IMG/VR virus record: IMGVR_UViG_3300025676_000004
Location: 1 to 64,000 of that record
Length of the DNA: 64,000 nucleotides
Source of the DNA: a virus
Taxonomy: Duplodnaviria > Caudoviricetes
Strand: one strand, 5' to 3'
Both the position numbers and the translations under genes were made by a program. This document shows positions 1-64,000 of this stretch, in pieces. The notes under the pieces were generated by a model. That model worked only from the letters and a program-made list of their open reading frames with translations, was not told the origin of the DNA and made no database searches. Position 1 is the stretch's first letter. Every line of letters begins with the position of its first letter.

Positions 1-1
1 C

Positions 2-220
2 TTAATCCTAAAGACAGGAAATGCGGGTGCAGTATTCGCAACAGTCATTGATTATGCAAAGTATGTGGTCAAGCAAGAAGAAGTAAAAGAAATCCTATTC
101 AGTGGTAAAGAAAAGTCACGGAAATCTCTATACAAAGCAATGTTAAAGAGAATGAAGAGGATGGGCATAATTAAAAGTTTTGAGCAACAAACCAATGGAT
201 TTGTGGCACATGTGGACTAA
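2..220 (+). CDS. 3' end of a hypothetical phage protein (truncated by the window edge)
   Basis: Frame 2 is open from the window start: ...LILKTGNAGAVFATVIDYAK...FSGKEKSRKSLYKAMLKRM...VAHVD, stop TAA at 218-220. Confidence 0.7.
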   Translation, partial: LILKTGNAGAVFATVIDYAKYVVKQEEVKEILFSGKEKSRKSLYKAMLKRMKRMGIIKSFEQQTNGFVAHVD

Positions 221-275
221 GTAAAATGAAATCATTCAAACAATAATATCAGGTATGAAGGGAGATTACCAATAA

Positions 276-794
276 ATGAATAGAAATGTCCTCTTGTTAA
301 ATTCAAGTGAGGAAATTCTTCAAGTTATAGATTGGAAGAGAGCAGTTAAGTTGCTCAAAAATGGTAAAGCGAAGAAACCATACAATTACAAAAAATCGTA
401 TTCTATAAGGACGACCAGTGGTGAGTATAAACTCCCTGCCGCAATCGTCCTTATTCGTTATGTGTATGTACCGTATAGTAATGATATGTCACCTTCAAGA
501 ACAAACATATTCAAGAGGGACAAATGGACTTGTCAATATTGTGGGTACAAATCAAAGAATCCTAAAAAATTAACAATAGACCATATTCATCCAAAGTCAA
601 AAGGTGGTGGTACTCAATGGACAAATCTAACAACCGCCTGTCCCGACTGTAATATGAAAAAAGGCAATAATAATATTAAAGAATCTGGTATGAAATTGAA
701 AAATAAACCTTTCAAACCAAAGAAATTAATGATACAATTAGTAGGTTTAGATGAGAACGGTGTGGAATTGTGGGAACGGTGGATACATACATAG
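276..794 (+). CDS. HNH endonuclease (McrA/HNH_5-like)
   Basis: RDKWTCQYCG...LTIDHIHPKSKGG..WTNLTTACPDCNMKKGN is an HNH motif with Zn-binding CxxC pairs. Confidence 0.92.
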   Translation: MNRNVLLLNSSEEILQVIDWKRAVKLLKNGKAKKPYNYKKSYSIRTTSGEYKLPAAIVLIRYVYVPYSNDMSPSRTNIFKRDKWTCQYCGYKSKNPKKLTIDHIHPKSKGGGTQWTNLTTACPDCNMKKGNNNIKESGMKLKNKPFKPKKLMIQLVGLDENGVELWERWIHT

Positions 795-812
795 TATACG
801 GGAGTATTAATT

Positions 813-1106
813 ATGCCAACATATGAATATCAATGTAAAGAATGCGGTAATAGGTTTGACAAGTTTTGTAAAATGGATGAGAGAGAAAATCCAACAAAAC
901 TGCCTTGTTCAGAATGTGGGGAAAATGCAGTAAAACAAGGGTTTTTCACTGCACCTGTTGGTGGATATGATACAAATTTAAAACCACAAGCAGGGTTTGG
1001 TGAATTAATGAACAGTATAAAAAACAATGGGTCAGTCCCAAAAAGATTTCACGATAAACTAGATAGAGCGGCCGATAGAAGAGGCGGAAGGTACAACACA
1101 CAATGA
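813..1106 (+). CDS. FmdB-family zinc-ribbon protein
   Basis: MPTYEYQCKECG...PCSECG signature; GGAG RBS upstream. Confidence 0.85.
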   Translation: MPTYEYQCKECGNRFDKFCKMDERENPTKLPCSECGENAVKQGFFTAPVGGYDTNLKPQAGFGELMNSIKNNGSVPKRFHDKLDRAADRRGGRYNTQ

Positions 1107-1489
1107 GCGATTTTCAACACGATATTCCAGAGGAATATACAAATTCTTCATTTGATTTTGGGTTCACAGCGGCCGATGAAAATGAATTAGGTAGTCTATT
1201 GGGTGCAGATGCTGAAACTGCTTCTGTTGATGAAATCTTAGATATTCAAAATAAACTATCACAGATACTATCAATGCATTCTACTTGTGAGGGTACAAAT
1301 GCTGTCAAAGAAGAATATGAAAATCTAATGAGTGTAAAAATGACAGAGATTGAAAAGGTTGTAATTCCTCTTCTAGTAAATCTCAGAAAGAATAAAGAAA
1401 AGGATTATTTATATTGGAATGGCGCACAGCGAGAAGCACAATGCAATCTTCAACTTGAAAAACTTCTAAATATAACAAGAAATAATTAA
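1103..1489 (+). CDS. Conserved hypothetical phage protein
   Basis: ATGA overlap with the upstream gene; DFGFTA and PLLVNLRKNKEKDYLYW motifs recalled from T4-like phage hypotheticals. Confidence 0.75.
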   Translation: MSDFQHDIPEEYTNSSFDFGFTAADENELGSLLGADAETASVDEILDIQNKLSQILSMHSTCEGTNAVKEEYENLMSVKMTEIEKVVIPLLVNLRKNKEKDYLYWNGAQREAQCNLQLEKLLNITRNN

Positions 1490-1499
1490 GGATTTTTAT

Positions 1500-3947
1500 A
1501 TGAAAACATTTAATAAAATAAAAGAACAAATTTTAATCGAATCCAATCAATGGGTTTTGGGTTTTGATTTTACTGTAGACTATACTAGTAAAGAGGGTCG
1601 TGCAATACAAGACGACCTCATAACCAAATTCAAGAAAATCTATAGTGGTAGTGGTTCTGGTGGTTCAGGATTTGATGTTTCTTTCCAAGGACCAAAGAAA
1701 GAAATTGATAAAGCAAAGAAGTATGTTGAGTCAAAATACAAGAGAGATATTGATAAAAAGTACACGAACTTATATCTTGACGAATCCGTAAAACTGGATG
1801 AAGCAAGTCAACTATTCGGTGGGGACACGAACATTCCTGCCGATAAGAAAACCAAAGGATATATCGAAAGTGGCAGAGCAAAGATTCTAATGAATGTGCA
1901 ATCTTCTCTCCATACTTCTGCTCGGTTTGTTGTGGCCAAAAACCCCAACACAGGTAGCAACCAAGACAAAGTATTGATGTTTACCATCAGTGACCCAGAC
2001 CGTGGTCGCATCAAGATGTTCGCATTCCACGGTAGTCATGTTAGTCATCAAAAGGCGATGGACTTTGCAAAGAGACATAAACTTGTTGCGAAGAAAGATG
2101 CAAAGGGAAATCCTCTCTATGCAAAAGAATCCGTTGAACTGGATGAAGCAAAAGTCCCGGCAATTACATTTGAATTCCCAGATGAACGAAGAGCAAGGCA
2201 ATTTGACTTAGACATTGAAAATTCTGCTATCGGTGTGGGTGACCAAATTGGGAATAGAGTAACCGTCACGGATGTTGAGACTAGGTGGCGTGCCGCTGTT
2301 AAGAAAGCAATGATAAAGAGTAAAGGCACAGTCGTAAAAGAATCCGTTGAAGAAGTAGATGAAATAGTATTTGCTCAACATAAAAAGTTGAAGAAAGCAG
2401 GAGGAAGACAACTCAAAGACCCAAGAACCGAGGTCATGGTAGTTGACGAAAAGGGAAAAGTGATTGTAATCGACAGAAAAGATTTGAAAAAATATGAAAA
2501 AGAAGGTTGGGAACTTGCTGAATCCGTTGAACTGGATGAGCGTTTAGCATACCACCACGAACCAGATGCAAGAATGCGGAAGGGTATCGAAAGTGGTAAA
2601 TATCCAATGGTCGCTTCCAAGAAATCCATTCTGGGTGGTAACACATTGTTTGGTGTTTTCCAATTTACTGGAAAGGCCGCAGGCGGTGGTCCAGAACCAG
2701 GCACAACCAGTGATAAAGGAATGAGATATAGTGTCGATGGATATGTAATGGCAATTGTAGACAAAAAGAACAAGGTTTTGGCCTATTACGGTTCACACCC
2801 TTCCCCTCAAGGTGCAATTGATAAGTACGGCCGATTTCATGGACTTATTGGTGAATCCGTTGAACTGGATGAACGACTAAGTGACAGAGAAATGGATACT
2901 TTCAATAAAGCACACACTGCTCTACATACCAAATATCACAAACAGGCATTACAGATTATTAAGTTTATCGACAGTGTAGAAAAGCATAAACAAAAATGGG
3001 TAGATTCATTTGGTGATTATGTCACTCCGAAAATGAATCCAGAATTGGCGTTGTCTAACCCCAACAGTGTTGAATATCAACAAGGTAGAGGTAGAGGTGA
3101 TTGGTCTTTCCTCATTGGACACGGCAAGGTAAGATACAATAACAGGGATATGCCGTGGAATCCAAAGAGTGGTGAACTTCCATTCGACAAGTTTATGAAG
3201 TTGCTTGATACTTGGAAGTCGGAAACTCTAAGAGAATCCGTTGAACTGGACGAAGTATCTCTGAAAGCAAAAGAATGGATTATTGTGGACAGAAAAACTG
3301 GTAAAGTTCTTTTTGGTCCTGATTCACACGATGCAGTAGAGAAGCAAGCAGAGAAGAAGCACGGTAGAAGATGGAACAACAAACTTACACTCACCCACAA
3401 CAAAGAGAAACTAAAAGTAGGTGAGGTTGACAAGTACTTTAAGAGAAGAGCAGAATCCGTTGAAGTGAATGAAGCAACAAAATGGAAAATGGGCGATGGT
3501 AGACCAAGAGGTGGTTCTCATATAGAGAATATCAGATTTTGGGATTTAACAAAAGATGAATTAGAATATATCATAAAAGATGCCGGCAAGGCAATGAAGG
3601 CAAATCCAAAAGCAAGAAAAGCAACTACTGGACCAGGCAATTGGGCTGACCAAGTTAATGATGCTCATACTGTTCTTGGATGGAGAAAGAAGAACGGTAT
3701 CAAAGAATCCGTTGAACTGGATGAAGCAAAAGCCTGGGATAATATTGTGAAAATCCAACAAGACCATACTGCGAAGAAGATTCACGGTATGTTGGTTGAT
3801 GCTCAAACTGCAAATGCATTGATTACGGTACACGATGCACTCAAAAAGAGTGGCAATAAGAAGACATTCATTGATACCATCAATAAGAATAAAGCAGGAT
3901 TGGTTAAGATGGTAGACTTTGCTTGGAAACAAGTAAGTTTTAAATAA
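1500..3947 (+). CDS. Modular polyprotein, putative internal head (ejected) protein precursor with 8 ESVELDE linkers
   Basis: 815-aa ORF with AAGGA RBS; MKTF...ILIE leader; eight ESVELDE-type linkers separate short basic modules. Confidence 0.8.
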   Translation: MKTFNKIKEQILIESNQWVLGFDFTVDYTSKEGRAIQDDLITKFKKIYSGSGSGGSGFDVSFQGPKKEIDKAKKYVESKYKRDIDKKYTNLYLDESVKLDEASQLFGGDTNIPADKKTKGYIESGRAKILMNVQSSLHTSARFVVAKNPNTGSNQDKVLMFTISDPDRGRIKMFAFHGSHVSHQKAMDFAKRHKLVAKKDAKGNPLYAKESVELDEAKVPAITFEFPDERRARQFDLDIENSAIGVGDQIGNRVTVTDVETRWRAAVKKAMIKSKGTVVKESVEEVDEIVFAQHKKLKKAGGRQLKDPRTEVMVVDEKGKVIVIDRKDLKKYEKEGWELAESVELDERLAYHHEPDARMRKGIESGKYPMVASKKSILGGNTLFGVFQFTGKAAGGGPEPGTTSDKGMRYSVDGYVMAIVDKKNKVLAYYGSHPSPQGAIDKYGRFHGLIGESVELDERLSDREMDTFNKAHTALHTKYHKQALQIIKFIDSVEKHKQKWVDSFGDYVTPKMNPELALSNPNSVEYQQGRGRGDWSFLIGHGKVRYNNRDMPWNPKSGELPFDKFMKLLDTWKSETLRESVELDEVSLKAKEWIIVDRKTGKVLFGPDSHDAVEKQAEKKHGRRWNNKLTLTHNKEKLKVGEVDKYFKRRAESVEVNEATKWKMGDGRPRGGSHIENIRFWDLTKDELEYIIKDAGKAMKANPKARKATTGPGNWADQVNDAHTVLGWRKKNGIKESVELDEAKAWDNIVKIQQDHTAKKIHGMLVDAQTANALITVHDALKKSGNKKTFIDTINKNKAGLVKMVDFAWKQVSFK
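1782..3725 (+). repeat. Eight dispersed in-frame 21-bp direct repeats, consensus GAATCCGTTGAACTGGATGAA
   Basis: Copies start at 1782, 2127, 2340, 2520, 2853, 3234, 3453 and 3705; spacings 345, 213, 180, 333, 381, 219 and 252 bp are all multiples of 3. Confidence 0.95.
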
Positions 3948-3968
3948 AAAGAGAACCGAATGGTTCTC
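3946..3968 (-). terminator. Rho-independent terminator hairpin, U-tract on the minus strand (possibly bidirectional)
   Basis: GAGAACC-gaat-GGTTCTC stem-loop at 3951-3968 with A5 at 3946-3950. Confidence 0.65.
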
Positions 3969-4067
3969 CTATGGTCCTTATAAATAATGTATAAACCTAA
4001 CACAGATATTTAGAATGAGTATCGTGAAGTGTCAAGGATAAAAATTGTTATTTTTGTAAAATAATAT

Positions 4068-4095
4068 TTGTAAATGTAAAAAAGTGAGGTATAAT
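4068..4095 (+). promoter_or_regulatory. Sigma70-like promoter upstream of the exonuclease
   Basis: TTGTAA (4068-4073), 16-nt spacer, TATAAT (4090-4095). Confidence 0.55.
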
Positions 4096-4096
4096 T

Positions 4097-4774
4097 ATGG
4101 TAATGATTAGTGAAAAGCAATATAACCACCTAGAAGTAGAAACGAAGTTTGATTCTTTGCCTGTTGAGCAGAGAAACGGCCTTCGTTTTTATCAATCCCC
4201 ATCGGGAAAATGGCTGCCATCTGTAACAACAGTAACAGGATGGAGCAAACGAGAATTCTTCAAAGAGTGGCGAACTAAACCAGGCAACCAAGCAGAATCT
4301 CGTAGATGTCTAACAAGAGGCAATGAACTTCATCAAATTATTGAAGATTACATCAATAACAAAGAAGACATATTTAAAACAAAACAGCCACAAAATATTG
4401 AATTGTTCAAACAACTCCAACCAGAACTACATCGCATTGACAATGTGGTATGTCAAGAAGTGCCATTATGGTCAGACACAGTTTCTTTGGCGGGTAGGGT
4501 AGATTGTATTGCAGAGTTTGACGGTAAATTGTCTATCATTGACTTCAAGGGTAGCAGTAAACCAAAAAAAGAAGAATGGATTGAAAATTACTTCCGACAA
4601 ACAACTGCTTATGCTATAATGTACCAAGAGAAAACAGGAATGAAGATTGATAATATTGTGATTATGGTTGCCAATGAAGATGGTTCAAATCAAATATTCC
4701 AAAAGAACCCAGTATATTATGTTGAAGGTCTATACAACGACATCAAAACATTTTATGAGGAAGTAGAATTATGA
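4097..4774 (+). CDS. PD-(D/E)XK exonuclease (Cas4-like), T4-like phage family; true start may be ATG 4103
   Basis: LPSVTTV, RGNELHQIIE, LAGRVDCIAEFDGKLSIIDFKGS and QTTAYA motifs. Confidence 0.88.
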   Translation: MVMISEKQYNHLEVETKFDSLPVEQRNGLRFYQSPSGKWLPSVTTVTGWSKREFFKEWRTKPGNQAESRRCLTRGNELHQIIEDYINNKEDIFKTKQPQNIELFKQLQPELHRIDNVVCQEVPLWSDTVSLAGRVDCIAEFDGKLSIIDFKGSSKPKKEEWIENYFRQTTAYAIMYQEKTGMKIDNIVIMVANEDGSNQIFQKNPVYYVEGLYNDIKTFYEEVEL

Positions 4775-5541
4775 ACTTGAATATGATTTCAAATTACTTA
4801 AAAGCAAAATGGTCGAAAGGAATCGACAACAAAAAAGTAGATGTCACAACAAAAGACATTCGTTTACTTGGTTGCTTTGGTGATGGTGATGTGTTGTCGG
4901 TGTGTCCTGCGTTGCGGCCATCTGAAGAAAAGATGGGGAAGTTTTATTGCAACGATTGCAATTGTGGCGACAAAGCAAGCACTTGGTTGAATGGTGATGA
5001 ACAAGATTATACAAAATTAGACCATCCATATCTTTCTTGTCCACGAAAAATGCCTGGATTTAGTGATTATGAATCTTCAACAGATGAAGATAATGTTCAA
5101 GAACAAAGAAAGAAATCAATTGAAGTTATGTTGGGTGATATGGTTCTCAACAATAAACAATTGATTCGACCAGAAATGCCTGAAGAAGAGAAAGCAAAAC
5201 TTGCTAAACAGAGAGCAGAGCAAACAGAAAAAGATAAAAAATGTCCCTCTTGTGAATTGAAAAAGAAATTGCGTGAAGATATCATTGAAGAACTTCAGAA
5301 AAACGGATACACCCCCAATTGGGAAAACGAAACATATAAAGAAATGTTTATGACTTTATGGAATGTTCGTGTTAAAAGTATTGAGTCAAGAGAACCCAAA
5401 AAAGAAGGCGGATGTCCTTCTTGTGAAGCAAAAAAACAATTGCGTGACAAAATTATACAAGAACTTCTTGATGAAGGTATAGAAAAGAATTCATTGGAAT
5501 TTAATAAGAAGTTTCAATCAATATGGGAATCACGAACATAA
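4771..5541 (+). CDS. Hypothetical Cys-rich (metal-binding) protein with duplicated C-terminal CPSCE module
   Basis: CPAL, YCNDCNCGD, LSCP motifs; CPSCE.KK.LR..II.EL occurs twice. Confidence 0.75.
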   Translation: MNLNMISNYLKAKWSKGIDNKKVDVTTKDIRLLGCFGDGDVLSVCPALRPSEEKMGKFYCNDCNCGDKASTWLNGDEQDYTKLDHPYLSCPRKMPGFSDYESSTDEDNVQEQRKKSIEVMLGDMVLNNKQLIRPEMPEEEKAKLAKQRAEQTEKDKKCPSCELKKKLREDIIEELQKNGYTPNWENETYKEMFMTLWNVRVKSIESREPKKEGGCPSCEAKKQLRDKIIQELLDEGIEKNSLEFNKKFQSIWESRT

Positions 5542-5547
5542 CAATAA

Positions 5548-6552
5548 TTATGTGTGATTCCAATATGTAACACTAATTGATGGTGCATATTGTGGAGGGG
5601 ATGAGGCAGAAGCGGCAAGTGGACTAGGTTCTGATTCTGTTGAGTAAAACGATAAAAATACAATACTATCGCTATTATCATATGTTTCGTCATCTCGCAA
5701 TCGAATCATTAATCTTAATTTGTTATTGTAGTTCGCAAATGCATCTTTCGCCGCATCTGTAATATCAAAATTAACAAGTTGTCCTGCGGTAACAGTTCTT
5801 CTTGTAGCACTTAAACCAAAATCATATAAATTATCAGTGTATGAATCATTGTTTGCACCAATAACACCACCACTTATATCTAACCATTGTGCAGTAGTTC
5901 CTGTGGGTACTGCATTATGTTCTGCTGTTGAACCTGTTGTACCAAGTCCTTGATTGTCCCATAGGTTTGAACCGTGTGTTCCACCTTCTGTTATGGCAAA
6001 TTCACCAGTTGAACCAAGTGTTGCAGTTCCAGAATAATCATACTCCCACCAAGTAGCATTTTCGGTAAACACTTCATTTGCTGTAGTGCCTGGATGAAAA
6101 CGGTAAAAATCAAAAATATAATTACCTGTTTTTGGTACAGTGTTTGACTTATAGTAATATAATGAAAGTTGGCAACTTTCTAAATAATCACCATTTGTTA
6201 TACCTGCACTATTTAAATCAAATTCAAGAAGTGTCCTTGCAACATAATCACCATCTGCACCTGCTCCATCGTCAGGTGTGAGAAAACTTTTACTTAGTGT
6301 CCAATATCCGTGAGTTGTGCCCTTTGGCATAACACCTTGAAAATTTCCCTTTGCATCAAAACCAACCACCAGTGCTTTTGAATTTGGTAGTTTCCTATTT
6401 GGATTTTCTCTGTTTATTGAACAATCTTTATCAGGAAGAATCCTGCTATGACTTTTCTGTATGTAAACATTACCATCAGCATCCTTTGCGGATGTTACAC
6501 CATCAGCGTGGAGCATATGCTTTAATGCTTTTCTGGTCTGATGCCTTGCCAT
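5548..6552 (-). CDS. Putative virion protein with a DNRLRE/CBM96-like beta-sandwich domain
   Basis: ARTLLEFDL..CQLSLYY..ENATW..FDITD..RLMIRL..FYSTE..PSISVTY pattern; G/T-rich; downstream of a late-promoter-like site. Confidence 0.55.
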   Translation of the reverse strand: MARHQTRKALKHMLHADGVTSAKDADGNVYIQKSHSRILPDKDCSINRENPNRKLPNSKALVVGFDAKGNFQGVMPKGTTHGYWTLSKSFLTPDDGAGADGDYVARTLLEFDLNSAGITNGDYLESCQLSLYYYKSNTVPKTGNYIFDFYRFHPGTTANEVFTENATWWEYDYSGTATLGSTGEFAITEGGTHGSNLWDNQGLGTTGSTAEHNAVPTGTTAQWLDISGGVIGANNDSYTDNLYDFGLSATRRTVTAGQLVNFDITDAAKDAFANYNNKLRLMIRLRDDETYDNSDSIVFLSFYSTESEPSPLAASASSPPQYAPSISVTYWNHT

Positions 6553-6555
6553 TTA

Positions 6556-7461
6556 TTAACTACCGATATATCGAATTTTTGCTGAAGCGTTGTCCGATAA
6601 AATACAAACTTTATTTGCATCATCTACTTCGATGAATATAGTATCAAATTCTCTCAATGGGAATCCATTAGTATCTAATCCTGTTGATGTGTTCCCACCA
6701 ACATAAACATATTCAGATGTTGTTCCTGTGTCGAATGCTTGAATCCTAATACCACTTGAGAGTCCGTGTGAGTCTAAAGATATGCCAGCATCGAGTCCAG
6801 TTATTATTGCACCATTTGTCAATCCTGTTGGTAATACAACACTGATTGCTGGCATCGTACTTACGGTAACACCGCCACTGATTCCTATCAAGGAAGTAGA
6901 ATCAATGGAAACTTGCCCTGTAACACCAACTGCTGTACCACCTGTACCGTAAACTGCTACCCCTGTAGTCGAATTCACATTTGCAGTACCAAGAACATAT
7001 ACACTACCTGTTATGGATGGACTGCCACTGATTCCTATCAAGGAAGTAGAATCAATGGAAACTTGCCCTGTAACACCAACTGCTGTACCACCTGTACCAT
7101 ACACTCCAATTTGTGCGAATGCACCGTCTGTCGTTATACCTACGATTAAGTCTTCAACAATTGCACTTACGGTCAATCCTTCATCACCAGTTATTCGCAC
7201 TCTCATTGCAGTTACACCCGCAACTGCATCATAAGTCAATCCATTATAAACTTCTTCGATGTATCCACCTACTGTAGATGAAGCACTTAAATCTATTGGT
7301 AGAGGAGTCGCATTATCCACCCAATCCCAAGTTGTTCCACCGTTATCAAAAGCAAGTCCCATCATTTGATAGTGACCTGTAGTTCCTGTTGATTCAAAAT
7401 GGCTCTTAATTTCGTATATTCCACCGTTAGCGGAAATGTTTACATTGTCATCTATTGGCAT
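6556..7461 (-). CDS. Putative virion structural protein, G/T/S/V-rich, with an internal duplication
   Basis: 301-aa ORF; AGGAG RBS; TATACATA on the minus strand at 7494-7501. Confidence 0.7.
   Translation of the reverse strand: MPIDDNVNISANGGIYEIKSHFESTGTTGHYQMMGLAFDNGGTTWDWVDNATPLPIDLSASSTVGGYIEEVYNGLTYDAVAGVTAMRVRITGDEGLTVSAIVEDLIVGITTDGAFAQIGVYGTGGTAVGVTGQVSIDSTSLIGISGSPSITGSVYVLGTANVNSTTGVAVYGTGGTAVGVTGQVSIDSTSLIGISGGVTVSTMPAISVVLPTGLTNGAIITGLDAGISLDSHGLSSGIRIQAFDTGTTSEYVYVGGNTSTGLDTNGFPLREFDTIFIEVDDANKVCILSDNASAKIRYIGS
6874..7098. repeat. Exact 75-bp direct repeat (6874-6948 and 7024-7098)
   Basis: Identical gccactgattcc...cctgtacc segments 150 bp apart, encoding GTGGTAVGVTGQVSIDSTSLIGISG twice. 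Confidence 0.95.
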
Positions 7462-7493
7462 TTTACAAACTCCTTGATATTTTGTTTACCTAA

Positions 7494-7505
7494 TATGTAT
7501 AAATA
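7494..7505. promoter_or_regulatory. Overlapping divergent T4-type late promoters
   Basis: TATGTATAAATA = TATAAATA (+, 7498-7505) and TATACATA (-, 7494-7501) between divergent genes. Confidence 0.6.
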
Positions 7506-7508
7506 ATC

Positions 7509-7536
7509 TTGAACCACTTTACAAATATGGTATGAT
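7509..7536 (+). promoter_or_regulatory. Sigma70-like promoter with extended -10 for gp33-gp59
   Basis: TTGAAC, 16-nt spacer, TGn-TATGAT. Confidence 0.5.
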
Positions 7537-7559
7537 TACTTATATGAATGAGAGGATAA

Positions 7560-7781
7560 ATGATGATTTTTGAAGATTCTAATAAATTTGTGTCCGAAGT
7601 AGAGGACTATGTAAGAAGTAATGGTGGTGGATATATTGAAGCCATTTTGGAACTATGTGACAAGCATACTATTGAACCACAGGTGGCGGCAAAATTTTTA
7701 ACACAACCAATAATCGAGAAGATACAGGCAGAAGGCGAAGACTTCAATTTACTCCCAAGAGGGGCAAGACTACCGATATGA
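7560..7781 (+). CDS. gp33: Late transcription coactivator gp33
   Basis: YIEAILELCDKHTIEPQVAAKFL..IIEKIQAE..NLLPR; synteny 33-59-32. Confidence 0.88.
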   Translation: MMIFEDSNKFVSEVEDYVRSNGGGYIEAILELCDKHTIEPQVAAKFLTQPIIEKIQAEGEDFNLLPRGARLPI

Positions 7782-8389
7782 CAGGATATAATGCTTTCTG
7801 CATTTATCTTGGACTGAAGTTACACTTCACGAAGGAATCTTACGACTACATTAAGTTCAACGGTAAAACGAAGGCAAATGTAAAAACCTACAACAATCGA
7901 AAAGACAGACACTTTTTCGATAGACTGGCAAAGACACAGAAGAAAGATGTCTTTGGTTTTTTGGTTGCCAATTTTGTTGCAAGAGGTGATTTTTGGGTGG
8001 GTGATATCTTCGATGATGATGCAGAGAGAATATTCACAGAATGGAAGAAACGCCTGCAATCACTCACTATGGTATTTTCTGAAGACATCAATAAAATCAT
8101 CAAAGAAATGTTAAATTCTGAAATGAATTTTGACGATATATTTATATCAGAGAATGGCAGACATCCATTGCTAATGAAAATGGTCTTGCGTGAAGATATC
8201 GCCATTGAATCTTTTATTATAATGAATAAGTTTCTAGGGTTCGACCGACAATTCGACAAAGATATGGAAGATGATTTGCTTTGGGAAGAATTGCGAATCA
8301 AGTGTCTAAAGTATGAACCATTTGTGGCGATAAAAGACACAACAAAACATCGTAAAATTTTACTAAATAAATTGGAAGAAAGTATTTGA
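7778..8389 (+). CDS. gp59: Helicase loader gp59
   Basis: YLGLKLHFTKESYDYIKFNGK...RKDRHFF motif; synteny. Confidence 0.92.
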   Translation: MTGYNAFCIYLGLKLHFTKESYDYIKFNGKTKANVKTYNNRKDRHFFDRLAKTQKKDVFGFLVANFVARGDFWVGDIFDDDAERIFTEWKKRLQSLTMVFSEDINKIIKEMLNSEMNFDDIFISENGRHPLLMKMVLREDIAIESFIIMNKFLGFDRQFDKDMEDDLLWEELRIKCLKYEPFVAIKDTTKHRKILLNKLEESI

Positions 8390-8413
8390 CTTTCCTCTAA
8401 TATACCGTATACT
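8386..8413 (+). promoter_or_regulatory. Sigma70-like promoter for gp32
   Basis: TTGACT (8386-8391), 16-nt spacer, TATACT (8408-8413). Confidence 0.6.
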
Positions 8414-8461
8414 ACTAGTAATAAGTCGTACACTTCGTACACAACACAAGGAGAAAATACT

Positions 8462-9358
8462 ATGGGATTTTCAGATTTTAAAAAGAACTCAACAGGCGGG
8501 TTCGACAAACTAACGGATGCAATGAACAAACTTTCAAAGGGTTCAGAATCATATAAAGATGATAGGTTCTGGCGTCCAGAACTAGACAAGTCAAGTAACG
8601 GTTATGCTGTTATTCGATTCTTGCCAGCAGTAGATGGAGAAGATGTACCGTGGGCAAGATTGTTCAATCACGGTTTCAAAGGACCTGGTGGTTGGTTGAT
8701 TGATAATTGTCCAACAACAATTGGTGGTAAGTGTCCAATATGTGAAGCAAATGGTCTTCTATGGAACAGTGGAATAGATTCCGACAAGGACATTGCACGA
8801 AACCGTAAACGAAAGTTGTCATACATTTCAAATATTATGGTTGTGAGTGACCCTGCTAATCCACAAAACGAAGGTAAGATTTTCCTTTACAAATTCGGTA
8901 AGAAGATTTTTGATAAAATCAACGAAGCAATGAATCCAGAGTTTGAAGATGAAACTCCAGTGAATCCTTTTGATTTCTGGGAAGGTGCAAACTTTAAATT
9001 GAAGGTTCGTAAGGTTGCAGGATTTATCAATTATGATAAGAGTGAATTTGAATCCGCAAGTGCATTGCTTGATGGTAACGATGAAGCATTAGAAGCATTG
9101 TGGAAAACACAATACTCTCTTTCAGAGTTTACTGAGAAGACAAACTTCAAGAGTTATGATGACCTTGCTAATCGTCTGAGTCAAGTTACAGGTGGTGGAA
9201 GTGCTTCTGCATCTGTCCGTGCAGAAGATGTAAATTCTGTATCCCCACCCAAGTCTGAAGATAATTCATCGTCTTCAGCAGTCGATGCTCCCTCAGTGGA
9301 TGATGCGGATTCCGGCGATGCCCTCTCGTACTTTGAGAAGTTGGCAAACGAAGGTTGA
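8462..9358 (+). CDS. gp32: Single-stranded DNA-binding protein gp32
   Basis: DDRFW..GYAVIRFLPA, CPTTIGGKCPICE, YKFGKKIFDKI, FDFWEGANFKLK motifs; acidic tail. Confidence 0.97.
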   Translation: MGFSDFKKNSTGGFDKLTDAMNKLSKGSESYKDDRFWRPELDKSSNGYAVIRFLPAVDGEDVPWARLFNHGFKGPGGWLIDNCPTTIGGKCPICEANGLLWNSGIDSDKDIARNRKRKLSYISNIMVVSDPANPQNEGKIFLYKFGKKIFDKINEAMNPEFEDETPVNPFDFWEGANFKLKVRKVAGFINYDKSEFESASALLDGNDEALEALWKTQYSLSEFTEKTNFKSYDDLANRLSQVTGGGSASASVRAEDVNSVSPPKSEDNSSSSAVDAPSVDDADSGDALSYFEKLANEG

Positions 9359-9382
9359 TTTTTAATTAAACCTAGATGAAGG

Positions 9383-9414
9383 AAGGGGACACATTAATTT
9401 GTGTCCCCTTTTTT
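9383..9414 (+). terminator. Rho-independent terminator after gp32
   Basis: AAGGGGACAC...GTGTCCCCTT stem followed by a T-tract, between convergent genes. Confidence 0.9.
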
Positions 9415-9415
9415 A

Positions 9416-12046
9416 TTAGAATCTTCGGTTTCGTAAAGAGTTTAGACTGCTATCCGTGTTTCTCGTATTTATTGGCATTATCATACTCTGATTATTATTT
9501 ACTACATTATTAGATTGTATTGGTGTGTTAATTGTTTGTGCTTGCGATGCAGACCCTGAAGAATTTCTCAATGCATTGTTGATGTCTTGATTTGAATTGA
9601 ATACCAATCCTATACCACCCGCACTATCAAGTTCCGTCATTGATGATGACAATTGACTGATAGCATCCGCAAGTTTACTTACTGCTTTTGATTTTGCATC
9701 TAATGCCTTTTCTGGAATCATACTAATTCCATCCATAAACACAGAGAAAGCATCAACAGAAACATCAGCATTTTGGAATGTTAGAATTGCCATCATACCT
9801 GCGGTAAGTTCACCAATTGCTGGACCAATCGTTGCGAATTGCGGACCCATACCTGCAATTTCTTGTAATACTTCAAGAGGTCCTTTAGTTTCTTCGGATT
9901 CAATTCCAAGTAAACTTCCAAACCAACCAGAAACTTTCTTCATTCCCCCACCAATTAAATCACCCAAACCTGCTAATGCGCCAGGTTTGTTTGTCATAAA
10001 GGCAGTTACTGCACCTGCAAGTCCAGAAACCACACCAATAGTTTCGTGGATGCTATCACCGTCAATTTCAACTGCACCGAATGCTTGAATACCATCTATT
10101 AAACTGTAAATGCCTTTTGCACCTTCTTCAATTCCTGCACCAATTGCACCGAATGAAGTTAATGCACCAAGAACATCCATTGGACTTGCGGATGGTTCAC
10201 CACCAAACCAACCAGATACCCAATCTCCAACAGAACCAATAACATTACCAACACTTGATGCAACACCACCCACAACTTCTAATGCCATAAATGCGGCAAG
10301 TGCTATTGTAACTGCACCAATACCTGCGGCGGCGAGGAGTAATCCGCCTGAGGGAGCATGTGCAAGTTCAATAAATTTGTCTATTATTCTTGTGAGTGTA
10401 TCACCGACTGCACCTATAATTAATCCAATACCTTCTGCAACAATTTTAAATCCTCTTGCAAACGGTTCGGCCGCATCTGCGAATAGAGTCATAGCATATG
10501 CAAATGGGATTAATGCCACACCGAGTGCGGCAATAGCCAGAGAACCTGCAAGTATAAGTGGAATCACTAAACCCATCGCTGCCGCTACAACTGCAAATGC
10601 GGCCAATGCTCCAAGTCCGATGAATACATCTTTCCAAGAAACACCTGCAAACATTCCTATCGCAAATGCAAACGGAATTAGTGCTACACCAAGTGCGGCA
10701 ATTGCCAACGCACCCATTAACATTTGTGTTGCAAACATTCCCATAACACCTGCGGCAACAGCAAATGCTACCAACGCCCCTGCACCAATAAATACTTGTT
10801 TAAAATCGATACCTGTAAATTGTTTTAAACCAAACGCAAATGGTACAAGTGCAATACCAAGAAGTCCTATAGCAATAATACCTTTAAATACTTTTGCATT
10901 TCCAAACGCACCAATACCTTTTGCAAGTCCAGTGAGTAATCCCTGAATACCTTTACCGAGTGCTTTACCTGTTGCGGCGAGGATTTTGAGGAATCCACCA
11001 CCACCACCACCTTCTTTGTCACCTTTATCATCACCCCCAAGTGCGGCGATAAGTTCATCGTGTCGTACTTCTTCTGCTCTTGCTTCTTCCCCTGCTTCTT
11101 CTTTTCCATCATCATCAGCCATCGTATCAAGAAGGTCGTGAAGATAGCCTGGACTTCTAACACCCAAACCATCAATGATGTTTTGATTCATTTCACGGAG
11201 AACATCAGTTTGTGCATTTAATTGAGCAGACTCAACATCACCCTCAGATATTTCATCACCATAATAATCAACCCCACCAGACATCTGTGCAAGTTTTGCT
11301 TGATAATTATCAGATTCATTTACTGCATCTTGCTGTTGTGCTTGCTCTACTCTACCTGTGGTAATTGCGGTTGCTTCTTTTCTTTCTCTTCGTCTGCGAA
11401 TTAAAGAACCCGCAAATTTACCCATAATACCACCACCAAGAACATTTTCTGCCATCTTATCTAAAGATGGCAAGGTATCCATTATAGCACCTTTAAGTAT
11501 TCCTTGGGCACTCGCTATAGATTCCATTCCATTTTGAACGGTATCTGTCATATATTCAAGACGAGCCTTTTCGTCATCATTTAAATTAGACGAAGCATCA
11601 CGAATTGCAAGCATTTCACTGCGAATCTTTGTTGCTTGTTCTTGGTCGGCACTCATCAATTCATTTGATAGTTCCAACAATCTAGTTTCTAATGATTTTG
11701 CAACTTCACTTACAGGTTCTTTGAATGCATCAATACCGTCTCGCATCGAACGAATATTATTCTCTGCAAAGGTATTGATGTCATAGGACACTCTATCTGC
11801 CCATTTTTGAGTTGCTCTAAATGATGAATTTAAAGATTTGGAAAATCCACTCAAAGAATCTCTACGAGAATCCATAAAGTTCTCAAGAGATTTGGTCATC
11901 CCCATCGCTGACTGAGCAACCTTCTCTAATGAACTAACAGAAAACCCTCTAAAAATATTTTGAAGGTCTGTTGCGGCATCATCGAACTTTGATAATCCCT
12001 TATCAAACTTCTTTATAATGTTATCCATTCTTTTTTCGTCAGCCAT
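9416..12046 (-). CDS. Tail tape measure protein (gp29 equivalent)
   Basis: 876 aa, helical Ala/Gly-rich with repeated hydrophobic segments (AIAALGVALIPFA twice); lies directly after gp26/gp51. Confidence 0.8.
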   Translation of the reverse strand: MADEKRMDNIIKKFDKGLSKFDDAATDLQNIFRGFSVSSLEKVAQSAMGMTKSLENFMDSRRDSLSGFSKSLNSSFRATQKWADRVSYDINTFAENNIRSMRDGIDAFKEPVSEVAKSLETRLLELSNELMSADQEQATKIRSEMLAIRDASSNLNDDEKARLEYMTDTVQNGMESIASAQGILKGAIMDTLPSLDKMAENVLGGGIMGKFAGSLIRRRRERKEATAITTGRVEQAQQQDAVNESDNYQAKLAQMSGGVDYYGDEISEGDVESAQLNAQTDVLREMNQNIIDGLGVRSPGYLHDLLDTMADDDGKEEAGEEARAEEVRHDELIAALGGDDKGDKEGGGGGGFLKILAATGKALGKGIQGLLTGLAKGIGAFGNAKVFKGIIAIGLLGIALVPFAFGLKQFTGIDFKQVFIGAGALVAFAVAAGVMGMFATQMLMGALAIAALGVALIPFAFAIGMFAGVSWKDVFIGLGALAAFAVVAAAMGLVIPLILAGSLAIAALGVALIPFAYAMTLFADAAEPFARGFKIVAEGIGLIIGAVGDTLTRIIDKFIELAHAPSGGLLLAAAGIGAVTIALAAFMALEVVGGVASSVGNVIGSVGDWVSGWFGGEPSASPMDVLGALTSFGAIGAGIEEGAKGIYSLIDGIQAFGAVEIDGDSIHETIGVVSGLAGAVTAFMTNKPGALAGLGDLIGGGMKKVSGWFGSLLGIESEETKGPLEVLQEIAGMGPQFATIGPAIGELTAGMMAILTFQNADVSVDAFSVFMDGISMIPEKALDAKSKAVSKLADAISQLSSSMTELDSAGGIGLVFNSNQDINNALRNSSGSASQAQTINTPIQSNNVVNNNQSMIMPINTRNTDSSLNSLRNRRF

Positions 12047-12054
12047 TTATTTTC

Positions 12055-12216
12055 CTATCGCCTTTGTGATTGTTCTTTCTGAATCCTTGCGTTTTCCTCT
12101 TCGACATAATTATTCAAAAGCATCACATATAAATCCCTCTCCCAAGGCATCATTTCTTCTACCTCACTCAAACTCCACCCATGATGTTGCATCATTGCGA
12201 AGTTCGTTTTTATCAT
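12055..12216 (-). CDS. gp51: Baseplate hub assembly protein gp51-like (missing from the ORF track)
   Basis: MIKTNFAMMQHHGWSLSEVEEMMPWERDLYVMLLNNYVEEEN..., 53 aa; the frame stays open upstream to the gp26 slippery site. Confidence 0.88.
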   Translation of the reverse strand: MIKTNFAMMQHHGWSLSEVEEMMPWERDLYVMLLNNYVEEENARIQKEQSQRR

Positions 12217-12221
12217 ATTAG

Positions 12222-12947
12222 TTAGGTTGTTGTGAGAGAGGCAGAGTCGAAAAAATCCTGTAGTCCTGTTAGTTTAATTTTGTTTTTCTTCTTACACTTC
12301 GGGCAAGTAAATTTAATTTCGTGTTGTACTTTTGGCATATTCTCAAAGAATGTAGAAATCTTCTTGAATTGTTCTTGAGGTAACGAATCAATAAATTCAT
12401 CAATTTCATTCCTATCAAAATCATTATAGACTTGTTCTTCGTCATAAATGGAATCAATGCATCGTGTAATAGTATCAAATATAAATTCTGGACTAGATTC
12501 TTCGCCAGGTTTCACATCTTTCATTAAATCTAATGTTGGATATTTCATAACCACACCAACATCACTTGTTAGTTGGATTTTAAATTCTTGTTTCTCTTCT
12601 GGAAATATAACACCAACATCTTTAAGGTCAACCTTTGCATTGAATCCTTCATTACATCCACCACATTTAAGATTTACATTGACAATATCATCAATAGACT
12701 TGATTCTTAATTGTAGGAATAGATATTCAATGTCGAACATTGGAAGGTTATCTACATCAACCTTTCCATCGGTGCAGTTTCCTATGATTTGTTTCATTAC
12801 ATTAGAAACATCTGCTTGTTTACCACTCTCCATTGCCATAAGAAGAAGTTTCTCTTCTTTAACCAAGAATGGTCTATATTTAATTTTCTTCCCTGTTGAG
12901 GGCAACTCCATATCATAGAACGGAGTGTTGATTTTCGGTAACGCCAT
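12222..12947 (-). CDS. gp26: Baseplate hub assembly chaperone gp26
   Basis: MALPKI..LPSTGKKIKYRPFLVKEEKLLL, FDIEYLFLQLR, FFENMPK, CPKC..LTGLQDFF. Confidence 0.93.
   Translation of the reverse strand: MALPKINTPFYDMELPSTGKKIKYRPFLVKEEKLLLMAMESGKQADVSNVMKQIIGNCTDGKVDVDNLPMFDIEYLFLQLRIKSIDDIVNVNLKCGGCNEGFNAKVDLKDVGVIFPEEKQEFKIQLTSDVGVVMKYPTLDLMKDVKPGEESSPEFIFDTITRCIDSIYDEEQVYNDFDRNEIDEFIDSLPQEQFKKISTFFENMPKVQHEIKFTCPKCKKKNKIKLTGLQDFFDSASLTTT
12249..12255 (-). other. Putative -1 programmed ribosomal frameshift site T TTT TTC
   Basis: The minus strand reads CAG GAT TTT TTC GAC, and the -1 frame continues without a stop into gp51. Confidence 0.7.
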
Positions 12948-12963
12948 AATAATCTCCTATTAT

Positions 12964-13638
12964 TTAAAGTTCATCTGCGGGAATTTCTTCCCATTTGCGA
13001 TATGCAAATTCCACAGTTTGTTTGTTATATGTATCTCTTGTTTCGTATCCCAATTCTATGGAACTAATACTTTTGGGATACACTTCTTGAATTCTCACAC
13101 CATAAATTGGTTTAATTTTCGGTTGTTCTTGTTGTTGTGCGGGCGGTGGTGCTTGAGTTACTGCTTGTTGGGATGGATACTGATAAATCTCAATGTCAGA
13201 AATATAGTTATCATAATAATCAAAGTCACCTGTTTTTGTTTTGTATATGATGTCTTGCCAAGCAGTGAATAATTTTCGTAACCACATCTCTGAATCTAAT
13301 CTAAAAGTCAGAGTCAAATCACCAGAAAATAATCGTTCATATACTGTTTCTCTTACTGGACCATTTATTCTATATGGTTGAGTAGATAAACCTGTTCCAG
13401 GCAATGACGCAACTTCACAATTCATCGTTATCAATCTTTTACCGTTAGCACCCGCACCACCTGGTCCTGTACCAAATGGTATTTGTACTGTGTTTGACGG
13501 TGAAGAACCCAATTGCTGTGCGGCCGCTTCATACCCCCTACCCATAATAACCACCTCATATAGAGTTGGTTTAACTATCCCACCTCTGAGGTTGGACATC
13601 ATATCATTTACATTGTTTTTAATTCTTGGTGCTGTCAT
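12964..13638 (-). CDS. Tail-tube-like baseplate tube initiator (gp54/gp19 family)
   Basis: CEVASLPG, LTLTF, FTAWQDII, YYDNY, EVYPKSISSIEL, VEFAYRKW. Confidence 0.75.
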   Translation of the reverse strand: MTAPRIKNNVNDMMSNLRGGIVKPTLYEVVIMGRGYEAAAQQLGSSPSNTVQIPFGTGPGGAGANGKRLITMNCEVASLPGTGLSTQPYRINGPVRETVYERLFSGDLTLTFRLDSEMWLRKLFTAWQDIIYKTKTGDFDYYDNYISDIEIYQYPSQQAVTQAPPPAQQQEQPKIKPIYGVRIQEVYPKSISSIELGYETRDTYNKQTVEFAYRKWEEIPADEL

Positions 13639-14271
13639 TTATGATAGTTCTTCTCTTATTGTCTGTTTCCAAATCCTTTTCTTACCCCGTTTCTTGAATC
13701 GTTCTACTGGTAAATTGATTGCAATTGGCCAGTCGGGTGCTGATATATTTATAAGATTTCCTTGAATTTTATTGATTTTATATCTACGAAAACAGGATTT
13801 GAATATTTTCCACTTCTTATCTCGTTTCATTTTTTCATATGGTAGGATGATACGAGTACCTTTGGTTAGTTTACCGTTATTGGTATATCTCATTAACTCT
13901 AAAAACATTGATAGTCTTCTTTTTGGTGGAATATAATGAAAATTGATACCGAATATAGTATCGCCTTTTCTGTGCATTAATAGTATTAGTGGAAATGAAT
14001 CATAAAAAGGTAATGTGGCCTTGTATTCTGGTTCATTGTAAAAGAAAAAATACAGATTACCTAACAAAAACCTATTTGCTATTCTTGAAGGGTCTGTTAT
14101 AATTTGCTGTCTAATTTGGTTACGGTCACTACTTTTAATTTTTTCATTTACTATGTTCCGAAACCACTTATAATTTTCTACACTATTATTAATACCAGAA
14201 TTGATTCTTTTTCTTATATCATGAAAAGCATCAAATATGCTTGCTTTCTCGAATATTTTACTTTTAGCCAT
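13639..14271 (-). CDS. gp2: DNA end protector protein gp2
   Basis: LYFFFY, LPFYDSFPLI, GINFHYIPP, LPVERF motifs. Confidence 0.88.
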   Translation of the reverse strand: MAKSKIFEKASIFDAFHDIRKRINSGINNSVENYKWFRNIVNEKIKSSDRNQIRQQIITDPSRIANRFLLGNLYFFFYNEPEYKATLPFYDSFPLILLMHRKGDTIFGINFHYIPPKRRLSMFLELMRYTNNGKLTKGTRIILPYEKMKRDKKWKIFKSCFRRYKINKIQGNLINISAPDWPIAINLPVERFKKRGKKRIWKQTIREELS

Positions 14272-14713
14272 TTTTATTTCCTGCGAATAGTGTGTCTTCT
14301 GTTATGATTTGAAATTTCCACCCCCTGTTCTCCGCATATTCTTTTGCGGCATCCCATTTGGCAGAGTTGATTGCCCAAGTCTTTACTTCATTGATAAATC
14401 TTTTAGTTTTCCGTGAAGGTTTGTCTGGTGGTTGGCATTGCTTCTTTGGTTTAATTTCAATTAATCGAGTTTCATTATGACCATTCTTATTTTTGGTTTT
14501 GATAAGAAAATCTACAAAATATCTATGCATTCTACCATCAATAGGTGATTTATATGGTATAAATAATTCCTCAGAACCCCATTCAACAATAGCATCTTTG
14601 ATATCACAAAAAACCATGAACCTGCGTTCCCACAAAGACCTATAAATAATGTTAGTGGGGTCACCCATGTATTTATGAGGATTTTTAGGTCGAAATTTTC
14701 CTTTGTAAGACAT
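14264..14713 (-). CDS. gp4: Head completion nuclease gp4
   Basis: YKGKFRPKNPHKYMGDPTNIIYRSLWER, WGSEE, HRYFVDF, EIKPKKQ, NSAKWDAA. Confidence 0.95.
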   Translation of the reverse strand: MSYKGKFRPKNPHKYMGDPTNIIYRSLWERRFMVFCDIKDAIVEWGSEELFIPYKSPIDGRMHRYFVDFLIKTKNKNGHNETRLIEIKPKKQCQPPDKPSRKTKRFINEVKTWAINSAKWDAAKEYAENRGWKFQIITEDTLFAGNKNG

Positions 14714-14726
14714 ACATAATATGTAG
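14711..14726. promoter_or_regulatory. Divergent late-promoter-like sites
   Basis: CATACATA (+, 14711-14718) and CTACATA (-, 14720-14726); the latter is 6 nt before the gp4 ATG. Confidence 0.55.
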
Positions 14727-14749
14727 CAGAACTTTAGCAGGAGAAATGA

Positions 14750-15709
14750 ATGGCAACCAATTTAATCAAATTCCCGTTAGACTTAGATGAAAATCCAGAA
14801 AATCATCACTATATGGTCTTTAGAATTTATTCAAACTCATCCGCATCGTTGTCGGGTAGTAAGAAATCATCAGGAATTTCTTCCCGACCGAATGCAGAAG
14901 ATGCATTGTTATCTAAATTAGATAATACCAGAGGACAACAACCAGAATATAAAGGCGCCGCTGAACAAAGTAATGATAATTTACTTGAAGAAGTTGGTGG
15001 TGCGTTTGGTAGTGCAGGGGAAGCGGCAAAGGAAGGCGTAAAGTCAGTATTTTCAGATACAACCTATAGTCCTGCAAAGAAAATCAATCAAGATGCAATA
15101 TATCTCCCATTCCCACAAACAATTAATATGAGTGATGGGTGGGATTGGGAATCGGTGTCTTTTCAGTCATCTGCTTTGGGTGAATTATTAAAAGGCAATG
15201 TAGATGAGGCAGCAACAAAAGCAGTAAGTGGGGTCATGGGTAGTGTTTCAAAATTGGCAGGTAATGAAAATGCCGATAGGTTAATAATGCACAAACAACG
15301 AAAAGCAGTAAACCCCAGAAAAGAATCTTTGTTCAATGAACCCGATATGAGAACATTTTCTTTTGAGTTTGACTTTGCTCCACGAAATCAAAAAGAAACA
15401 GATACCGCACAACAAATTATACAACTCTTTAAATATCACGCATCGCCAGAATTATATGATGGTGATAATGCTTTGTATAATTACCCATCAGAATTTCAAA
15501 TTTATTTTGTATCGAATGGAAAAGAAAATAAATATATTGGTAAAATTGACAGGTGTGCTATGACTAGTTGTAGTGTAAACTACACAGGTGCGAATATATG
15601 GTCAGCATTCTCGGAGAATGGCGCACCAACACATCTTAAACTTACAGTTGAACTTACAGAGTTGTCACTTCAATCCAGAAACAACTTGAAACGAATGGAC
15701 GGTGAATGA
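14750..15709 (+). CDS. gp48: Baseplate tail-tube cap gp48
   Basis: IYLPFP, NPRKESLF..MRTFSFEFDFAPRN..E, FKYHASP, YPSEF, VNYT motifs. Confidence 0.85.
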   Translation: MATNLIKFPLDLDENPENHHYMVFRIYSNSSASLSGSKKSSGISSRPNAEDALLSKLDNTRGQQPEYKGAAEQSNDNLLEEVGGAFGSAGEAAKEGVKSVFSDTTYSPAKKINQDAIYLPFPQTINMSDGWDWESVSFQSSALGELLKGNVDEAATKAVSGVMGSVSKLAGNENADRLIMHKQRKAVNPRKESLFNEPDMRTFSFEFDFAPRNQKETDTAQQIIQLFKYHASPELYDGDNALYNYPSEFQIYFVSNGKENKYIGKIDRCAMTSCSVNYTGANIWSAFSENGAPTHLKLTVELTELSLQSRNNLKRMDGE

Positions 15710-16554
15710 TGGCATTTTTTGATAAATTCCCATTAACAAGATATGATATTGACAAGAGTGGTAACACTACAATTTCTGTTGATATTCTTAAAAGAATAAA
15801 TTTTCGTGAAAGTGTTAGAAACGAATCTCATTATTATCAAAATTATACAATAGAAGATGGAGAAACTCCAGAAATTGTTTCTTTTAAGTTTTATGGTGAA
15901 TCGGGATTGCATTGGATATTGTTATTGCTAAATGAAACCATAGACCCATATTTTCAATGGCCATTAAGTAACGATTCTCTTGAAAATTTTAATAAAAAGA
16001 AATATGAAGGCCAAGCATTTTATTTTAGTGGTGATGATTTATACTTTGATAAAAACACAGAGGTATATGTAAGCAGTAGAAGTGGAACGAAACATAAAGA
16101 AATTCGAGGTCTTGTAAAAGAATGGGACGCAACTTACAGAAAATTAGTTCTCTATAATACAGAAGGAACTTTTCTTGTGGGTGATACTGTATCAGGTACA
16201 TCGTCTGTCGGAACTATTAGCAGATTGGTTGATATACATTCGCAAGCAGTGCATCACTTTAAAGATAATAATGGTGATACAATTAACCCATTAGGTACTC
16301 CACCAAACGATGATGGTATTCAAGTAGTTGTTGGTCAGACAGGTGATTCTCCTTACGATGTTACTGCGGCGACATTTGGTAATAGTGTTCTTTGGTCTTA
16401 TGTTACAAGTAATGATGAAAGTATAACAACTCATTCTGTAGTAACCAATCAAACATATGAAAATGATTTAAACGAATCAAAAAGAAGCATCAAGGTATTA
16501 CAAAGAAATCTATTGGATGGTATAATAAATGATTTTGAAAAGGTTATTAAATAA
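15706..16554 (+). CDS. gp53: Baseplate wedge subunit gp53
   Basis: YTIEDGETPEIVSFKFYG..LHWILLLLN..DPYFQWP; YENDLNESKRSIKVL. Confidence 0.92.
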   Translation: MMAFFDKFPLTRYDIDKSGNTTISVDILKRINFRESVRNESHYYQNYTIEDGETPEIVSFKFYGESGLHWILLLLNETIDPYFQWPLSNDSLENFNKKKYEGQAFYFSGDDLYFDKNTEVYVSSRSGTKHKEIRGLVKEWDATYRKLVLYNTEGTFLVGDTVSGTSSVGTISRLVDIHSQAVHHFKDNNGDTINPLGTPPNDDGIQVVVGQTGDSPYDVTAATFGNSVLWSYVTSNDESITTHSVVTNQTYENDLNESKRSIKVLQRNLLDGIINDFEKVIK

Positions 16555-17939
16555 TGGGTGAAGATGTCAGAAAAATAGGTGTTGCACGGTTCGACCAAGC
16601 AAATCCAATACAAACTGCCAGAGATGAGTATGCGGGTGATAATGATTATCAATTAGATTCGATTAAAATTATTTCTGCATCTGGTGCCGACATAGACATT
16701 TCTAATGTGTTTATTGGTGCATCAATATATGAAGATATATTTTCAAATACTATGTCGGCGGCCGTAAGTTTTCAAGATACAAACAACCTTGTCAAACATC
16801 TTCCTATTATTGGTCAACAAGAAAAATTAGAGATTATTTTTAAAATACCAGGCGAGAGTAATGTCACATATAATTTTGATATATTCAGAGTTTCAGTAAG
16901 GACACTTTCAACGGTTGGAAAAAAGCAATCGGTTACACTTAATGCGGTATCAACAGAGCAATTTAAAAATATACACACAAAAGTCAGCAAATCATATTAT
17001 GCACCAATACACGAAACCATTAAAAACATATATGATGAATTTTTAAGTGGTGACAAAAAATTAGATATTCAGGTTGATACAGATTCTGAAAAGAGAAAAT
17101 TTATTATACCAAATTGGCATCCCCTCGATGCTATTGATTGGTTGAAGCAACGAGCAATACCTTCCGATAATCCAGATGCTTGTCATTATCTTTTTTATGA
17201 AGATAGGGATGGATTTAAATTTACGACAATTGAAAAATTGTTTGAAGTAAAGAAACCAAAGATGGAATATTTCTATATGCCAAGAAGATATAGAGATACA
17301 AATACAAGATTTCGTGACCCCGGCTATGAATTCCGAAATATTCAAAGATTAATCATTGAAGAACCAGGCGACCGATTGGAAGAAAATATCAGGGGAATGT
17401 ACGGTTCTAAAATTCTAACACACGACATTGTTAGAAAGAAATACAAATTTACAGAATATAGTATGAAAAATGAATATAAAAAAACCGACCATGTCGAAAA
17501 AGAATATCCTATCGCAGAAAAAATAGATAAATTTAGTGATAACCCCGATACATATTTTGCACTTCAACCCATTCATAAGAATTTAAATATGGAAAATGAT
17601 AGGGGCGGAGATACCGTTGAACAAAATGAAAAATATTCAAAATGGTTACTAAAAAGAAAATCATTACTACGACAAATTGGTTCTCAAGTTGTAAATGTTC
17701 ATATTTCTGGTGATTCACGAAGAAAATGTGGGGATGTGGTATTGTTGCAAGTGACTCCATTGGAGCCTGGTACAATAGAAGACCATAACATAGATAAATA
17801 TATTTCAGGGAAGTATCTTGTGACTTCCATTAAACACAACTTAACACCTGATGGATATTGGATGGATATGGAACTAGGTAAAGATTCCGTACAAGAACCA
17901 TATCCAGAGGAGTCCAATTTCTTGAAAGAAGAAGGTTAA
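16554..17939 (+). CDS. Baseplate hub protein (gp27-like)
   Basis: IYEDIFS, LPIIGQ, FIIPNWHPLDAI, LFYEDRDGFKF, ISGKYLVTSIKH; located before gp5. Confidence 0.75.
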   Translation: MGEDVRKIGVARFDQANPIQTARDEYAGDNDYQLDSIKIISASGADIDISNVFIGASIYEDIFSNTMSAAVSFQDTNNLVKHLPIIGQQEKLEIIFKIPGESNVTYNFDIFRVSVRTLSTVGKKQSVTLNAVSTEQFKNIHTKVSKSYYAPIHETIKNIYDEFLSGDKKLDIQVDTDSEKRKFIIPNWHPLDAIDWLKQRAIPSDNPDACHYLFYEDRDGFKFTTIEKLFEVKKPKMEYFYMPRRYRDTNTRFRDPGYEFRNIQRLIIEEPGDRLEENIRGMYGSKILTHDIVRKKYKFTEYSMKNEYKKTDHVEKEYPIAEKIDKFSDNPDTYFALQPIHKNLNMENDRGGDTVEQNEKYSKWLLKRKSLLRQIGSQVVNVHISGDSRRKCGDVVLLQVTPLEPGTIEDHNIDKYISGKYLVTSIKHNLTPDGYWMDMELGKDSVQEPYPEESNFLKEEG

Positions 17940-17943
17940 ATAA

Positions 17944-19350
17944 ATGGCACTAAATTTTAATCAATTTAACGAAATAACTGAGGGGTTACACCTACTCAAT
18001 GAAAAACAAATCATTGTAGGTGGTGGTGCTAATTACGGTCAGATTGTGTTTTTAGTTGGCGGTGCAGGTAGTGGTAAGGGATTCGCATTAAAACATTTCT
18101 TACAAGGAACTAAGTTCAAGGTTCGTGATGTTGATGCTTGGAAAGCCGCATTCTTGAAACTTGCCGCTCTTAAACAAAAATATCCCGAACTTCGTATACT
18201 GGATATGAATGTTCCTGACGATGTTACAACACTTCACAAATGGATAAAAAAGAAAGGCATCAAAGATAAAACTCTTGATGCTTTGTTGTCGCAAGTAAAG
18301 GTTGGAAAAGCACCAAATATTATTTTCGATATTTCATACAAAGAAAAAAATGATATCGATGCAATTCTCCCTTCATTAATAGAGGCTGGATACAATCCAA
18401 TAAATGTTCATGTTATTTGGGTATTGACCAATTATGGTATTGCAGTAATGCAAAATCGTGACCCAAAAAGAGGAAGAGTTGTATCAGACCAAGTTATGTT
18501 AGATACACACGAAGGTGCATCAAACAATATGTGGCAAATGTTAAACAGTGGGACACCTTCTGGTATTGATGGTTCAGTTCATATTATTCTTGGTGGTAAA
18601 GACCACACCGTATTCTTTAAGGATGCAAATGGAGAACCACTGGATGGTTCACAAAAAAGTAAATACGGTACGGACAGAATCGTTATTAAAGATTTCAAAT
18701 ATCTCACACTCAAAGAACCAGGCAAAGAAATGACAAGTGATGCAGATTTGAGAGGACAGGCTATGGATTGGATAGTATCAAATGTACCAAGAACCTTAAA
18801 GAATAAAGGTATATTCCAATCGGATGTTTCAGTTACCGAAGCAACAAATATCATCTTACCGCAAATTTATTGTGATATGGACCAAGTGCTTGTAAATTTT
18901 CTTGATGGGGCAGAACAAGTTTTGGGCGTTCCATATACAGACAAAGATTTTTGGAATGATACAACAGATGATAAAAAAGAATTACTTACTAAAAAATCAC
19001 CAAGATTATTCAGTAAATTAAATTGGATGGATGATGGTAAGAAGTTGTGGAAGTTTATTAACAAACACGACCCAAAGATTCTTTCAGCACATCCAACTAA
19101 ATGGATGCCAAATGCAAAGAGTGATAAAGCAGAATGGGTAAAGAAAAATCTTGGTTTGTCAATGGATGATACACACTTGGTCAAGAGAGCAGAGAAAGTT
19201 CGATATGCTCTTTCCGATAAAGGTCAACCAAATATTTTGATTGATGACCATGCAAAGAATATTAAAGAATGGAATGCAAAAGGTGGCATCGGGATTTTAC
19301 ATCGAAATGCATCAGACACAATTGCAAAGTTAAAGAAAATGGGATTTTAA
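17944..19350 (+). CDS. Fusion of a P-loop kinase and a HAD-family 5'(3')-nucleotidase-like phosphatase
   Basis: Walker A GGAGSGKG at the N-terminus; IYCDMDQVL and ILIDD..KNIKEW..GGIGILH at the C-terminus. Confidence 0.8.
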   Translation: MALNFNQFNEITEGLHLLNEKQIIVGGGANYGQIVFLVGGAGSGKGFALKHFLQGTKFKVRDVDAWKAAFLKLAALKQKYPELRILDMNVPDDVTTLHKWIKKKGIKDKTLDALLSQVKVGKAPNIIFDISYKEKNDIDAILPSLIEAGYNPINVHVIWVLTNYGIAVMQNRDPKRGRVVSDQVMLDTHEGASNNMWQMLNSGTPSGIDGSVHIILGGKDHTVFFKDANGEPLDGSQKSKYGTDRIVIKDFKYLTLKEPGKEMTSDADLRGQAMDWIVSNVPRTLKNKGIFQSDVSVTEATNIILPQIYCDMDQVLVNFLDGAEQVLGVPYTDKDFWNDTTDDKKELLTKKSPRLFSKLNWMDDGKKLWKFINKHDPKILSAHPTKWMPNAKSDKAEWVKKNLGLSMDDTHLVKRAEKVRYALSDKGQPNILIDDHAKNIKEWNAKGGIGILHRNASDTIAKLKKMGF

Positions 19351-19353
19351 ATT

Positions 19354-20577
19354 ATGCAAGATTTTATGGGTAAGGATGGTTTTATATGGTTTCAGGGTGT
19401 TGTTGAAGATGTTGATGACCCCTTGATGCTTGGTAGATGTCGTGTTCGATGTTTAGGTTGGCATACTGATGATAAAGCACTAATTACAACTGAAGATTTG
19501 CCTTGGGCGCATCCGATACAACCAATTACTTCTGCCGCAATGAGTGGTATAGGTTCATCACCAACTGGTCTTGTGCCAGGGTCTTGGGTTGTTGGTTTCT
19601 TCCGTGATGGTGAAGATGCACAGCAACCAATTATAATGGGTTCAATTGGTGGTGTAGCAGAAGAAAAGACAGATAGAGATACAGGATTCAATGACCCACG
19701 AACAGATAAAGATTTAGAATTAGACCCAAGAGGAAATATGTTGGGTAAGGGAAAGAAAGTTCAAAAATATTATCGTGATGGTAATGGTGCAATAATTGTC
19801 AATCAAGATAAGGGCAAAAATTATCCAAAAGAAACTCATCTCAATGAATCTGACACAAATCGTTTAGCAAGAAATGAAAAAATTGATAAAACAATTGTAC
19901 AACTCAAGAAAGATAATATTGACCAAAATGTTCCGACTGCTGACATCACTTGTGAACCAGTAAAGGCAGGATTGAAAAAGAAAACAACTTCAAAAAAGTC
20001 AGAAGAAGGTAAATGGACTGAACCCAAAACTGCATATGAAGCAAAGTATCCACATAATCATGTATATGAAAGTGAATCTGGTCATACTATTGAAGTAGAT
20101 GACACCCCAAACAGAGAACGAATGCACAGATACCATAGAAGTGGTACATTTGAAGAATTGCATCCGAATGGTGATAGAGTTTTGAAAATTGTTAGAAATG
20201 ACTATACTGTTATTCTTAAAAATGAATGTATTCATATTGACGGTTGGACAAATGTTACAATGGACAAGGCGTGTAAAATTTATGTAAATGCTGATGACGA
20301 AGATGGAAATCATTTAGATATTCATGTTGGTGATAATGCAAACTTAAACATTGAAGTCAACAAAGGAAATATCAACACTAAAATTGGTGAAGGTGATATG
20401 AATGTTGAATTGTCAAAAGGAAATATGCACACACACATCAATGGGGACTTTGAGCATTATGTTAGTGGTGATTATAATCTTAGAGTAGACGGACAATTAA
20501 GAACACAATCAGGTAAAAACACATACATGAATGCAGGACCAGATATTCACTTGAATCATCCTGGCTTTGCAGGGTAG
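19354..20577 (+). CDS. gp5: Baseplate central spike gp5 (OB-fold and beta-helix, no lysozyme domain)
   Basis: WFQGVVED..DPLMLGRCRVR, LPWA, WVVGFFRDG..QQPIIMG, YPHNHVYESESGH, HRSGT. Confidence 0.93.
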   Translation: MQDFMGKDGFIWFQGVVEDVDDPLMLGRCRVRCLGWHTDDKALITTEDLPWAHPIQPITSAAMSGIGSSPTGLVPGSWVVGFFRDGEDAQQPIIMGSIGGVAEEKTDRDTGFNDPRTDKDLELDPRGNMLGKGKKVQKYYRDGNGAIIVNQDKGKNYPKETHLNESDTNRLARNEKIDKTIVQLKKDNIDQNVPTADITCEPVKAGLKKKTTSKKSEEGKWTEPKTAYEAKYPHNHVYESESGHTIEVDDTPNRERMHRYHRSGTFEELHPNGDRVLKIVRNDYTVILKNECIHIDGWTNVTMDKACKIYVNADDEDGNHLDIHVGDNANLNIEVNKGNINTKIGEGDMNVELSKGNMHTHINGDFEHYVSGDYNLRVDGQLRTQSGKNTYMNAGPDIHLNHPGFAG

Positions 20578-20586
20578 GAGAACTAA

Positions 20587-21156
20587 ATGGGACTTTTCGA
20601 TTCAGGTTATAGCGAACTTCCAAGAAGCATAACACCAAAATTTGACCATCTTGCTCCGAAGATACCAGAACTTACATCAAACATTTCTGCTTCTGGGGTA
20701 AGCAATTTAATTACACGCCACCCCCTATGTGATGAGAACTTACTTAAAGATATTGATGGTCTTGCAAGTATGTCAAGTCTTCCGAGTATACCAAACCTTG
20801 AAGATGTGTTGAGTGCATCTGGTCTTTCAGGTATTCCTAAGAAACTTGACCCAAAGGCAATGTTTAACGGTGTTCCTGAATTTACAGGTTTGCAAGATAT
20901 TCTTGGTATTCCAGATTTAGATGATATTGATTATGAAAAAGAAGCAAAAGCACTTGCTGACGATGTTTTATCTCAACTAAATATAACAAATCCCCTTGCA
21001 GACTTATGTGGTCAGGTACAGGGAGCGGGCGCTGATTTGCAAGACCAGTTGAGTCAGACAGAAATTAATAAAGGTGTAAACAATCTTATGCCTAACATTG
21101 ATGTTCCTAAGTTCACAGATATAGTAGACATTCCAGAGGTCGGCGACCTCTTCTAA
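20587..21156 (+). CDS. Hypothetical acidic, Pro/Leu-rich protein
   Basis: 189-aa ORF with AGGAG RBS directly after gp5. Confidence 0.7.
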   Translation: MGLFDSGYSELPRSITPKFDHLAPKIPELTSNISASGVSNLITRHPLCDENLLKDIDGLASMSSLPSIPNLEDVLSASGLSGIPKKLDPKAMFNGVPEFTGLQDILGIPDLDDIDYEKEAKALADDVLSQLNITNPLADLCGQVQGAGADLQDQLSQTEINKGVNNLMPNIDVPKFTDIVDIPEVGDLF

Positions 21157-21179
21157 GTAAAACAGGTGGATAGTAAATA

Positions 21180-24100
21180 ATGCCAACACTTAACCTTCCA
21201 AGTACAATAGAAATTCCATTTGAATCTCTCACTAATGAGCAGAGGAATGCTATTCATACAGTAATGACAGGTAAGGGATTAGACAATCCATTACGAGATA
21301 AAATTACTGCGTGTGTTTCTTTATGTGATTCTGAAATTGAATTTTTAGACAATTTAAATTTTAATAATCCCTCAAATTGTACTATGACAGAGCAAGTCAA
21401 ACTAGACTTGGTTTATAAATTGGGGTTGTTGAAATATCATCTTGGTATTTTAGAAGAACATACCAACAGATTATCTGGTTCATCAATTAAATATGTTGAT
21501 GATTTCTTTCAAAGATTATCTATTGCAGGTTCATATACAAATATAATGAAATCCATAACTGGAATTGATAGAGAACGATATAGTTATATCTTTTACAGTT
21601 TGATGGGTGCGGGTGATAAATGTCTTAATAAATGTCTTAAAGATTTTGTTGGTGACTGTGTTGCGGGTGATATTATCTGTGGGAAAATTTCTGCTTCTTC
21701 TGGTATACAAGGGATAGGGCAACAAGTATGCTCCAACGCTTCGATTACAAATGAAGTATTAAATTGCTTCATTCCTGGCATAATAGAATGCATTGAAGAT
21801 GTAATTGAAAAAGACAATTTACATTATTGCCAAGCAAAATCTATCATTGATAATTATTCAGCAAGTGTTCGCATTTCTGAGGATGCTATTGCTGACCCAA
21901 TTATCAGTCATATTATTGATTCGATGTTTGCAACACCACAACTTAAACAAGCATTGCTTGACATAAAGCAATCGGACGATACACAAAAAACAGATATATT
22001 CTTTCCTGAATTTGGTTTACCCAGACAAGAAAGACAAACAGGTGAAAATTGTGGATGTTGTGAAGGTGAATGGGTTGATATTCTTGAAGATATTACACCC
22101 GATTGTCTTGGTAGTCCATTAGTTGTTATTGGTCCAGCAGGACCTACTGGAGATGATGGCACAGATGCCTCAACAGGACCAGCAGGACCAACAGGTCCTC
22201 CCGGCGCTGATGGTGATTGTGGTTGCAACCCACTCGATGTTGGTGCATGTTGTTTTCAGGGAAATTGTTTTGAAGTGCAAGAACAACAATGTAATTTTTA
22301 TGGTGGTGCGTTTTATGGTGAGTCTTCAGAATGTGCAAACATAGTATGTACACCACCACCAATTTGTGGTAGCGATGACCAATGTGATGATGGTGAAATT
22401 TGTTGTGCAGGTTCTTGCGTAACACCTTGCGAACATTCTGGTTGTGGTGTATGTCCACCTTGTTCGGAATGTGCTAATTGTAACACTCCGTGTGGTGGTG
22501 TATGTGATTGCGGTGAAGGTAAAACTTGTTGCAATGATATGTGTGTAACAGAATGTCCAAATGGCGGATGCCCGCATTGCCAAGGTGCTTGTTGTCCAGA
22601 AGGAACAAGTTGTTGCGGTGGTGCAGGATGTTGTCCAGATTCTAGTGAATGTTGTACAACAGATAATGGAATGGTGTGCTGTCCATCTGGTCAAAGTTGC
22701 TGTGATGGTGAATGTTGCGATGGTGGATGTTGCGGTGGTGAATGCTGTGAAGGTAGAGACTGTTGCGGTGGTAAATGCTGTGAAGTAGGTGTGCCTTGCT
22801 GTGATGGAAATTGTGGTGGATGTCCTAACGGAAGTTGCCCAGACCCACTCAACTGTGGGTGTGGATGTGGACCGTTGCAAATATGTTGTGGTGGTGATGA
22901 TTGTTGTTCGCCTGAGAAATGTTGCAATGGTGGATGTTGTCCAGATGGGCAGATGTGTTGTAATAACATTTGTAAAACAATATGCAATGGTGGATGCCCA
23001 GATTGTGGTGGTGTTGGATGTTGTTCAGAATCTGAACCTTGTTGTTCAGCAGACGGTATATGTGAACCATTTTGCACCGGCACTACCGTATGTCCAAATC
23101 CACTTACACCATGTGGTCCTTGTGGATGTGATGACGATGAATGGTGTTGCGAAAGTAGTGATGAGTGTTGTTCAACAATAGATGAACCTTGTTGTTCAGA
23201 AGGGAGTGGATGTGGGCCTTATTGCCCTGGCACTTCGACCTGTCCAGACCCAGATAGAGAATGTGGTCCTTGTGGATGTAATGATTTTATGGACCCAGAT
23301 AACATCAATCGTACTTGCTGTAACGATGTTTGTTGGGTATCTGATGACCCTTGCCTTAAATGTTGTCAGCAGGGTGTTCAGCAGGGTGTTAACCTTACTT
23401 GCTGTGAAGGTAGCAATCCTTGTGGGAAAGACGATGGTACTGCCGAGTGTTGTGGGCCAGGTCAGACATGTGTGTATGGGACATGTTGTCCTTTTGATGA
23501 TTGTTGTTGCATTCATCAATTTGATGATTGTGATACTCACGACCCTTGTGACCCTGTTGAATGTGAAAGGGACAACCCAGGTCCTTGGGACTTTGGGCAA
23601 TCGACCTCGCCAACAATGGGGGGAGACACAGGAGACCAAGATTCACCCGCACCACTTGAAACTATAATTACAACAGCAGTATTCGGCAATGAACTTGAAT
23701 CTGCGTTGAAGTCCATAGATGAGAATCCTGCGAAGAATGTAATTCCTGGCCAGGAAGGCGTTTGTCTAACATCTATAGTGTTAAGAGTCACAACACGCTG
23801 TAATGTAAGTATGGTTAATGACCCGCCTGACAACATCGGAGAACCACCAGGACCAAATCATGGTGAAATTTGCTTGAAGACTCTGAGGCAGTTTATAACA
23901 GCGAGCGAATCACATAGATGTGTACATCCCGATGACCCTATAATTAAGAGATGGGAGAGGGATGATGAAAGTAATTTGTATACAGATGATGAAGGTGAAC
24001 ATTGCACATACATCTTCTCTTTGAAGAGAAGAACCATAGGGGGCCCCTGCAATTGTATAGGATTACATCAAGTTGAACCGCCGAGACGGTGGAAGGAAGA

Positions 24101-25718
24101 AGCCAAATGGTTTCCGAAAGAGCCACCTTATCCGTGTCATAAGTGCGATACTGTATGTTCGGACACGCATAATGCGTTTGTCCGCGCCATGAAAGAATTG
24201 CATGGTGAACCGCATGCCACATGTTCATGTCCATGCGGTGGTCCTGGCGAACCTCCATGTGAACCAGACCGCAGTGTGTGGATTCCAGACCCGCCTTGCT
24301 CTGAAAATAGAGAATTTTGTGTAGATGAAAATGGTATAGGAAATTGCTGTAAAGAAAATGAAACCTGTTGTGGTGGTGAATGTAAAAGTGGAAGGGGTAT
24401 ATGTTGTTATAGTGAAGTAACAAAAAAATATTCATTCTGTTCTGGTGGTTGCTGTAATAAATTAGATGCAGATGGAAATGTAATATGTAAAGATATTAAT
24501 GGAAATTGTCCTAGCATTGGAACAGAATCTACAATATTAATCTTACCAGAAGATAGAACTTATGGTGCATTCTTACTCGATAACAGTAAAGATAATATAT
24601 CAATAGAAAAATCATTCGATGGTGGGGGTAGATTATTAAACTTTAAAGTTTCATCTAAACCAGTGGTAGGCGCCCAAGACGAATTGAGTGTTTCTATTCC
24701 TCTATCCAAACCAGTAAATACACAATCAAAAATTATAACTGCTCCTGTACAATTTCAAATTGTAAATTTTGTTGCAGATGATGGTATTAAGAGTGTACCT
24801 AGACCAGCATCAAGAATTGCCAATGCTCAAACAGATTCTAAATCGAATATTTCTGTTGCAGAATTAAGAGATACTGAAGATTTAGGTATAGCAGGGTTTG
24901 AAGGATTTGGAACTTCTGCCAAGACAATTAAAGGTTCTATGACAGCAACCATCCAAAGTGACGGTATACTTGGAAATAGTCAAGTAATATCTTTTGTTAG
25001 TGGTTCAAATATTAGACTTGATACAAATGAAGCATCTAATATTATTAGAATATCTGTAGATGACTTAAATCTTTTTGAATTGGTTGATATTGATGCCGAA
25101 AGTCCTGATGATAATGATATATTACAATGGGATTCCTCGTCTTCAAAATGGAAAGCAGTTGCAATTGCTCAAGGTGAAGCAGGTGATACAGGACCTATTG
25201 GTGGTTCAGATAAACAAATTCTCTACAGTGATGGTGTGGGTGCTTCTGGTTCACCAAACCTAACTTTTGATTACGATACCAATACTGTAGGAATTACTGC
25301 AACCGTTGATTTGAATCAGGGATTCACCGCAGGGGATACTTGTTACTTCCAAGACAATGAAGTTAATAGAGCAAAACTTAAAGATTATAGTGAAGTTGTA
25401 TATGATAATGGTGATTTGGATACTTCACCGACCATCTTGAGTTTTGGGAATGGTAATGTTCAAAAATTGAGAATAACATTTGGTGGTACTATGTCATTCG
25501 GTTTGGTGAACCCACCCCCATCAAATTCAAATGGAACGATGACTTTAATTATTACTGATGGTGCAACAAACGGAAATGCACAATGGCCAGGCACAGTGAA
25601 ATGGGCGGGTGGTACTGCCCCATCATTGTCTGCAAGTGGTACAGACATTGTTACCATTATGACAAATGATAATGGAACTAGTTATTATGGGTTCGTTGGT
25701 GGTATAGGGTTTAGTTAA
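21180..25718 (+). CDS. Giant Cys-rich tail-fibre-like protein 1
   Basis: Helical N-domain, short collagen GxP run, about 800-aa Cys-rich core, LVDID..P...DILQW motif, fibre-tip C-domain (WPGTVKWAGGTAPSLS..TD). Confidence 0.75.
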   Translation: MPTLNLPSTIEIPFESLTNEQRNAIHTVMTGKGLDNPLRDKITACVSLCDSEIEFLDNLNFNNPSNCTMTEQVKLDLVYKLGLLKYHLGILEEHTNRLSGSSIKYVDDFFQRLSIAGSYTNIMKSITGIDRERYSYIFYSLMGAGDKCLNKCLKDFVGDCVAGDIICGKISASSGIQGIGQQVCSNASITNEVLNCFIPGIIECIEDVIEKDNLHYCQAKSIIDNYSASVRISEDAIADPIISHIIDSMFATPQLKQALLDIKQSDDTQKTDIFFPEFGLPRQERQTGENCGCCEGEWVDILEDITPDCLGSPLVVIGPAGPTGDDGTDASTGPAGPTGPPGADGDCGCNPLDVGACCFQGNCFEVQEQQCNFYGGAFYGESSECANIVCTPPPICGSDDQCDDGEICCAGSCVTPCEHSGCGVCPPCSECANCNTPCGGVCDCGEGKTCCNDMCVTECPNGGCPHCQGACCPEGTSCCGGAGCCPDSSECCTTDNGMVCCPSGQSCCDGECCDGGCCGGECCEGRDCCGGKCCEVGVPCCDGNCGGCPNGSCPDPLNCGCGCGPLQICCGGDDCCSPEKCCNGGCCPDGQMCCNNICKTICNGGCPDCGGVGCCSESEPCCSADGICEPFCTGTTVCPNPLTPCGPCGCDDDEWCCESSDECCSTIDEPCCSEGSGCGPYCPGTSTCPDPDRECGPCGCNDFMDPDNINRTCCNDVCWVSDDPCLKCCQQGVQQGVNLTCCEGSNPCGKDDGTAECCGPGQTCVYGTCCPFDDCCCIHQFDDCDTHDPCDPVECERDNPGPWDFGQSTSPTMGGDTGDQDSPAPLETIITTAVFGNELESALKSIDENPAKNVIPGQEGVCLTSIVLRVTTRCNVSMVNDPPDNIGEPPGPNHGEICLKTLRQFITASESHRCVHPDDPIIKRWERDDESNLYTDDEGEHCTYIFSLKRRTIGGPCNCIGLHQVEPPRRWKEEAKWFPKEPPYPCHKCDTVCSDTHNAFVRAMKELHGEPHATCSCPCGGPGEPPCEPDRSVWIPDPPCSENREFCVDENGIGNCCKENETCCGGECKSGRGICCYSEVTKKYSFCSGGCCNKLDADGNVICKDINGNCPSIGTESTILILPEDRTYGAFLLDNSKDNISIEKSFDGGGRLLNFKVSSKPVVGAQDELSVSIPLSKPVNTQSKIITAPVQFQIVNFVADDGIKSVPRPASRIANAQTDSKSNISVAELRDTEDLGIAGFEGFGTSAKTIKGSMTATIQSDGILGNSQVISFVSGSNIRLDTNEASNIIRISVDDLNLFELVDIDAESPDDNDILQWDSSSSKWKAVAIAQGEAGDTGPIGGSDKQILYSDGVGASGSPNLTFDYDTNTVGITATVDLNQGFTAGDTCYFQDNEVNRAKLKDYSEVVYDNGDLDTSPTILSFGNGNVQKLRITFGGTMSFGLVNPPPSNSNGTMTLIITDGATNGNAQWPGTVKWAGGTAPSLSASGTDIVTIMTNDNGTSYYGFVGGIGFS

Positions 25719-28700
25719 TGCCAATTTTAAACATCCCAGATACAATTGATATTGATTTTGATGCCTTAACAAACGAGCAACGAAATGCTATTCAATTGAT
25801 TATGGAAGGTGAAGGATTAAAAAACCCATTAGCAAAGAAAATAAAAGAATGCACAGATTTAGTTGAACAACAAATTTCTCTTATTGAAGAATTTAATTTA
25901 GTAGAAGTTGGAATAAACGAGCAACAAAGAACAGATTTAGTATTTCTCTTAACTGCATTAAATATTGCCTTTGAAGAATTACGATTGTTTAGTGATAAAA
26001 TATCAGGAAGTTCCAAAGGAACTCTTAATGATTTCTTTGAACGATTGAGTGTGGCGGGCACTTACACAAGAATTATGAAATCCATAAGTGGCAAAGATGA
26101 AGAAAAATATTCTTATATCTTTGATGTGGTTATGGGTGGTGGGGATTTATGTTTAGACAGAGTATTGAAACATTTAAGTTGTAATGACACAGCAACAAAT
26201 ACTGTATGTGGAAACTTAGATGCAGGTGCAGGTATTGTTGGATTGTCACAGTATATTAGGAATAATCCTTCTGATATTATTAGCATTATTACTTGTTTGA
26301 TTCCTTCCATTATAGAATGTGTTCGTAACTTAACAGACGATGACAAATACTGCAAAGCAAGACAAATTATTGATAGGTATGCTATCGGTGAAAAGATTTC
26401 TAGTGATATTTTAAATGACCCATTATACAACGAAGTAATTAAACAAGTCGTTGGTAGTTATGAATTAAAACAATCGTTACTAGAATTAGAAAGAGAAATT
26501 GAAGCAACAGATTTTGCAACAAGAACCACTTCAAAGTTTTTTAAGGAGTTCCCCTACGAACCACCTGTTCCACAATCAAACACAGAAAATTTAGATGATA
26601 ATTGTGATGGGTGTTGCGAAGTAAGTGTAAAATTTGAACCACTTGAATTTGACTGTACAAGAAATATTATATTTGTAGGTCCTACAGGACCGCCAGGAAG
26701 AAATAAAGATGCTCCTGCTGGTCCTGTAGGACCTCCAGGTCCTACAGGTGAATGTGATTGTCAACCTATTATTCTTGGGGCGTGTTGTATTGGTGTGAGT
26801 TGTTTGGAAGCAACACAAAATCAATGTTCATATTATGGTGGTGATTATTATGGGGATGGTACTTCTTGTACTCAAGTATTTTGTTCTGATGGTTCTAATT
26901 GTGAAACCGATTTACATTGTACATATCCTCAAATTTGTTGTGATGGAGAATGTACAACTCCTTGCTCCTCTGAGTTTGGTGGTGGTTGTCCACCCTGTCC
27001 AGAATGTCCAGATGAACAATTTTCTTGTGGTGGTGAATGTTGTAGTGGTTGTTGTGTATGGGGTGGTGAAAGTTTTATATGTGAAGACTGTGGGGGGAAT
27101 AATCATTCTTGTTGTGGTGCTGATGGTTGTTGTCCAAATGATAAATGTTGTGGTAATGTGTGTTGTGAAGGAACACAAATATGTTGCCGAGGTCAATGTC
27201 ACGATATAACTGATATCGAATGTTGCGGTGAATATGATAACTTTGAACCTTGCAGTAATGGATATGATGTTGAATGTTGTCCAGAAGGTGAATGTTGTTT
27301 TGATGATGACGGTAAACCTATGTGTTGTGATGATTGTTGTCATGGTGCATGTTGCAATGATAATCAACAATGTTGCACACATTCAATAACAAATGATGTT
27401 TCTCGTTGTTGTCCGTTAAATCATTGTTGCTGTGAAGGTATTGATGCAGAGGGAAATCCATTTCTATCGTGTTGCGATGATAATCATATTTGTTGTAATG
27501 GACAATGCATAATAAACACATCTGAAGATTTTAGACATTGCAATCCTGATTATTGTACATCAAATGAAAAATGCAAAGAACCTTGTTATGACCAATTAAG
27601 GGATGAAGTTGCTTGTTGTATGCATTGGGAAACTTGTTGTGGTGGTGAATGTTTCAATACAACAGACGATACAAGAGAAGATTATGTTGGGGAGTGGTTT
27701 ACTTGTTGTCAAAATGATATAGAAAACTCACCACATTTTGGTGAATGGAAAGGTTGTATATTTGGATGTTGTCCTTTTCCAAATTGGCAAACAGGAGAAA
27801 TTGTTTGTCGGAGTGGTCCTGGCAATGTATTTGAAGGAAGCAGACCGGGTGATTGCGGAACATCCAATGGTACTTGTGCGGATTGTCCTTGTCCTTGTTG
27901 GTGTTCTTGTAATACTGATGGTTTTGGTGGTGGTTGGATGGACGAAGAAGGTTTCGGTTGTAAAAAGTGGTGTCATATAACCGATTCTGGTGAAAATTAT
28001 TGCGAAGCGGGCGGTTGTCCCGATTGGGATGATATGTATATTCCAAGAGATACTAGTAATTGTTTACTTGAATGTTATAACCCAGACCCAGACGGTGAAT
28101 TGTGGCACTGGCACTTAGAGGGATGCGAGGTGATATGTGGTCCTTCGTTTGACGGACCAGAATGTGAAGAGATAGGATGTGACCCATACAATTCGCCGTG
28201 TGCGCCCTGTAATATTGCTGATTGGGAAAATAGCACAGGGTGTTGTGTTCCTTCAGGCCTTGCAGAGGGTGGGGATTGTGGAGATTTGCAGTGCGGGATT
28301 ATTCCCGCATATAGAAAATGTTGCCCGGCAGAAAAAGAAATGTGTGGGAGAATAGCAGGTGGATTTGGTGGTCCCTGTACTGACTTTGAATGTTGCAGTA
28401 CAAGATGCTATAGCACCAAGTATGATAATCAATCGGATGCTTGTCCAACTGATGGTGGAATTGGTGGTGAGGATATTTCATATTATCATGGTGGTTGTTG
28501 CCCGTGTCCTTGGGAAAAAACTGTACCTTCTGATTTGTGTCCAAATTCTATGCCTTGCTCTATGGACTGTACTCCAGATGGTGGGCATGAATTTAGAAAT
28601 TTTGGTGGGGATGGAGATAATTTTAGGGGAGATGGAACAACAAAATGGAATGACTTGTTTAACATCTCAAATATTAAAGATGAATATGATATACAAGGTA

Positions 28701-29175
28701 GGTTTATAAAAACAAGTGCTACAGGAACAAGAAAAACAAAAAAAGAAGTTACAGGATTAGGCAATGAACTTGCCGAAGATGTGCCGTTAGCAAAACCAAA
28801 CACACAACCATCAATGACAGCGAATATACAATTCCAAATTGTAAATTTTGTTGCAGATGATGGTATTAAGAGTGTACCTAGGTCGTATGCGAGTCAGTCC
28901 AATCCATCGGAAGAAGTACAATCGAATATTTCTGTTGCAGAATTAAGAGATACTGAAGATTTAGGTAAAGCAGGGTTTGAAGGATTTGGAACTTCTGCTA
29001 AGACAATTAAAGGTTCTATGACGGTTTCTATTCATTCTGATGGAACAATAGGAAACTCACCACTAATATCTTTTGTTAATGGTTCAAATATTAGACTTGA
29101 TACAAATGAAGCATCCAATATTATTAGAATATCTGTAGATGACTTAAATCTTTTTGAATTGGTTGATGTTGATGC
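24756..29175 (+). repeat. Patchwork near-identical DNA shared by the two Cys-rich paralogues (24756-25096 vs 28835-29175)
   Basis: Three near-identical patches at a constant offset of 4079 bp, separated by diverged segments. Confidence 0.9.
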
Positions 29176-29854
29176 ATCTTCTCCAACCAATGAAGATATA
29201 TTGCGATTTGATATTGAAGATTTAAAATGGAAATCATCAAATGATATTCCAGTTGGACCAAAGGGACCTACTGGTGCAATGAAATCACAATACATTGACA
29301 ATGATTATGGTATTCTTTACAATCTAGACGAATTGGGAAAACCAGTGCTTGCAGGCACAACTTCCGATTTTACTTATAATCCATTTCCAGATTATCAACA
29401 TTCCATAGTTGGAATAACTGCATCTGTAGAATTTAATAGTGGATTTACAGGTAGTGGAACTTCATATATTAATTATAACGAATTCAATAGAGCAACATTT
29501 AAAGATACATCGGAAGTATTCTCCCCCACCGCATTCTCTAATGGAGAAACTGCCGGTCAAGCAGTGGTAGATTTTGGAGATGGTAATGTTCAATATGCTA
29601 TTGGAACAGGTGATGGTGCAAGTACACATAAAATAGCGTTAGTGAATCCACCACCATCAGGAATTGCGGGAACTGCAACTTTAATTATTACAAATGGCGG
29701 TCAATTAACACAAACATTATTTGCAGAAAATGCAATTTGGCCTGGTGGTATAGAACCAACACTATCTAGTAATGGAATAGATATATTGTCATTCCTTACA
29801 GTTGACGGTGGAACAACTTATTATGGTTTCCTTAACGGAACGGATATGATTTAG
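25718..29854 (+). CDS. Giant Cys-rich tail-fibre-like protein 2 (paralogue of 21180)
   Basis: Same architecture; shared LTNEQRNAI and QFQIVNFVADDGIKSVPR...DDLNLFELVD blocks. Confidence 0.75.
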   Translation: MPILNIPDTIDIDFDALTNEQRNAIQLIMEGEGLKNPLAKKIKECTDLVEQQISLIEEFNLVEVGINEQQRTDLVFLLTALNIAFEELRLFSDKISGSSKGTLNDFFERLSVAGTYTRIMKSISGKDEEKYSYIFDVVMGGGDLCLDRVLKHLSCNDTATNTVCGNLDAGAGIVGLSQYIRNNPSDIISIITCLIPSIIECVRNLTDDDKYCKARQIIDRYAIGEKISSDILNDPLYNEVIKQVVGSYELKQSLLELEREIEATDFATRTTSKFFKEFPYEPPVPQSNTENLDDNCDGCCEVSVKFEPLEFDCTRNIIFVGPTGPPGRNKDAPAGPVGPPGPTGECDCQPIILGACCIGVSCLEATQNQCSYYGGDYYGDGTSCTQVFCSDGSNCETDLHCTYPQICCDGECTTPCSSEFGGGCPPCPECPDEQFSCGGECCSGCCVWGGESFICEDCGGNNHSCCGADGCCPNDKCCGNVCCEGTQICCRGQCHDITDIECCGEYDNFEPCSNGYDVECCPEGECCFDDDGKPMCCDDCCHGACCNDNQQCCTHSITNDVSRCCPLNHCCCEGIDAEGNPFLSCCDDNHICCNGQCIINTSEDFRHCNPDYCTSNEKCKEPCYDQLRDEVACCMHWETCCGGECFNTTDDTREDYVGEWFTCCQNDIENSPHFGEWKGCIFGCCPFPNWQTGEIVCRSGPGNVFEGSRPGDCGTSNGTCADCPCPCWCSCNTDGFGGGWMDEEGFGCKKWCHITDSGENYCEAGGCPDWDDMYIPRDTSNCLLECYNPDPDGELWHWHLEGCEVICGPSFDGPECEEIGCDPYNSPCAPCNIADWENSTGCCVPSGLAEGGDCGDLQCGIIPAYRKCCPAEKEMCGRIAGGFGGPCTDFECCSTRCYSTKYDNQSDACPTDGGIGGEDISYYHGGCCPCPWEKTVPSDLCPNSMPCSMDCTPDGGHEFRNFGGDGDNFRGDGTTKWNDLFNISNIKDEYDIQGRFIKTSATGTRKTKKEVTGLGNELAEDVPLAKPNTQPSMTANIQFQIVNFVADDGIKSVPRSYASQSNPSEEVQSNISVAELRDTEDLGKAGFEGFGTSAKTIKGSMTVSIHSDGTIGNSPLISFVNGSNIRLDTNEASNIIRISVDDLNLFELVDVDASSPTNEDILRFDIEDLKWKSSNDIPVGPKGPTGAMKSQYIDNDYGILYNLDELGKPVLAGTTSDFTYNPFPDYQHSIVGITASVEFNSGFTGSGTSYINYNEFNRATFKDTSEVFSPTAFSNGETAGQAVVDFGDGNVQYAIGTGDGASTHKIALVNPPPSGIAGTATLIITNGGQLTQTLFAENAIWPGGIEPTLSSNGIDILSFLTVDGGTTYYGFLNGTDMI

Positions 29855-29861
29855 GAGAATT

Positions 29862-30578
29862 ATGTTAGGAGCAGGTAGAGCAGTAAGTACAAGACAATAT
29901 CAACTTCTCGATACTCAAACTTATACAAGTACAGGAAGTCAAACTTATACAATTCCATCAGGAACGATTTATATTGAAATTGAATTTTGGGGAAGTGGTG
30001 GTGGTGGTGCCGCAAGGAGTCAAACAGGAAGTGGTCGTGGTGCAACACAATATTCAGGCGGTGGTGGGGGTGGTGGAGCATACTGCAAGAAAACATATTA
30101 TGGTAATGAAGATATGCAATCTGGTGATACATTAACAATGCAAGTTGGTGCGGGTGGATTGGGTGGAACATCACAGGGAGATGTGGGTGATGATGGGGAT
30201 GAAACAACATTAGATTTTCATAAGAGAGATACCACAATAATAACAACTATCGGTACTGAAGCGGGCGGCGGCGAAGGCGGTAATATAGGGTCGGGTGGTG
30301 GAGAAGGTGGTGCCGGTGGTGTAGCATTGTTTGGAGATATAAACACAGAGGGCAATGATGGTGAAGATTTTCAAGGAATTGATGGTGGTGATGGTGGAGC
30401 AGGAGCAAATCCTGATGGTGGTGCAGGTGGTGCGGGTGCCAAACTGGTCGGTTCAATAAATGCAGGAGTAGGAACTCAACCAGGCGGTGGTGGTGGTGGT
30501 GGATGTAAAGGTGGCGCCGCCAATAGATGGGGTGGTAATGGTGCAGATGGAAAAATGATAGTAAGGAGTTATGGATAA
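29862..30578 (+). CDS. Glycine-rich protein, possible gp38-like adhesin
   Basis: IEFWGSGGGG, SGGGGGGGAY, VGAGGLGG, GGNGADGKMIVRSY poly-Gly loops; follows the fibre genes. Confidence 0.65.
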   Translation: MLGAGRAVSTRQYQLLDTQTYTSTGSQTYTIPSGTIYIEIEFWGSGGGGAARSQTGSGRGATQYSGGGGGGGAYCKKTYYGNEDMQSGDTLTMQVGAGGLGGTSQGDVGDDGDETTLDFHKRDTTIITTIGTEAGGGEGGNIGSGGGEGGAGGVALFGDINTEGNDGEDFQGIDGGDGGAGANPDGGAGGAGAKLVGSINAGVGTQPGGGGGGGCKGGAANRWGGNGADGKMIVRSYG

Positions 30579-30865
30579 TGCCAAAAGTTCATAGAAAAGG
30601 GGATATGGGAACAGGTCACGGATGTTTTCCGCCAAGGGCAAGTGTGCAAGGTTCACCAAATGTATATGCAAATAATATTCAAGTGCATAGAGTAACCGAT
30701 GCTTGGGCAACACATTGTTGTGATAAATGCCACGGTTCTAAATTGTGTGATGGTTCACCAAATGTATTTGCCAATAATTTGAAAGTTGGTAGAAAAGGTG
30801 ACCCAGTTTGTTGTGGTTCAAGATGTGCAGAACATTCTCCAGATGTTATTGCTAATGGACCATAA
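30578..30865 (+). CDS. PAAR-domain spike tip protein (gp5.4-like)
   Basis: VHRKGD..TGH.CFPP...GSPNV..N, VGRKGDPV.CGS. Confidence 0.92.
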   Translation: MPKVHRKGDMGTGHGCFPPRASVQGSPNVYANNIQVHRVTDAWATHCCDKCHGSKLCDGSPNVFANNLKVGRKGDPVCCGSRCAEHSPDVIANGP

Positions 30866-30914
30866 CCTTTATACATATAATACACTGTAAACTAGATAAC
30901 ATGTTAGGAAATGT

Positions 30915-31577
30915 ATGGTTGACAACAATGTAGGGGATATAGACATTATTGGTTCTTGGGTAGAAATTGGAATGGTAATAACGGCGCTTGTAGCAGGTGT
31001 ATTTCTTGCCGTTCCTATTATTAGGCAAGTGTTGAAAAGTAGAAAAAACAAAAGACATTTTTGGAAAGAAATGCCTACTTCAACAGCATTTGTCAATATT
31101 CACACAAAAATTCACGAGCATCTAACAGAACTCCGTGTTTTAAATGAGTCTGCTAGAACTAATGTAATGCAATTTCACAATGGTGGAAGTTTCTTAGATG
31201 GAACTCCAATGAAAAGAATTTCTCTAACTCATGAATCTTGCAGAAGTGGTGTTTCTGAAACTAGAACAGAAAGACAAGATGTTCTGCTTACAATGTTTTC
31301 AGAAATGTTAGAATTGATAGCATATAATGATGCTACTCCCATTTTAACTTCTCAACTACCTGATTGTCACTATAAAAGACATTTGGAATCAAATAATATA
31401 ATTATGTTTTCTATAGCGCCTATTAGAAACGCCACAGGTCTTGCAGTAATTGGTTGTTTATGTGTAGAATGGTGTTCTTGGATGAAAGCAGATGAAAGCA
31501 TAGAAGAAGATGTAGTGGTGCTTGTGGAAGAAAAACGAAGATATATTGAGGCAGAACTGGCAATTCAGAATACATAG
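30915..31577 (+). CDS. Single-TM protein with a GAF-like domain (holin T-like candidate)
   Basis: One hydrophobic helix (IGMVITALVAGVFLAVPII), then QFHNGG, THES, IAPI..GLAVIGCLCVEW; own TATACATA at 30870-30877. Confidence 0.5.
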   Translation: MVDNNVGDIDIIGSWVEIGMVITALVAGVFLAVPIIRQVLKSRKNKRHFWKEMPTSTAFVNIHTKIHEHLTELRVLNESARTNVMQFHNGGSFLDGTPMKRISLTHESCRSGVSETRTERQDVLLTMFSEMLELIAYNDATPILTSQLPDCHYKRHLESNNIIMFSIAPIRNATGLAVIGCLCVEWCSWMKADESIEEDVVVLVEEKRRYIEAELAIQNT

Positions 31578-31580
31578 TAT

Positions 31581-31970
31581 ATGGCAACTAATAAAAGATA
31601 TTCCGATTTAGACCTAGACTTAACACCCCATCCAATATCGGGTGACATTTCTGTTAAATATGATATTGAAGCAGTGAAGAGGTCTGTTCGTAATCTTGTG
31701 TTTATGGGGATACATGAAAAACCATTCCACCCTGAAATTAGGTCAGAAATTCGCAAATTACTATTTGAGAACTTTACACCAATTACTGCTTTTGAAATTG
31801 AAAAAGAAATTGAAGATATAATTTTACAATACGAACCAAGAGCAAAACTAGAAGGAGTTGATGTTATACAAATGGATGACAATAACCGATTGGATGTAAC
31901 TATAAAATTTAAAGTTATAGGTTTTCCATCATCATATAGTATATCATTGCCTCTTGAGAGGATACGATAA
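31581..31970 (+). CDS. gp25: Baseplate wedge subunit gp25
   Basis: YSDLDL, AVKRSVRNLV, EKPFHPEI, LLFEN, YEPRAKL. Confidence 0.93.
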   Translation: MATNKRYSDLDLDLTPHPISGDISVKYDIEAVKRSVRNLVFMGIHEKPFHPEIRSEIRKLLFENFTPITAFEIEKEIEDIILQYEPRAKLEGVDVIQMDDNNRLDVTIKFKVIGFPSSYSISLPLERIR

Positions 31971-33829
31971 TGGCAGACAAATTTAACGCTAAACTATCTG
32001 TTTCAGATTTAGACTTTGATACAATCAAAGCAAATTTAAAAGAATTCTTGAGTGAACAAGAACAATTCAAAGATATTAACTTTGAAGGTTCGGGTATCAA
32101 TGTTCTTTTAGATTTGCTTGCATATAATACACACTATCAGGGATTCTATACCAATATGGTTGCGAATGAAATGTTCCTCGACAGTGCTGTTCGTAGAGAT
32201 TCGATTGTTTCTCTTGCAAAACATCTTGGTTATACTCCGAATTCTATTACTGCTCCAACAGCAGTTGTGGATATTTACAATCCTACCGCATCACTTACCG
32301 ATACCATTCCAATTGGAACTATCATTAAAGGTACGCAAGGAGAGAAAACATATAACTTCTCATTAACAGAAAGTGTTGGATATACTTTGGACAGTGCTGG
32401 TCTAACCGCCGCAACAAATATATCAGTTCGTGAAGGTAAAATCGAAACACTTTCTTATGTGTTCACCGATAAAAATACAAATCTAAAATATGTTCTTCCT
32501 AAAAATGCAGACACTTCTACATTAACTGTTAGAGTTCAAACATCTATCAGTGATAACACTGGATATACGGATACTTGGTCACTAGCAACAGATTTGAACA
32601 GCATTGAAAAAACAGATAAAGCGTATCATATTCAAGAAATTGAAAATGGTGAGTTTGAAGTATATTTCGGTGATAATATCGTTGGTAAAAAACCAGACAA
32701 CAACAATGTAATAATCTTACAATATTTAAATACAAGTGGTCCACTTTCAAATGGTATAGGAAGTGCAGACAAAGAAGGTGCTAGAGTATTCACATATTCT
32801 GGTACAACGGTTAAAGTTGTTTCTGCATCTTCTGGTGGTGATGTTGCGGAAAGTAATAAATCAATCAAGTATTATGCTCCGAAATCATATCAAGCACAAG
32901 ACCGTTCTGTAACTTCAAGAGATTATGAAGCATTATTATTAAAAGATTACCCCGACATTGAATCCGTTTATGTTTGGGGTGGTCAAGACAACGACCCACC
33001 AGAATATGGTAAAGTATTCATTTCACTTAAACCAAAAAGTGGTTTGACCATTGACGAAACAAATAAAGAATCAATCAAAAAAGATATTCTCAAAAAGAAA
33101 AATATCATTTCTGTAACACCTGAAATTGTTGATGCAGATTTCATTTATCTTTTAATGGAAAGTGTCATTACTTATGATTCTTCCAAAACAATTCTAGACA
33201 AAAAATCAATTGAAGGTTTGGTCAATACAACTATTATTGATTATGTTGATAATGATTTAGAAAAATTCGATAAGGATTTATATTTTTCAAAACTTACAGG
33301 ATTGATAGACGGAGTAAGTAATTCAATTGTCGGTAATGATACAAAAATTAAACTACAAAACAGATTCGCACCAACTGTGGGTGTAACAGCAAATTATACT
33401 GTGAACTTTAGCAATTCCTTATATCATCCACACGAAGGTCATATGCCAATATTAGAAAGTTCCTCTTTCAAATATAAAGATGACGATAATAATGAAATAG
33501 ATGCGTATCTGGATGATGATGGTAAAGGTAATATACGATTATACAAATATAATACCCTTTCAGAAAAAGTATTTGTATATTATGATAATACTTCTATTGG
33601 TACAATTGACTATGGTACGGGAATTCTTAAATTTTCCAATTTTAGACCATTATCATTTATTAATGATTCAAATATTAAACTAAATGTATCATTGCAACAT
33701 AAGGATATATTTGCAAATAGAAGTAACATTCTAACAATAGATAAAAATGATTCAAGTGCTATGATTTTATCTGTTAAAAATATAACAGACACAAGCAACA
33801 GACCTGGAACAAGTTCATACAACCAATGA
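31970..33829 (+). CDS. gp6: Baseplate wedge subunit gp6
   Basis: LDFDTIKANL, FEGSG..LLDLLAYNTHY, NEMFLDSA, QDRSVTSRDY, PPEYGKVFIS. Confidence 0.95.
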   Translation: MADKFNAKLSVSDLDFDTIKANLKEFLSEQEQFKDINFEGSGINVLLDLLAYNTHYQGFYTNMVANEMFLDSAVRRDSIVSLAKHLGYTPNSITAPTAVVDIYNPTASLTDTIPIGTIIKGTQGEKTYNFSLTESVGYTLDSAGLTAATNISVREGKIETLSYVFTDKNTNLKYVLPKNADTSTLTVRVQTSISDNTGYTDTWSLATDLNSIEKTDKAYHIQEIENGEFEVYFGDNIVGKKPDNNNVIILQYLNTSGPLSNGIGSADKEGARVFTYSGTTVKVVSASSGGDVAESNKSIKYYAPKSYQAQDRSVTSRDYEALLLKDYPDIESVYVWGGQDNDPPEYGKVFISLKPKSGLTIDETNKESIKKDILKKKNIISVTPEIVDADFIYLLMESVITYDSSKTILDKKSIEGLVNTTIIDYVDNDLEKFDKDLYFSKLTGLIDGVSNSIVGNDTKIKLQNRFAPTVGVTANYTVNFSNSLYHPHEGHMPILESSSFKYKDDDNNEIDAYLDDDGKGNIRLYKYNTLSEKVFVYYDNTSIGTIDYGTGILKFSNFRPLSFINDSNIKLNVSLQHKDIFANRSNILTIDKNDSSAMILSVKNITDTSNRPGTSSYNQ

Positions 33830-33840
33830 TGGAATAATAT

Positions 33841-35673
33841 ATGTCAATACTTGTACTATTAAAAACCGCAGGAGATTCTTCAACAGCATTATCCGATTTA
33901 ACAATCAAAAAGGATAGTGTTCTTGGTATTTCTTCGTTGGTTGCCGAACAAGTTCCAGATTTTGTTCGAGTGGACCATCCCAGAATGGTAACATTTATGG
34001 AAGCATATTATGAATGGATGGAACAAAAAAATGAAACACTTCATAGTACATTTGTTCTTAGGGATTTTGCAGATGTAGATGATACTATAAGTAATTTTAT
34101 AAAACACTTCAAGACACAATATCTTGACAGATTCCCGCAAAGTCTTGCTTATGACCAAAATACAAATTCCGCAGTCGATGAAAAAAGACTAATTAAGCGT
34201 ATTAAAGAATTCTATAGAGCAAAGGGTACAGAAAAGTCATATAAACTTCTCTTTAAAATTCTTCAAGATGCAACAATTACAGATTTCTATTATCCAAAAA
34301 CAGATATTGTAAAATCATCTAATGGTAAATGGATAGAGAATAAAAGTATTAAAGTTTCCTTAACAAATAAAGACGAAATTTGGAATGCAAAAAACACCAC
34401 AATTGTCCAAAAATCAGAAGCGGGTGAAGTTTTTGCAACTGGAACAGTTCGTGGTGTAAGAAGATATGAAACACAATCTTCTACAGTGGCAGAATTAGTA
34501 ATTGATGAAATTAATGGTAAGTTCCGAGTAAACAAAAATGTACATTTTGATGTTGGTGGAAATACTGCTGAGTTTACTGAAAGTACATATTCAGTAATTG
34601 AAAATATAAAAACCTACAATGATAAAGGTGATAATCCTGTAAGGGGAAGTGGATATAAAATAGGAGAGAAAGTGACACTCTCAAATGCAACAGGCGGAAC
34701 AGATGCATTTGGTTTAATTTCTGAAATTGATGGTAAAGGTGGAATCATATCTGTTGAAATTATAAACTCTGGTATATCTTATAAAGATACCGACCCGATA
34801 ACTTTTAATGTTGCATCTTTGGGTGGAACTGGCGCAGGACTTACTGCATCTATTGGTGCAATGACATCATATAGTGGATACTATTTCAACACACAAGGTC
34901 AACCAAGTTCCAATAAGAGAATGTTTGATAATTATTTTTACCAAGACTTCTCATATGAAATAAAAACAAACATTGCATTAAAATCATATAAGGATACTAT
35001 CTTAGATTTAGTTCATCCTTCTGGAACAAAATTGTTCAATATGATGTTGATGAAAAATACTCATCCTGTATCTACAAAATATAAAACGACAGCAAAACCC
35101 TTTGAGATTTCTATTCTTGGTCACTATACTCCCTATACTTGGAATACCGCAGAAAATCTACGGCATAATAGTCAGAGTGTGGACTTATACCCAGTTGGTT
35201 ATAATCCAACCATAGGAACTGTAAATGAATCTGGTGCTACTGCACATTCTGGAACTACAGCAAGTGGTAGGAGTGGTTCTTATTGGGGATTGGTTTATAA
35301 TGATTATGCGGGACGAACATCACAAAACGATAGCAACACGGGCGGAAATACATTTGCATATGATTTGGGGGTCGGTGGTACTTGGGATGCAGGGACAACA
35401 GGACCACTTTGGTATTTAAGTCAAGGTATATTCTTCACAGCAGGAACAGGTGGAGCATCAGCCTCATATGAATTTCTTGGAACTGCCGATGCAGGTGACT
35501 TTGATAATAACGGTTCATATTGGGTGATATATCCCCACCCAAATATAAGAGGCATAGATAATATACCATCTGGGTGTAGTTTTTCCGCAGTTAAGATGAA
35601 TCCATTCTTCTATATTGATAGAGGAGAAACTGGTGGAATCGAAACGGAATTTTCAACTAATACACCTACATAG
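33841..35673 (+). CDS. Baseplate wedge initiator gp7-like
   Basis: QVPDFVR, FMEAYYEW, IKEFYRAKGTEKSYKLLF, DNYFYQDFSYEIK, VHPSG; between gp6 and gp8. Confidence 0.75.
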   Translation: MSILVLLKTAGDSSTALSDLTIKKDSVLGISSLVAEQVPDFVRVDHPRMVTFMEAYYEWMEQKNETLHSTFVLRDFADVDDTISNFIKHFKTQYLDRFPQSLAYDQNTNSAVDEKRLIKRIKEFYRAKGTEKSYKLLFKILQDATITDFYYPKTDIVKSSNGKWIENKSIKVSLTNKDEIWNAKNTTIVQKSEAGEVFATGTVRGVRRYETQSSTVAELVIDEINGKFRVNKNVHFDVGGNTAEFTESTYSVIENIKTYNDKGDNPVRGSGYKIGEKVTLSNATGGTDAFGLISEIDGKGGIISVEIINSGISYKDTDPITFNVASLGGTGAGLTASIGAMTSYSGYYFNTQGQPSSNKRMFDNYFYQDFSYEIKTNIALKSYKDTILDLVHPSGTKLFNMMLMKNTHPVSTKYKTTAKPFEISILGHYTPYTWNTAENLRHNSQSVDLYPVGYNPTIGTVNESGATAHSGTTASGRSGSYWGLVYNDYAGRTSQNDSNTGGNTFAYDLGVGGTWDAGTTGPLWYLSQGIFFTAGTGGASASYEFLGTADAGDFDNNGSYWVIYPHPNIRGIDNIPSGCSFSAVKMNPFFYIDRGETGGIETEFSTNTPT

Positions 35674-35692
35674 GTGATATGGAGAGGTTTTA

Positions 35693-37708
35693 ATGGTAGC
35701 AACTGGCGACAATTCAGTTTTCAAACACGGACTAAGGAGAAGCATTGTAGAATCCTTTGTTGAGGGTTTTGATTTTAAATCCAATGATAGGTATTTTCTG
35801 TTTGTAGGAAAAGTTGACGGATGGACAGGTGGTGATGTTATACCATCACTTACTGATAGTCGTTCCGAAGATGTTGATATTTGGCGAAATATTGTTGGTA
35901 TAAAACAAATAGACAGAAACAGTATTTTCTATATGATTCCAAAATATGAATGGACTAACGGCATTAAGTATACAATGTATGACGATACCGTGGATTTGAC
36001 TGATAAGAAATTTTATGTTTTAAATTCTGAATATAATGTATACAAGTGCATACATAACAACAATCAATTGTCTTCTGTCGAACCCTCTGGTATAAAAGTT
36101 GATGGTAATATAACAACATCAGATGGTTATGTGTGGAAATATATGTACACAATTCCAGAACCACATCGATATCACATTGATGATAATCTAATTCCAGTAA
36201 ATATCGTTTCTTCAAATGGTTCATCAACAGAAACTAATAATCAATGGAAAGTACAAAACAATTCTATAAATGGAGCAATAGAATATATTTATATTGACCA
36301 ATCCACAGTTGGTGTAAACTGGGATAGTGCTTTGGTGATTCCACACAACCCAACAGTAAACTTAACATCAGATAATTCGTTGTCTGGTGCAACAGGAATT
36401 TCATTAAATTCTACACATCTTCAATCAGATGATGATTATAATGGATTGGTTATAACTGTAACAAGTGGAAATGGTTCTGGTCAAAGAAGAATAATTACCG
36501 ATTATGTTGGTGGTTCTGACAATATGGTAAAATTTGACACACCCCTAACAAAAGAAGTACCTATAAATAGTAATTATGAAATTGCCCCAAGGATAACAAT
36601 TTATGGTGACGGTGTTTCAGCAGATGCATATATTGATTTGTATGATTATGATGCTGATTATGCTACACGAAAACAAATTGAAAGAATTGCGATTGCAAAT
36701 AAAGGTAAAAATTATACCTACGCAACTGTAGAATTTACTCCAATTACCGTTTCTGCAAGCATGGATAACGGTGTAACCGCAGATGCTCGACCAATTATAT
36801 CACCTCAAGGTGGTCATGGTTCAAATGCTGTTAGAGAATTAGATTGCACTTCGCTGTTAGTGACTGTTAATATTGACCAGAATGAAAACAACGACTTCCT
36901 TCCAGAAAATGAAATTCGACAATATGGAATTTTAAAGAATCCAATTTTAAATGATACAGATTCTCAGTATCTGGACATAAACGGAAATCCACATAGAGTT
37001 GCAGGGTTAGAAGCATCATTAAAAACGACATTAGAAATTTCCCCAATAAACTCAGAAGCATTTTTACCAGAAACATTATTTACAATTGGAAAGTATATCA
37101 TTGGTAAAGAATCAAAAGCAAATGCCAAGATTGAAAATTGGAGTCCTTCATTAAATAATAATCGTGGCATTCTTACTATAAGTAAATTGAATGGAAATTT
37201 CATTACACCAGTTGATTCATCTGCAACAGGTGAAGGAATTGTTGAATTTGAGCAATCAGGAGATAGTTGGGATTTCAGTACAGTCCAAGTGGCCTCCGTG
37301 TCGGGATTTGATAACATTTATGCCAATACTGTTCCCACATATAATTGTACTTGGACTCTTGGTATTTCGGGGGATTCCCTCACTACTAGTTCATTTCCAA
37401 TTGATATCGGAGTTACTGGGGGGAGTGCTACCACAGGACCGCAAGAACCAACTGGATTGTGTTTGAATTGGGTGGTAGATGACACTGGAACAGGCGGAAC
37501 ATTGACACTAACCGAAGCAATTGGTATATTTAATACTGGTGATTCTATTGGAAGTTCTTCGTATTCTTCCACAACTTCTGTTATAAATAATATAACACAA
37601 CCAGAAATCAAACAAAATACTGGCGAAATAATATATGCTCAGAATATGAAACCAGTTGAAAGAGAACAAGAACAACGAGAACAATATCAGATTATTCTGA
37701 AATTCTAG
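35693..37708 (+). CDS. gp8: Baseplate wedge subunit gp8
   Basis: FYVLNSEYNVYKC, DGYVWKYMYTI, ISPQGGHGSNAVREL, RQYGILKNP, GEIIY. Confidence 0.85.
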   Translation: MVATGDNSVFKHGLRRSIVESFVEGFDFKSNDRYFLFVGKVDGWTGGDVIPSLTDSRSEDVDIWRNIVGIKQIDRNSIFYMIPKYEWTNGIKYTMYDDTVDLTDKKFYVLNSEYNVYKCIHNNNQLSSVEPSGIKVDGNITTSDGYVWKYMYTIPEPHRYHIDDNLIPVNIVSSNGSSTETNNQWKVQNNSINGAIEYIYIDQSTVGVNWDSALVIPHNPTVNLTSDNSLSGATGISLNSTHLQSDDDYNGLVITVTSGNGSGQRRIITDYVGGSDNMVKFDTPLTKEVPINSNYEIAPRITIYGDGVSADAYIDLYDYDADYATRKQIERIAIANKGKNYTYATVEFTPITVSASMDNGVTADARPIISPQGGHGSNAVRELDCTSLLVTVNIDQNENNDFLPENEIRQYGILKNPILNDTDSQYLDINGNPHRVAGLEASLKTTLEISPINSEAFLPETLFTIGKYIIGKESKANAKIENWSPSLNNNRGILTISKLNGNFITPVDSSATGEGIVEFEQSGDSWDFSTVQVASVSGFDNIYANTVPTYNCTWTLGISGDSLTTSSFPIDIGVTGGSATTGPQEPTGLCLNWVVDDTGTGGTLTLTEAIGIFNTGDSIGSSSYSSTTSVINNITQPEIKQNTGEIIYAQNMKPVEREQEQREQYQIILKF

Positions 37709-37725
37709 CCTAGAAGGTTTAACGA

Positions 37726-40700
37726 ATGACACTAGAGAAATCAAGATTTAATATCGACCCATACTATGATGACTTTGATGAAACTAAAAAGTTTCTTCAA
37801 ATTTTATTTAAGCCAGGTTATTCTATTCAAGCAAGAGAATTAACGCAACTTCAAAGTATACTTAGTAATCAAATGGGCAGATTTGCAGACCATATGTTTG
37901 AAGAAGGTGATGTCATTCAAGGTGGTGGTATAACTGAACGAAAATTAAAGTTTGTTAGGTTGGAATCAGGAACAACTACAGACATTGACGAGTTGGTTGG
38001 ATATAATTTAAAATATACACATACCGTTTCTGATACATCAGAAGGTTTAGAGGATGATGTTCTTACTGGAACAGAAACAGAAATTATCGGTAAAGTAATA
38101 TTCGCATTAGATTCAACTTCTGGTGACCCCTATAAGATTTTGTTCATCGATATTCTTCAAGGTTCGCAAGATGAAAATTCTGAATTTTCTGCCGGTCAAG
38201 AAAATATAACAACAACAAATCCAAACATAAATCCAACACTTAAAATTAAAGATGCAAATTCGGTGGGTGACTCAACAGGTTCTTCTACGGGCGAAGCAAT
38301 AGTAATTTCCATAGAACAAGGATTGTTTTATGTAAATGGTTATTTTGTAATGAGTACCGCACAGTCCATTGCCGCATTTGAAACTGAATCACTTGTACGC
38401 AAATTTACACCTGAAAACAGAACATTGTCAATTGGATTTAGTGTTAATAGGGAAATTGAAACATCAACTACTGATGTTACTTTGCGTGACCCCTCACAAG
38501 GTTCATATAATTATAATGCGCCTGGTTCTGACAGATATAAAATTGATTTAGTAATATCTCAAATTCCATATATCTTTGACGAGCAAGGATATAGAACAGA
38601 TTTTGATACTGACAACTATTTTGAATTTGCACGAATTATCAAAGGTCAGACATTCAAAACTTTAAAATATCCAGAATATGCACAACTAGAAGAAACTTTA
38701 GCAAGAAGAACTTATGATGAATCTGGTCACTATACAGTTAGACCATTTGGTATTGAAACAATAGATTATAATGAAGTTTGGGACCCTGCGGTAACAGGAA
38801 GAACCGACCATTATAATTATCTTGCAGTAGGATTACAAACAGGTAAAGCATATGTTCGTGGTTATGAGTTTGAATTACAAAATACCGAACATCTTGTTGC
38901 AAAGAAAGCAAGAACAACAATAAAACAAAACGATAGAACCATCGACATTGACTTTGGTAATTATGTTTTGGTTGAGCATAATATAGATGGTACTACTCCA
39001 TTGTTTCAATTAGATGGAGCAATGAACGAAAATAATATGAACCTTGTTGGTGGTGATGCTATCCCAGAATATAAAAAAGTAAATTTATCTATAGTGGGTA
39101 GTATTGGTGAGATGACACCAATTGGTTGTGCTAGAATATTCCAGATTGCACCTCACGCATATGACCAAGGTACTTTGGGTGTTGGTACAACATATAGAGT
39201 ATATCTTAATGATATTGTTTTTGGTTCAGATGCAGGCCTGCCCGCATCGGCAGATTTAATGACAATGCACGATGTTGCTTATATTTCTGACCCAATTTCA
39301 GGTAAGAAACTTTTCAAACTTTACATTAAATCTGGAAATGAAAAGAACGATGGATTGTATAGCAAAGGACAAACATCCCTTCTATTCAGAGTACCTGTTG
39401 GTAATACCGTAAAAGAAGTAACTGGTCTTGATTATTATGCACAACGAGATTTCATGTTTGACTTGACAGAGAGTGGTGGGACATGGTCTGGAACTATTTC
39501 AGCGCCAGCAGGAACTAATTGGCAAGGAAGCGGTGACATTAATGACATAACTAACATTGATGAATATATGGTTGCAGTCGATGGTTATATTTTCAATATG
39601 AATCCCGCATCCACTGGTGATTATGGTGGAAACAATTTAGTAGCAGATTCATCTTCAACTTCATTAACTGTAAATCTAATATCAACTGCAACAAACACTT
39701 GGTCGGGTACAAAGAAAGGTTATCTGTTAGCAAATATTCGCATCAATGCAGATGACGAAATTGTTGGTGGGGAATCTTCAACAATTAGAAAGAAAATATT
39801 AAAACGGCACACCGTAAATATTGCAAACAATAATAATGCAGATGGAACTTCCACAATGTGGAACAGTACCCTTGCAAATGGTTGGGGAATCAATCTTGGA
39901 TACTCTGATATCTTTATGCTTGAAAAGGTAGAAGAAATCGGAACAGGTAATAATATTACAAATGATTTTTCACTGAATAATGGACAAACAAGGCATTTAT
40001 ATGACCACGGTTCTATTGTATTAGACAGCGGCAGTGTCGGTGGTACAGGTGGTGTTGAAAATTCTTGGGCACAACCTGGCGCAGGATTCAAAGTAACATT
40101 CTTATATTTTGACCATCAAACATTCGATGGTGGTTTGGATTCCACCGACTATACAACTTTGAAATATCCTTGTGTTGTAAATTCATACATTCACAATGAA
40201 CACGAAGTCACAGAATTTGATAATGGTGGGGTTACTGCCGAATTTGGTAAAGTTGGTGGAGATATTCCTGCTGAACTCTCCGCATATAATTATATTCCTA
40301 TGTTCTCCGATGACAAAGTTGGTCAAACATTAGAACTAAATGATGCAATTGACTTTCGACCAATTAAGGTTGGGGGATGGGACACAAGCCACGCAGAATC
40401 TGGTAAAATTCGTGGTGTTTGGACACCTCAAGACGGTAAACTATTTTTCTGTGATTATGAAAGTTACTTACCAAGAATTGATAAGTTAGTTCTCACCAAA
40501 GACAGAGAATTTAAAATTCTTGAAGGTGTTCCTTCTCTAACACCATTTCCACCAGAACATAATCCAAATGATATGATGGTTCTATATGAATTAAATTGGA
40601 ATCCATACACATTTAATGCAGATGATGTTTCTGTTGAATATCAAGACAATCAAAGATATACAATGGAAATGATTGGTGAACTTGATAATAGAATTAAAGA

Positions 40701-43209
40701 ATTAGAACGAACCACAACATTATCTGCAAATGAATTAGAAACCAAAATAGAAGCCAAATCACACGGTGATAAATTCATTAATGTTATGGCATCTGAAGGG
40801 TTTACTACTTTGCTTTCATCTTCAGTTGAAAGTGCAGAACATAATGTTTCATTCGATAGGGAAAAAGGATTGATGCACCCCGCACAATCATTTACCAATA
40901 TCAATTTAAATGTACATAAGTCTAAATCACTACCAGATGGTATTACTTCATCTGGTGATAATATTTACACATTAACACCAACATCAACAACTGTATCAAC
41001 AGTAAACAACCTTACAGGTAATATTGTACTATATCCGAATCCCTTCTCAAAAACTAATTGGGTTGGTAATCTTAAACTATCCCCATCATCGGACGATTGG
41101 TTCGATGTTACAAAATCACCAAAAATTATAAGTAACGAAGATTCGTCTAATGACACATACTTACTAGCAGTAAAAAGAAAAACAAAAGGTATGAATAGAT
41201 GGGCGTGGGGCATTCCTTGGATTGCTGGATGGTTACATCATCAACCAAGACACAAATCATATGATGATTTTGGCGGATTTAAAAAGTGGAATAGTATGAA
41301 GAATATAAATAATTCCACAATAACAGGAACTAAAATATACAAGAAACACTTTAACAACTACAAAAAGGCTTGTACAAATTCGGGTGGTGGTATAAATTGT
41401 GCTGTATGGATGACAGCAAATCACAGCAAACTAAAAGATAGAGGATATTTCTCAGGTAGTAAGCAAGGAAATAAAGTAGTTGATAATAGTATTAAGAATA
41501 AAGTACGAGCAAAAGAAGTTACTCTTACTTCAGTAAACATGAAACCCAATACTAGATACTGGGTATTTATTGATGGAAAGAAAATTACAGAAACAGTTTC
41601 CAAATACGGTTACATTAAATCAAGTGATAATAGTATGAGAACTAATTCAAATGGTTCTGCTTCTTGTGTTGTGCAAATTCCAGAAAACAATCCATACTAC
41701 TCAGGTAGCATTTTGTTTAGAATGACAGATTCAAAAACAAATGTTGCATCACTTGCAACAACTACATCCGAATCATTCTTTGTTGTAAGGGGTAATGTAA
41801 AATCATCAGAAGGTATAATTAACTGTACTAGAGAAATCACAGCAAAGCGTGATAGTGCAAATAACGAACGAATTACTCAGGATTCCCTAAGCAACGCAAA
41901 AGGACAAGTATTAAGTGATGTTGCAGATTACTTCGATTCAATGGCACAAATTATTGAAATTGATAGTACACAATATCCAAAGGGCGTATTTGCTACTAGT
42001 GTAGATTTATTCTTCCGAGATTTAGATAGTGGGAATTTGCCCTTTAGTGTAGAACTCCGTCCATTGATAAATGATGCACCACATCCGACAACACCAATTC
42101 CATTGTCGGATGTTACAAAAACATCAGGATTCACATCCAATAAAAATGGTCCAGATACAAGTTCACCAACAAGATTTGAATTTTCTTCTCCTGTATTTTT
42201 AGAAAGTGGAAGATATGCGTTAATGATAAAAACAAATAGTACCAAATATACCTTATGGGGAACAGAATTTGGTAAAAAGGGTTTGACTGCGGATGGTTCT
42301 GCTACAAGTAGTGATGTTGAAAAACAACCATATGTTGGGAGTTTATATCTACCACAAAATAACGGTTCACGATATAAAAATACAAATCAAAATGCAATGT
42401 TTAGATTAAATAGAGCAACATATACAATAAACTCAGAAAATACAATGCACCTTCAAGGAGCAACTGCCGATACAATTAATGCTGACAACGAAGTAGTTTC
42501 AACACCAGATTATCATACAGTAACTCTATCAACAGAGTATATTTCTGACCCAGTTACAAGTTTAAAATATTATATGAAGGACGGAACAAATTCCGTTCAA
42601 GTATTGTCTAATGATATTACTGAACTTTCAAAAAGAAAAACCTTTGATTTAGGAAATCAAACAGCAACAGACGAATCTATTAGTGAAGTTATTATGAGTA
42701 CATCTGATGCAAATATAACTCCTGTAGTTGATATGGATAGATTGAGTATGGTAGTAGCAAAGAATGAAATGTCTTCAGACTTATCAAAGGAATTGCTACC
42801 AGATGCTCCAACATCTTCCACTCCAGTTGCACGATATATTGGTAAAATTATCAATACTGGTAACGAAGCAAATTATGTTAGAGTATCGTTTGAAGCATCT
42901 AAACTATATGGAACAGATATCAAATTATATGCAAAAACTGCAAATGATGATACAGACATTACGACAAATCCATACGAAGAACTTTCGGGTGAATTAAGTA
43001 ATGATTCAATTCCAGCATCATCAAGTAAAGATGAATTTTATTCATATAGATTCTATCTCAAAAAACCAGAAGGATTTGCTAATTTCTTAGTTAAATTGGT
43101 TCTTACTGGCGACCCATCCAAATCAGATGTTCCAAGAGTAAAAAATCTCAAAACATATGCATTATATGACCCAGATATTGATACTACTACTTCACAAGGA
43201 ATCATCTGA
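37726..43209 (+). CDS. Large virion structural protein (DUF4815/VrlC-like)
   Basis: PYYDDFD..K.FLQILFKPGYSIQARELTQLQS, NYNAPGSDR, LARRTYDESGHY, GKAYVRGYE, YLPRIDK. Confidence 0.85.
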   Translation: MTLEKSRFNIDPYYDDFDETKKFLQILFKPGYSIQARELTQLQSILSNQMGRFADHMFEEGDVIQGGGITERKLKFVRLESGTTTDIDELVGYNLKYTHTVSDTSEGLEDDVLTGTETEIIGKVIFALDSTSGDPYKILFIDILQGSQDENSEFSAGQENITTTNPNINPTLKIKDANSVGDSTGSSTGEAIVISIEQGLFYVNGYFVMSTAQSIAAFETESLVRKFTPENRTLSIGFSVNREIETSTTDVTLRDPSQGSYNYNAPGSDRYKIDLVISQIPYIFDEQGYRTDFDTDNYFEFARIIKGQTFKTLKYPEYAQLEETLARRTYDESGHYTVRPFGIETIDYNEVWDPAVTGRTDHYNYLAVGLQTGKAYVRGYEFELQNTEHLVAKKARTTIKQNDRTIDIDFGNYVLVEHNIDGTTPLFQLDGAMNENNMNLVGGDAIPEYKKVNLSIVGSIGEMTPIGCARIFQIAPHAYDQGTLGVGTTYRVYLNDIVFGSDAGLPASADLMTMHDVAYISDPISGKKLFKLYIKSGNEKNDGLYSKGQTSLLFRVPVGNTVKEVTGLDYYAQRDFMFDLTESGGTWSGTISAPAGTNWQGSGDINDITNIDEYMVAVDGYIFNMNPASTGDYGGNNLVADSSSTSLTVNLISTATNTWSGTKKGYLLANIRINADDEIVGGESSTIRKKILKRHTVNIANNNNADGTSTMWNSTLANGWGINLGYSDIFMLEKVEEIGTGNNITNDFSLNNGQTRHLYDHGSIVLDSGSVGGTGGVENSWAQPGAGFKVTFLYFDHQTFDGGLDSTDYTTLKYPCVVNSYIHNEHEVTEFDNGGVTAEFGKVGGDIPAELSAYNYIPMFSDDKVGQTLELNDAIDFRPIKVGGWDTSHAESGKIRGVWTPQDGKLFFCDYESYLPRIDKLVLTKDREFKILEGVPSLTPFPPEHNPNDMMVLYELNWNPYTFNADDVSVEYQDNQRYTMEMIGELDNRIKELERTTTLSANELETKIEAKSHGDKFINVMASEGFTTLLSSSVESAEHNVSFDREKGLMHPAQSFTNINLNVHKSKSLPDGITSSGDNIYTLTPTSTTVSTVNNLTGNIVLYPNPFSKTNWVGNLKLSPSSDDWFDVTKSPKIISNEDSSNDTYLLAVKRKTKGMNRWAWGIPWIAGWLHHQPRHKSYDDFGGFKKWNSMKNINNSTITGTKIYKKHFNNYKKACTNSGGGINCAVWMTANHSKLKDRGYFSGSKQGNKVVDNSIKNKVRAKEVTLTSVNMKPNTRYWVFIDGKKITETVSKYGYIKSSDNSMRTNSNGSASCVVQIPENNPYYSGSILFRMTDSKTNVASLATTTSESFFVVRGNVKSSEGIINCTREITAKRDSANNERITQDSLSNAKGQVLSDVADYFDSMAQIIEIDSTQYPKGVFATSVDLFFRDLDSGNLPFSVELRPLINDAPHPTTPIPLSDVTKTSGFTSNKNGPDTSSPTRFEFSSPVFLESGRYALMIKTNSTKYTLWGTEFGKKGLTADGSATSSDVEKQPYVGSLYLPQNNGSRYKNTNQNAMFRLNRATYTINSENTMHLQGATADTINADNEVVSTPDYHTVTLSTEYISDPVTSLKYYMKDGTNSVQVLSNDITELSKRKTFDLGNQTATDESISEVIMSTSDANITPVVDMDRLSMVVAKNEMSSDLSKELLPDAPTSSTPVARYIGKIINTGNEANYVRVSFEASKLYGTDIKLYAKTANDDTDITTNPYEELSGELSNDSIPASSSKDEFYSYRFYLKKPEGFANFLVKLVLTGDPSKSDVPRVKNLKTYALYDPDIDTTTSQGII

Positions 43210-43403
43210 TGAATAGAATAAAAGTTGAAGGTGAACCATATTTGGTAAGAGACGAATCGTCTAATGCTATCATAAATACAAATAAAAGTGAATATGATAG
43301 GTTTGTTGAGAAGTCTAGGCAGAAAAATAAGATAAATAAACTTGAGGGAGAACTCACCGAGATTAAATCTCTACTCAAGGAATTATTGGAAAAGGGTAAC
43401 TAA
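43209..43403 (+). CDS. Small conserved hypothetical protein
   Basis: IKVEGEPYLVRDESSNAIIN followed by a coiled coil; typical position after the DUF4815-type gene. Confidence 0.75.
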   Translation: MNRIKVEGEPYLVRDESSNAIINTNKSEYDRFVEKSRQKNKINKLEGELTEIKSLLKELLEKGN

Positions 43404-43406
43404 TAA

Positions 43407-46085
43407 ATGTCAAGTAGTCTCCATTATGTAACACCACTTCAACTCTCTGACACATTCAACGAATGGTTCTTGAGAAGTAACGACCTTATTGATGTTGTCA
43501 ATAAGATTAATGTATACAATGTAGAGAACGGTTGGGGATTGGCAAGATATCGAAGTATTGACGGTACAACACTGATTAGACTTAATATCGGTCAAGAAGA
43601 AAAAGAATATGACGGTACAGCAGTTGCATCTGATTATACTTACGGACTTAGATTTATTGCAAATACCAGTGTAACTGGTGGTGCAAACCCCGATGTTTCT
43701 TCAACTCGAAAAATACTAACATTAGATTTTGAAAATTTACCGAGTGCAACAGGCGGTGTTTCAGGTGCATCTGTACATGAAACAGATTACTTTGCATTCT
43801 CCGATACTTCAAGTGGTACTGGTTCAATTCGTGGCGTTCAAGCACAGGATATGTTACCGTATGGAATTAGTGGTGACCATAGATTCTATGGTAATATTTA
43901 CTTCGATGGTGACAACACCGTCATCAACTCCACCGAACTAAACATTGATGATAAATTAATTTATATTGCGACAAACAATACAAATGATACAACTGATGGA
44001 TACTTAAACGACCAAAACCTTCAAGGTGCTGGTCTTGTTATTCGTGGTGCATCTGGTGATAAAGAATTCACTTACGAATATACTGAAGTAGCGGGTGGTG
44101 GGACATACCACGCATTCAAATCAAATATTGATATAATGTTTGGTGCAGATTCTTCTGCACTATGTGAAGATAATAGTTTGAAATTCTTATCATTGGTTGA
44201 TGATGATTTTGATATAAGTTTCCGAACAATAAACGGTGAAGACAAATTCTGGAAAATTAGAAGAACTAAATCTGGTGATACTCAAGGAAGATTAGTATTC
44301 TTCCATGAAAACACAACTACAGGTATTTCTGCTGATGCGATTTCATTATCTAAACTTGGAACAGTTAAAATCCATCAACTTGATGGTGACATTGTAGATG
44401 GTGTAACACACGAGTCAACATTCAAACATCAACCTGCTCCATATTCTGTACCAACATCTGGTATGAGTGGAGATTCATATCTTCATTATAAATGGACAAA
44501 TAGAAAAACAATAGACCAAGTTGCACACGGATTTACCGCAGGTGACTTGCTTAGATATTACCCATCAGGTACAACTTATGATAAAGCATACAATTCATCA
44601 AAAGCAACAGCAGAAGTAGTTGCAATTGTTGAAGATGGTTCGCCTGGTTCGAGTGCAGACCAATTTGTTGGAGTGTTCTCTGGATTGGTTGATTTGAGTT
44701 TATGGACTCCTCAAGGATGGAGTGCAGGACACGGTACAACAATGTCTGTTGGAGAAGTTTACTTCTTAGACGGAACAGGAAATTCTGGTGGGTTTACTTC
44801 AGACGAACCAATTACAGACGGTGAAATTAGAAAACCCATATTAGTTGCAACAGGACAACAAGAAGGACTATTTGTAAATTACCTTGGTAATGTTGTTGCA
44901 ACTGGTGATGCGGCGAGTGCCACTGGTGATATTGTATATTCTGATGGGTATCTATTAGATACATCAATTCTCCCAAATCAAGAATTTAAAAATAAGGTTG
45001 TAAATGGTGACTTCTCTTTCTGGCAACGAGCAGAAGATGGTATTGTTTCTGGTGGAACATCAGGTGCAATAAACTGGGACGGTTCAACTGGTACAAGATT
45101 TACATCAAGTAATGATGCAATCTATACATCTGATATGTGGATGATTGATACTCGGCCAGATGGAACATTAGCAGAATCCCAGAAACACGGTCATACATTT
45201 GCAAGTGGGCCAAGCAACACCTCACCATATACGACAGGTGTTCGTGGTTCTTATATGAAAGTTCTGAATAACACATCAGGTTCAGGTAGCAAATCATACT
45301 TAATCAATAGAATTGAAAATGTTGGTACACTTGCTCCTTCTTCGGGAACATCATATGCAACATTAAGTTATTATGTACAAGGTTCATCTGCGGGTGTTGC
45401 CTCAATGGACGATATGACAGTATCGCTTTGGCAAGTATTCGATGGTAATAGTGGAGATGGTATAGATTATGGTGGCGGTGCATCATCTTGTTGGGGTGTT
45501 AATTTAGGAAGCGGTGTTACCAATGAAGGTGGACACAGTGCAGACATTCCCACATCTTGGACAAAGCAATCTCACACTTTCATTTTAAAAAATACAGATG
45601 GAATAAGTGCAGGATATAATGAGAATTATAATTGGTTAGAAGTTAAATTTGAACTTCCAACACAATGGGGTGTTAGTGGTGGTATTGATTTAGCAAGAGT
45701 TCAACTTGAAGGTGGTTCAGGTGCCACGGATTGGGATAACAGACCAATACAAATTGAAGAGAGTATAGTTAATAGATACTATCAACGACATTTTGTATTG
45801 TTGAATTCATATGCTGATGCGGGTGGTACATTGGGTGCGAGTGTAAACTTTGACGCAACACCATATCCATATTACGGGTATACTCCTGCAACTAATTTAA
45901 ATAACAAGTGTGTTTATGTTCATAATGCAAGGTCTAATAATTGTGCAGTTGGAGCAACGACAGATGTTTCGAGTGCGGCGCCAGGAAATGGTTTCTTCAT
46001 CGAACGAATTAATAATTCTGGAAGTGCAGGAATGGTAGGAATGGGTGGTATTTACCACTTTGATTTTGGAATCTACGATGATTAA
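43407..46085 (+). CDS. Tail fibre/virion protein with a CBM-like C-terminal domain
   Basis: LSDTFNEW N-terminus, TVINSTELNIDDKLI, NKVVNGDFSFWQR...VQLEGGSGAT...RYYQ. Confidence 0.7.
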   Translation: MSSSLHYVTPLQLSDTFNEWFLRSNDLIDVVNKINVYNVENGWGLARYRSIDGTTLIRLNIGQEEKEYDGTAVASDYTYGLRFIANTSVTGGANPDVSSTRKILTLDFENLPSATGGVSGASVHETDYFAFSDTSSGTGSIRGVQAQDMLPYGISGDHRFYGNIYFDGDNTVINSTELNIDDKLIYIATNNTNDTTDGYLNDQNLQGAGLVIRGASGDKEFTYEYTEVAGGGTYHAFKSNIDIMFGADSSALCEDNSLKFLSLVDDDFDISFRTINGEDKFWKIRRTKSGDTQGRLVFFHENTTTGISADAISLSKLGTVKIHQLDGDIVDGVTHESTFKHQPAPYSVPTSGMSGDSYLHYKWTNRKTIDQVAHGFTAGDLLRYYPSGTTYDKAYNSSKATAEVVAIVEDGSPGSSADQFVGVFSGLVDLSLWTPQGWSAGHGTTMSVGEVYFLDGTGNSGGFTSDEPITDGEIRKPILVATGQQEGLFVNYLGNVVATGDAASATGDIVYSDGYLLDTSILPNQEFKNKVVNGDFSFWQRAEDGIVSGGTSGAINWDGSTGTRFTSSNDAIYTSDMWMIDTRPDGTLAESQKHGHTFASGPSNTSPYTTGVRGSYMKVLNNTSGSGSKSYLINRIENVGTLAPSSGTSYATLSYYVQGSSAGVASMDDMTVSLWQVFDGNSGDGIDYGGGASSCWGVNLGSGVTNEGGHSADIPTSWTKQSHTFILKNTDGISAGYNENYNWLEVKFELPTQWGVSGGIDLARVQLEGGSGATDWDNRPIQIEESIVNRYYQRHFVLLNSYADAGGTLGASVNFDATPYPYYGYTPATNLNNKCVYVHNARSNNCAVGATTDVSSAAPGNGFFIERINNSGSAGMVGMGGIYHFDFGIYDD

Positions 46086-46098
46086 GAGAGGACACTAA

Positions 46099-48501
46099 AT
46101 GGGTAACAGTGCATTTGAAGGTTCGGGTTCGGGTAATGCCGGCGTTAAAATAACTGTACAACAGTCTAACAACTTTGTTGCAGGTGAAGCACTACGATTA
46201 AATGGTAGTTTGTATGTTCGGGCAGTTGCAACATCTTCCGAAGACTCCGAAGCCATAGGTGTCGTTGAAAGTGCAAGTGGTTCTAGTTTTACCATTGTGT
46301 TTTCTGGTGAAATCAATCTCAGCGATGCTTCTTGGACACCAGTTGAAGGTAGTGTATATTTCTTATCTTCTGCTACAGAAGGCGAACTCACAACTGTTCC
46401 GCCTTTAAGTACAGGTACAGTCAAGAAAACCATTATGGTTGGGACAAGTAACGAAAAAGGTATTATTGTAAACTATCTTGGATTAATGAATGGTATTGGT
46501 GGTAATGATTTAGTAGAACTTGATGGTGTCCAACCAATTGGTAGTATTATACCATACAGTGGTAATATCTCAGAACTATCAAAAATTCCCACAGGATGGT
46601 TGTTGTGTGACGGTTCAAAATTCAACAATATTGATTATCCAGAACTTGCTCTTTTATTAGGAGATTCATTCGGTACAATATCGGGTAATGAATACACACT
46701 TCCTGATTTCAGAGGCAGAACACCTATTGGTGTAAACACTAACAATAATGCAACAGAAATAAATAACGCATTAACACAAAGAGTAATTGGTAATCAGTCA
46801 GGACAAGAAGAGCATGCAATAGGCACTGATGAAATTCCTAGTCACACTCACAGTGCAACACAACTTGCTTATGTGGACGAAGCATCTAATATCGAAAATG
46901 CTTGGCATAATTTACGAGTTGATACAAATGTATATGGTCCAGTTGGTGGTCAAACCGTAACATCAACCAGTTCAGGTGTGACAGCAAACACAGTAGTTAC
47001 AAATATCGGTGCCAAGGGCCCTGTTTGTGGTAATGACTTCGCAGGATGGTGGAATGGTAGTGGTGATGACCTCGATTATGGTTTAGTAAACTTTAATAAT
47101 ATCACAGTAAGTCCTTCAGGCAACGGTTTGCCACACAACAATATGCAACCGTATATTACAGTAAATTGGTTGATTCGTGCAACAGCACAAGCATCGGCCG
47201 CTATATTAACAGTAAATCTGGAAAATCTTGCAGATGTAGATAAAACAAAATCTTGCGGTATCAGTTGTGAAGGTGCGTGTAATTCACCAAAACACGGCGA
47301 TTCTATAGTATTTAATGAAGCAAATACTACCACAAAAAATAATGGACACGGTTCAGATAAATTTGTAATTACTTCGTCAAGCAATCCAAATAAAAATGTC
47401 ATCATTAATGGAAACTTTGATGTGTGGCAAAGAGGAACTTCCTTCAATTTTAATACAGGAAATACACATTTAACCACAGCAGATAGATGGCAGTGGGGGC
47501 AAGGTGCATCAACAAGCATAGTAATGGAAGTACAAAAAACTACACAAAATCCATTTGCAACAGGACAGTCATATATCCCAAGTACATATTCCCTTCAGAC
47601 GATTTTAACAGATGGTTCTACGATGCAATCAGCAGATTATGTGGGACTAAATTATGTTGTTGAAGGTTATGATTTCAGAAATCTTTGGAGTGCTAAATGT
47701 ATGACATTGAGTTTCTTTGTTTCTGTAAATACAGCAGGAACTTATTGTGTATCATTTAGAAATAAAGATTACACACAATCACTTGTTGCCGAATATACAA
47801 TCGACACAGCAAATGTTTGGGAATGGAAAACTATAACAGTGCCACTCCCGACAGAAAGTGCAGTTGGTTGGGACTTTGATAATGATGCGGGATTGAGAAT
47901 CGGTTGGGTTCTTGCTTCTGGTTCAAATTGGCACACAAACACAACAAACCAATGGATGTCTGGTTCTTCTTACGGTACACCAAATCAAGTAAATAGTGTT
48001 GCAGTAGCAGAACCATCTGATGCAGGATTCTCTATATCTCAAGTTCAACTTGAAGCAGGTTCAGTAGCAACTCCCTTCCAACAAAGAAACAGAGAAGAAG
48101 AAATTTCAAAATGTCAACGGTATTATCAGAAAAGTTATGACTTAGATGTATTGCCTGGAACATTTACTTGGAATGGCGCCGCTGGCGACTGGGCAAGACC
48201 ACAAGCAAATGGGCAATCATCTGGTGATGGAGATTTTGGTTGGAGAATAGAATATCCAACTACCTTTAGAAAAAATCCAACGGTAACAGTATATGCTCCA
48301 TATAGTGGAACTATTGGATGGATGTCGCCTGGTAATTCCGTTGCGTCGATACCTCTTGGAAATGCGTGGGAAATTAATGCTAAGGCAGGGCATTCAGGCA
48401 CCAAATCATTCCTAATGGTACATGATGGTGGTCAAGATACCAATTACGCATTTCAACAACAATGGTATGCTCATTATACCGCAGATGCAGAGATACTCTA
48501 A
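46099..48501 (+). CDS. Tail fibre protein with a tail-collar domain and a CBM-like domain
   Basis: PIGSIIPYSG..IPTGWLLCDGS..YPELA..LPDFRGR, EIPSHTH, HNNMQPY; NVIINGNFDVWQR...CQRYYQ. Confidence 0.8.
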   Translation: MGNSAFEGSGSGNAGVKITVQQSNNFVAGEALRLNGSLYVRAVATSSEDSEAIGVVESASGSSFTIVFSGEINLSDASWTPVEGSVYFLSSATEGELTTVPPLSTGTVKKTIMVGTSNEKGIIVNYLGLMNGIGGNDLVELDGVQPIGSIIPYSGNISELSKIPTGWLLCDGSKFNNIDYPELALLLGDSFGTISGNEYTLPDFRGRTPIGVNTNNNATEINNALTQRVIGNQSGQEEHAIGTDEIPSHTHSATQLAYVDEASNIENAWHNLRVDTNVYGPVGGQTVTSTSSGVTANTVVTNIGAKGPVCGNDFAGWWNGSGDDLDYGLVNFNNITVSPSGNGLPHNNMQPYITVNWLIRATAQASAAILTVNLENLADVDKTKSCGISCEGACNSPKHGDSIVFNEANTTTKNNGHGSDKFVITSSSNPNKNVIINGNFDVWQRGTSFNFNTGNTHLTTADRWQWGQGASTSIVMEVQKTTQNPFATGQSYIPSTYSLQTILTDGSTMQSADYVGLNYVVEGYDFRNLWSAKCMTLSFFVSVNTAGTYCVSFRNKDYTQSLVAEYTIDTANVWEWKTITVPLPTESAVGWDFDNDAGLRIGWVLASGSNWHTNTTNQWMSGSSYGTPNQVNSVAVAEPSDAGFSISQVQLEAGSVATPFQQRNREEEISKCQRYYQKSYDLDVLPGTFTWNGAAGDWARPQANGQSSGDGDFGWRIEYPTTFRKNPTVTVYAPYSGTIGWMSPGNSVASIPLGNAWEINAKAGHSGTKSFLMVHDGGQDTNYAFQQQWYAHYTADAEIL

Positions 48502-48518
48502 ACGATAGGAAATAACAT

Positions 48519-50651
48519 ATGGCGTATTATAGTGCAATAAATGTTCCAACAGATGTTGAGGGATTAGTTCAAATAATCTCTAGCAATATCAATTATTATA
48601 TTAGTCCAGATGGCAATGATTCATCTGGAGTTGGCACATCTGTTAGTCCGTGGAAAACTTTAACAAAAGCATTTGACTTTATTAAAAATAAAAGAATAGC
48701 AAAGGATGCTTCTGTAACATTCACAATCAAAAGAAAAGAAAATATGGATTTTTGGTATGAATATCTTATTGACGATACCAATATTGTTGTAGAGCATCCA
48801 GATGCAGATAGGATTATAATTCAAGGTGAAATTTCAAGCACATTAAATCTTTATGGTGTAAATTATTATGATTCAACATTAAGAGCAATGGGTGACTCTA
48901 TCACTGGTGGATACTTAATGGAAATTACAGTTCAAGATGCCACAAATGTTAGTGTTGGTGACTTCATTACGATTAAGGATAGTAATTATTCTGCCGGTTC
49001 TTCATATACAACTGGTATGTCAGGTGCGACATTTATAGAAACAGATTTTGACCACTACGAAACAAGTCCATATTCTGGCGAAGATATCAGTGGTTCTTCT
49101 GCTGATTATGCTCCACTATCGTTAAGAAAATGTTTAGCATTTGGTTGTCACGAAGTGATTGGTGTAGATGTTGTTGGTGGTTCAATTTCAAGTGATACTG
49201 TTCTTCTTCATATTAGACATACAAATAATACATTTGAATCATATGCAAATGGTACAGATGGTGCTACAGCATATGTTACTCCACAAAGTTTACAATTCTC
49301 ATCCGATGTAAATAATTTCCCATCAACACAAACAACAGCAGGATATATTCAAGGCAATGTTTGGAGTGATGGTGCAACTGGTCATAGACTTGGTGTTACA
49401 GGTACTAACAAACTTCCTGTTTCTGGTGGTTATACAGCAGGAGCATCGGGCAGTTATGGTGGATGGACAGCAGAAGCAAACGGTGGTACAGACATTGGTG
49501 GTATCAGTGGTGGTAATGGTTATTGGTGGGATAAAAGTCCACAACAAAGTAACGGCATGCAAAGTGCATTTAGTGGGATAGAAGTTAAACATCTTCCTTG
49601 TAGAATAAATTTTCAAAATAGTAGTGGTTTAGAATTCAATAGTAGTCAATTAGGAAAACTAAAAGACTTGGTAATTTGTGGACCATCATTTGCATTGGGT
49701 GCAACTGCATCAATATTAACAGATGGTTCTGTTGGTGTAAAAGCAAACGATGGTGGTGGATTAATTGAAACCGATAATATTGCAGTCGTTGGATTTGAAA
49801 GTGGATTTGTTTCAGAAAACAATTCACAAATAATTGCAAGTGGTTCAATTTCAAGTGCTTGTAAATATGGATTTGTTTCAAACAATAACAGTCAAATGGA
49901 AGCAAAACATACTATTGCTTCTGGTTGTTATGATGGATATAGTAGCACCAACCATTCTAATATGAACAGTTCATATAGTATCTCTGTCGCAAATGAAAAT
50001 GACGGAATGCTAGTATCTCATAATAGTAATATGGATGCATCGTTTGGTTTGTCTTGTATGAATACTGGGTATGGTTATCACATAAACAACTCTTCAAATT
50101 TACACTTATCCCCAGATAGAAATATCCTTGGTGAAAATGGTGTGGGCACTACTGCTGATTCACTGAATGGTGGAGCAACAAGTGATGTACGATACCACTA
50201 TTCTGATAAGACAGGTTCATTCGCATTCCGAAATAATCTTTCAGGTGTATATGTAGAAAACTCAAATGTATATGCAACAAATACAAGAAGTAGTTATAAC
50301 TTAAACGCAGGTGTTCTTGCTGATAGAAAATCACACATTGATGCTAACCACATTAACACATTCAATAATGGGTTAAGTGCAGGTAATAATTATCACGGTT
50401 CTGGTTTTGTTGTCAATAACCAAAGTACAGGTATTGTTGGTATGTCCACATCCGAGAACAATAAGGTGTACGGTTTCCATTCGGATTATGGTTCAAACTT
50501 AATTGCGACAGGTGCATCTGGTGGTACTGCTGATGGTGGTCAAGGTGCCGGTACTTATGGATTATATTCCGATAAGGACTCTTTAATATTTAACAACAAT
50601 GCTTCAGGTTCTACGGCATCGGCGAACAACGGAGCGATTCGAGATTATTGA
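48519..50651 (+). CDS. Right-handed beta-helix (pectin-lyase-like) tailspike/depolymerase
   Basis: YYISPDGNDS..GT..SPWKTL N-motif and periodic Asn/Ser/Gly-rich repeats (GFVSENNS, GFVSNNNS). Confidence 0.7.
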   Translation: MAYYSAINVPTDVEGLVQIISSNINYYISPDGNDSSGVGTSVSPWKTLTKAFDFIKNKRIAKDASVTFTIKRKENMDFWYEYLIDDTNIVVEHPDADRIIIQGEISSTLNLYGVNYYDSTLRAMGDSITGGYLMEITVQDATNVSVGDFITIKDSNYSAGSSYTTGMSGATFIETDFDHYETSPYSGEDISGSSADYAPLSLRKCLAFGCHEVIGVDVVGGSISSDTVLLHIRHTNNTFESYANGTDGATAYVTPQSLQFSSDVNNFPSTQTTAGYIQGNVWSDGATGHRLGVTGTNKLPVSGGYTAGASGSYGGWTAEANGGTDIGGISGGNGYWWDKSPQQSNGMQSAFSGIEVKHLPCRINFQNSSGLEFNSSQLGKLKDLVICGPSFALGATASILTDGSVGVKANDGGGLIETDNIAVVGFESGFVSENNSQIIASGSISSACKYGFVSNNNSQMEAKHTIASGCYDGYSSTNHSNMNSSYSISVANENDGMLVSHNSNMDASFGLSCMNTGYGYHINNSSNLHLSPDRNILGENGVGTTADSLNGGATSDVRYHYSDKTGSFAFRNNLSGVYVENSNVYATNTRSSYNLNAGVLADRKSHIDANHINTFNNGLSAGNNYHGSGFVVNNQSTGIVGMSTSENNKVYGFHSDYGSNLIATGASGGTADGGQGAGTYGLYSDKDSLIFNNNASGSTASANNGAIRDY

Positions 50652-50653
50652 TA

Positions 50654-51112
50654 ATGGGTATTTTTCGTCATTTGCCAGATGATATAATTGAAATTAATGG
50701 TGAAAAGTTTGATTTGGAACTATTCCTTGAACTTGAACCAGAATATTATTTACCAGAAAATACAATTTCAAGAGAATATGAATCTGGTAGTCATCATATT
50801 CTATATTCAAAGGATAACCAATTTCAAGGTGAGTTTCCGTGGATTAATGGTGACAGATATATTCTTCGTGTTGCAGACTTAAATTTATTATTAAATACAA
50901 TAGAAGAAGATAATAAATATGTCAGGTCTCTACAAAAAGAAAACTCAGAAATAATAAAAGATAGACAAACCGAATATCCAAGAACTGACGAGTTGATTGT
51001 TGCAATGTGGGAGTATTTTGTTGAAGGAAGACCAGCAGAAACTACTATAAATATAGTACAGGAAAAGCGATTAAAAGTGAAGGAGCAATTTCCAAATGAA
51101 GATAACTTATGA
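50654..51112 (+). CDS. Hypothetical protein, possible fibre assembly chaperone
   Basis: ATG 50654 preferred over TTG 50648; C-terminal RQTEYP..ELIVAMWE..VKEQFP motif. Confidence 0.6.
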   Translation: MGIFRHLPDDIIEINGEKFDLELFLELEPEYYLPENTISREYESGSHHILYSKDNQFQGEFPWINGDRYILRVADLNLLLNTIEEDNKYVRSLQKENSEIIKDRQTEYPRTDELIVAMWEYFVEGRPAETTINIVQEKRLKVKEQFPNEDNL

Positions 51113-51482
51113 ACAACTATATCGGTCATATCCAGTATTTAACCATCTATTAGACCAACCACTACCAATTCAAACATCTTTGAAATTTCAAGATTTGCTT
51201 GAAAGTGTCAATCCACATCTAAAGCAAATTGAAAATATTCAAAATGAATTGATTGATAAATATGCAGAAGATAGTGATGAAGAAGGTGTGGTAGAAGTAC
51301 CAGAAAACAAAAGAGAAGAGTTTATTAAAGAACTTGAAAAATCTCTACAAAACGAAATCATCATCTCTTGGGATACGATTAAATTGCAGGATTTGGGTGA
51401 ACAAGTAAATATATCGGTTAGGGGATTGGAAACCATCTCCTATCTTCTTGAAGATTATAGTAAAATGGCTGTTATATCATAA
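51096..51482 (+). CDS. Hypothetical protein
   Basis: 128-aa ORF; TATAAATA at 51046-51053. Confidence 0.7.
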   Translation: MKITYEQLYRSYPVFNHLLDQPLPIQTSLKFQDLLESVNPHLKQIENIQNELIDKYAEDSDEEGVVEVPENKREEFIKELEKSLQNEIIISWDTIKLQDLGEQVNISVRGLETISYLLEDYSKMAVIS

Positions 51483-51527
51483 TATCCTTTTTATATTATA
51501 CATATAGAAGAAAAGGAGAATGACGGA

Positions 51528-52274
51528 ATGGCTCTATCATCAAGACAACAACTTAAAGACTACGCTCTACGCCGACTCGGTAGTCCTGTAATTGATATTA
51601 ATGTGGACGATTCTCAATTAGAGGATAGATTAGATGATGCACTTCAATTTTTCGCAGACTATCATTACGATGGAGCAGAAAAACTTTACATAACTCATCT
51701 AGTAACACAAGATGACATTGACAATGGATATCTCGATATGACAAATATTGATGATTCTGTAATTAGTGTTTCAAATATATTTCAATTCTCTAACAATTCA
51801 AGTAATATGTTCGATATGCAATATCAAATGGCACTGAATGATTGGTATGGATGGCACAGTGGTGGGACAATGACAAACTATGTAATGGTTCGTCAAAATA
51901 TGGCATTGGTTCAACAAATGCTCGACCCTGCCAAATCATACAGATTCACAAGAGCAACTATGCGATTATATCTTGATATGAATTGGAGTGAGGAAGTTAA
52001 AGTTGGAGAATATCTAACAGCAGAAGTATGGGCAATCATTGACCCAGAAGCACACACAAGAGTTTATAATAATAGACTCCTCAAGCAATATGTTGCTTCA
52101 TTATTCAAACGACAATGGGGTGCAAACCTTTCCAAATTTGAAAATATTCAATTGCCTGGTGGTGTATCATTTAATGGACAACAAATTTTCGACCAAGCAA
52201 ACGAAGAAGTAATGAAAATTGAAGAAGAAATGCAGTTGAAATTTGAAGAACCGCCTGGTTTCATTGTAGGATAA
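51528..52274 (+). CDS. gp13: Neck protein gp13
   Basis: LKDYALRRLGSPVIDINVD..Q, QFFADYHYDG, KRQWGANLSKF..LPGG. Confidence 0.95.
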   Translation: MALSSRQQLKDYALRRLGSPVIDINVDDSQLEDRLDDALQFFADYHYDGAEKLYITHLVTQDDIDNGYLDMTNIDDSVISVSNIFQFSNNSSNMFDMQYQMALNDWYGWHSGGTMTNYVMVRQNMALVQQMLDPAKSYRFTRATMRLYLDMNWSEEVKVGEYLTAEVWAIIDPEAHTRVYNNRLLKQYVASLFKRQWGANLSKFENIQLPGGVSFNGQQIFDQANEEVMKIEEEMQLKFEEPPGFIVG

Positions 52275-52277
52275 TAA

Positions 52278-53132
52278 ATGGCAAAGAATCCATATTTTAA
52301 ACATACCAACAACGAACAACAAATTGTTGAAGACCTTACCATCGAAGCAATCAAAATTCACGGTGAGGATATGGTATACATTCCCCGAACAATTGTAAAT
52401 AAAGACGAATTGTTTGGTGAAGATACTATTAGTAAATTTGAGGGTGGTACTCAAATTGAAATGTATGTTGAGAGTGTTGATGGATTTGAAGGTGATGGAG
52501 ATTTCATATCAAAGTTTGGTCTTGAAATTCGTGATAGTATTTCTCTAGTTGTATCTAAGAAAAGATTCGTACAAGAAATTGCCAATGGTAGACCACTTGA
52601 AGGGGATTTAATTTACTTCCCACTCACCAAAGGTTTGTTTGAAATTAAATTTGTCGAACACGAAAATCCATTCTACCAATTAGGTAAACTTTACACATAT
52701 AAACTTTCCTGTGAATTATTCCAATACAGTCAAGAAGACTTGAATACAGGATGGTCAGATGTTGATACGATTGAAGATACACATCAAGACACAACGATGA
52801 ACTTAGTATTCTCTGCATCAACAGGTTCATTTGTGGTTGGAGAATCTATCACAACCGTAAGTGGGTTTAGTGCAAAGGTTGTTGCTTGGGCAGGAACTAC
52901 AAATACCCTTGTGGTACATAATCTTTCAGGGACTCTCTCAGGGGGCGATACAGTCACTGGTTCGTCCTCCAGTGCGACAGGAACATTCCAATCACAATCT
53001 GCTCCTGCAATACCAACAATCATCCCCAACGCAAGCACAGACCCGTTTGACGCATCTGATGATATGCAAGTCAACGCAGATGACATATTCGACTTTACCG
53101 ACATTGACCCGTTCTCAGATGGGGGATATTAA
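52278..53132 (+). CDS. gp14: Neck protein gp14
   Basis: EAIKIHGEDMVYIPR, SKFGLEIRD, RPLEGDLIYFP, FYQLGK, CELFQYS. Confidence 0.95.
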   Translation: MAKNPYFKHTNNEQQIVEDLTIEAIKIHGEDMVYIPRTIVNKDELFGEDTISKFEGGTQIEMYVESVDGFEGDGDFISKFGLEIRDSISLVVSKKRFVQEIANGRPLEGDLIYFPLTKGLFEIKFVEHENPFYQLGKLYTYKLSCELFQYSQEDLNTGWSDVDTIEDTHQDTTMNLVFSASTGSFVVGESITTVSGFSAKVVAWAGTTNTLVVHNLSGTLSGGDTVTGSSSSATGTFQSQSAPAIPTIIPNASTDPFDASDDMQVNADDIFDFTDIDPFSDGGY

Positions 53133-53950
53133 TGTTTACATATTTTAATAACAATTCAGTACGAAATCTTGTGGTAGCATTTGGTTCACTCTTTAATAAT
53201 CTTCGCATTCAAAGATATAATACAGATGGTTCAGTAAAAGAAAATATCAGAATTCCACTTGCATATGGTGCTAAAGAAAAATATCTACGGCGTATTGATG
53301 AAGGTGGTTCTATTCAAAATGAAGATGGTCAAGTAGTTGCAATTACTTTACCAAGAATGAGTTTTGAACTTGAATCGGTGGATTACGATACTACACGAAA
53401 AAGAAACACAATGCAGAAATTGGCTGGTGTGCATACAGACGACAGCAAAATGAATTATACTTATGCAGAAGTTCCATACAATGTCAATTTCAATTTATAC
53501 ATTATGACAAAGTTTATGGACGATGGATTGCAGATTGTTGAGCAAATCCTCCCATATTTTACTCCAGAATTTACAGTATCAATTAATCCAACCACTCTTG
53601 CTACCAAAATGGATATTCCTATCGTTCTGAATAGTGTTAGTAGTGAAGAAGATTGGGAAGGTGATTTTGATTCAAGAAGAAGTTTAACTTGGACTCTCGG
53701 ATTTACAGCAAAGACATATATCTATGGTAGAAAATCCGACCAAGAAAGAATCAAGAGAGTATTGGCAACTATACTTGATGGTGGTATTGCATCTGGGACT
53801 ACTGGTGCCGCATCGAGTATGATTGATGTTGGAGTAACAGGACCTTCTGGTGCTTCTTCCGATTCTTCTAATTATGACCCAGATATTACATTTAGAGTAT
53901 GGGGTAGTGGTACAGGTGATATAGATATTTATGGAGATATAATAGGGTGA
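53132..53950 (+). CDS. gp15: Tail sheath stabiliser/terminator gp15
   Basis: VVAFGSLFNN, IPLAYG.KEK, LPRMSFE, QIVEQILPYFTP. Confidence 0.95.
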   Translation: MFTYFNNNSVRNLVVAFGSLFNNLRIQRYNTDGSVKENIRIPLAYGAKEKYLRRIDEGGSIQNEDGQVVAITLPRMSFELESVDYDTTRKRNTMQKLAGVHTDDSKMNYTYAEVPYNVNFNLYIMTKFMDDGLQIVEQILPYFTPEFTVSINPTTLATKMDIPIVLNSVSSEEDWEGDFDSRRSLTWTLGFTAKTYIYGRKSDQERIKRVLATILDGGIASGTTGAASSMIDVGVTGPSGASSDSSNYDPDITFRVWGSGTGDIDIYGDIIG

Positions 53951-54465
53951 GTGATAAGAAAAAAGTTGATGAACAAATAGAAGATGCATTAGATTTAGAA
54001 ATAACAGAAGACAGTGAAATAGTACACGATGGAATGTCTGCTGGCGGAAGTCCAATTATGATTCCGACAAGTGATGAAGACAAACTCAAGCGTGACTATA
54101 ATCTTGTAAGAAAAAACCTAAAAGATATTATTGATACAGGGAATACTGCCATTGATGGTATTCTTACTGTTGCATCTGAAACAGAATCACCAAGAGCATA
54201 TGAAGTTGCCGCTCAGATGATTAAGAATGTTGCTGATGTGAATAAAGACCTTATTGAAATGCACAACAAGATGAAGCAAATTAGAAAAGAAGATGGTACA
54301 CAAAAAGCACAGAACATTACCAACAATTCTCTTTTTGTAGGTTCTACTCAAGAACTTCAAAAACTATTGAAACAGCAAAGAGAACAATTGATTGAAAGTG
54401 AAATTGAAGAAAAAGAAGCACTTGATATTATTGATGTAGAGTATGAAGATAATGACAAAGAATGA
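53947..54465 (+). CDS. gp16: Terminase small subunit gp16
   Basis: DY..VR.NL, ESPRAYEVA, TNNSLFVGSTQELQKLL. Confidence 0.93.
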   Translation: MSDKKKVDEQIEDALDLEITEDSEIVHDGMSAGGSPIMIPTSDEDKLKRDYNLVRKNLKDIIDTGNTAIDGILTVASETESPRAYEVAAQMIKNVADVNKDLIEMHNKMKQIRKEDGTQKAQNITNNSLFVGSTQELQKLLKQQREQLIESEIEEKEALDIIDVEYEDNDKE

Positions 54466-56098
54466 ACATTACTTAGGAAATCCAAATCTAAAGGCAAAAG
54501 GTGTCAATTTAGATTTTACCACAGAACAAGTTGGTGAATATCTAAAATGTCAGCAAGACCCAATCTACTTCATTAAGAAGTATGTGAAGATTGTTCATCT
54601 TGATAGGGGTTTGATTAATTTTGAATTGTATGATTTCCAAGAGAACATCGTAAATACGATTCATGAAAACCGTTTTGTAATTTGCAAACTTCCAAGGCAG
54701 TCTGGTAAATCTACAACTACAATTGCTTATCTTCTACATTATGTACTTTTCAATTCAGAAATGAGTGTTGCCATTCTTGCAAATAAGCAAGCAACGGCAA
54801 GGGAACTCTTACACAGACTTCAATTAGCATACGAACATCTACCAAAATGGTTACAACAAGGCGTTGAACAATGGAACAAAGGTTCTATTGAATTGGAAAA
54901 TGGTTCAAGAATCTTGGCATCTGCAACATCATCCAGTGCTATTCGTGGTAGTTCATTCAATCTGATTTTTCTTGACGAATTTGCATTCGTTCCTCACGAA
55001 GTGGCAGATGAATTCTTCAGTTCTGTATATCCGACAATTACATCTGGTAAGACAACGAAAGTATTGATGGTTTCTACACCGCACGGTATGAATCTATTCT
55101 ATAAATTCTGGACGGATGCGTCAAATGGCAGAAGTTCATATATTCCCATTGAGATTCACTGGAGTCAAGTTCCAGGTCGTGATGAGAAATGGAAAGAAGA
55201 AACGATTGCCAATACAAGTGAGCAACAGTTCCGCACGGAATTTGAGTGTGACTTCGTAGGTAGTGTAAACACCCTCATCGAATCTAAGAAACTTAAAGAA
55301 TTGACATACAATGACTATGTGTTTAGGAATGATGAGGGATTTGATGTTTTAATTGAACCAGAAGAAGACCATAGTTATGTAATGTGTGTGGATGTTTCAA
55401 GGGGGCAAGGTCTTGACTATCACGCATTTACTGTTGTGGATATTACATCTATGCCATATAAGGTGGTTGCCAAATTCAGAAACAATCAAATGTCACCCTT
55501 AGTATATCCAAATGCAATTTATGCGGCGGCAATGCAATATAACCAAGCACATATTCTTGTCGAGATAAATGATATCGGTGGACAAGTAGCAGATATTCTC
55601 CATCACGAAATGGAATATGACAATTTATTAGTAACCACAGTTCGTGGTAGAAAAGGTCAAACCCTCGATGGTGGTTTTGGTTCTGGTCAAAGTCAATATG
55701 GTATTCGTACCACAGAAGCAGTAAAACGAGTAGGTTGTTCTCTTCTGAAAAGTATGATTGAAGAAGATAAACTACTTGTTGAAGATTTTGATATAATTAA
55801 AGAGTTTGTTTCATTCATTTCCAAGAAAAAGTCATATCAGGCTGAAACTGGTCATCACGATGACCTTATAATGACTTTGGTTCTGTTTGGATGGTTGACA
55901 ACTCAATCATATTTTAAAGAATTGACAAATTTAGATATCCGTAAAGACCTCTATGAAGACAAAATGAAGCAAATTGAGGATGATATGACTCCATTCGGAT
56001 TCATCGAAGACGGTGTGAACAATCAAATTGAAAAATTCACCGATGAAACAGGTCAACAGTGGAATGTTATAGACAATGAAGACGGTTGGATTATGTAA
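54443..56098 (+). CDS. gp17: Terminase large subunit gp17 (start possibly ATG 54452)
   Basis: YLGNPNLK, PRQSGKS Walker A, IFLDEFAF Walker B, DVSRG, HDDLIM. Confidence 0.97.
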   Translation: MKIMTKNEHYLGNPNLKAKGVNLDFTTEQVGEYLKCQQDPIYFIKKYVKIVHLDRGLINFELYDFQENIVNTIHENRFVICKLPRQSGKSTTTIAYLLHYVLFNSEMSVAILANKQATARELLHRLQLAYEHLPKWLQQGVEQWNKGSIELENGSRILASATSSSAIRGSSFNLIFLDEFAFVPHEVADEFFSSVYPTITSGKTTKVLMVSTPHGMNLFYKFWTDASNGRSSYIPIEIHWSQVPGRDEKWKEETIANTSEQQFRTEFECDFVGSVNTLIESKKLKELTYNDYVFRNDEGFDVLIEPEEDHSYVMCVDVSRGQGLDYHAFTVVDITSMPYKVVAKFRNNQMSPLVYPNAIYAAAMQYNQAHILVEINDIGGQVADILHHEMEYDNLLVTTVRGRKGQTLDGGFGSGQSQYGIRTTEAVKRVGCSLLKSMIEEDKLLVEDFDIIKEFVSFISKKKSYQAETGHHDDLIMTLVLFGWLTTQSYFKELTNLDIRKDLYEDKMKQIEDDMTPFGFIEDGVNNQIEKFTDETGQQWNVIDNEDGWIM

Positions 56099-56109
56099 TG
56101 CTTTATTAT

Positions 56110-56117
56110 TATACATA
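56110..56117 (+). promoter_or_regulatory. Late promoter (TATACATA variant) before gp18
   Basis: Intergenic, same motif as at 30870, 51497 and 62018. Confidence 0.6.
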
Positions 56118-56182
56118 TTAGGAAAGAAATTCAAAAAGCACGAGAATGCTTAATCAAATAAGTCAAAAAAGGAGAAGATTCA

Positions 56183-58222
56183 ATGCCATTTCAAATTAGT
56201 CCCGGCGTGAATGTTACCGAAAAGGACCTCACAAATATTGTCCCTGCTGTTGCAACAACAATTGGTGGTATCGCAGGATACTTCCAATGGGGACCTTGTG
56301 AGGAACGAGTTTTGGTAGACAGCGAGGACAACCTCGTTACATTATTCGGAAAACCCAACAACAACACAGCAGAATATTTCTGGACAGCCGCAAACTTCCT
56401 CGGATATACCAATGCACTACAAGTCGTTCGCAAGATTGACACTGATGGTGCAAATGCAGTTTCAATTGCAGATGGTTTAAGAGGAGATACTGCAATCGGA
56501 AATACAGGTGACAGTAAACTCATCAAGAACAAAGATTCATATGATGACACATACTCCGATGGTATTTCTGGTGGCGATATGTACTTTGCTGCCAAATATC
56601 CTGGCATCCTTGGTTCTTCACTGAAAGTATCGATGTCGGATAAACACACTGCCGCATTTACTGGCATTACAGCAACTGTTGACACAGCATATGTTGATGT
56701 TACTGGATTAGATATTAAAGGCGAAGTTGCAGTTGGTGACATCCTCAAATTAGATTCAAACTATACAGTTTCTGGATTTAGTGGTGGTTCACTGCACGCC
56801 AATGACTCTGGCACGGCAGCAAGTCACTCAACAGAAACCGCAGAATACACTCACATTCACCTATCTTCAGATATTTTATCTACCGATGCAGGTACTGGTT
56901 TGACAGGTACAGTAACTTGGGCATACGCTAGTAACTTTAATGCAACACCAGACACATCTACAGATGCCGCAAAATTCAATGCAGTAAATGACGAAATTGA
57001 TATTGCAGTTATTGATGAACAAGGTTTATTTAGTGGAGCAAAAGGAACTGTTCTTGAAACATTCTCTGCTTCTAAAGCATCTGATGCTAAAAAGTTTGAT
57101 GGTTCTGGTAACTTCTATAAGACTGTTATCAATAATGAATCAAAATATATCTGGTGGGGCTCACACCCTTCCACTGCATTGACATCCACTACTGGTTTGT
57201 CTGGTGGAACAGATGGTACAGATTGGGGTGCATCATTAGCAGATGTAGACTCTGGTAGTGAAGGTGCAACTTTCGATTCATTCAACAGAAACTTTTACAG
57301 TTCTCTTGCAAATGGTCATGATGGTACTGGTACTACTGCCGCATCACTATACACAAACGGTTATGAATTGTTTGCAGATGCAGAAACAGTAGATTGTGCA
57401 TTATTGCTCGGTGGACCAGCAGAAGAAACTCTTAGTGGACAACTCATCGACCTAGTTGATGCAAGAAAAGATTGCGTAGCATTCCTTTCACCACCAAAAG
57501 CAGATGTTGTTAATCAAACATCAGTAACAGTTGCACAACAAAATGCAGTAGATTACTATAATAACGACCTAAATAAATCATCCTCATACGGTGTATTTGA
57601 TTGTGGTTGGAAGTATCAGTATGACCGATACAATGACATCTACCGATGGATTCCATTGAACGGTGACATTGCTGGTCTTTGTGCAAGAACTGAAAAAACT
57701 AACGATGCTTGGTGGAGTCCCGCAGGTTTCAACCGTGGTCAAATCCGTAACATCGTTAAACTTGCATATAACCCACGAAAAGCACACAGAGATAATCTTT
57801 ATAAGAACAATCTCAACCCAGTAGTTGCCTTCCCAGGCGAAGGAACGGTTCTTTTCGGGGATAAGACAATGCAAAGAAAACCAAGTGCATTCGATAGAAT
57901 CAATGTTCGTAGATTGTTCATTGTTCTTGAAAAAGCAATTTCAACTGCCTCAAAGTATCAACTCTTCGAGTTCAATGATGAATTCACTCGTTCCAATTTC
58001 GTAAATATGGTTTCACCATTCTTGCGAGATGTTCAAGGACGAAGAGGTATTTATGATTACAAAGTAGTATGCGATGAAACTAATAACACCGCAGAAGTTA
58101 TTGACCGAAACGAATTTGTTGCAGACATCTACATCAAACCTGCTCGTTCGATTAACTTCATCCAACTCAACTTTGTTGCAGTTAGAACTGGTGTTGCATT
58201 CGAGGAAATCGCAGGAGCGTAA
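56183..58222 (+). CDS. gp18: Tail sheath protein gp18
   Basis: SPGVNVTEKD, FQWGP, WWSPAGFNRG, FDRINVRRLF, IYIKPARSINFI. Confidence 0.97.
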   Translation: MPFQISPGVNVTEKDLTNIVPAVATTIGGIAGYFQWGPCEERVLVDSEDNLVTLFGKPNNNTAEYFWTAANFLGYTNALQVVRKIDTDGANAVSIADGLRGDTAIGNTGDSKLIKNKDSYDDTYSDGISGGDMYFAAKYPGILGSSLKVSMSDKHTAAFTGITATVDTAYVDVTGLDIKGEVAVGDILKLDSNYTVSGFSGGSLHANDSGTAASHSTETAEYTHIHLSSDILSTDAGTGLTGTVTWAYASNFNATPDTSTDAAKFNAVNDEIDIAVIDEQGLFSGAKGTVLETFSASKASDAKKFDGSGNFYKTVINNESKYIWWGSHPSTALTSTTGLSGGTDGTDWGASLADVDSGSEGATFDSFNRNFYSSLANGHDGTGTTAASLYTNGYELFADAETVDCALLLGGPAEETLSGQLIDLVDARKDCVAFLSPPKADVVNQTSVTVAQQNAVDYYNNDLNKSSSYGVFDCGWKYQYDRYNDIYRWIPLNGDIAGLCARTEKTNDAWWSPAGFNRGQIRNIVKLAYNPRKAHRDNLYKNNLNPVVAFPGEGTVLFGDKTMQRKPSAFDRINVRRLFIVLEKAISTASKYQLFEFNDEFTRSNFVNMVSPFLRDVQGRRGIYDYKVVCDETNNTAEVIDRNEFVADIYIKPARSINFIQLNFVAVRTGVAFEEIAGA

Positions 58223-58232
58223 ATTAATTTTG

Positions 58233-58271
58233 GTATTTATGGGGGGGGTTATCAAAATCCCCCCTAAATAC
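58233..58271. promoter_or_regulatory. Intergenic hairpin (G8/C6 stem) overlapping a late promoter between gp18 and gp19
   Basis: GTATTTA-t-G8...C6-TAAATAC inverted repeat; CCTAAATA at 58263-58270. Confidence 0.6.
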
Positions 58272-58288
58272 TATTAAAGGAGTAATAC

Positions 58289-58816
58289 ATGAATCTTAAT
58301 GAATTCAAATCACAAGCACTACAACAAGGTGGTGCAAGAGCAAACTTGTTTGAGGTAGAAGGTGCTATCGGTAATAATTCCGATGGTGGACTTTTAAAGT
58401 TCCTCTGCAAATCAGCATCCATCCCTGCTTCGGAAATTGGTGAAATAACCGTTCCTTGGCGTGGGCGACAATTCAAATTGCCTGGCGACAGGATATTTAC
58501 CGATTGGGATATCGTCATCACAAGTGATGCCGCTTACGACTTACGAGATAAGTTTGAAACTTGGCATAACTCATTCCAACATCACCAAGGAAATGTTTCC
58601 GAAGTTGGTGATGTTTCCACACCATTGTTCCAAGATTGGAGCATTTATTGGTTGGGTAGAGATGGTGAACGAAGCAATGCTAGAAAATATACAATGGTAG
58701 GTGCTTGGCCAAAATCTGTTGGTTCAATTGACCTAGCAATGGATACAAATGACACATTAGCAGAGTTTACTGTGACAATGACCTATCAGTGGTGGGAATC
58801 CCCATCTACTAAGTAA
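58289..58816 (+). CDS. gp19: Tail tube protein gp19
   Basis: GGARANLFEV, FLCKSASIPAS, GRQFKLPGDR.F.DW, EFTVT..YQWW. Confidence 0.95.
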   Translation: MNLNEFKSQALQQGGARANLFEVEGAIGNNSDGGLLKFLCKSASIPASEIGEITVPWRGRQFKLPGDRIFTDWDIVITSDAAYDLRDKFETWHNSFQHHQGNVSEVGDVSTPLFQDWSIYWLGRDGERSNARKYTMVGAWPKSVGSIDLAMDTNDTLAEFTVTMTYQWWESPSTK

Positions 58817-58839
58817 TTTTAGTAAGGAAATATTATATT

Positions 58840-60369
58840 ATGCCAATTGACTTTTTTGGATTTACTATTGGAAAAAAAGATAAAGCGAATAAAGTTGGTC
58901 TTGAATCCAGTATTCGCCGCCCTGTGTCTTTTGTCCCACCCGATTATGATGATGGTGCTACAACCATCGAAGCAGGAAACTTCTTCGGACAATATGTTGA
59001 CTTTGATGGAAACATCAAGAATGACATAGAACTCATTAAGAAGTACAGAGAGATGTCTATGCACGCCGAAGTAGATAGTGCAATAGATGACATTGTGAAT
59101 GAAGCAATTGTTCAAGATGATATTAAAAAGATGGTTCAAATGGACTTAGAACATGTTGACCTATCCGATAATATCAAAGATACAATGCAGAAGGAGTTTG
59201 GACATATCTTAAAACTCCTTCATTTTACTAGTAGGGGTTATGAACTTTTCCGAAAATGGTATATTGATGGTAAAATGTATTTCCATATTGTAATTGACGA
59301 TAAGAAAAAGAAACAGGGTATTAAAGAATTACGACCAGTAGATTCCACTTCCATCCGAAAGATTCGTAAAGTTGAAAAAGAAACGGGCGAAGGTGGTGTT
59401 AAGGTAATCAAAGATGTGGAAGAATTCTTTGTATACACTGAACAAGATAAAGATGATAGGTTAGGTGGAGTTGATGCCGTGGAAGGTATTAAAATTCATC
59501 CAGACTCAATTCTCTACATTCATTCTGGAATGTATGATATTGATAAAAGAAGGGTATTTGGTAATCTTCATAAATGCATAAAACCCCTTAACCAATTGCG
59601 TATGATTGAAGATGCGGTAGTAATTTATCGTATCTCACGGGCGCCAGAGCGAAGAATTTTCTATGTTGATGTTGGTTCACTTCCAAAAAACAAAGCAGAA
59701 CAATATCTTCGTGACATTATGAATCGGTATAGAAACAAACTAGTTTATGATGTAAATACAGGCGAAATTCGAGATGACAAGAAACATATGTCAATGCTTG
59801 AAGATTTCTGGATGCCACGGAGAGAAGGTGGTAGGGGTACTGAGGTTGATACACTTTCGGGTGGCGAAAATCTTGGTGAGATGGAAGATGTCGAATACTT
59901 CAAGAAGAAGTTATATCGTGCATTGAATGTTCCAATCTCACGACTTGAATCTGACAACGGATTCAATATGGGTCGTTCTTCTGAAATCAATAGAGATGAA
60001 CTCAAGTTTTTTAAGTTCATTGAGAAGCAACGACAGAAGTTTTCTGAATTGTTCCTTCAAGCAATGCGAGTACACCTTCTATTGAAGGGTATTATGAACG
60101 AAGAAGATTGGTATGATATTAAGGATGATATTAAATTTGATTATGCAAGGGATTCGTATTTTACGGAACTCAAAAATAATGAGATTATGACCGAAAGAAT
60201 GAATCTTTTAAGTCAAATGAATGAACATATCGGTAAATATTATTCAATCGAATGGATTAGAAAACATGTCTTGCATCAGAATGAAGTAGAAATGGAAGAT
60301 ATGGATAAGGAAATCCAAACAGAACGAGAGAAGGGTCTATTAACCACAGGAACAGAGGAATACTATTGA
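58840..60369 (+). CDS. gp20: Portal protein gp20
   Basis: NQLRMIEDAVVIYRISRAPERRIFYVDVG, MLEDFWMPRREGGRGTE, RDELKF. Confidence 0.97.
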   Translation: MPIDFFGFTIGKKDKANKVGLESSIRRPVSFVPPDYDDGATTIEAGNFFGQYVDFDGNIKNDIELIKKYREMSMHAEVDSAIDDIVNEAIVQDDIKKMVQMDLEHVDLSDNIKDTMQKEFGHILKLLHFTSRGYELFRKWYIDGKMYFHIVIDDKKKKQGIKELRPVDSTSIRKIRKVEKETGEGGVKVIKDVEEFFVYTEQDKDDRLGGVDAVEGIKIHPDSILYIHSGMYDIDKRRVFGNLHKCIKPLNQLRMIEDAVVIYRISRAPERRIFYVDVGSLPKNKAEQYLRDIMNRYRNKLVYDVNTGEIRDDKKHMSMLEDFWMPRREGGRGTEVDTLSGGENLGEMEDVEYFKKKLYRALNVPISRLESDNGFNMGRSSEINRDELKFFKFIEKQRQKFSELFLQAMRVHLLLKGIMNEEDWYDIKDDIKFDYARDSYFTELKNNEIMTERMNLLSQMNEHIGKYYSIEWIRKHVLHQNEVEMEDMDKEIQTEREKGLLTTGTEEYY

Positions 60370-61193
60370 TGCAATCCACCAATAAAATTATGGATTCTAT
60401 AAAAAATGAAGATGTAAAAACCTTCAAAGATTTATCCAATGATATTCTTCGTCATAAAGTTTCTTTATCAATAGAAGAAAAGAAACAAGAAATTAAAGAT
60501 GTAATGATGAGTGAAGAAGAAGAGGCAGAAGTAAATATGGATTCTCCTGAAATTGCTCTTGACCCAAAACTAGAAAAAGAAATCTGGATTGATTCTTTTG
60601 AGATAAATGGTAAAACAGTTGTCATTAAAGCATTGGGATTAGGGGCAACCAAACCTGTAGTTGTCTATATTGACGATGTACGATGGGAAGTATTTCCTGG
60701 ACCAAAGATTGCTAAACGAGAAGCAAGACGACATATCAAGAAGAGCAAAAGTGTCAAGAACGAAAATCTTGATGTTGATTTTGAATCAATGCTCAATGAA
60801 GTTTCTGTGATGGTAAGTAAACCTGAAGTGGTCAAATGGGTAAAGAAGAACAGAAGAAAATTTGACAATGGTGCAGAGGCCGCATTTGCTGTTGCTGATG
60901 AATTTGGTATGGAAGATGAATTAGAGAACGAAAAGCATTGGATTTGGAGTATCATTAAAAAGATATACAAAGAATCATACGAACCTTTCTCTAATATGCT
61001 AGAATCAAATTCCTTCCGATTAGCAGATAACACTAAAATTAATTTGGATGAAGAACTATCGTCCAAAATTAAACTTGTATATGAACATTTGGAAGATAAC
61101 AATAAAGCCAAATTCAGAGAGGCTTTTGTTATAAATAAAGAAAACCACAACAAAATTATTAAATTTGTTGAAGAGCAGACTAAAGGAACTTGA
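60369..61193 (+). CDS. Prohead core protein (gp67/gp68 position), multi-module
   Basis: Between portal and protease; gp67-like N-terminus; internal MLNE/MLES sites; ATG 60369 preferred over TTG 60366. Confidence 0.6.
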   Translation: MQSTNKIMDSIKNEDVKTFKDLSNDILRHKVSLSIEEKKQEIKDVMMSEEEEAEVNMDSPEIALDPKLEKEIWIDSFEINGKTVVIKALGLGATKPVVVYIDDVRWEVFPGPKIAKREARRHIKKSKSVKNENLDVDFESMLNEVSVMVSKPEVVKWVKKNRRKFDNGAEAAFAVADEFGMEDELENEKHWIWSIIKKIYKESYEPFSNMLESNSFRLADNTKINLDEELSSKIKLVYEHLEDNNKAKFREAFVINKENHNKIIKFVEEQTKGT

Positions 61194-61195
61194 TT

Positions 61196-61366
61196 ATGGA
61201 TACTAGAGATATAATTGATGCATTAAGAAACAATAACTTGGATGTTGCAAGAGATGAAACACAAAAGGTATTGTATAAGAAATCTGGTGAAGGTATGGCG
61301 GATAAAAGGTTGGAAATTTCTTCCACAATAGGACAAAAACAAGAACCAGAGGTAAATGACGAATGA
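61196..61366 (+). CDS. Small prohead core protein, gp67-like (missing from the ORF track)
   Basis: MDTRDIIDALRNNNLDVARDETQKVLYKK...KRLEISSTI, 56 aa; stop overlaps the gp21 start (ATGA). Confidence 0.75.
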   Translation: MDTRDIIDALRNNNLDVARDETQKVLYKKSGEGMADKRLEISSTIGQKQEPEVNDE

Positions 61367-62013
61367 AACTAATTACAGAAACAACAGAAGATGTAAATTA
61401 TATCGTAGAATCGGCTGAAGAAGGAAAAGATAAATCCTACTACATCGAAGGTATCTTTATGCAAGCAGAGCAAAAGAACCGAAACGGTCGAGTTTACCCA
61501 AAAGACACACTAATGAAAGAAGTTTCTCGGTACAGTAAAGACCTTGTAGAAACTAAAAGAGCAATGGGAGAACTTGGTCATCCAGAAGGACCAAGTCTAA
61601 ATCTTGAAAGAGTTTCCCATATCATTACAGAACTTCGAGAAGATAGCAATAATATCATCGGTAAAGCAAAAGTTTTAGATACCCCATACGGTAAGATTGT
61701 AAAGAATCTTATTGATGAAGGTGCTAAACTTGGCGTTTCAAGTCGTGGCATGGGTTCACTTAAAAAGAATGATGACGGTACAAATGTTGTGCAAGAAGAT
61801 TTTATGCTTGCCACCGTTGATATTGTAGCAGACCCTTCTGCACCTGATGCTTTTGTAAATGGTATTATGGAAGGGAAGGAATGGGTATGGAATAATGGCG
61901 TTCTAGAACCTCAAACTATTGAAATTTATGAGAACATTTTATCCAGAGCAGATAAAAATACTATCGAAGAAGCCAAACTTATCGTATTTAAACATTTCTT
62001 GTCTAATATCTAA
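61363..62013 (+). CDS. gp21: Prohead protease gp21
   Basis: YIEGIFMQAE.KNRNGRVY, GELGHP, LGVSSRGMGSL, DIVADPSAPDAFV. Confidence 0.97.
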   Translation: MKLITETTEDVNYIVESAEEGKDKSYYIEGIFMQAEQKNRNGRVYPKDTLMKEVSRYSKDLVETKRAMGELGHPEGPSLNLERVSHIITELREDSNNIIGKAKVLDTPYGKIVKNLIDEGAKLGVSSRGMGSLKKNDDGTNVVQEDFMLATVDIVADPSAPDAFVNGIMEGKEWVWNNGVLEPQTIEIYENILSRADKNTIEEAKLIVFKHFLSNI

Positions 62014-62060
62014 AAAATATACATATAGTAGCAATTTAAAAAAGTCAAAAGGAGATTACA

Positions 62061-63068
62061 ATGTCCAACAAAGACATCCTAGAAACAGCAAAAGAAATCA
62101 TAGAGTCAGAAGTGACTCTTGATGAAAGTACCCCAGAAGTCGAAGCAGACTCAAAGGGTACAGTTAATACAAAGTCTAAAGGCGAGAAGCCAGCAGAATC
62201 ACCATCTGTTAATACTGACAGCATCGAAGATGAAGACATCTACAGTGCTGATGGTGCAGGTGCAAAAGTAAATGAACCAGAAGCAGATGAAGACGAAGCA
62301 GACGAAAATGCTGACTCCGTTGATATGAAAGCATCTTCGGCGGCCGCAACACAAGAGCATATGGATGCTTTGTTCGGTGGTGAAGAACTTTCAGAAGACT
62401 TCCGCAACAAAGCAGAAGTTATCTTCTCATCCGCAATCAATGAGCGTTCAGAAGCAATCCGTTCCGAACTACAAGAAGCATTTGATGCTCAACTTGCAGA
62501 AGAAACTGATAAAATTTCAAATGAACTATCCGAAAAACTAGACGACTATCTAAACTATGTTGTCAAGGAATGGATGGACGAAAATGAAATCGCAATTGAA
62601 CACGGACTCAAGAATGAAATTTCAGAGTCATTCATTGCAGACTTAAAGACACTCTTTGAAAGTCACAACATTGAAGTTCCAGAAGAAAAGTTCGATGCAC
62701 TTGCAGAGGCCAACGAAAAGGTTGAAACTCTTGAAGCAAAACTCAACGAACAACTCGAAAAGAACATTGAACTTTCAAAAGGTAACGAAGAACTAGAATG
62801 TGTAAAGGTATTTGCAGAATCCGCTAAAGATTTAACTGATACTGACACTGAAAAACTTCGCAGTCTTTCAGAAGGTTTAGAGTTTGATAGCGTTGAACAA
62901 TACAACGAAAAATTAAACCTTCTTAAAGATAGTTACTTCAGAGCAACCTCAGAAAACAATGATGATGTTGAAGAAAACACACTTACAGAAGAAACAACAA
63001 ATACTCGACAAATGGATTCATACTTGGATTCAATTACACGAGTAGGAAAATCACCAAGGCAATCGTAA
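62061..63068 (+). CDS. gp22: Prohead core scaffold gp22
   Basis: Acidic coiled coil; ELSEDFRNKAEVIF, DDYLNYVVKEWM.EN, LKDSYF. Confidence 0.93.
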   Translation: MSNKDILETAKEIIESEVTLDESTPEVEADSKGTVNTKSKGEKPAESPSVNTDSIEDEDIYSADGAGAKVNEPEADEDEADENADSVDMKASSAAATQEHMDALFGGEELSEDFRNKAEVIFSSAINERSEAIRSELQEAFDAQLAEETDKISNELSEKLDDYLNYVVKEWMDENEIAIEHGLKNEISESFIADLKTLFESHNIEVPEEKFDALAEANEKVETLEAKLNEQLEKNIELSKGNEELECVKVFAESAKDLTDTDTEKLRSLSEGLEFDSVEQYNEKLNLLKDSYFRATSENNDDVEENTLTEETTNTRQMDSYLDSITRVGKSPRQS

Positions 63069-63080
63069 AAGCCTAAATTT

Positions 63081-63088
63081 TATAAATA
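63081..63088 (+). promoter_or_regulatory. T4-consensus late promoter TATAAATA before gp23
   Basis: Exact T4 gp55 consensus in the gp22-gp23 intergenic region. Confidence 0.75.
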
Positions 63089-63135
63089 AACTATACTTAT
63101 CAAATAAGTAATTTCAATAACTAAGGAGAAATCAA

Positions 63136-64000
63136 ATGGATGATAAAGCACTATTGGCCGAACAACTTCAAAAGAAGTGGGCGCCAGTTTTAGAACATCC
63201 TGAACTTCCAAAAATTGAGAACAGTTACCGTAAAAATGTAACTACTGTTCTTTTGGAAAATCAGGAACAAGCACTAATGGAAACACCCGCTAACGCAATG
63301 GGTGCAGGAAACTCACCTCATATGGGCGGCGCAGGTAATGTTGCGACATTCGACCCTGTACTTATCTCACTTGTACGCAGGTCAATGCCTAACCTTATCG
63401 CATACGATATCGCAGGTGTTCAACCAATGACAGGTCCTACTGGACTTATCTTTGCAATGCGTTCCAAGTATGTAACACAAGACGGTGCAGAAGCATTTTA
63501 CAACGAAGCAGACACCGATGGTGTTTCTGGTGGTGGTACAGGTACTCACGCAGGTACTGACCCGCTTGGTGGTTCATATACTAGTGGTACTGGTATGGGA
63601 ACAGAAGATGCAGAAGGCAAAACCCCTAACGAAATGGCATTCAGTATTGAACGAGTTGCTGTTGAAGCAAAGAGCCGTATGCTCAAAGCAGAATACAGTA
63701 CAGAACTTGCTCAAGACTTGAAAGCAGTTCATGGTTTAGATGCAGAAGCAGAATTGTCAAATATCCTCTCAAGCGAAATCCTTGCGGAAATCAACCGAGA
63801 AGTTATTCGTACAGTTTATAACCAAGCAAAACTTGGTTGCGACCAAACTGACCTTGCTAACAGTGACGGTGTTACTGTAGACGGTACTGGGGGTAAAACC
63901 GCCGGTGTTTATGACCTGCTCAAGGACTCAGACGGCCGTTGGAGTGCAGAACGCTTCCGTGGTTTGATGTTCCAAATCGAACGAGAAGCAAATGTAATTG
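63136..64000 (+). CDS. gp23: Major capsid protein gp23 (truncated by the window end)
   Basis: AAGGAG RBS; KKWAPVLEH, LLENQE, FDPVLISLVRRSMPNLIAYDIAGVQPMTGPTGLIFAMR, ELAQDLKAVHGLDAE. Confidence 0.97.
   Translation, partial: MDDKALLAEQLQKKWAPVLEHPELPKIENSYRKNVTTVLLENQEQALMETPANAMGAGNSPHMGGAGNVATFDPVLISLVRRSMPNLIAYDIAGVQPMTGPTGLIFAMRSKYVTQDGAEAFYNEADTDGVSGGGTGTHAGTDPLGGSYTSGTGMGTEDAEGKTPNEMAFSIERVAVEAKSRMLKAEYSTELAQDLKAVHGLDAEAELSNILSSEILAEINREVIRTVYNQAKLGCDQTDLANSDGVTVDGTGGKTAGVYDLLKDSDGRWSAERFRGLMFQIEREANVI

Follow-up and report, generated by a model that had tools for sequence, protein, structure and literature searches.

A mosaic gene of a marine T4-like phage with the features of a prohead-processed polyprotein of exchangeable modules

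Open reading frame (ORF) 1500-3947 of an uncultured marine T4-like phage probably encodes a polyprotein that is targeted to the prohead, processed there by protease and thereby frees small basic proteins as head cargo. On the sequence evidence presented below, we put the probability of this reading at roughly two in three. We regard the ORF as a new version of the T4 internal-protein system, with many modules in one gene. The window analyzed here comprises positions 1 to 64,000 of the 134.8-kb genome. No phage product reaches the host earlier than the internal head proteins, which in T4 overcome restriction, but the diversification of such cargo is poorly understood. No prior description was found in the literature on the linker motif and on phage head polyproteins.

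Leader, linkers, and modules of the mosaic gene

ORF 1500-3947 (on the plus strand, like all features given below with a coordinate range) begins with ATG, is preceded by an AAGGA Shine-Dalgarno-like sequence, and encodes a protein of 815 amino acids with 408 related cluster representatives. It is composed of a leader, nine modules, and eight ESVELDE-type linkers; the linkers were recovered at the coordinates proposed in a preliminary description of this DNA. The leader, MKTFNKIKEQILIE (1500-1541), has L-I-E at its end. The sequence ESVELDE itself is found in linker 2 (2127-2147, amino acids 210-216; its exact 21-mer is GAATCCGTTGAACTGGATGAA), linker 4 (2520-2540, amino acids 341-347), linker 5 (2853-2873, amino acids 452-458), linker 6 (3234-3254, amino acids 579-585), and linker 8 (3705-3725, amino acids 736-742). 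The remaining linkers read ESVKLDE (linker 1; 1782-1802, amino acids 95-101), ESVEEVDE (linker 3; 2340-2363, amino acids 281-288), and ESVEVNE (linker 7; 3453-3473, amino acids 652-658). When all other genes of the 134.8-kb genome were checked, the strict linker motif proved to be confined to this ORF. A loose linker pattern gave eight matches in the ORF versus one each in eight other genes genome-wide, and the linker pattern in ORF 1500-3947 is above chance.

The modules, counted without the linkers, comprise 52-120 amino acids and have masses of 6-14 kDa and isoelectric points of 9.2-10.2. The earlier view that they are unrelated to each other needs a slight correction: M2 (1803-2126) and M5 (2541-2852) are distant paralogues with 25% identity (E 2e-7). 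No [L/I]-x-E sites are present within M2-M9. Separate translation of the modules was considered and rejected, because the ORF lacks internal starts. Likewise, the mosaic ORF is not an assembly artefact, since similar mosaics occur in independent contigs. The gene combines the features of the class of protease-processed viral polyproteins, namely a single ORF, a conserved repeated junction motif, folded units in between, and a cognate protease gene in the genome.

The linkers resemble sites of the prohead protease

T4 gp21 and its homologues from giant phages cleave after Glu at a short motif. The family of 408 cluster representatives, which is itself mosaic, allowed the linkers to be compared with such sites over a large number of borders. 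ESVELDE is present in 99 copies in 150 sequences of related proteins, and [L/I/V]-x-E is found at 81-88% of the module junctions of the family. In junction logos derived from 127-133 module borders, P1 is E in 84-90% and P3 is L, I, or V in about 78-92%, which bears out the L-x-E character originally ascribed to the linkers. Even the divergent linkers EEVELDE, EDVELDE, AALEE, and ESYLNE keep the P1 Glu and the P3 Leu, while their other residues or codons differ. Within modules, [L/I]-x-E is not significantly depleted family-wide (z -1.4), and L-[D/N/E]-E is even enriched there, probably because the linker search pattern missed some linkers.

The leader resembles a capsid-targeting sequence

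The capsid-targeting sequence (CTS) of T4 is MKTYQEFIAE (PMC8442874). The leader of ORF 1500-3947 resembles it, being of the same type of about 10-19 residues with a gp21-type site at the end. This leader pattern occurs at the N-terminus of six genes of the genome, compared to 0.07 in shuffled sequences, and there were no internal matches in the 37,044 residues of the genome's proteins. Both the likeness to the CTS and the specificity for N-termini within this genome argue for the T4-like capsid-targeting leader that had been suggested. A seventh leader-like N-terminus, MKSFNEYIDWAKE, belongs to the gene at 134567.

Leaders and linkers can precede the same modules. In P0084, a module is located directly behind a 10-residue leader (MKSFKELLNE followed by KTKWKMGD), and the same arrangement is found in P0106 (MDSFKNYLNE followed by KRFGGD). 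In the L031 polyprotein, an internal MKTYKQLITE precedes a module which, in the genome of the window, constitutes a stand-alone leader-bearing gene. These sequences support the view that leader and linker are equivalent module borders and, since both types of border are found in front of the same modules, they also lend support to the postulated cassette architecture.

Relatives of the gene are located among the head genes

The head genes at the end of the window encode a portal protein (gp20 homologue, 58840-60369; Pfam Portal_T4, E 2.7e-175), a prohead (head maturation) protease (gp21 homologue, 61363-62013; phrog_207, E 5.9e-82), which is the candidate processing enzyme, a scaffolding protein (gp22 homologue, 62061-63068; phrog_237, E 2.5e-74), and the major capsid protein (gp23 homologue, 63136-63999, cut by the window end). 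The N-terminus of the scaffolding protein ends …IIESEVTLDE and the propeptide of the capsid protein ends …QALME; these sites and the position of the protease gene are as initially reported. The slot that genes 67 and 68 take in T4, flanked by the portal and protease genes, is here occupied by a 274-amino-acid gene (60369-61193) that carries one linker, ESMLNE, and has a module in common with the L005 polyprotein (E 5e-13). Pairwise BLAST of T4 gp67 and gp68 against the product of this slot gene gave no significant match.

ORF 1500-3947 itself is 57 kb away from the head genes and thus outside the portal-protease slot. Four related contigs (L004, L009, L010, and L011) have the mosaic gene in the gene 67/68 position, with the portal on one side and the protease on the other; in L012, truncated at the contig end, the gene immediately precedes that of the protease. 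Moreover, a comparable motif is seen in scaffold proteins, namely …EVELDE followed by A in L004 and ESEVTLDE in the window. The slot of the relatives and the linker motif in the L004 scaffold protein support the proposed link to the prohead core.

Two modules are predicted to fold independently

AlphaFold2 (AF2) models support independent folding of M2 and of the helical domain M8 (3474-3704). M8 was modelled with a pLDDT of 84.9 and a pTM of 0.75, with a linker pLDDT of 37, and M2 with a pLDDT of 79.6, a pTM of 0.72, and disordered ends. The Atlas model of the whole protein reached a pTM of only 0.22. The preliminary description had named a single integrated fold across the linkers as the outcome that would speak against it; in these models, both modules fold alone and the linkers appear disordered.

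The whole 815-amino-acid protein had no match in Pfam and PHROGs, nor in blastn and tblastn searches against 50,697 phage records. The M8 profile did not match any PDB sequence, Foldseek searches of the PDB with M8 and M2 gave best E values of 0.5-1.1, and the best hit of M2 in a wide VIA-align search (Z 4.2) was within noise. The Atlas neighbours of the whole protein are unnamed viral clusters only; a DarA_C-related Atlas cluster was dismissed as a relative because the similarity (TM 0.46) is too weak. Overall, the searches of Pfam, PHROGs, and the PDB did not connect the modules to known internal proteins, anti-defence proteins, or solved folds. Homology to IPI, IPII, or IPIII is a weak criterion, since these T4 proteins are mutually unrelated. 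Among the domains in the polyproteins of relatives are SET, HNH, and nucleotidyltransferase, which are enzymatic rather than scaffold-like.

Modules are exchanged at the linkers

The module pool comprises 112 families in 54 ORFs, and neither the set nor the order of modules is fixed. In the locus set, M2 occurs most often of all cassettes (16 copies, including its paralogue M5); it has 58 BLAST matches among representatives and loci, while M8 is the most widespread with 78. The ends of BLAST HSPs are located no more than 10 amino acids from a linker in 168 of 223 cases versus 23% expected. As DNA, the linker forms a conserved 21-nt repeat that makes use of rare codons: its Ser codon is TCC in 8/8 cases, compared to 9.1% of Ser codons genome-wide, and its Leu codon is CTG in 6/6 cases versus 4.4% of Leu codons genome-wide. 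Tracts of DNA homology between phages both start and stop at linkers. In the comparison with L002, one tract opens exactly at linker 5, and two tracts overlap by exactly the linker.

M2 shares 92-93% nucleotide identity and 84-90% identical codons with its copies in L004, L005, and L006, whereas the core genes of the phages sharing M2 show only 63-77% nucleotide identity and 40-65% identical codons. This difference indicates that M2 was recently exchanged in frame as a cassette between these phages. When synonymous sites were compared between genomes, linkers were not more conserved than module bodies (77.5% versus 72.5% same codon, p 0.25), because the module bodies have themselves been transferred recently. 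Support for a constraint at the DNA level comes from the rare codons across non-orthologous linkers and from the tract boundaries.

Proposed explanation

We propose that the 14-residue leader (MKTF…LIE) would act like the T4 capsid-targeting sequence and direct the precursor to the scaffolding core while the head assembles. Once activated, the gp21-type protease (61363-62013) would cleave behind the leader and after the Glu of L-D-E (or V-D-E, V-N-E), which ends each disordered linker. This would release nine small basic proteins (6-14 kDa, pI above 9). Like the T4 internal proteins, they would most likely be retained in the mature head alongside the DNA and accompany it into the host. Packaging, cleavage by gp21, retention, injection, and module functions are what we infer here from the genes. 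Any role of the modules as anti-defence or host-takeover factors is a guess. Counting against the proposal are the 57 kb that separate the gene from the head genes, the missing exact late promoter upstream, the lack of a significant family-wide depletion of [L/I]-x-E within modules, and the absence of matches between the modules and known proteins. In its second role, the linker would serve as the conserved 21-nt repeat for in-frame gain, loss, and exchange of modules between co-infecting phages, which would make the cargo set combinatorial. We give odds a little short of even to the wider proposal, according to which the linker is both a prohead-protease site and a 21-nt recombination joint and the injected cargo is combinatorial, drawn from more than 100 module families including enzymes.

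If this is true, the phage would use an expression strategy that is unusual among tailed dsDNA phages, namely a polyprotein processed by the head protease, and a single targeting signal would serve to load a variety of small proteins in equal amounts. Linker-bounded exchange would provide a concrete mechanism for rapid cargo turnover in abundant ocean phages related to OM43/SAR11 phages. With its more than 100 uncharacterized families of small proteins, the module pool offers candidates for manipulating the host early, and the grammar of leader and linker could be reused for loading several proteins into T4-type capsids.

Alternative explanations

The position among head genes is compatible with cargo but equally with a scaffold-like fate, because T4 degrades the products of genes 67 and 68 and expels the fragments. 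As such a component of the prohead core, the protein would be targeted and cut at the linkers, but its fragments would only aid assembly and, like those of gp22, gp67 and gp68 in T4, be expelled prior to DNA packaging, so that none is injected. Homologous mosaics do occupy the gene 67/68 slot, T4 gp67 and gp68 are gp21 substrates that are degraded to small peptides, and two slot genes have N-termini with weak similarity to phrog_1064 'prohead', the gp67 family (E 0.02). Nevertheless, we consider this fate unlikely. As folded, strongly basic domains of 6-14 kDa, the modules differ from the acidic scaffold protein of the window; the great diversity of the module pool, with neither set nor order fixed, is unlike an assembly scaffold; relatives contain enzyme domains; and recent exchange of cassettes between distant phages is typical of conflict genes.

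The protein could also stay uncleaved and act at full length as a multi-domain protein in the cytoplasm or the virion, the linker being a flexible acidic spacer and recombination joint. Since homology tracts end at the linker, a role at the DNA level alone could explain linker conservation, and the conserved rare codons of the 21-nt linker are in line with this. But the logo retains exactly the protease determinants, P1 Glu and P3 Leu, also where linkers diverge; the same module can follow a leader or a linker; modules also occur as separate leader-bearing genes; and the linker motif is found in scaffold proteins, a substrate class of the gp21 protease in T4. We therefore rate an uncleaved protein as slightly less probable still than the scaffold-like fate. 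Finally, another protease of host or phage might cut the linkers outside the prohead to yield cytoplasmic, unpackaged proteins. The exact TATAAATA late promoter was not found upstream of ORF 1500-3947, and such absence of a canonical late promoter directly upstream would suit this possibility, as would the neighbouring genes for nucleic-acid metabolism (HNH, zinc-ribbon protein, exonuclease); the nearest late-promoter-like sequence, TCTAAATA, lies about 30 nt before the ATG. Cleavage outside the prohead appears very improbable given the T4 CTS form of the leader and its specificity for N-termini in this genome, the portal-protease slot of the related genes, and a site that suits Glu-specific enzymes of the gp21 type.

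Comparison with known systems

The proposed cargo polyprotein shares with the T4 internal proteins a short N-terminal MKT(Y/F)…(I/L)-x-E leader, a gp21-type protease and a gp22 scaffold encoded in the same genome, small basic products (predicted here), and a repertoire that is highly variable between related phages. In T4, each internal protein has its own gene and is cut once, whereas here up to nine modules are joined by a repeated site. In the searches described above, neither sequence nor fold similarity between the T4 proteins and the modules was detected. Gp67 and gp68 of T4 are comparable in gene position, given that the mosaic genes of five related contigs precede the protease gene, four of them directly after the portal, and in that the slot gene of the window bears one linker. 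However, gp67 and gp68 comprise only 80 and 141 amino acids and the gp67 tail is acidic, whereas the mosaic proteins are long and basic.

In the giant phages phiKZ, 201phi2-1, and SPN3US, gp21-like proteases likewise cut many inner-body and ejection proteins after Glu; the motif spans three residues, a precursor has several such sites, and the leaders of SPN3US gp53 and gp54 even contain ESVE. But what remains of these precursors after the removal of long propeptides is one mature domain, in contrast to concatenated exchangeable cassettes; the motif cleaved is (S/A/G)-x-E instead of L-x-E, and the proteins are not homologous. A short border sequence, conserved at the DNA level, also permits in-frame swapping of variable modules in the polymorphic toxin loci CdiA and Rhs. 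There, one terminal module of a bacterial toxin is exchanged, whereas here many internal phage modules are involved and the border resembles a protease site.

Modular organization of the polyprotein

The open reading frame at 1500-3947 (+) encodes a protein of 815 aa. A pattern search recovered eight linkers (ESVKLDE, five copies of ESVELDE, ESVEEVDE and ESVEVNE), all exactly where the preliminary description had placed them, with nine modules (M1-M9) between them. Without linkers, these measure 52-120 aa (6-14 kDa, pI 9.2-10.2). No other gene of the genome contains the strict linker motif. Most modules had been described as unrelated to each other; linkers apart, this held for all but M2 and M5, which are distant paralogues (E 2e-7). 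The polyprotein found no match in Pfam, PHROGs or 50,697 deposited phage genomes, and no known family was found for any module. In M8 (3474-3704), the core G-R-P-R-G…I-E-N…W…K-D…N-P is invariant across 34 sequences; its GRPRG stretch is reminiscent of an AT-hook.

It had also been asked whether the protein folds as one unit across the linkers, and the models speak against this. AlphaFold2 models based on 34-35 homologues each gave a helical domain for M8 (pLDDT 84.9, pTM 0.75) and a helix, four strands and a helix for M2 (pLDDT 79.6, pTM 0.72), so that both are predicted to fold alone, while linker residues stayed at a pLDDT of about 37 in both. The ESM Atlas model of the whole protein reached a pTM of only 0.22. 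The polyprotein is thus predicted to be beads on a string rather than a single integrated fold. Neither M8 nor M2 had a significant match in the PDB.

A mosaic family of linker-bearing proteins

We searched 1.84 billion representatives exhaustively with phmmer and obtained 408 relatives (E ≤ 0.001), the majority of which align to one to three modules only, at varying positions. The best 150 of the 408 contain 99 ESVELDE copies, with variants including ESIELDE, ESVEHLDE and ESYLNE. Of 223 BLAST HSP ends, 168 were no more than 10 residues away from a linker (23% expected). M8 and M2 were matched 78 and 58 times, respectively, among relatives and loci; nearly all copies have …[L/I/V]-[D/N/E]-E before them and K-E-S/E-V-E-L-D-E after them, and the adjoining modules vary widely. 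We distinguished 112 module families in a non-redundant set of 54 ORFs with linkers, drawn from about 50 viral contigs; these ORFs are 120-1786 aa long and have one to eight linkers each. Modules of the M2/M5 family adjoin 13 different partners on the upstream side and 13 on the downstream side. In the polyproteins of relatives, which reach 1786 aa, we recognized HNH_3 motifs, an N-terminal enzyme that is cytidylyltransferase-like, and a SET domain (lysine methyltransferase; E 2e-7); the loci concerned are L025:3-5360(-), L063:5644-9894(+) and L044:1-2637(+). The module pool therefore includes enzymes, as does the packaged set of T4, where Alt is an enzyme.

The linker as a DNA repeat

The linker Ser codon is TCC in 8/8 cases and the Leu codon CTG in all six Leu-containing linkers (9.1% of Ser and 4.4% of Leu codons genome-wide, respectively); the six tRNAs of the phage include none for TCC or CTG. 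Even in contigs retrieved by module peptides alone, most linkers match the 21-mer of the window with at most two mismatches. Perfect copies of it were located in 53 stretches of about 48 IMG/VR contigs; a locus has as many as five copies, and some contigs have two such loci. Where blastn aligns the window with relatives, the tracts begin and end at linkers, for instance 1782-2146 (91% identity) in L005. Two tracts, window 1815-2146 and 2853-3255, meet in L002 with exactly the linker as their overlap, giving the arrangement M2-linker-M6 that is expected if linkers 2 and 5 recombined. M2 is 92-93% identical in nucleotides (84-90% same codon) to its copies in L004, L005 and L006, which lie in genomic contexts different from that of the window's copy, whereas the core genes of these phages reach only 63-77% (40-65% same codon). 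The tract borders, together with an M2 identity far above that of core genes, show that cassettes were transferred recently and that transfer was bounded by the linker. Linkers showed no excess of synonymous conservation over module bodies, because the latter were themselves recently transferred.

Leaders, linkers and a putative prohead-protease site

The T4 prohead protease gp21 recognizes (L/I)-x-E, as an 'LIE-9' remark in the literature also suggests. Cleavage after the Glu of a short motif is common to gp21 and its homologues in giant phages. In the capsid-targeting sequence (CTS) of T4, residues 4 and 7 serve targeting and residues 8 and 10 processing. T4 internal proteins shed this CTS of 10-19 residues, MKTYQEFIAE (PMC8442874).

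The polyprotein starts with MKTFNKIKEQILIE. Its N-terminal leader pattern is found in six genes of the genome (0.07 in shuffles), with a seventh leader-like gene at 134567; inside proteins, it had no match in 37,044 residues. On the contig outside the window, CTS-like leaders open the genes at 105655-106449 (-; MKNFNDFKNELPIIE), 107692-109722 (-; MKKVFDFLNE), 109858-111105 (-; MKKFTQYIPE), 132545-134035 (+; MKSFKQYIIE), 134013-134570 (+; MKSFKEYITE) and 134567-134816 (+; MKSFNEYIDWAKE). One of these six encodes a 676-aa nucleotidyltransferase fusion, and several have modules in common with polyproteins of other phages. Overall, seven genes of this genome carry modules from the pool. One of the seven, 105655-106449, encodes a small polyprotein in which the linkers are degenerate; in its relative L056 the linkers are canonical ESVELDE, and there is one cassette more.

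One and the same module can follow a linker or stand straight behind a leader (MKSFKELLNE|KTKWKMGD, MDSFKNYLNE|KRFGGD). The L031 polyprotein contains an internal MKTYKQLITE followed by a module that corresponds to the stand-alone leader-bearing gene 134013-134570, and leader and linker are therefore interchangeable borders. Among 127-133 junctions, 84-90% have Glu at P1 and about 78-92% have Leu, Ile or Val at P3. Judged by its sequence, the linker looks like a prohead-protease site. M2-M9 of the window protein contain no [L/I]-x-E; across the family, depletion inside modules was not significant.

Head-gene context

The 64-kb window opens an IMG/VR virus contig of 134.8 kb (estimated completeness 75%). 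The major capsid protein shares 58% identity with that of OM43 phage Melnitz and 54% with that of pelagiphage HTVC008M, which identifies the virus as a marine T4-like myovirus, as yet uncultured. The window has the genes for portal, protease, scaffold and capsid proteins in T4 order, far from the polyprotein gene. The latter has a G+C content of 40% (2001-4000; flanks 35%), which fits cassettes from a pool common to other phages. It is preceded by genes for an HNH endonuclease (276-794), an FmdB-type zinc-ribbon protein (813-1106) and a conserved acidic 128-aa protein (1103-1489); this trio also precedes the polyprotein gene of L007 and is rearranged in L008.

Four relatives (L004, L009, L010, L011) have the mosaic gene immediately between the portal and protease genes. 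T4 has genes 67 and 68 in this slot, and gp21 degrades their products. In L012, which is cut by the contig end, the mosaic gene lies just 5' of the protease gene. The window's slot gene (60369-61193) contains one ESMLNE linker and a module common to the L005 polyprotein (E 5e-13); its 274-aa product has gp67-like ends. The N-termini of two slot genes match the gp67 PHROG weakly (E 0.02), and pairwise BLAST with T4 gp67 and gp68 was not significant. A second slot ORF (61196-61366, 56 aa) reads …IIDALRNNNLDVAR…, by eye resembling the T4 gp67 N-terminus …LIEAIKSNDLVAAR…. In Melnitz, a cultured relative, three small genes occupy this slot. Scaffold proteins also contain the linker motif (ESEVTLDE in the window, EVELDE|A in L004). 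Directly 5' of the polyprotein gene, no exact T4-type late promoter TATAAATA was found. Genome-wide, 28 exact cores occur on both strands; one of these, at about 63081, precedes gp23 by 55 nt, and others lie upstream of 4097, 7560, 14750, 51096 and 61196.

Cargo or scaffold fragments

Modules released at the linkers would be either expelled as scaffold fragments or retained and injected. Since they are small, basic, diverse and mobile, we favour retained, injected cargo; an anti-defence role for it would be speculative. We would place the system with the internal proteins and prohead core of T4, as a variant in which several cargo proteins would be joined into one polyprotein that the protease could separate, the junctions also serving as recombination joints. 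In the searchable literature we found no description of the linker motif or of a head polyprotein. After the leader or linker, gene 105655-106449 (-; aa 150-180) and the N-terminal modules of L002, L026, L042 and L054 share the stretch …NSVGGGMSPHMGGEGNV…. It mimics how the mature capsid protein of the phage itself begins (…AMGAGNSPHMGGAGNV…, 63136+) and may be a common docking or recognition segment.

Follow-up and report, generated by a model that had tools for sequence, protein, structure and literature searches.

We conclude that homologous recombination inside a short coding linker shuffles the modules of a phage polyprotein in frame. The 21-nt repeat that encodes the linker is probably both the coding segment for a protease site and a recombination joint, spread by recurrent exchange among phages. 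The polyprotein gene lies in the window, by which we mean the whole 64,000-nt stretch of viral DNA analysed here; it comes from an uncultured marine myophage of the T4-like kind, which encodes a gp21-type prohead protease.

Results

The polyprotein gene (positions 1500 to 3947, plus strand) is a single open frame of 815 amino acids, in which nine modules, m0 to m8, are joined by eight linkers. The window contains 10 occurrences of GAATCCGT, where 1.17 would be expected, and eight of these are in frame within the gene, at 1782, 2127, 2340, 2520, 2853, 3234, 3453 and 3705, with start-to-start spacings of 345, 213, 180, 333, 381, 219 and 252, each divisible by 3. CTGGAY is kept in six of the eight linkers, as CTGGAT in five and CTGGAC in one, the remaining two encoding ESVEEVDE and ESVEVNE. 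The original prediction had stated that all eight linkers keep GAATCCGT, that six carry CTGGAY and that all spacings are multiples of 3; the in-frame count (8/8), the codon count (6/8) and the seven spacings (180-381) confirm it on these points. With up to 3 mismatches allowed, the full 21-mer matches seven times in the window and not once in 100 shuffles, and it is absent from the rest of the 134.8-kb genome record outside the array.

All eight linkers lie on the plus strand. Linkers 2 (2127 to 2147), 5 (2853 to 2873) and 8 (3705 to 3725) encode ESVELDE with the exact consensus 21-mer; linkers 4 (2520 to 2540) and 6 (3234 to 3254) encode the same peptide, with GAG as the last codon in the former and GAC for Asp in the latter. 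Linker 1 (1782 to 1802) encodes ESVKLDE as GAATCCGTAAAACTGGATGAA, linker 7 (3453 to 3473) encodes ESVEVNE, and the 24-nt linker 3 (2340 to 2363), encoding ESVEEVDE, retains GAATCCGTTGAA and is divergent after it. Linkers 5 and 6 form the left and right edges of cassette m5, and linkers 7 and 8 those of cassette m7. The in-frame "spacers" between the linkers measure 159-360 nt and the whole array is one ORF; the spacers are predicted to fold as protein modules.

The 815-aa polyprotein matched no family in Pfam or PHROG, tblastn across 50,697 deposited phage records returned no relatives, and a literature search on the linker peptide found nothing relevant. The late-promoter motif ATAAATA does not occur upstream of the gene within positions 1-1500. 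The protein begins with MKTFNKIKEQILIE (1500 to 1541, plus strand), a leader read from the sequence that ends in L-I-E and by eye resembles the T4 capsid-targeting sequence; the T4 leader is MKTYQEFIAE. Comparable leaders, MKTFKELRLITE and MKTFTELKLFTE, stand at the start of L045_1 and L036_1, respectively. T4-type internal proteins are recognised by a leader ending in L/I-x-E, as MKTFNKIKEQILIE does, and by a gp21-family protease in the same phage, which is encoded here at 61363 to 62013 on the plus strand as a gp21-type prohead core serine protease (Pfam Peptidase_S77, E = 4e-41; PHROG head maturation protease). This protease is presumed to be the linker-cutting enzyme, and the linkers look like L/V-x-E sites for it; the scaffold protein (62061 to 63068, plus strand) has a linker-like site, SEVTLDE, in its N-terminus.

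The synonymous identity among the linkers is far beyond chance. In the window genes other than the array, TCC makes up 9% of Ser codons and CTG 3% of Leu codons, so that the earlier statement that both are uncommon in this sequence was correct; the linkers use TCC in 8/8 and CTG in 6/6 cases. Given the peptide ESVELDE, the consensus codon string has a probability of ~5e-4 per copy under window codon usage. When 131 in-frame ESVELDE copies were compared, 103 were exact, 125 had TCC, 113 had CTG and all 131 had GTT, and the linker codons were ~94% identical across 113 distinct junctions. Degenerate linkers such as ESYLNE, ESELNE and EFVEINE also occur. Conservation at synonymous positions in these 113 unique junction contexts was 0.87-1.00 in the linkers versus 0.31-0.68 in the flanking sequence, with positions 9 and 12 the most invariant (both 100%), and synonymous identity was ~0.94 in the linkers versus a baseline of 0.5 in core genes and other lineages. 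The DNA of the linker motif is thus conserved beyond what the peptide requires, which is one of the marks of motif-mediated exchange.

We also considered a foreign codon origin of the linkers and rejected it: the 55 related loci are all AT-rich (GC 34-42%), and TCC and CTG are rare in all of them (medians 9% and 6%). The six tRNAs in the genome include none that reads CTG or TCC.

The codons might instead be held by selection on mRNA or translation, through a rare-codon pause at every domain boundary or a hairpin, with linker exchange being incidental; we regard this explanation as unlikely. TCC and CTG are indeed rare and unread by any phage tRNA, and in the hairpin version AUCCG would pair with CUGGAU, the third base of TCC pairing with that of CTG; this 5-bp stem with the loop UUGAAC appears in the predicted minimum-energy fold of six of the eight linkers. 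However, the folding energies are mostly no better than those of shuffles (z +1.3 to -3.5), and the Ser and Leu third positions show no covariation across 178 independent ESVELDE copies (85 paired versus 78.5 +/- 6.3, p = 0.18). The pair is broken in 10 of the 14 variant copies of the close clade, the invariant positions 9 and 12 sit in the predicted loop while stem positions vary, and no Rfam family was matched. In other lineages, moreover, common codons (TCT/CTT, for instance) specify this peptide.

Among the matches listed, the wider family encodes ESVELDE in dozens of synonymous versions, the family-wide codon frequencies, taken from a degenerate TCN/CTN pattern, being rough. The fixed 21-mer is therefore the property of one exchange community; that its fixation is general to the motif does not hold. 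The EDVEQVDE linker of L308/L322 is nearly nucleotide-identical within its own gene, and its 20-mer is present in only 5 stretches. As a replicate in a second lineage it was rejected, since GTC and CAG are common in those contigs (GC 41-47%), which renders the case uninformative.

The search in related genomes proposed with the original prediction found the exact 20-mer in 55 IMG/VR stretches on 52 contigs, commonly in multiple copies per gene and in multiple genes per contig; these comparators are metagenome assemblies throughout, and their first being gathered by an exact 20-mer search constitutes an ascertainment bias. In 596 Gb of cellular genomes, the 20-mer gave 6 single matches, two of them in frame, each as a lone ESVELDE; no repeat array was present among the 6. 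Polyprotein genes of relatives are also located between the portal and protease genes, for example in L006, L014 and L027.

The core genes of the 20-mer contigs are 35-89% identical to those of the window at the amino acid level, with a codon identity of 0.41-0.64 where the residues agree, corresponding to the saturated baseline of about 0.5; cassettes m1, m5 and m7, in contrast, show codon identities of 0.80-0.94 in phages such as L027, L012, L034, L035 and L048. Because core genes are saturated while cassettes and linkers are conserved, linker identity is not due to shared descent. Module m1 (1803 to 2126, plus strand; family F0) is the most widespread cassette, with homologues by alignment in more than 20 contigs and in differing neighbourhoods; its AF2 model (pLDDT 80) had no PDB match by Foldseek. 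Module m5 (2874 to 3233, plus strand; family F5) has copies that are 85-86% identical in amino acid sequence in L012_1 and L048_3, where they adjoin different neighbours, and the cassette bounded by linkers 5 and 6 shares 87% nt identity with L012_1. Module m7 (3474 to 3704, plus strand; family F49) is 91% identical in amino acids and 94% in nucleotides to a cassette of L035_1, despite the core proteins of that phage being only 37-62% identical to those of the window.

These data also bear on the view that linker identity reflects recent common ancestry only, by tandem duplication or close genomes, with no role in recombination. By alignment, m1 is an old paralogue of m4 (2541-2852), as such a history would have it, and codon identity among m1 homologues is 0.6-0.9, so that part of the clade-wide identity is young DNA. 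Nevertheless, we consider ancestry alone improbable: most modules share no relationship, m1 and m4 have identical linkers on either side despite an amino acid identity of only 29%, and the synonymously saturated core genes on the same contigs largely refute it. Hybrid linkers and precisely bounded identical cassettes, described below, likewise signify exchange rather than descent.

Module families, defined as strict unit-module clusters (single linkage was dropped after it lumped 261 modules into one family), differ in order and number between related arrays. F0, to which m1 belongs, is preceded by F37, F38, F2, F4 or F16 and followed by F4, F5, F8 or others, and in L033, the closest relative by flanks, the syntenic gene has ~3 modules versus 9 in the window. 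DNA matches of high identity have the size of a cassette and terminate in linkers: among 94 internal ends of matches with at least 85% nt identity, 46 were located inside a linker, and 73 lay in a linker or no more than 6 nt from one, against a null of 8.5 +/- 2.8, although breakpoint position alone is no proof of homology-guided exchange because selection for intact cleavage sites also concentrates survivors there. Homologous segments thus recur in different orders and contexts around a short coding motif that bounds variable segments, with breakpoints in that motif, as in motif-mediated in-frame exchange. It had been anticipated that arrays would vary in module number and order with breaks in the repeat, which is what the 46/94 ends inside linkers indicate; the opposite outcome, fixed module content with freely varying linker codons, was not seen in this clade.

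The linkers themselves carry traces of recent exchange. A 309-nt block of linker, module and linker is 100% identical in L010_1 and L011_1, although the flanks around it are unrelated. A linker of L017_1, GAATCC...GAG, is a hybrid with 5' markers from one L036_1 linker and the 3' marker from another, and its surroundings are 99.4% identical downstream and ~91% identical upstream, to a different module. In junction pairs that share only the upstream flank, the 5' part of the linker differs in 0/32 and the 3' part in 13/32, while in pairs that share only the downstream flank the 5' part differs in 8/30 and the 3' part in 2/30; counted by clusters, the respective values are 0/11 and 5/11, and 4/9 and 1/9. 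The 5' variants of the linker go with the upstream module and the 3' variants with the downstream module.

Mosaics of this kind could be produced by metagenome assemblers as chimeras at a short repeat, an explanation that we find hardly credible. Many IMG/VR contigs do end at or near a linker, and L008 begins exactly at one; the region is thus one that assemblers find difficult. At 20-31 nt, however, the repeat falls below the k-mer lengths on which final contigs usually depend, identical arrangements recur in different samples (L012/L047, L001/L049 and L003/L039/L044), and the window cassettes are shared at 86-94%, not at the 100% expected of chimeras.

Alternatively, the 21-mer could be the target of a sequence-specific nuclease whose breaks trigger local gene conversion, which would make this a dedicated exchange system. 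A candidate is the HNH endonuclease gene (276 to 794) situated 700 bp upstream of the array, a gene whose position is kept in L021, L033, L045 and L050. We judge this very improbable, given that the same linkers occur in other contexts, such as the portal-protease gap of L006, L014 and L027, where no HNH homologue was detected in the sequences examined. The HNH gene is also syntenic and 63-77% conserved, unlike a mobile homing gene, and nothing ties its specificity to the repeat.

Discussion

Exchange at the linkers can be accommodated in a single scheme. ESVELDE would most likely be the cleavage site (L/V-x-E, cut after Glu) predicted for the gp21-type prohead protease, and the capsid-targeted polyprotein would be cleaved into about nine small internal proteins. 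The same 21 bases would serve as a crossover joint for general homologous recombination between polyprotein genes, whether in one phage or in phages that co-infect, likely by the T4-type join-copy or strand-invasion route. Since every junction carries the identical repeat in frame, each event would add, remove or replace whole modules and leave both the frame and the cleavage site intact. The efficiency of T4 recombination drops steeply below about 50 bp and 21 bases is short; thus, such events must be rare per infection.

Recurrent exchange in a community of diverged marine myophages would hold the linker near-identical in rare codons, the core genes meanwhile drifting to synonymous saturation, and cassettes with perfect linkers would spread most easily, resulting in concerted evolution or molecular drive. 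As linker halves are inherited with their modules, recombination by itself leaves the persistence of rare codons unexplained, and we infer a step of drive or selection behind it. Direct selection for exchangeability is possible, although the identity of the linkers may instead be a by-product of recurrent recombination. The idea of the linker as an exchange handle stands for the in-frame gain, loss and exchange of modules and not for selection for exchangeability or dedicated machinery. We offer only tentatively, as a somewhat doubtful extension, that the arrays form an integrase-free platform, in which a pool of capsid-delivered effector modules is shared by a community of diverged marine myophages and the 21-nt repeat is kept identical in DNA by second-order selection for exchangeability.

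Gene shuffling at conserved intergenic motifs and the swapping of tail-fibre pieces at coding motifs are already known in phages; in the present case the same principle acts inside a polyprotein, where one short sequence would serve as both protease site and recombination joint. With a joint that doubles as a protease site, whole modules would pass from one phage to another with frame and processing intact. It is probable that these modules are injected together with the DNA, and if so, host-takeover or counter-defence functions could be re-assorted rapidly in abundant ocean phages, and the set of uncharacterised modules would merit functional testing. If the platform reading is true, any phage could reshuffle the proteins that it injects, in frame, through ordinary recombination with a co-infecting phage. 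For the engineering of T4-type vectors, such arrays also suggest a natural design rule by which several cargoes could be delivered in the capsid.

Several known systems resemble this arrangement in part. PeSLs are short motifs repeated in T4-like genomes and proposed as homologous recombination sites, which let whole units be inserted, excised and swapped with greater efficiency than illegitimate recombination (Arbiol et al. 2010, PMC2839356; Comeau et al. 2014, PMC4122927). The likeness lies in a short repeated motif as the proposed site of unit exchange; however, a PeSL is an intergenic early promoter with a stem-loop that moves ORFan genes, whereas the linkers are a 21-nt coding segment in one frame, without a promoter and with a weak hairpin lacking covariation, and the mobile unit is a protein module. 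In T-even tail-fibre/adhesin genes, conserved coding motifs are described as separating variable segments and as able to mediate shuffling (Tetart et al. 1998, cited in Trojet et al. 2011, PMC3157838). As far as that account goes, within-gene shuffling at conserved coding motifs is common to both cases; the tail-fibre motifs are structural parts of a single folded host-range protein, whereas the linkers are cleavage-site joints between independent modules, repeated up to eight times and present in several genes per genome.

The T-even ip1 locus was reportedly found by Repoila and colleagues in 1994 to be polymorphic between related phages, and the internal proteins of T4 are packaged in the capsid with a conserved N-terminal targeting leader that gp21 cuts at L/I-x-E. 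By analogy, the leader, the gp21-type cleavage motif and the polymorphic locus suggest a similar system here, although the T4 proteins are encoded by separate small genes with a leader each, whereas in the polyprotein about nine modules are fused, the cleavage motifs are internal and exchange takes place between internal repeats. In polymorphic toxin loci such as CdiA (VENN) and the Rhs core, a short coding motif bounds variable orphan C-terminal modules that are replaced by homologous recombination. The motif as a boundary for module replacement is shared with the linkers, but these loci have only one such boundary in each gene and are part of bacterial toxin-immunity systems; neither toxin nor immunity domains were detected in the polyprotein.

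According to Iyer et al. (2017, PMC5512222), polyvalent proteins combine many unrelated domains in a single phage polypeptide, which presumably accompanies the DNA into the host and is freed there by proteolysis. The authors also suggest recombinational variability of the cassettes, describe the domains as recognisably conflict-related and attribute their release to peptidase domains embedded in the protein. The multi-module phage polypeptide and the proteolytic release, predicted for the present case, are points of likeness. The polyprotein differs in having a protease predicted to act in trans and a nucleotide-identical repeated linker, and in place of several conflict-related domains, often with an embedded peptidase, it has modules with no Pfam or PHROG match.

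The array had also been likened to an integron or a CRISPR array. Integrons have a tyrosine-recombinase integrase with attI/attC sites flanking the cassettes; scanning of 20 window proteins against PHROGs, array neighbours included, yielded no recombinase, and the repeats are direct and coding, with no attC-like imperfect palindromes. CRISPR arrays are non-coding, with cas genes and invader-derived spacers; the present array is coding, and the 20 proteins scanned contain no cas-like genes apart from one secondary exonuclease match. As neither an integrase nor attC-like structures, cas genes or any other dedicated machinery came to light, the comparison is that of a repeat-spacer look-alike and is architectural only. 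The match in question belongs to the adjacent exonuclease gene (4097-4774), whose secondary PHROG match is to a CRISPR/Cas-associated nuclease family.

The linker repeat and its putative role

The polyprotein ORF (1500-3947, plus strand; 815 aa) contains eight in-frame linkers, starting at 1782, 2127, 2340, 2520, 2853, 3234, 3453 and 3705; their consensus GAATCCGTTGAACTGGATGAA encodes ESVELDE, from which the linkers at 2340 (ESVEEVDE) and 3453 (ESVEVNE) deviate. The original prediction described eight copies with a conserved core, six with CTGGAY and spacings in multiples of three, and all of this was borne out: GAATCCGT is kept in 8/8 linkers (10 occurrences in the window vs 1.17 expected), CTGGAY is retained by six of the eight, and every linker-to-linker spacing is a multiple of three. 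The codons that it called uncommon are indeed so, with TCC accounting for 9% of Ser and CTG for 3% of Leu in the other window genes; inside the linkers, TCC is used in 8/8 and CTG in 6/6. Allowing up to 3 mismatches, the 21-mer has 7 matches in the window and 0 in shuffles, and the 134.8-kb genome record holds no copy outside these 7. The repeat is therefore a correct observation, far beyond chance.

The window belongs to an uncultured marine T4-like myophage (GC 36.7%) that encodes a gp59-like helicase loader, a gp32-like ssDNA-binding protein, terminase, sheath, tube, portal and scaffold; its closest named relatives, Methylophilales phage Melnitz and cyanomyophages, share ~66-68% nucleotide identity in structural genes. 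Pfam and PHROG searches with the polyprotein gave no match, and tblastn against deposited phages found no relative. T4 internal proteins carry the capsid-targeting leader MKTYQEFIAE, and gp21 cuts after L/I-x-E. The polyprotein starts with MKTFNKIKEQILIE, which we take to resemble this leader, and every linker terminates in L/V-x-E. The phage also encodes a Peptidase_S77 prohead protease (61363-62013), and its scaffold protein (62061-63068) has SEVTLDE at the N-terminus. In three of the compared IMG/VR stretches (L006, L014 and L027), polyprotein genes bearing these linkers sit immediately between the genes for portal and protease; in T4, this gap is the site of prohead-core genes. Because of the leader, the linker ends, SEVTLDE and this gene position, we read the linkers as putative prohead-protease sites in a capsid-targeted polyprotein.

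Several neighboring features were also observed. The scaffold N-terminus has three L/I-x-E sites close together (DILE, EIIE and TLDE), the third within the linker-like SEVTLDE. The portal-protease gap of the window, where L006, L014 and L027 carry ESVELDE polyproteins, holds a 274-aa ORF (60369-61193) with no family match and, by BLASTP, no similarity to the last polyprotein module (3726-3944). Beyond the window, at ~132545 (plus strand) of the whole genome record G000:C1, a 496-aa ORF that starts with the T4-like capsid-targeting leader MKSFKQYIIE may encode a further packaged internal protein.

Cassettes in diverged phages

A search of related sequences, as had been proposed, recovered the exact 20-mer form of the linker in 55 IMG/VR stretches (52 contigs). 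Genes often contain 2-6 copies of it, and a single contig may have as many as three such genes. These loci, ascertained by the exact 20-mer search and drawn from metagenome assemblies only, together with the window contain 131 in-frame ESVELDE copies, of which 103 are the exact 20-mer and in which TCC occurs 125 times, CTG 113, GTT 131 and the middle GAA 131. All 20-mer loci are AT-rich (GC 34-42%), and among their other codons TCC and CTG are rare (medians 9% and 6%). Cellular genomes (596 Gb) yielded six single matches, two in frame as isolated ESVELDE, and no repeat arrays.

Core proteins of the 20-mer-bearing contigs are 35-89% identical to those of the window, and core-gene codon identity at identical residues is 0.41-0.64; even a gp32 fragment with 83% amino acid identity reaches only 0.47. 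These values equal those of unrelated ESVELDE copies, and synonymous sites between the genomes are therefore saturated. Across 113 distinct junction contexts (50 loci), linker synonymous positions are conserved at 0.87-1.00 and flanking positions at 0.31-0.68. Shared ancestry was accordingly rejected as the cause of linker identity, given saturated core genes and conserved linkers. Some window modules nonetheless have codon identities of 0.80-0.94 in diverged phages (m1 in L027, L034 and L012; m5 in L012 and L048; m7 in L035), and it is not in the nearest phages by flanking genes (L033, L045 and L036) that the best-matching modules are found; horizontal movement of cassettes therefore postdates the divergence of the genomes.

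The arrays differ in module number and order, a point on which the original prediction had asked for comparison. When 295 polyprotein ORFs were cut at linkers and the unit modules clustered into families, the families were found in many orders: F37/F0/F4/u/F0/F5/u/F49/F19 in the window, F38 F0, F5, F8, F2 in L012_1, F4, F0, u in L034_1, F2, F0, F8, ... in L001_1, and ..., F5, F28, F6, F49 F38 in L035_1. F37, the N-terminal module type of the window, sits internally in L035_2. At the syntenic site (from the 1103-1489 homologue to the exonuclease gene), the array measures 815 aa in the window, 678 in L036, 496 in L045 and 245 in L033, where a degenerate junction joins an m0-like module to an m2-like one with no other module in between. 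Within the window, m1 (1803-2126) and m4 (2541-2852) are old paralogues (29% amino acid identity) sharing the motifs IESGK and (F/Y)(H/Y)GSH.S.Q.A; an AF2 model of m1 has a small alpha/beta fold (pLDDT 80) and no match in the PDB.

Breakpoints within the linker

Where close-clade polyprotein genes match each other at 85% nucleotide identity or more, the matching segments have the size of a cassette. These segments have 94 ends that are internal in both partners; 46 of the ends fall inside a linker, as had been anticipated, against 8.5 +/- 2.8 under random placement, and 73 lie within 6 nt of one. Such breakpoints would, by themselves, also be expected if selection merely preserved modules as units. 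Crossing-over within the repeat is indicated by three further observations. A 309-nt block made up of one complete linker, the module after it and the complete next linker is 100% identical in L010_1 and L011_1, and its flanks in the two are unrelated. L017_1 is 99.4% identical to L036_1 from one linker onward, and upstream of it matches a different L036_1 module at about 91%; in its 5' markers, the switch linker of L017_1 (GAATCC...GAG) agrees with the L036_1 linker that follows the ~91% module (GAATCC...GAA), and in its 3' marker with the L036_1 linker at the homologous position (GAGTCT...GAG), which places the switch within GTTGAACTGGATGA. Finally, in junction pairs with only the upstream flank in common, linker bases 1-7 differ in 0/32 and bases 15-21 in 13/32, and in pairs with only the downstream flank in common, in 8/30 and 2/30, respectively (Fisher p about 0.002 each, the pairs not being independent; by clusters, 0/11 and 5/11 vs 4/9 and 1/9). 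Each linker half is thus inherited with its neighboring module, as expected if crossing-over has occurred repeatedly inside the linker. It is by comparison, not by direct observation, that recombination at the linker is shown.

Could the mosaic junctions be assembly chimeras? Two findings make this unlikely: several arrangements were recovered from more than one independent sample, and the cassettes in common are often 86-94%, not 100%, identical. Many IMG/VR contigs have one of their ends in or close to a linker (L008:1-20, L017:14-33, L007:156-175, L009:4928-4947 and L034:9333-9352), which suggests that polyprotein genes break assemblies through the coexistence of several array variants in the sampled populations.

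Persistence of the rare codons

The claim that a protease motif alone would not fix synonymous sites agrees with a wider peptide survey by degenerate back-translated scans. Among the matches listed, 206/210 further loci have ESVELDE in the reading frame of an ORF of 60 aa or more, in dozens of synonymous spellings (commonest, GAATCTGTTGAACTTGATGAA) and with a mean codon identity between loci of 3.5/7. The distribution of the peptide is thus far wider than that of the fixed 20-mer; the peptide alone does not fix the codons, and the fixed 21-mer therefore marks one particular phage set. A distant m1 relative occurs in L322 (= L308), in a polyprotein (733-aa ORF, minus strand) whose five linkers, EDVEQVDE and variants, again show near-identity at the DNA level (GAAGATGTCGAACAGGTTGATGAA); linker types therefore differ between lineages.

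A 5-bp hairpin (AUCCG/CUGGAU), predicted in 6/8 linkers, would pair the third positions of the two rare codons with each other, but folding energies are unremarkable, covariation is absent among 178 independent copies, most close-clade variants break the pair, the loop holds the most invariant of the synonymous sites, and an Rfam search gave no family match. A rare-codon pause may operate at the linkers of this clade, but it leaves the invariance of GTT and GAA unexplained, and other lineages use common codons. None of the six phage tRNAs reads CTG or TCC; their genes (Arg-TCT, Asp-GTC, Lys-TTT, Ile-TAT, Leu-TAA and Glu-TTC) form a cluster beyond the window, at G000:C1 112658-118175 (minus strand). 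It is also possible that the linker is the target site of a nuclease: an HNH endonuclease gene (276-794), 700 bp upstream of the array, keeps this position in L021, L033, L045 and L050 (63-77% amino acid identity), but in the compared contig sequences, arrays in other genomic contexts come with no homologue of this gene.

Recombination alone does not preserve rare codons either, because linker halves travel with their modules. Cassettes with perfect linkers might spread preferentially, or second-order selection might act; the degenerate linkers present (ESYLNE, ESELNE, EFVEINE and ESFELDE) fit a picture of decay when idle. A stretch of 21 bases is short for T4-type recombination, so exchange events are probably rare per infection.

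Relation to known systems

In-frame cassette shuffling at the linker is the supported core of the original interpretation, and to this extent the proposed role of the repeat as a homology handle stands. Its integron- or CRISPR-like framing does not: unlike in an integron, the repeats lack att-like sites and no recombinase occurs among the window proteins scanned, and unlike a CRISPR array, the array is not non-coding; in these proteins, nothing resembles a cas product except that the exonuclease adjoining the array has a secondary match in PHROG. The closest described mechanisms are the PeSL promoter/stem-loop motifs, at which ORFan cassettes of T4-type phages are proposed to undergo homologous recombination (PMC2839356, PMC4122927), and the conserved coding motifs that reportedly mediate shuffling in T-even tail-fibre/adhesin genes (PMC3157838). 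By analogy, the system can also be likened to the polymorphic ip1 locus, to polymorphic-toxin boundaries and to polyvalent proteins (PMC5512222). Here, in contrast, the joint is a repeated, in-frame 21-mer encoding a putative protease site inside a polyprotein, and it is common to several genes per genome and to diverged phages.

The polyprotein stop codon is followed at once (3949-3987) by a 9-bp stem-loop, AAGAGAACC...GGTTCTCCT, and then by TATAAATA, the T4 late-promoter consensus, which occurs 10 times on the plus strand of the window vs about 1 expected; this stem-loop beside a promoter is reminiscent of PeSL-type boundaries.
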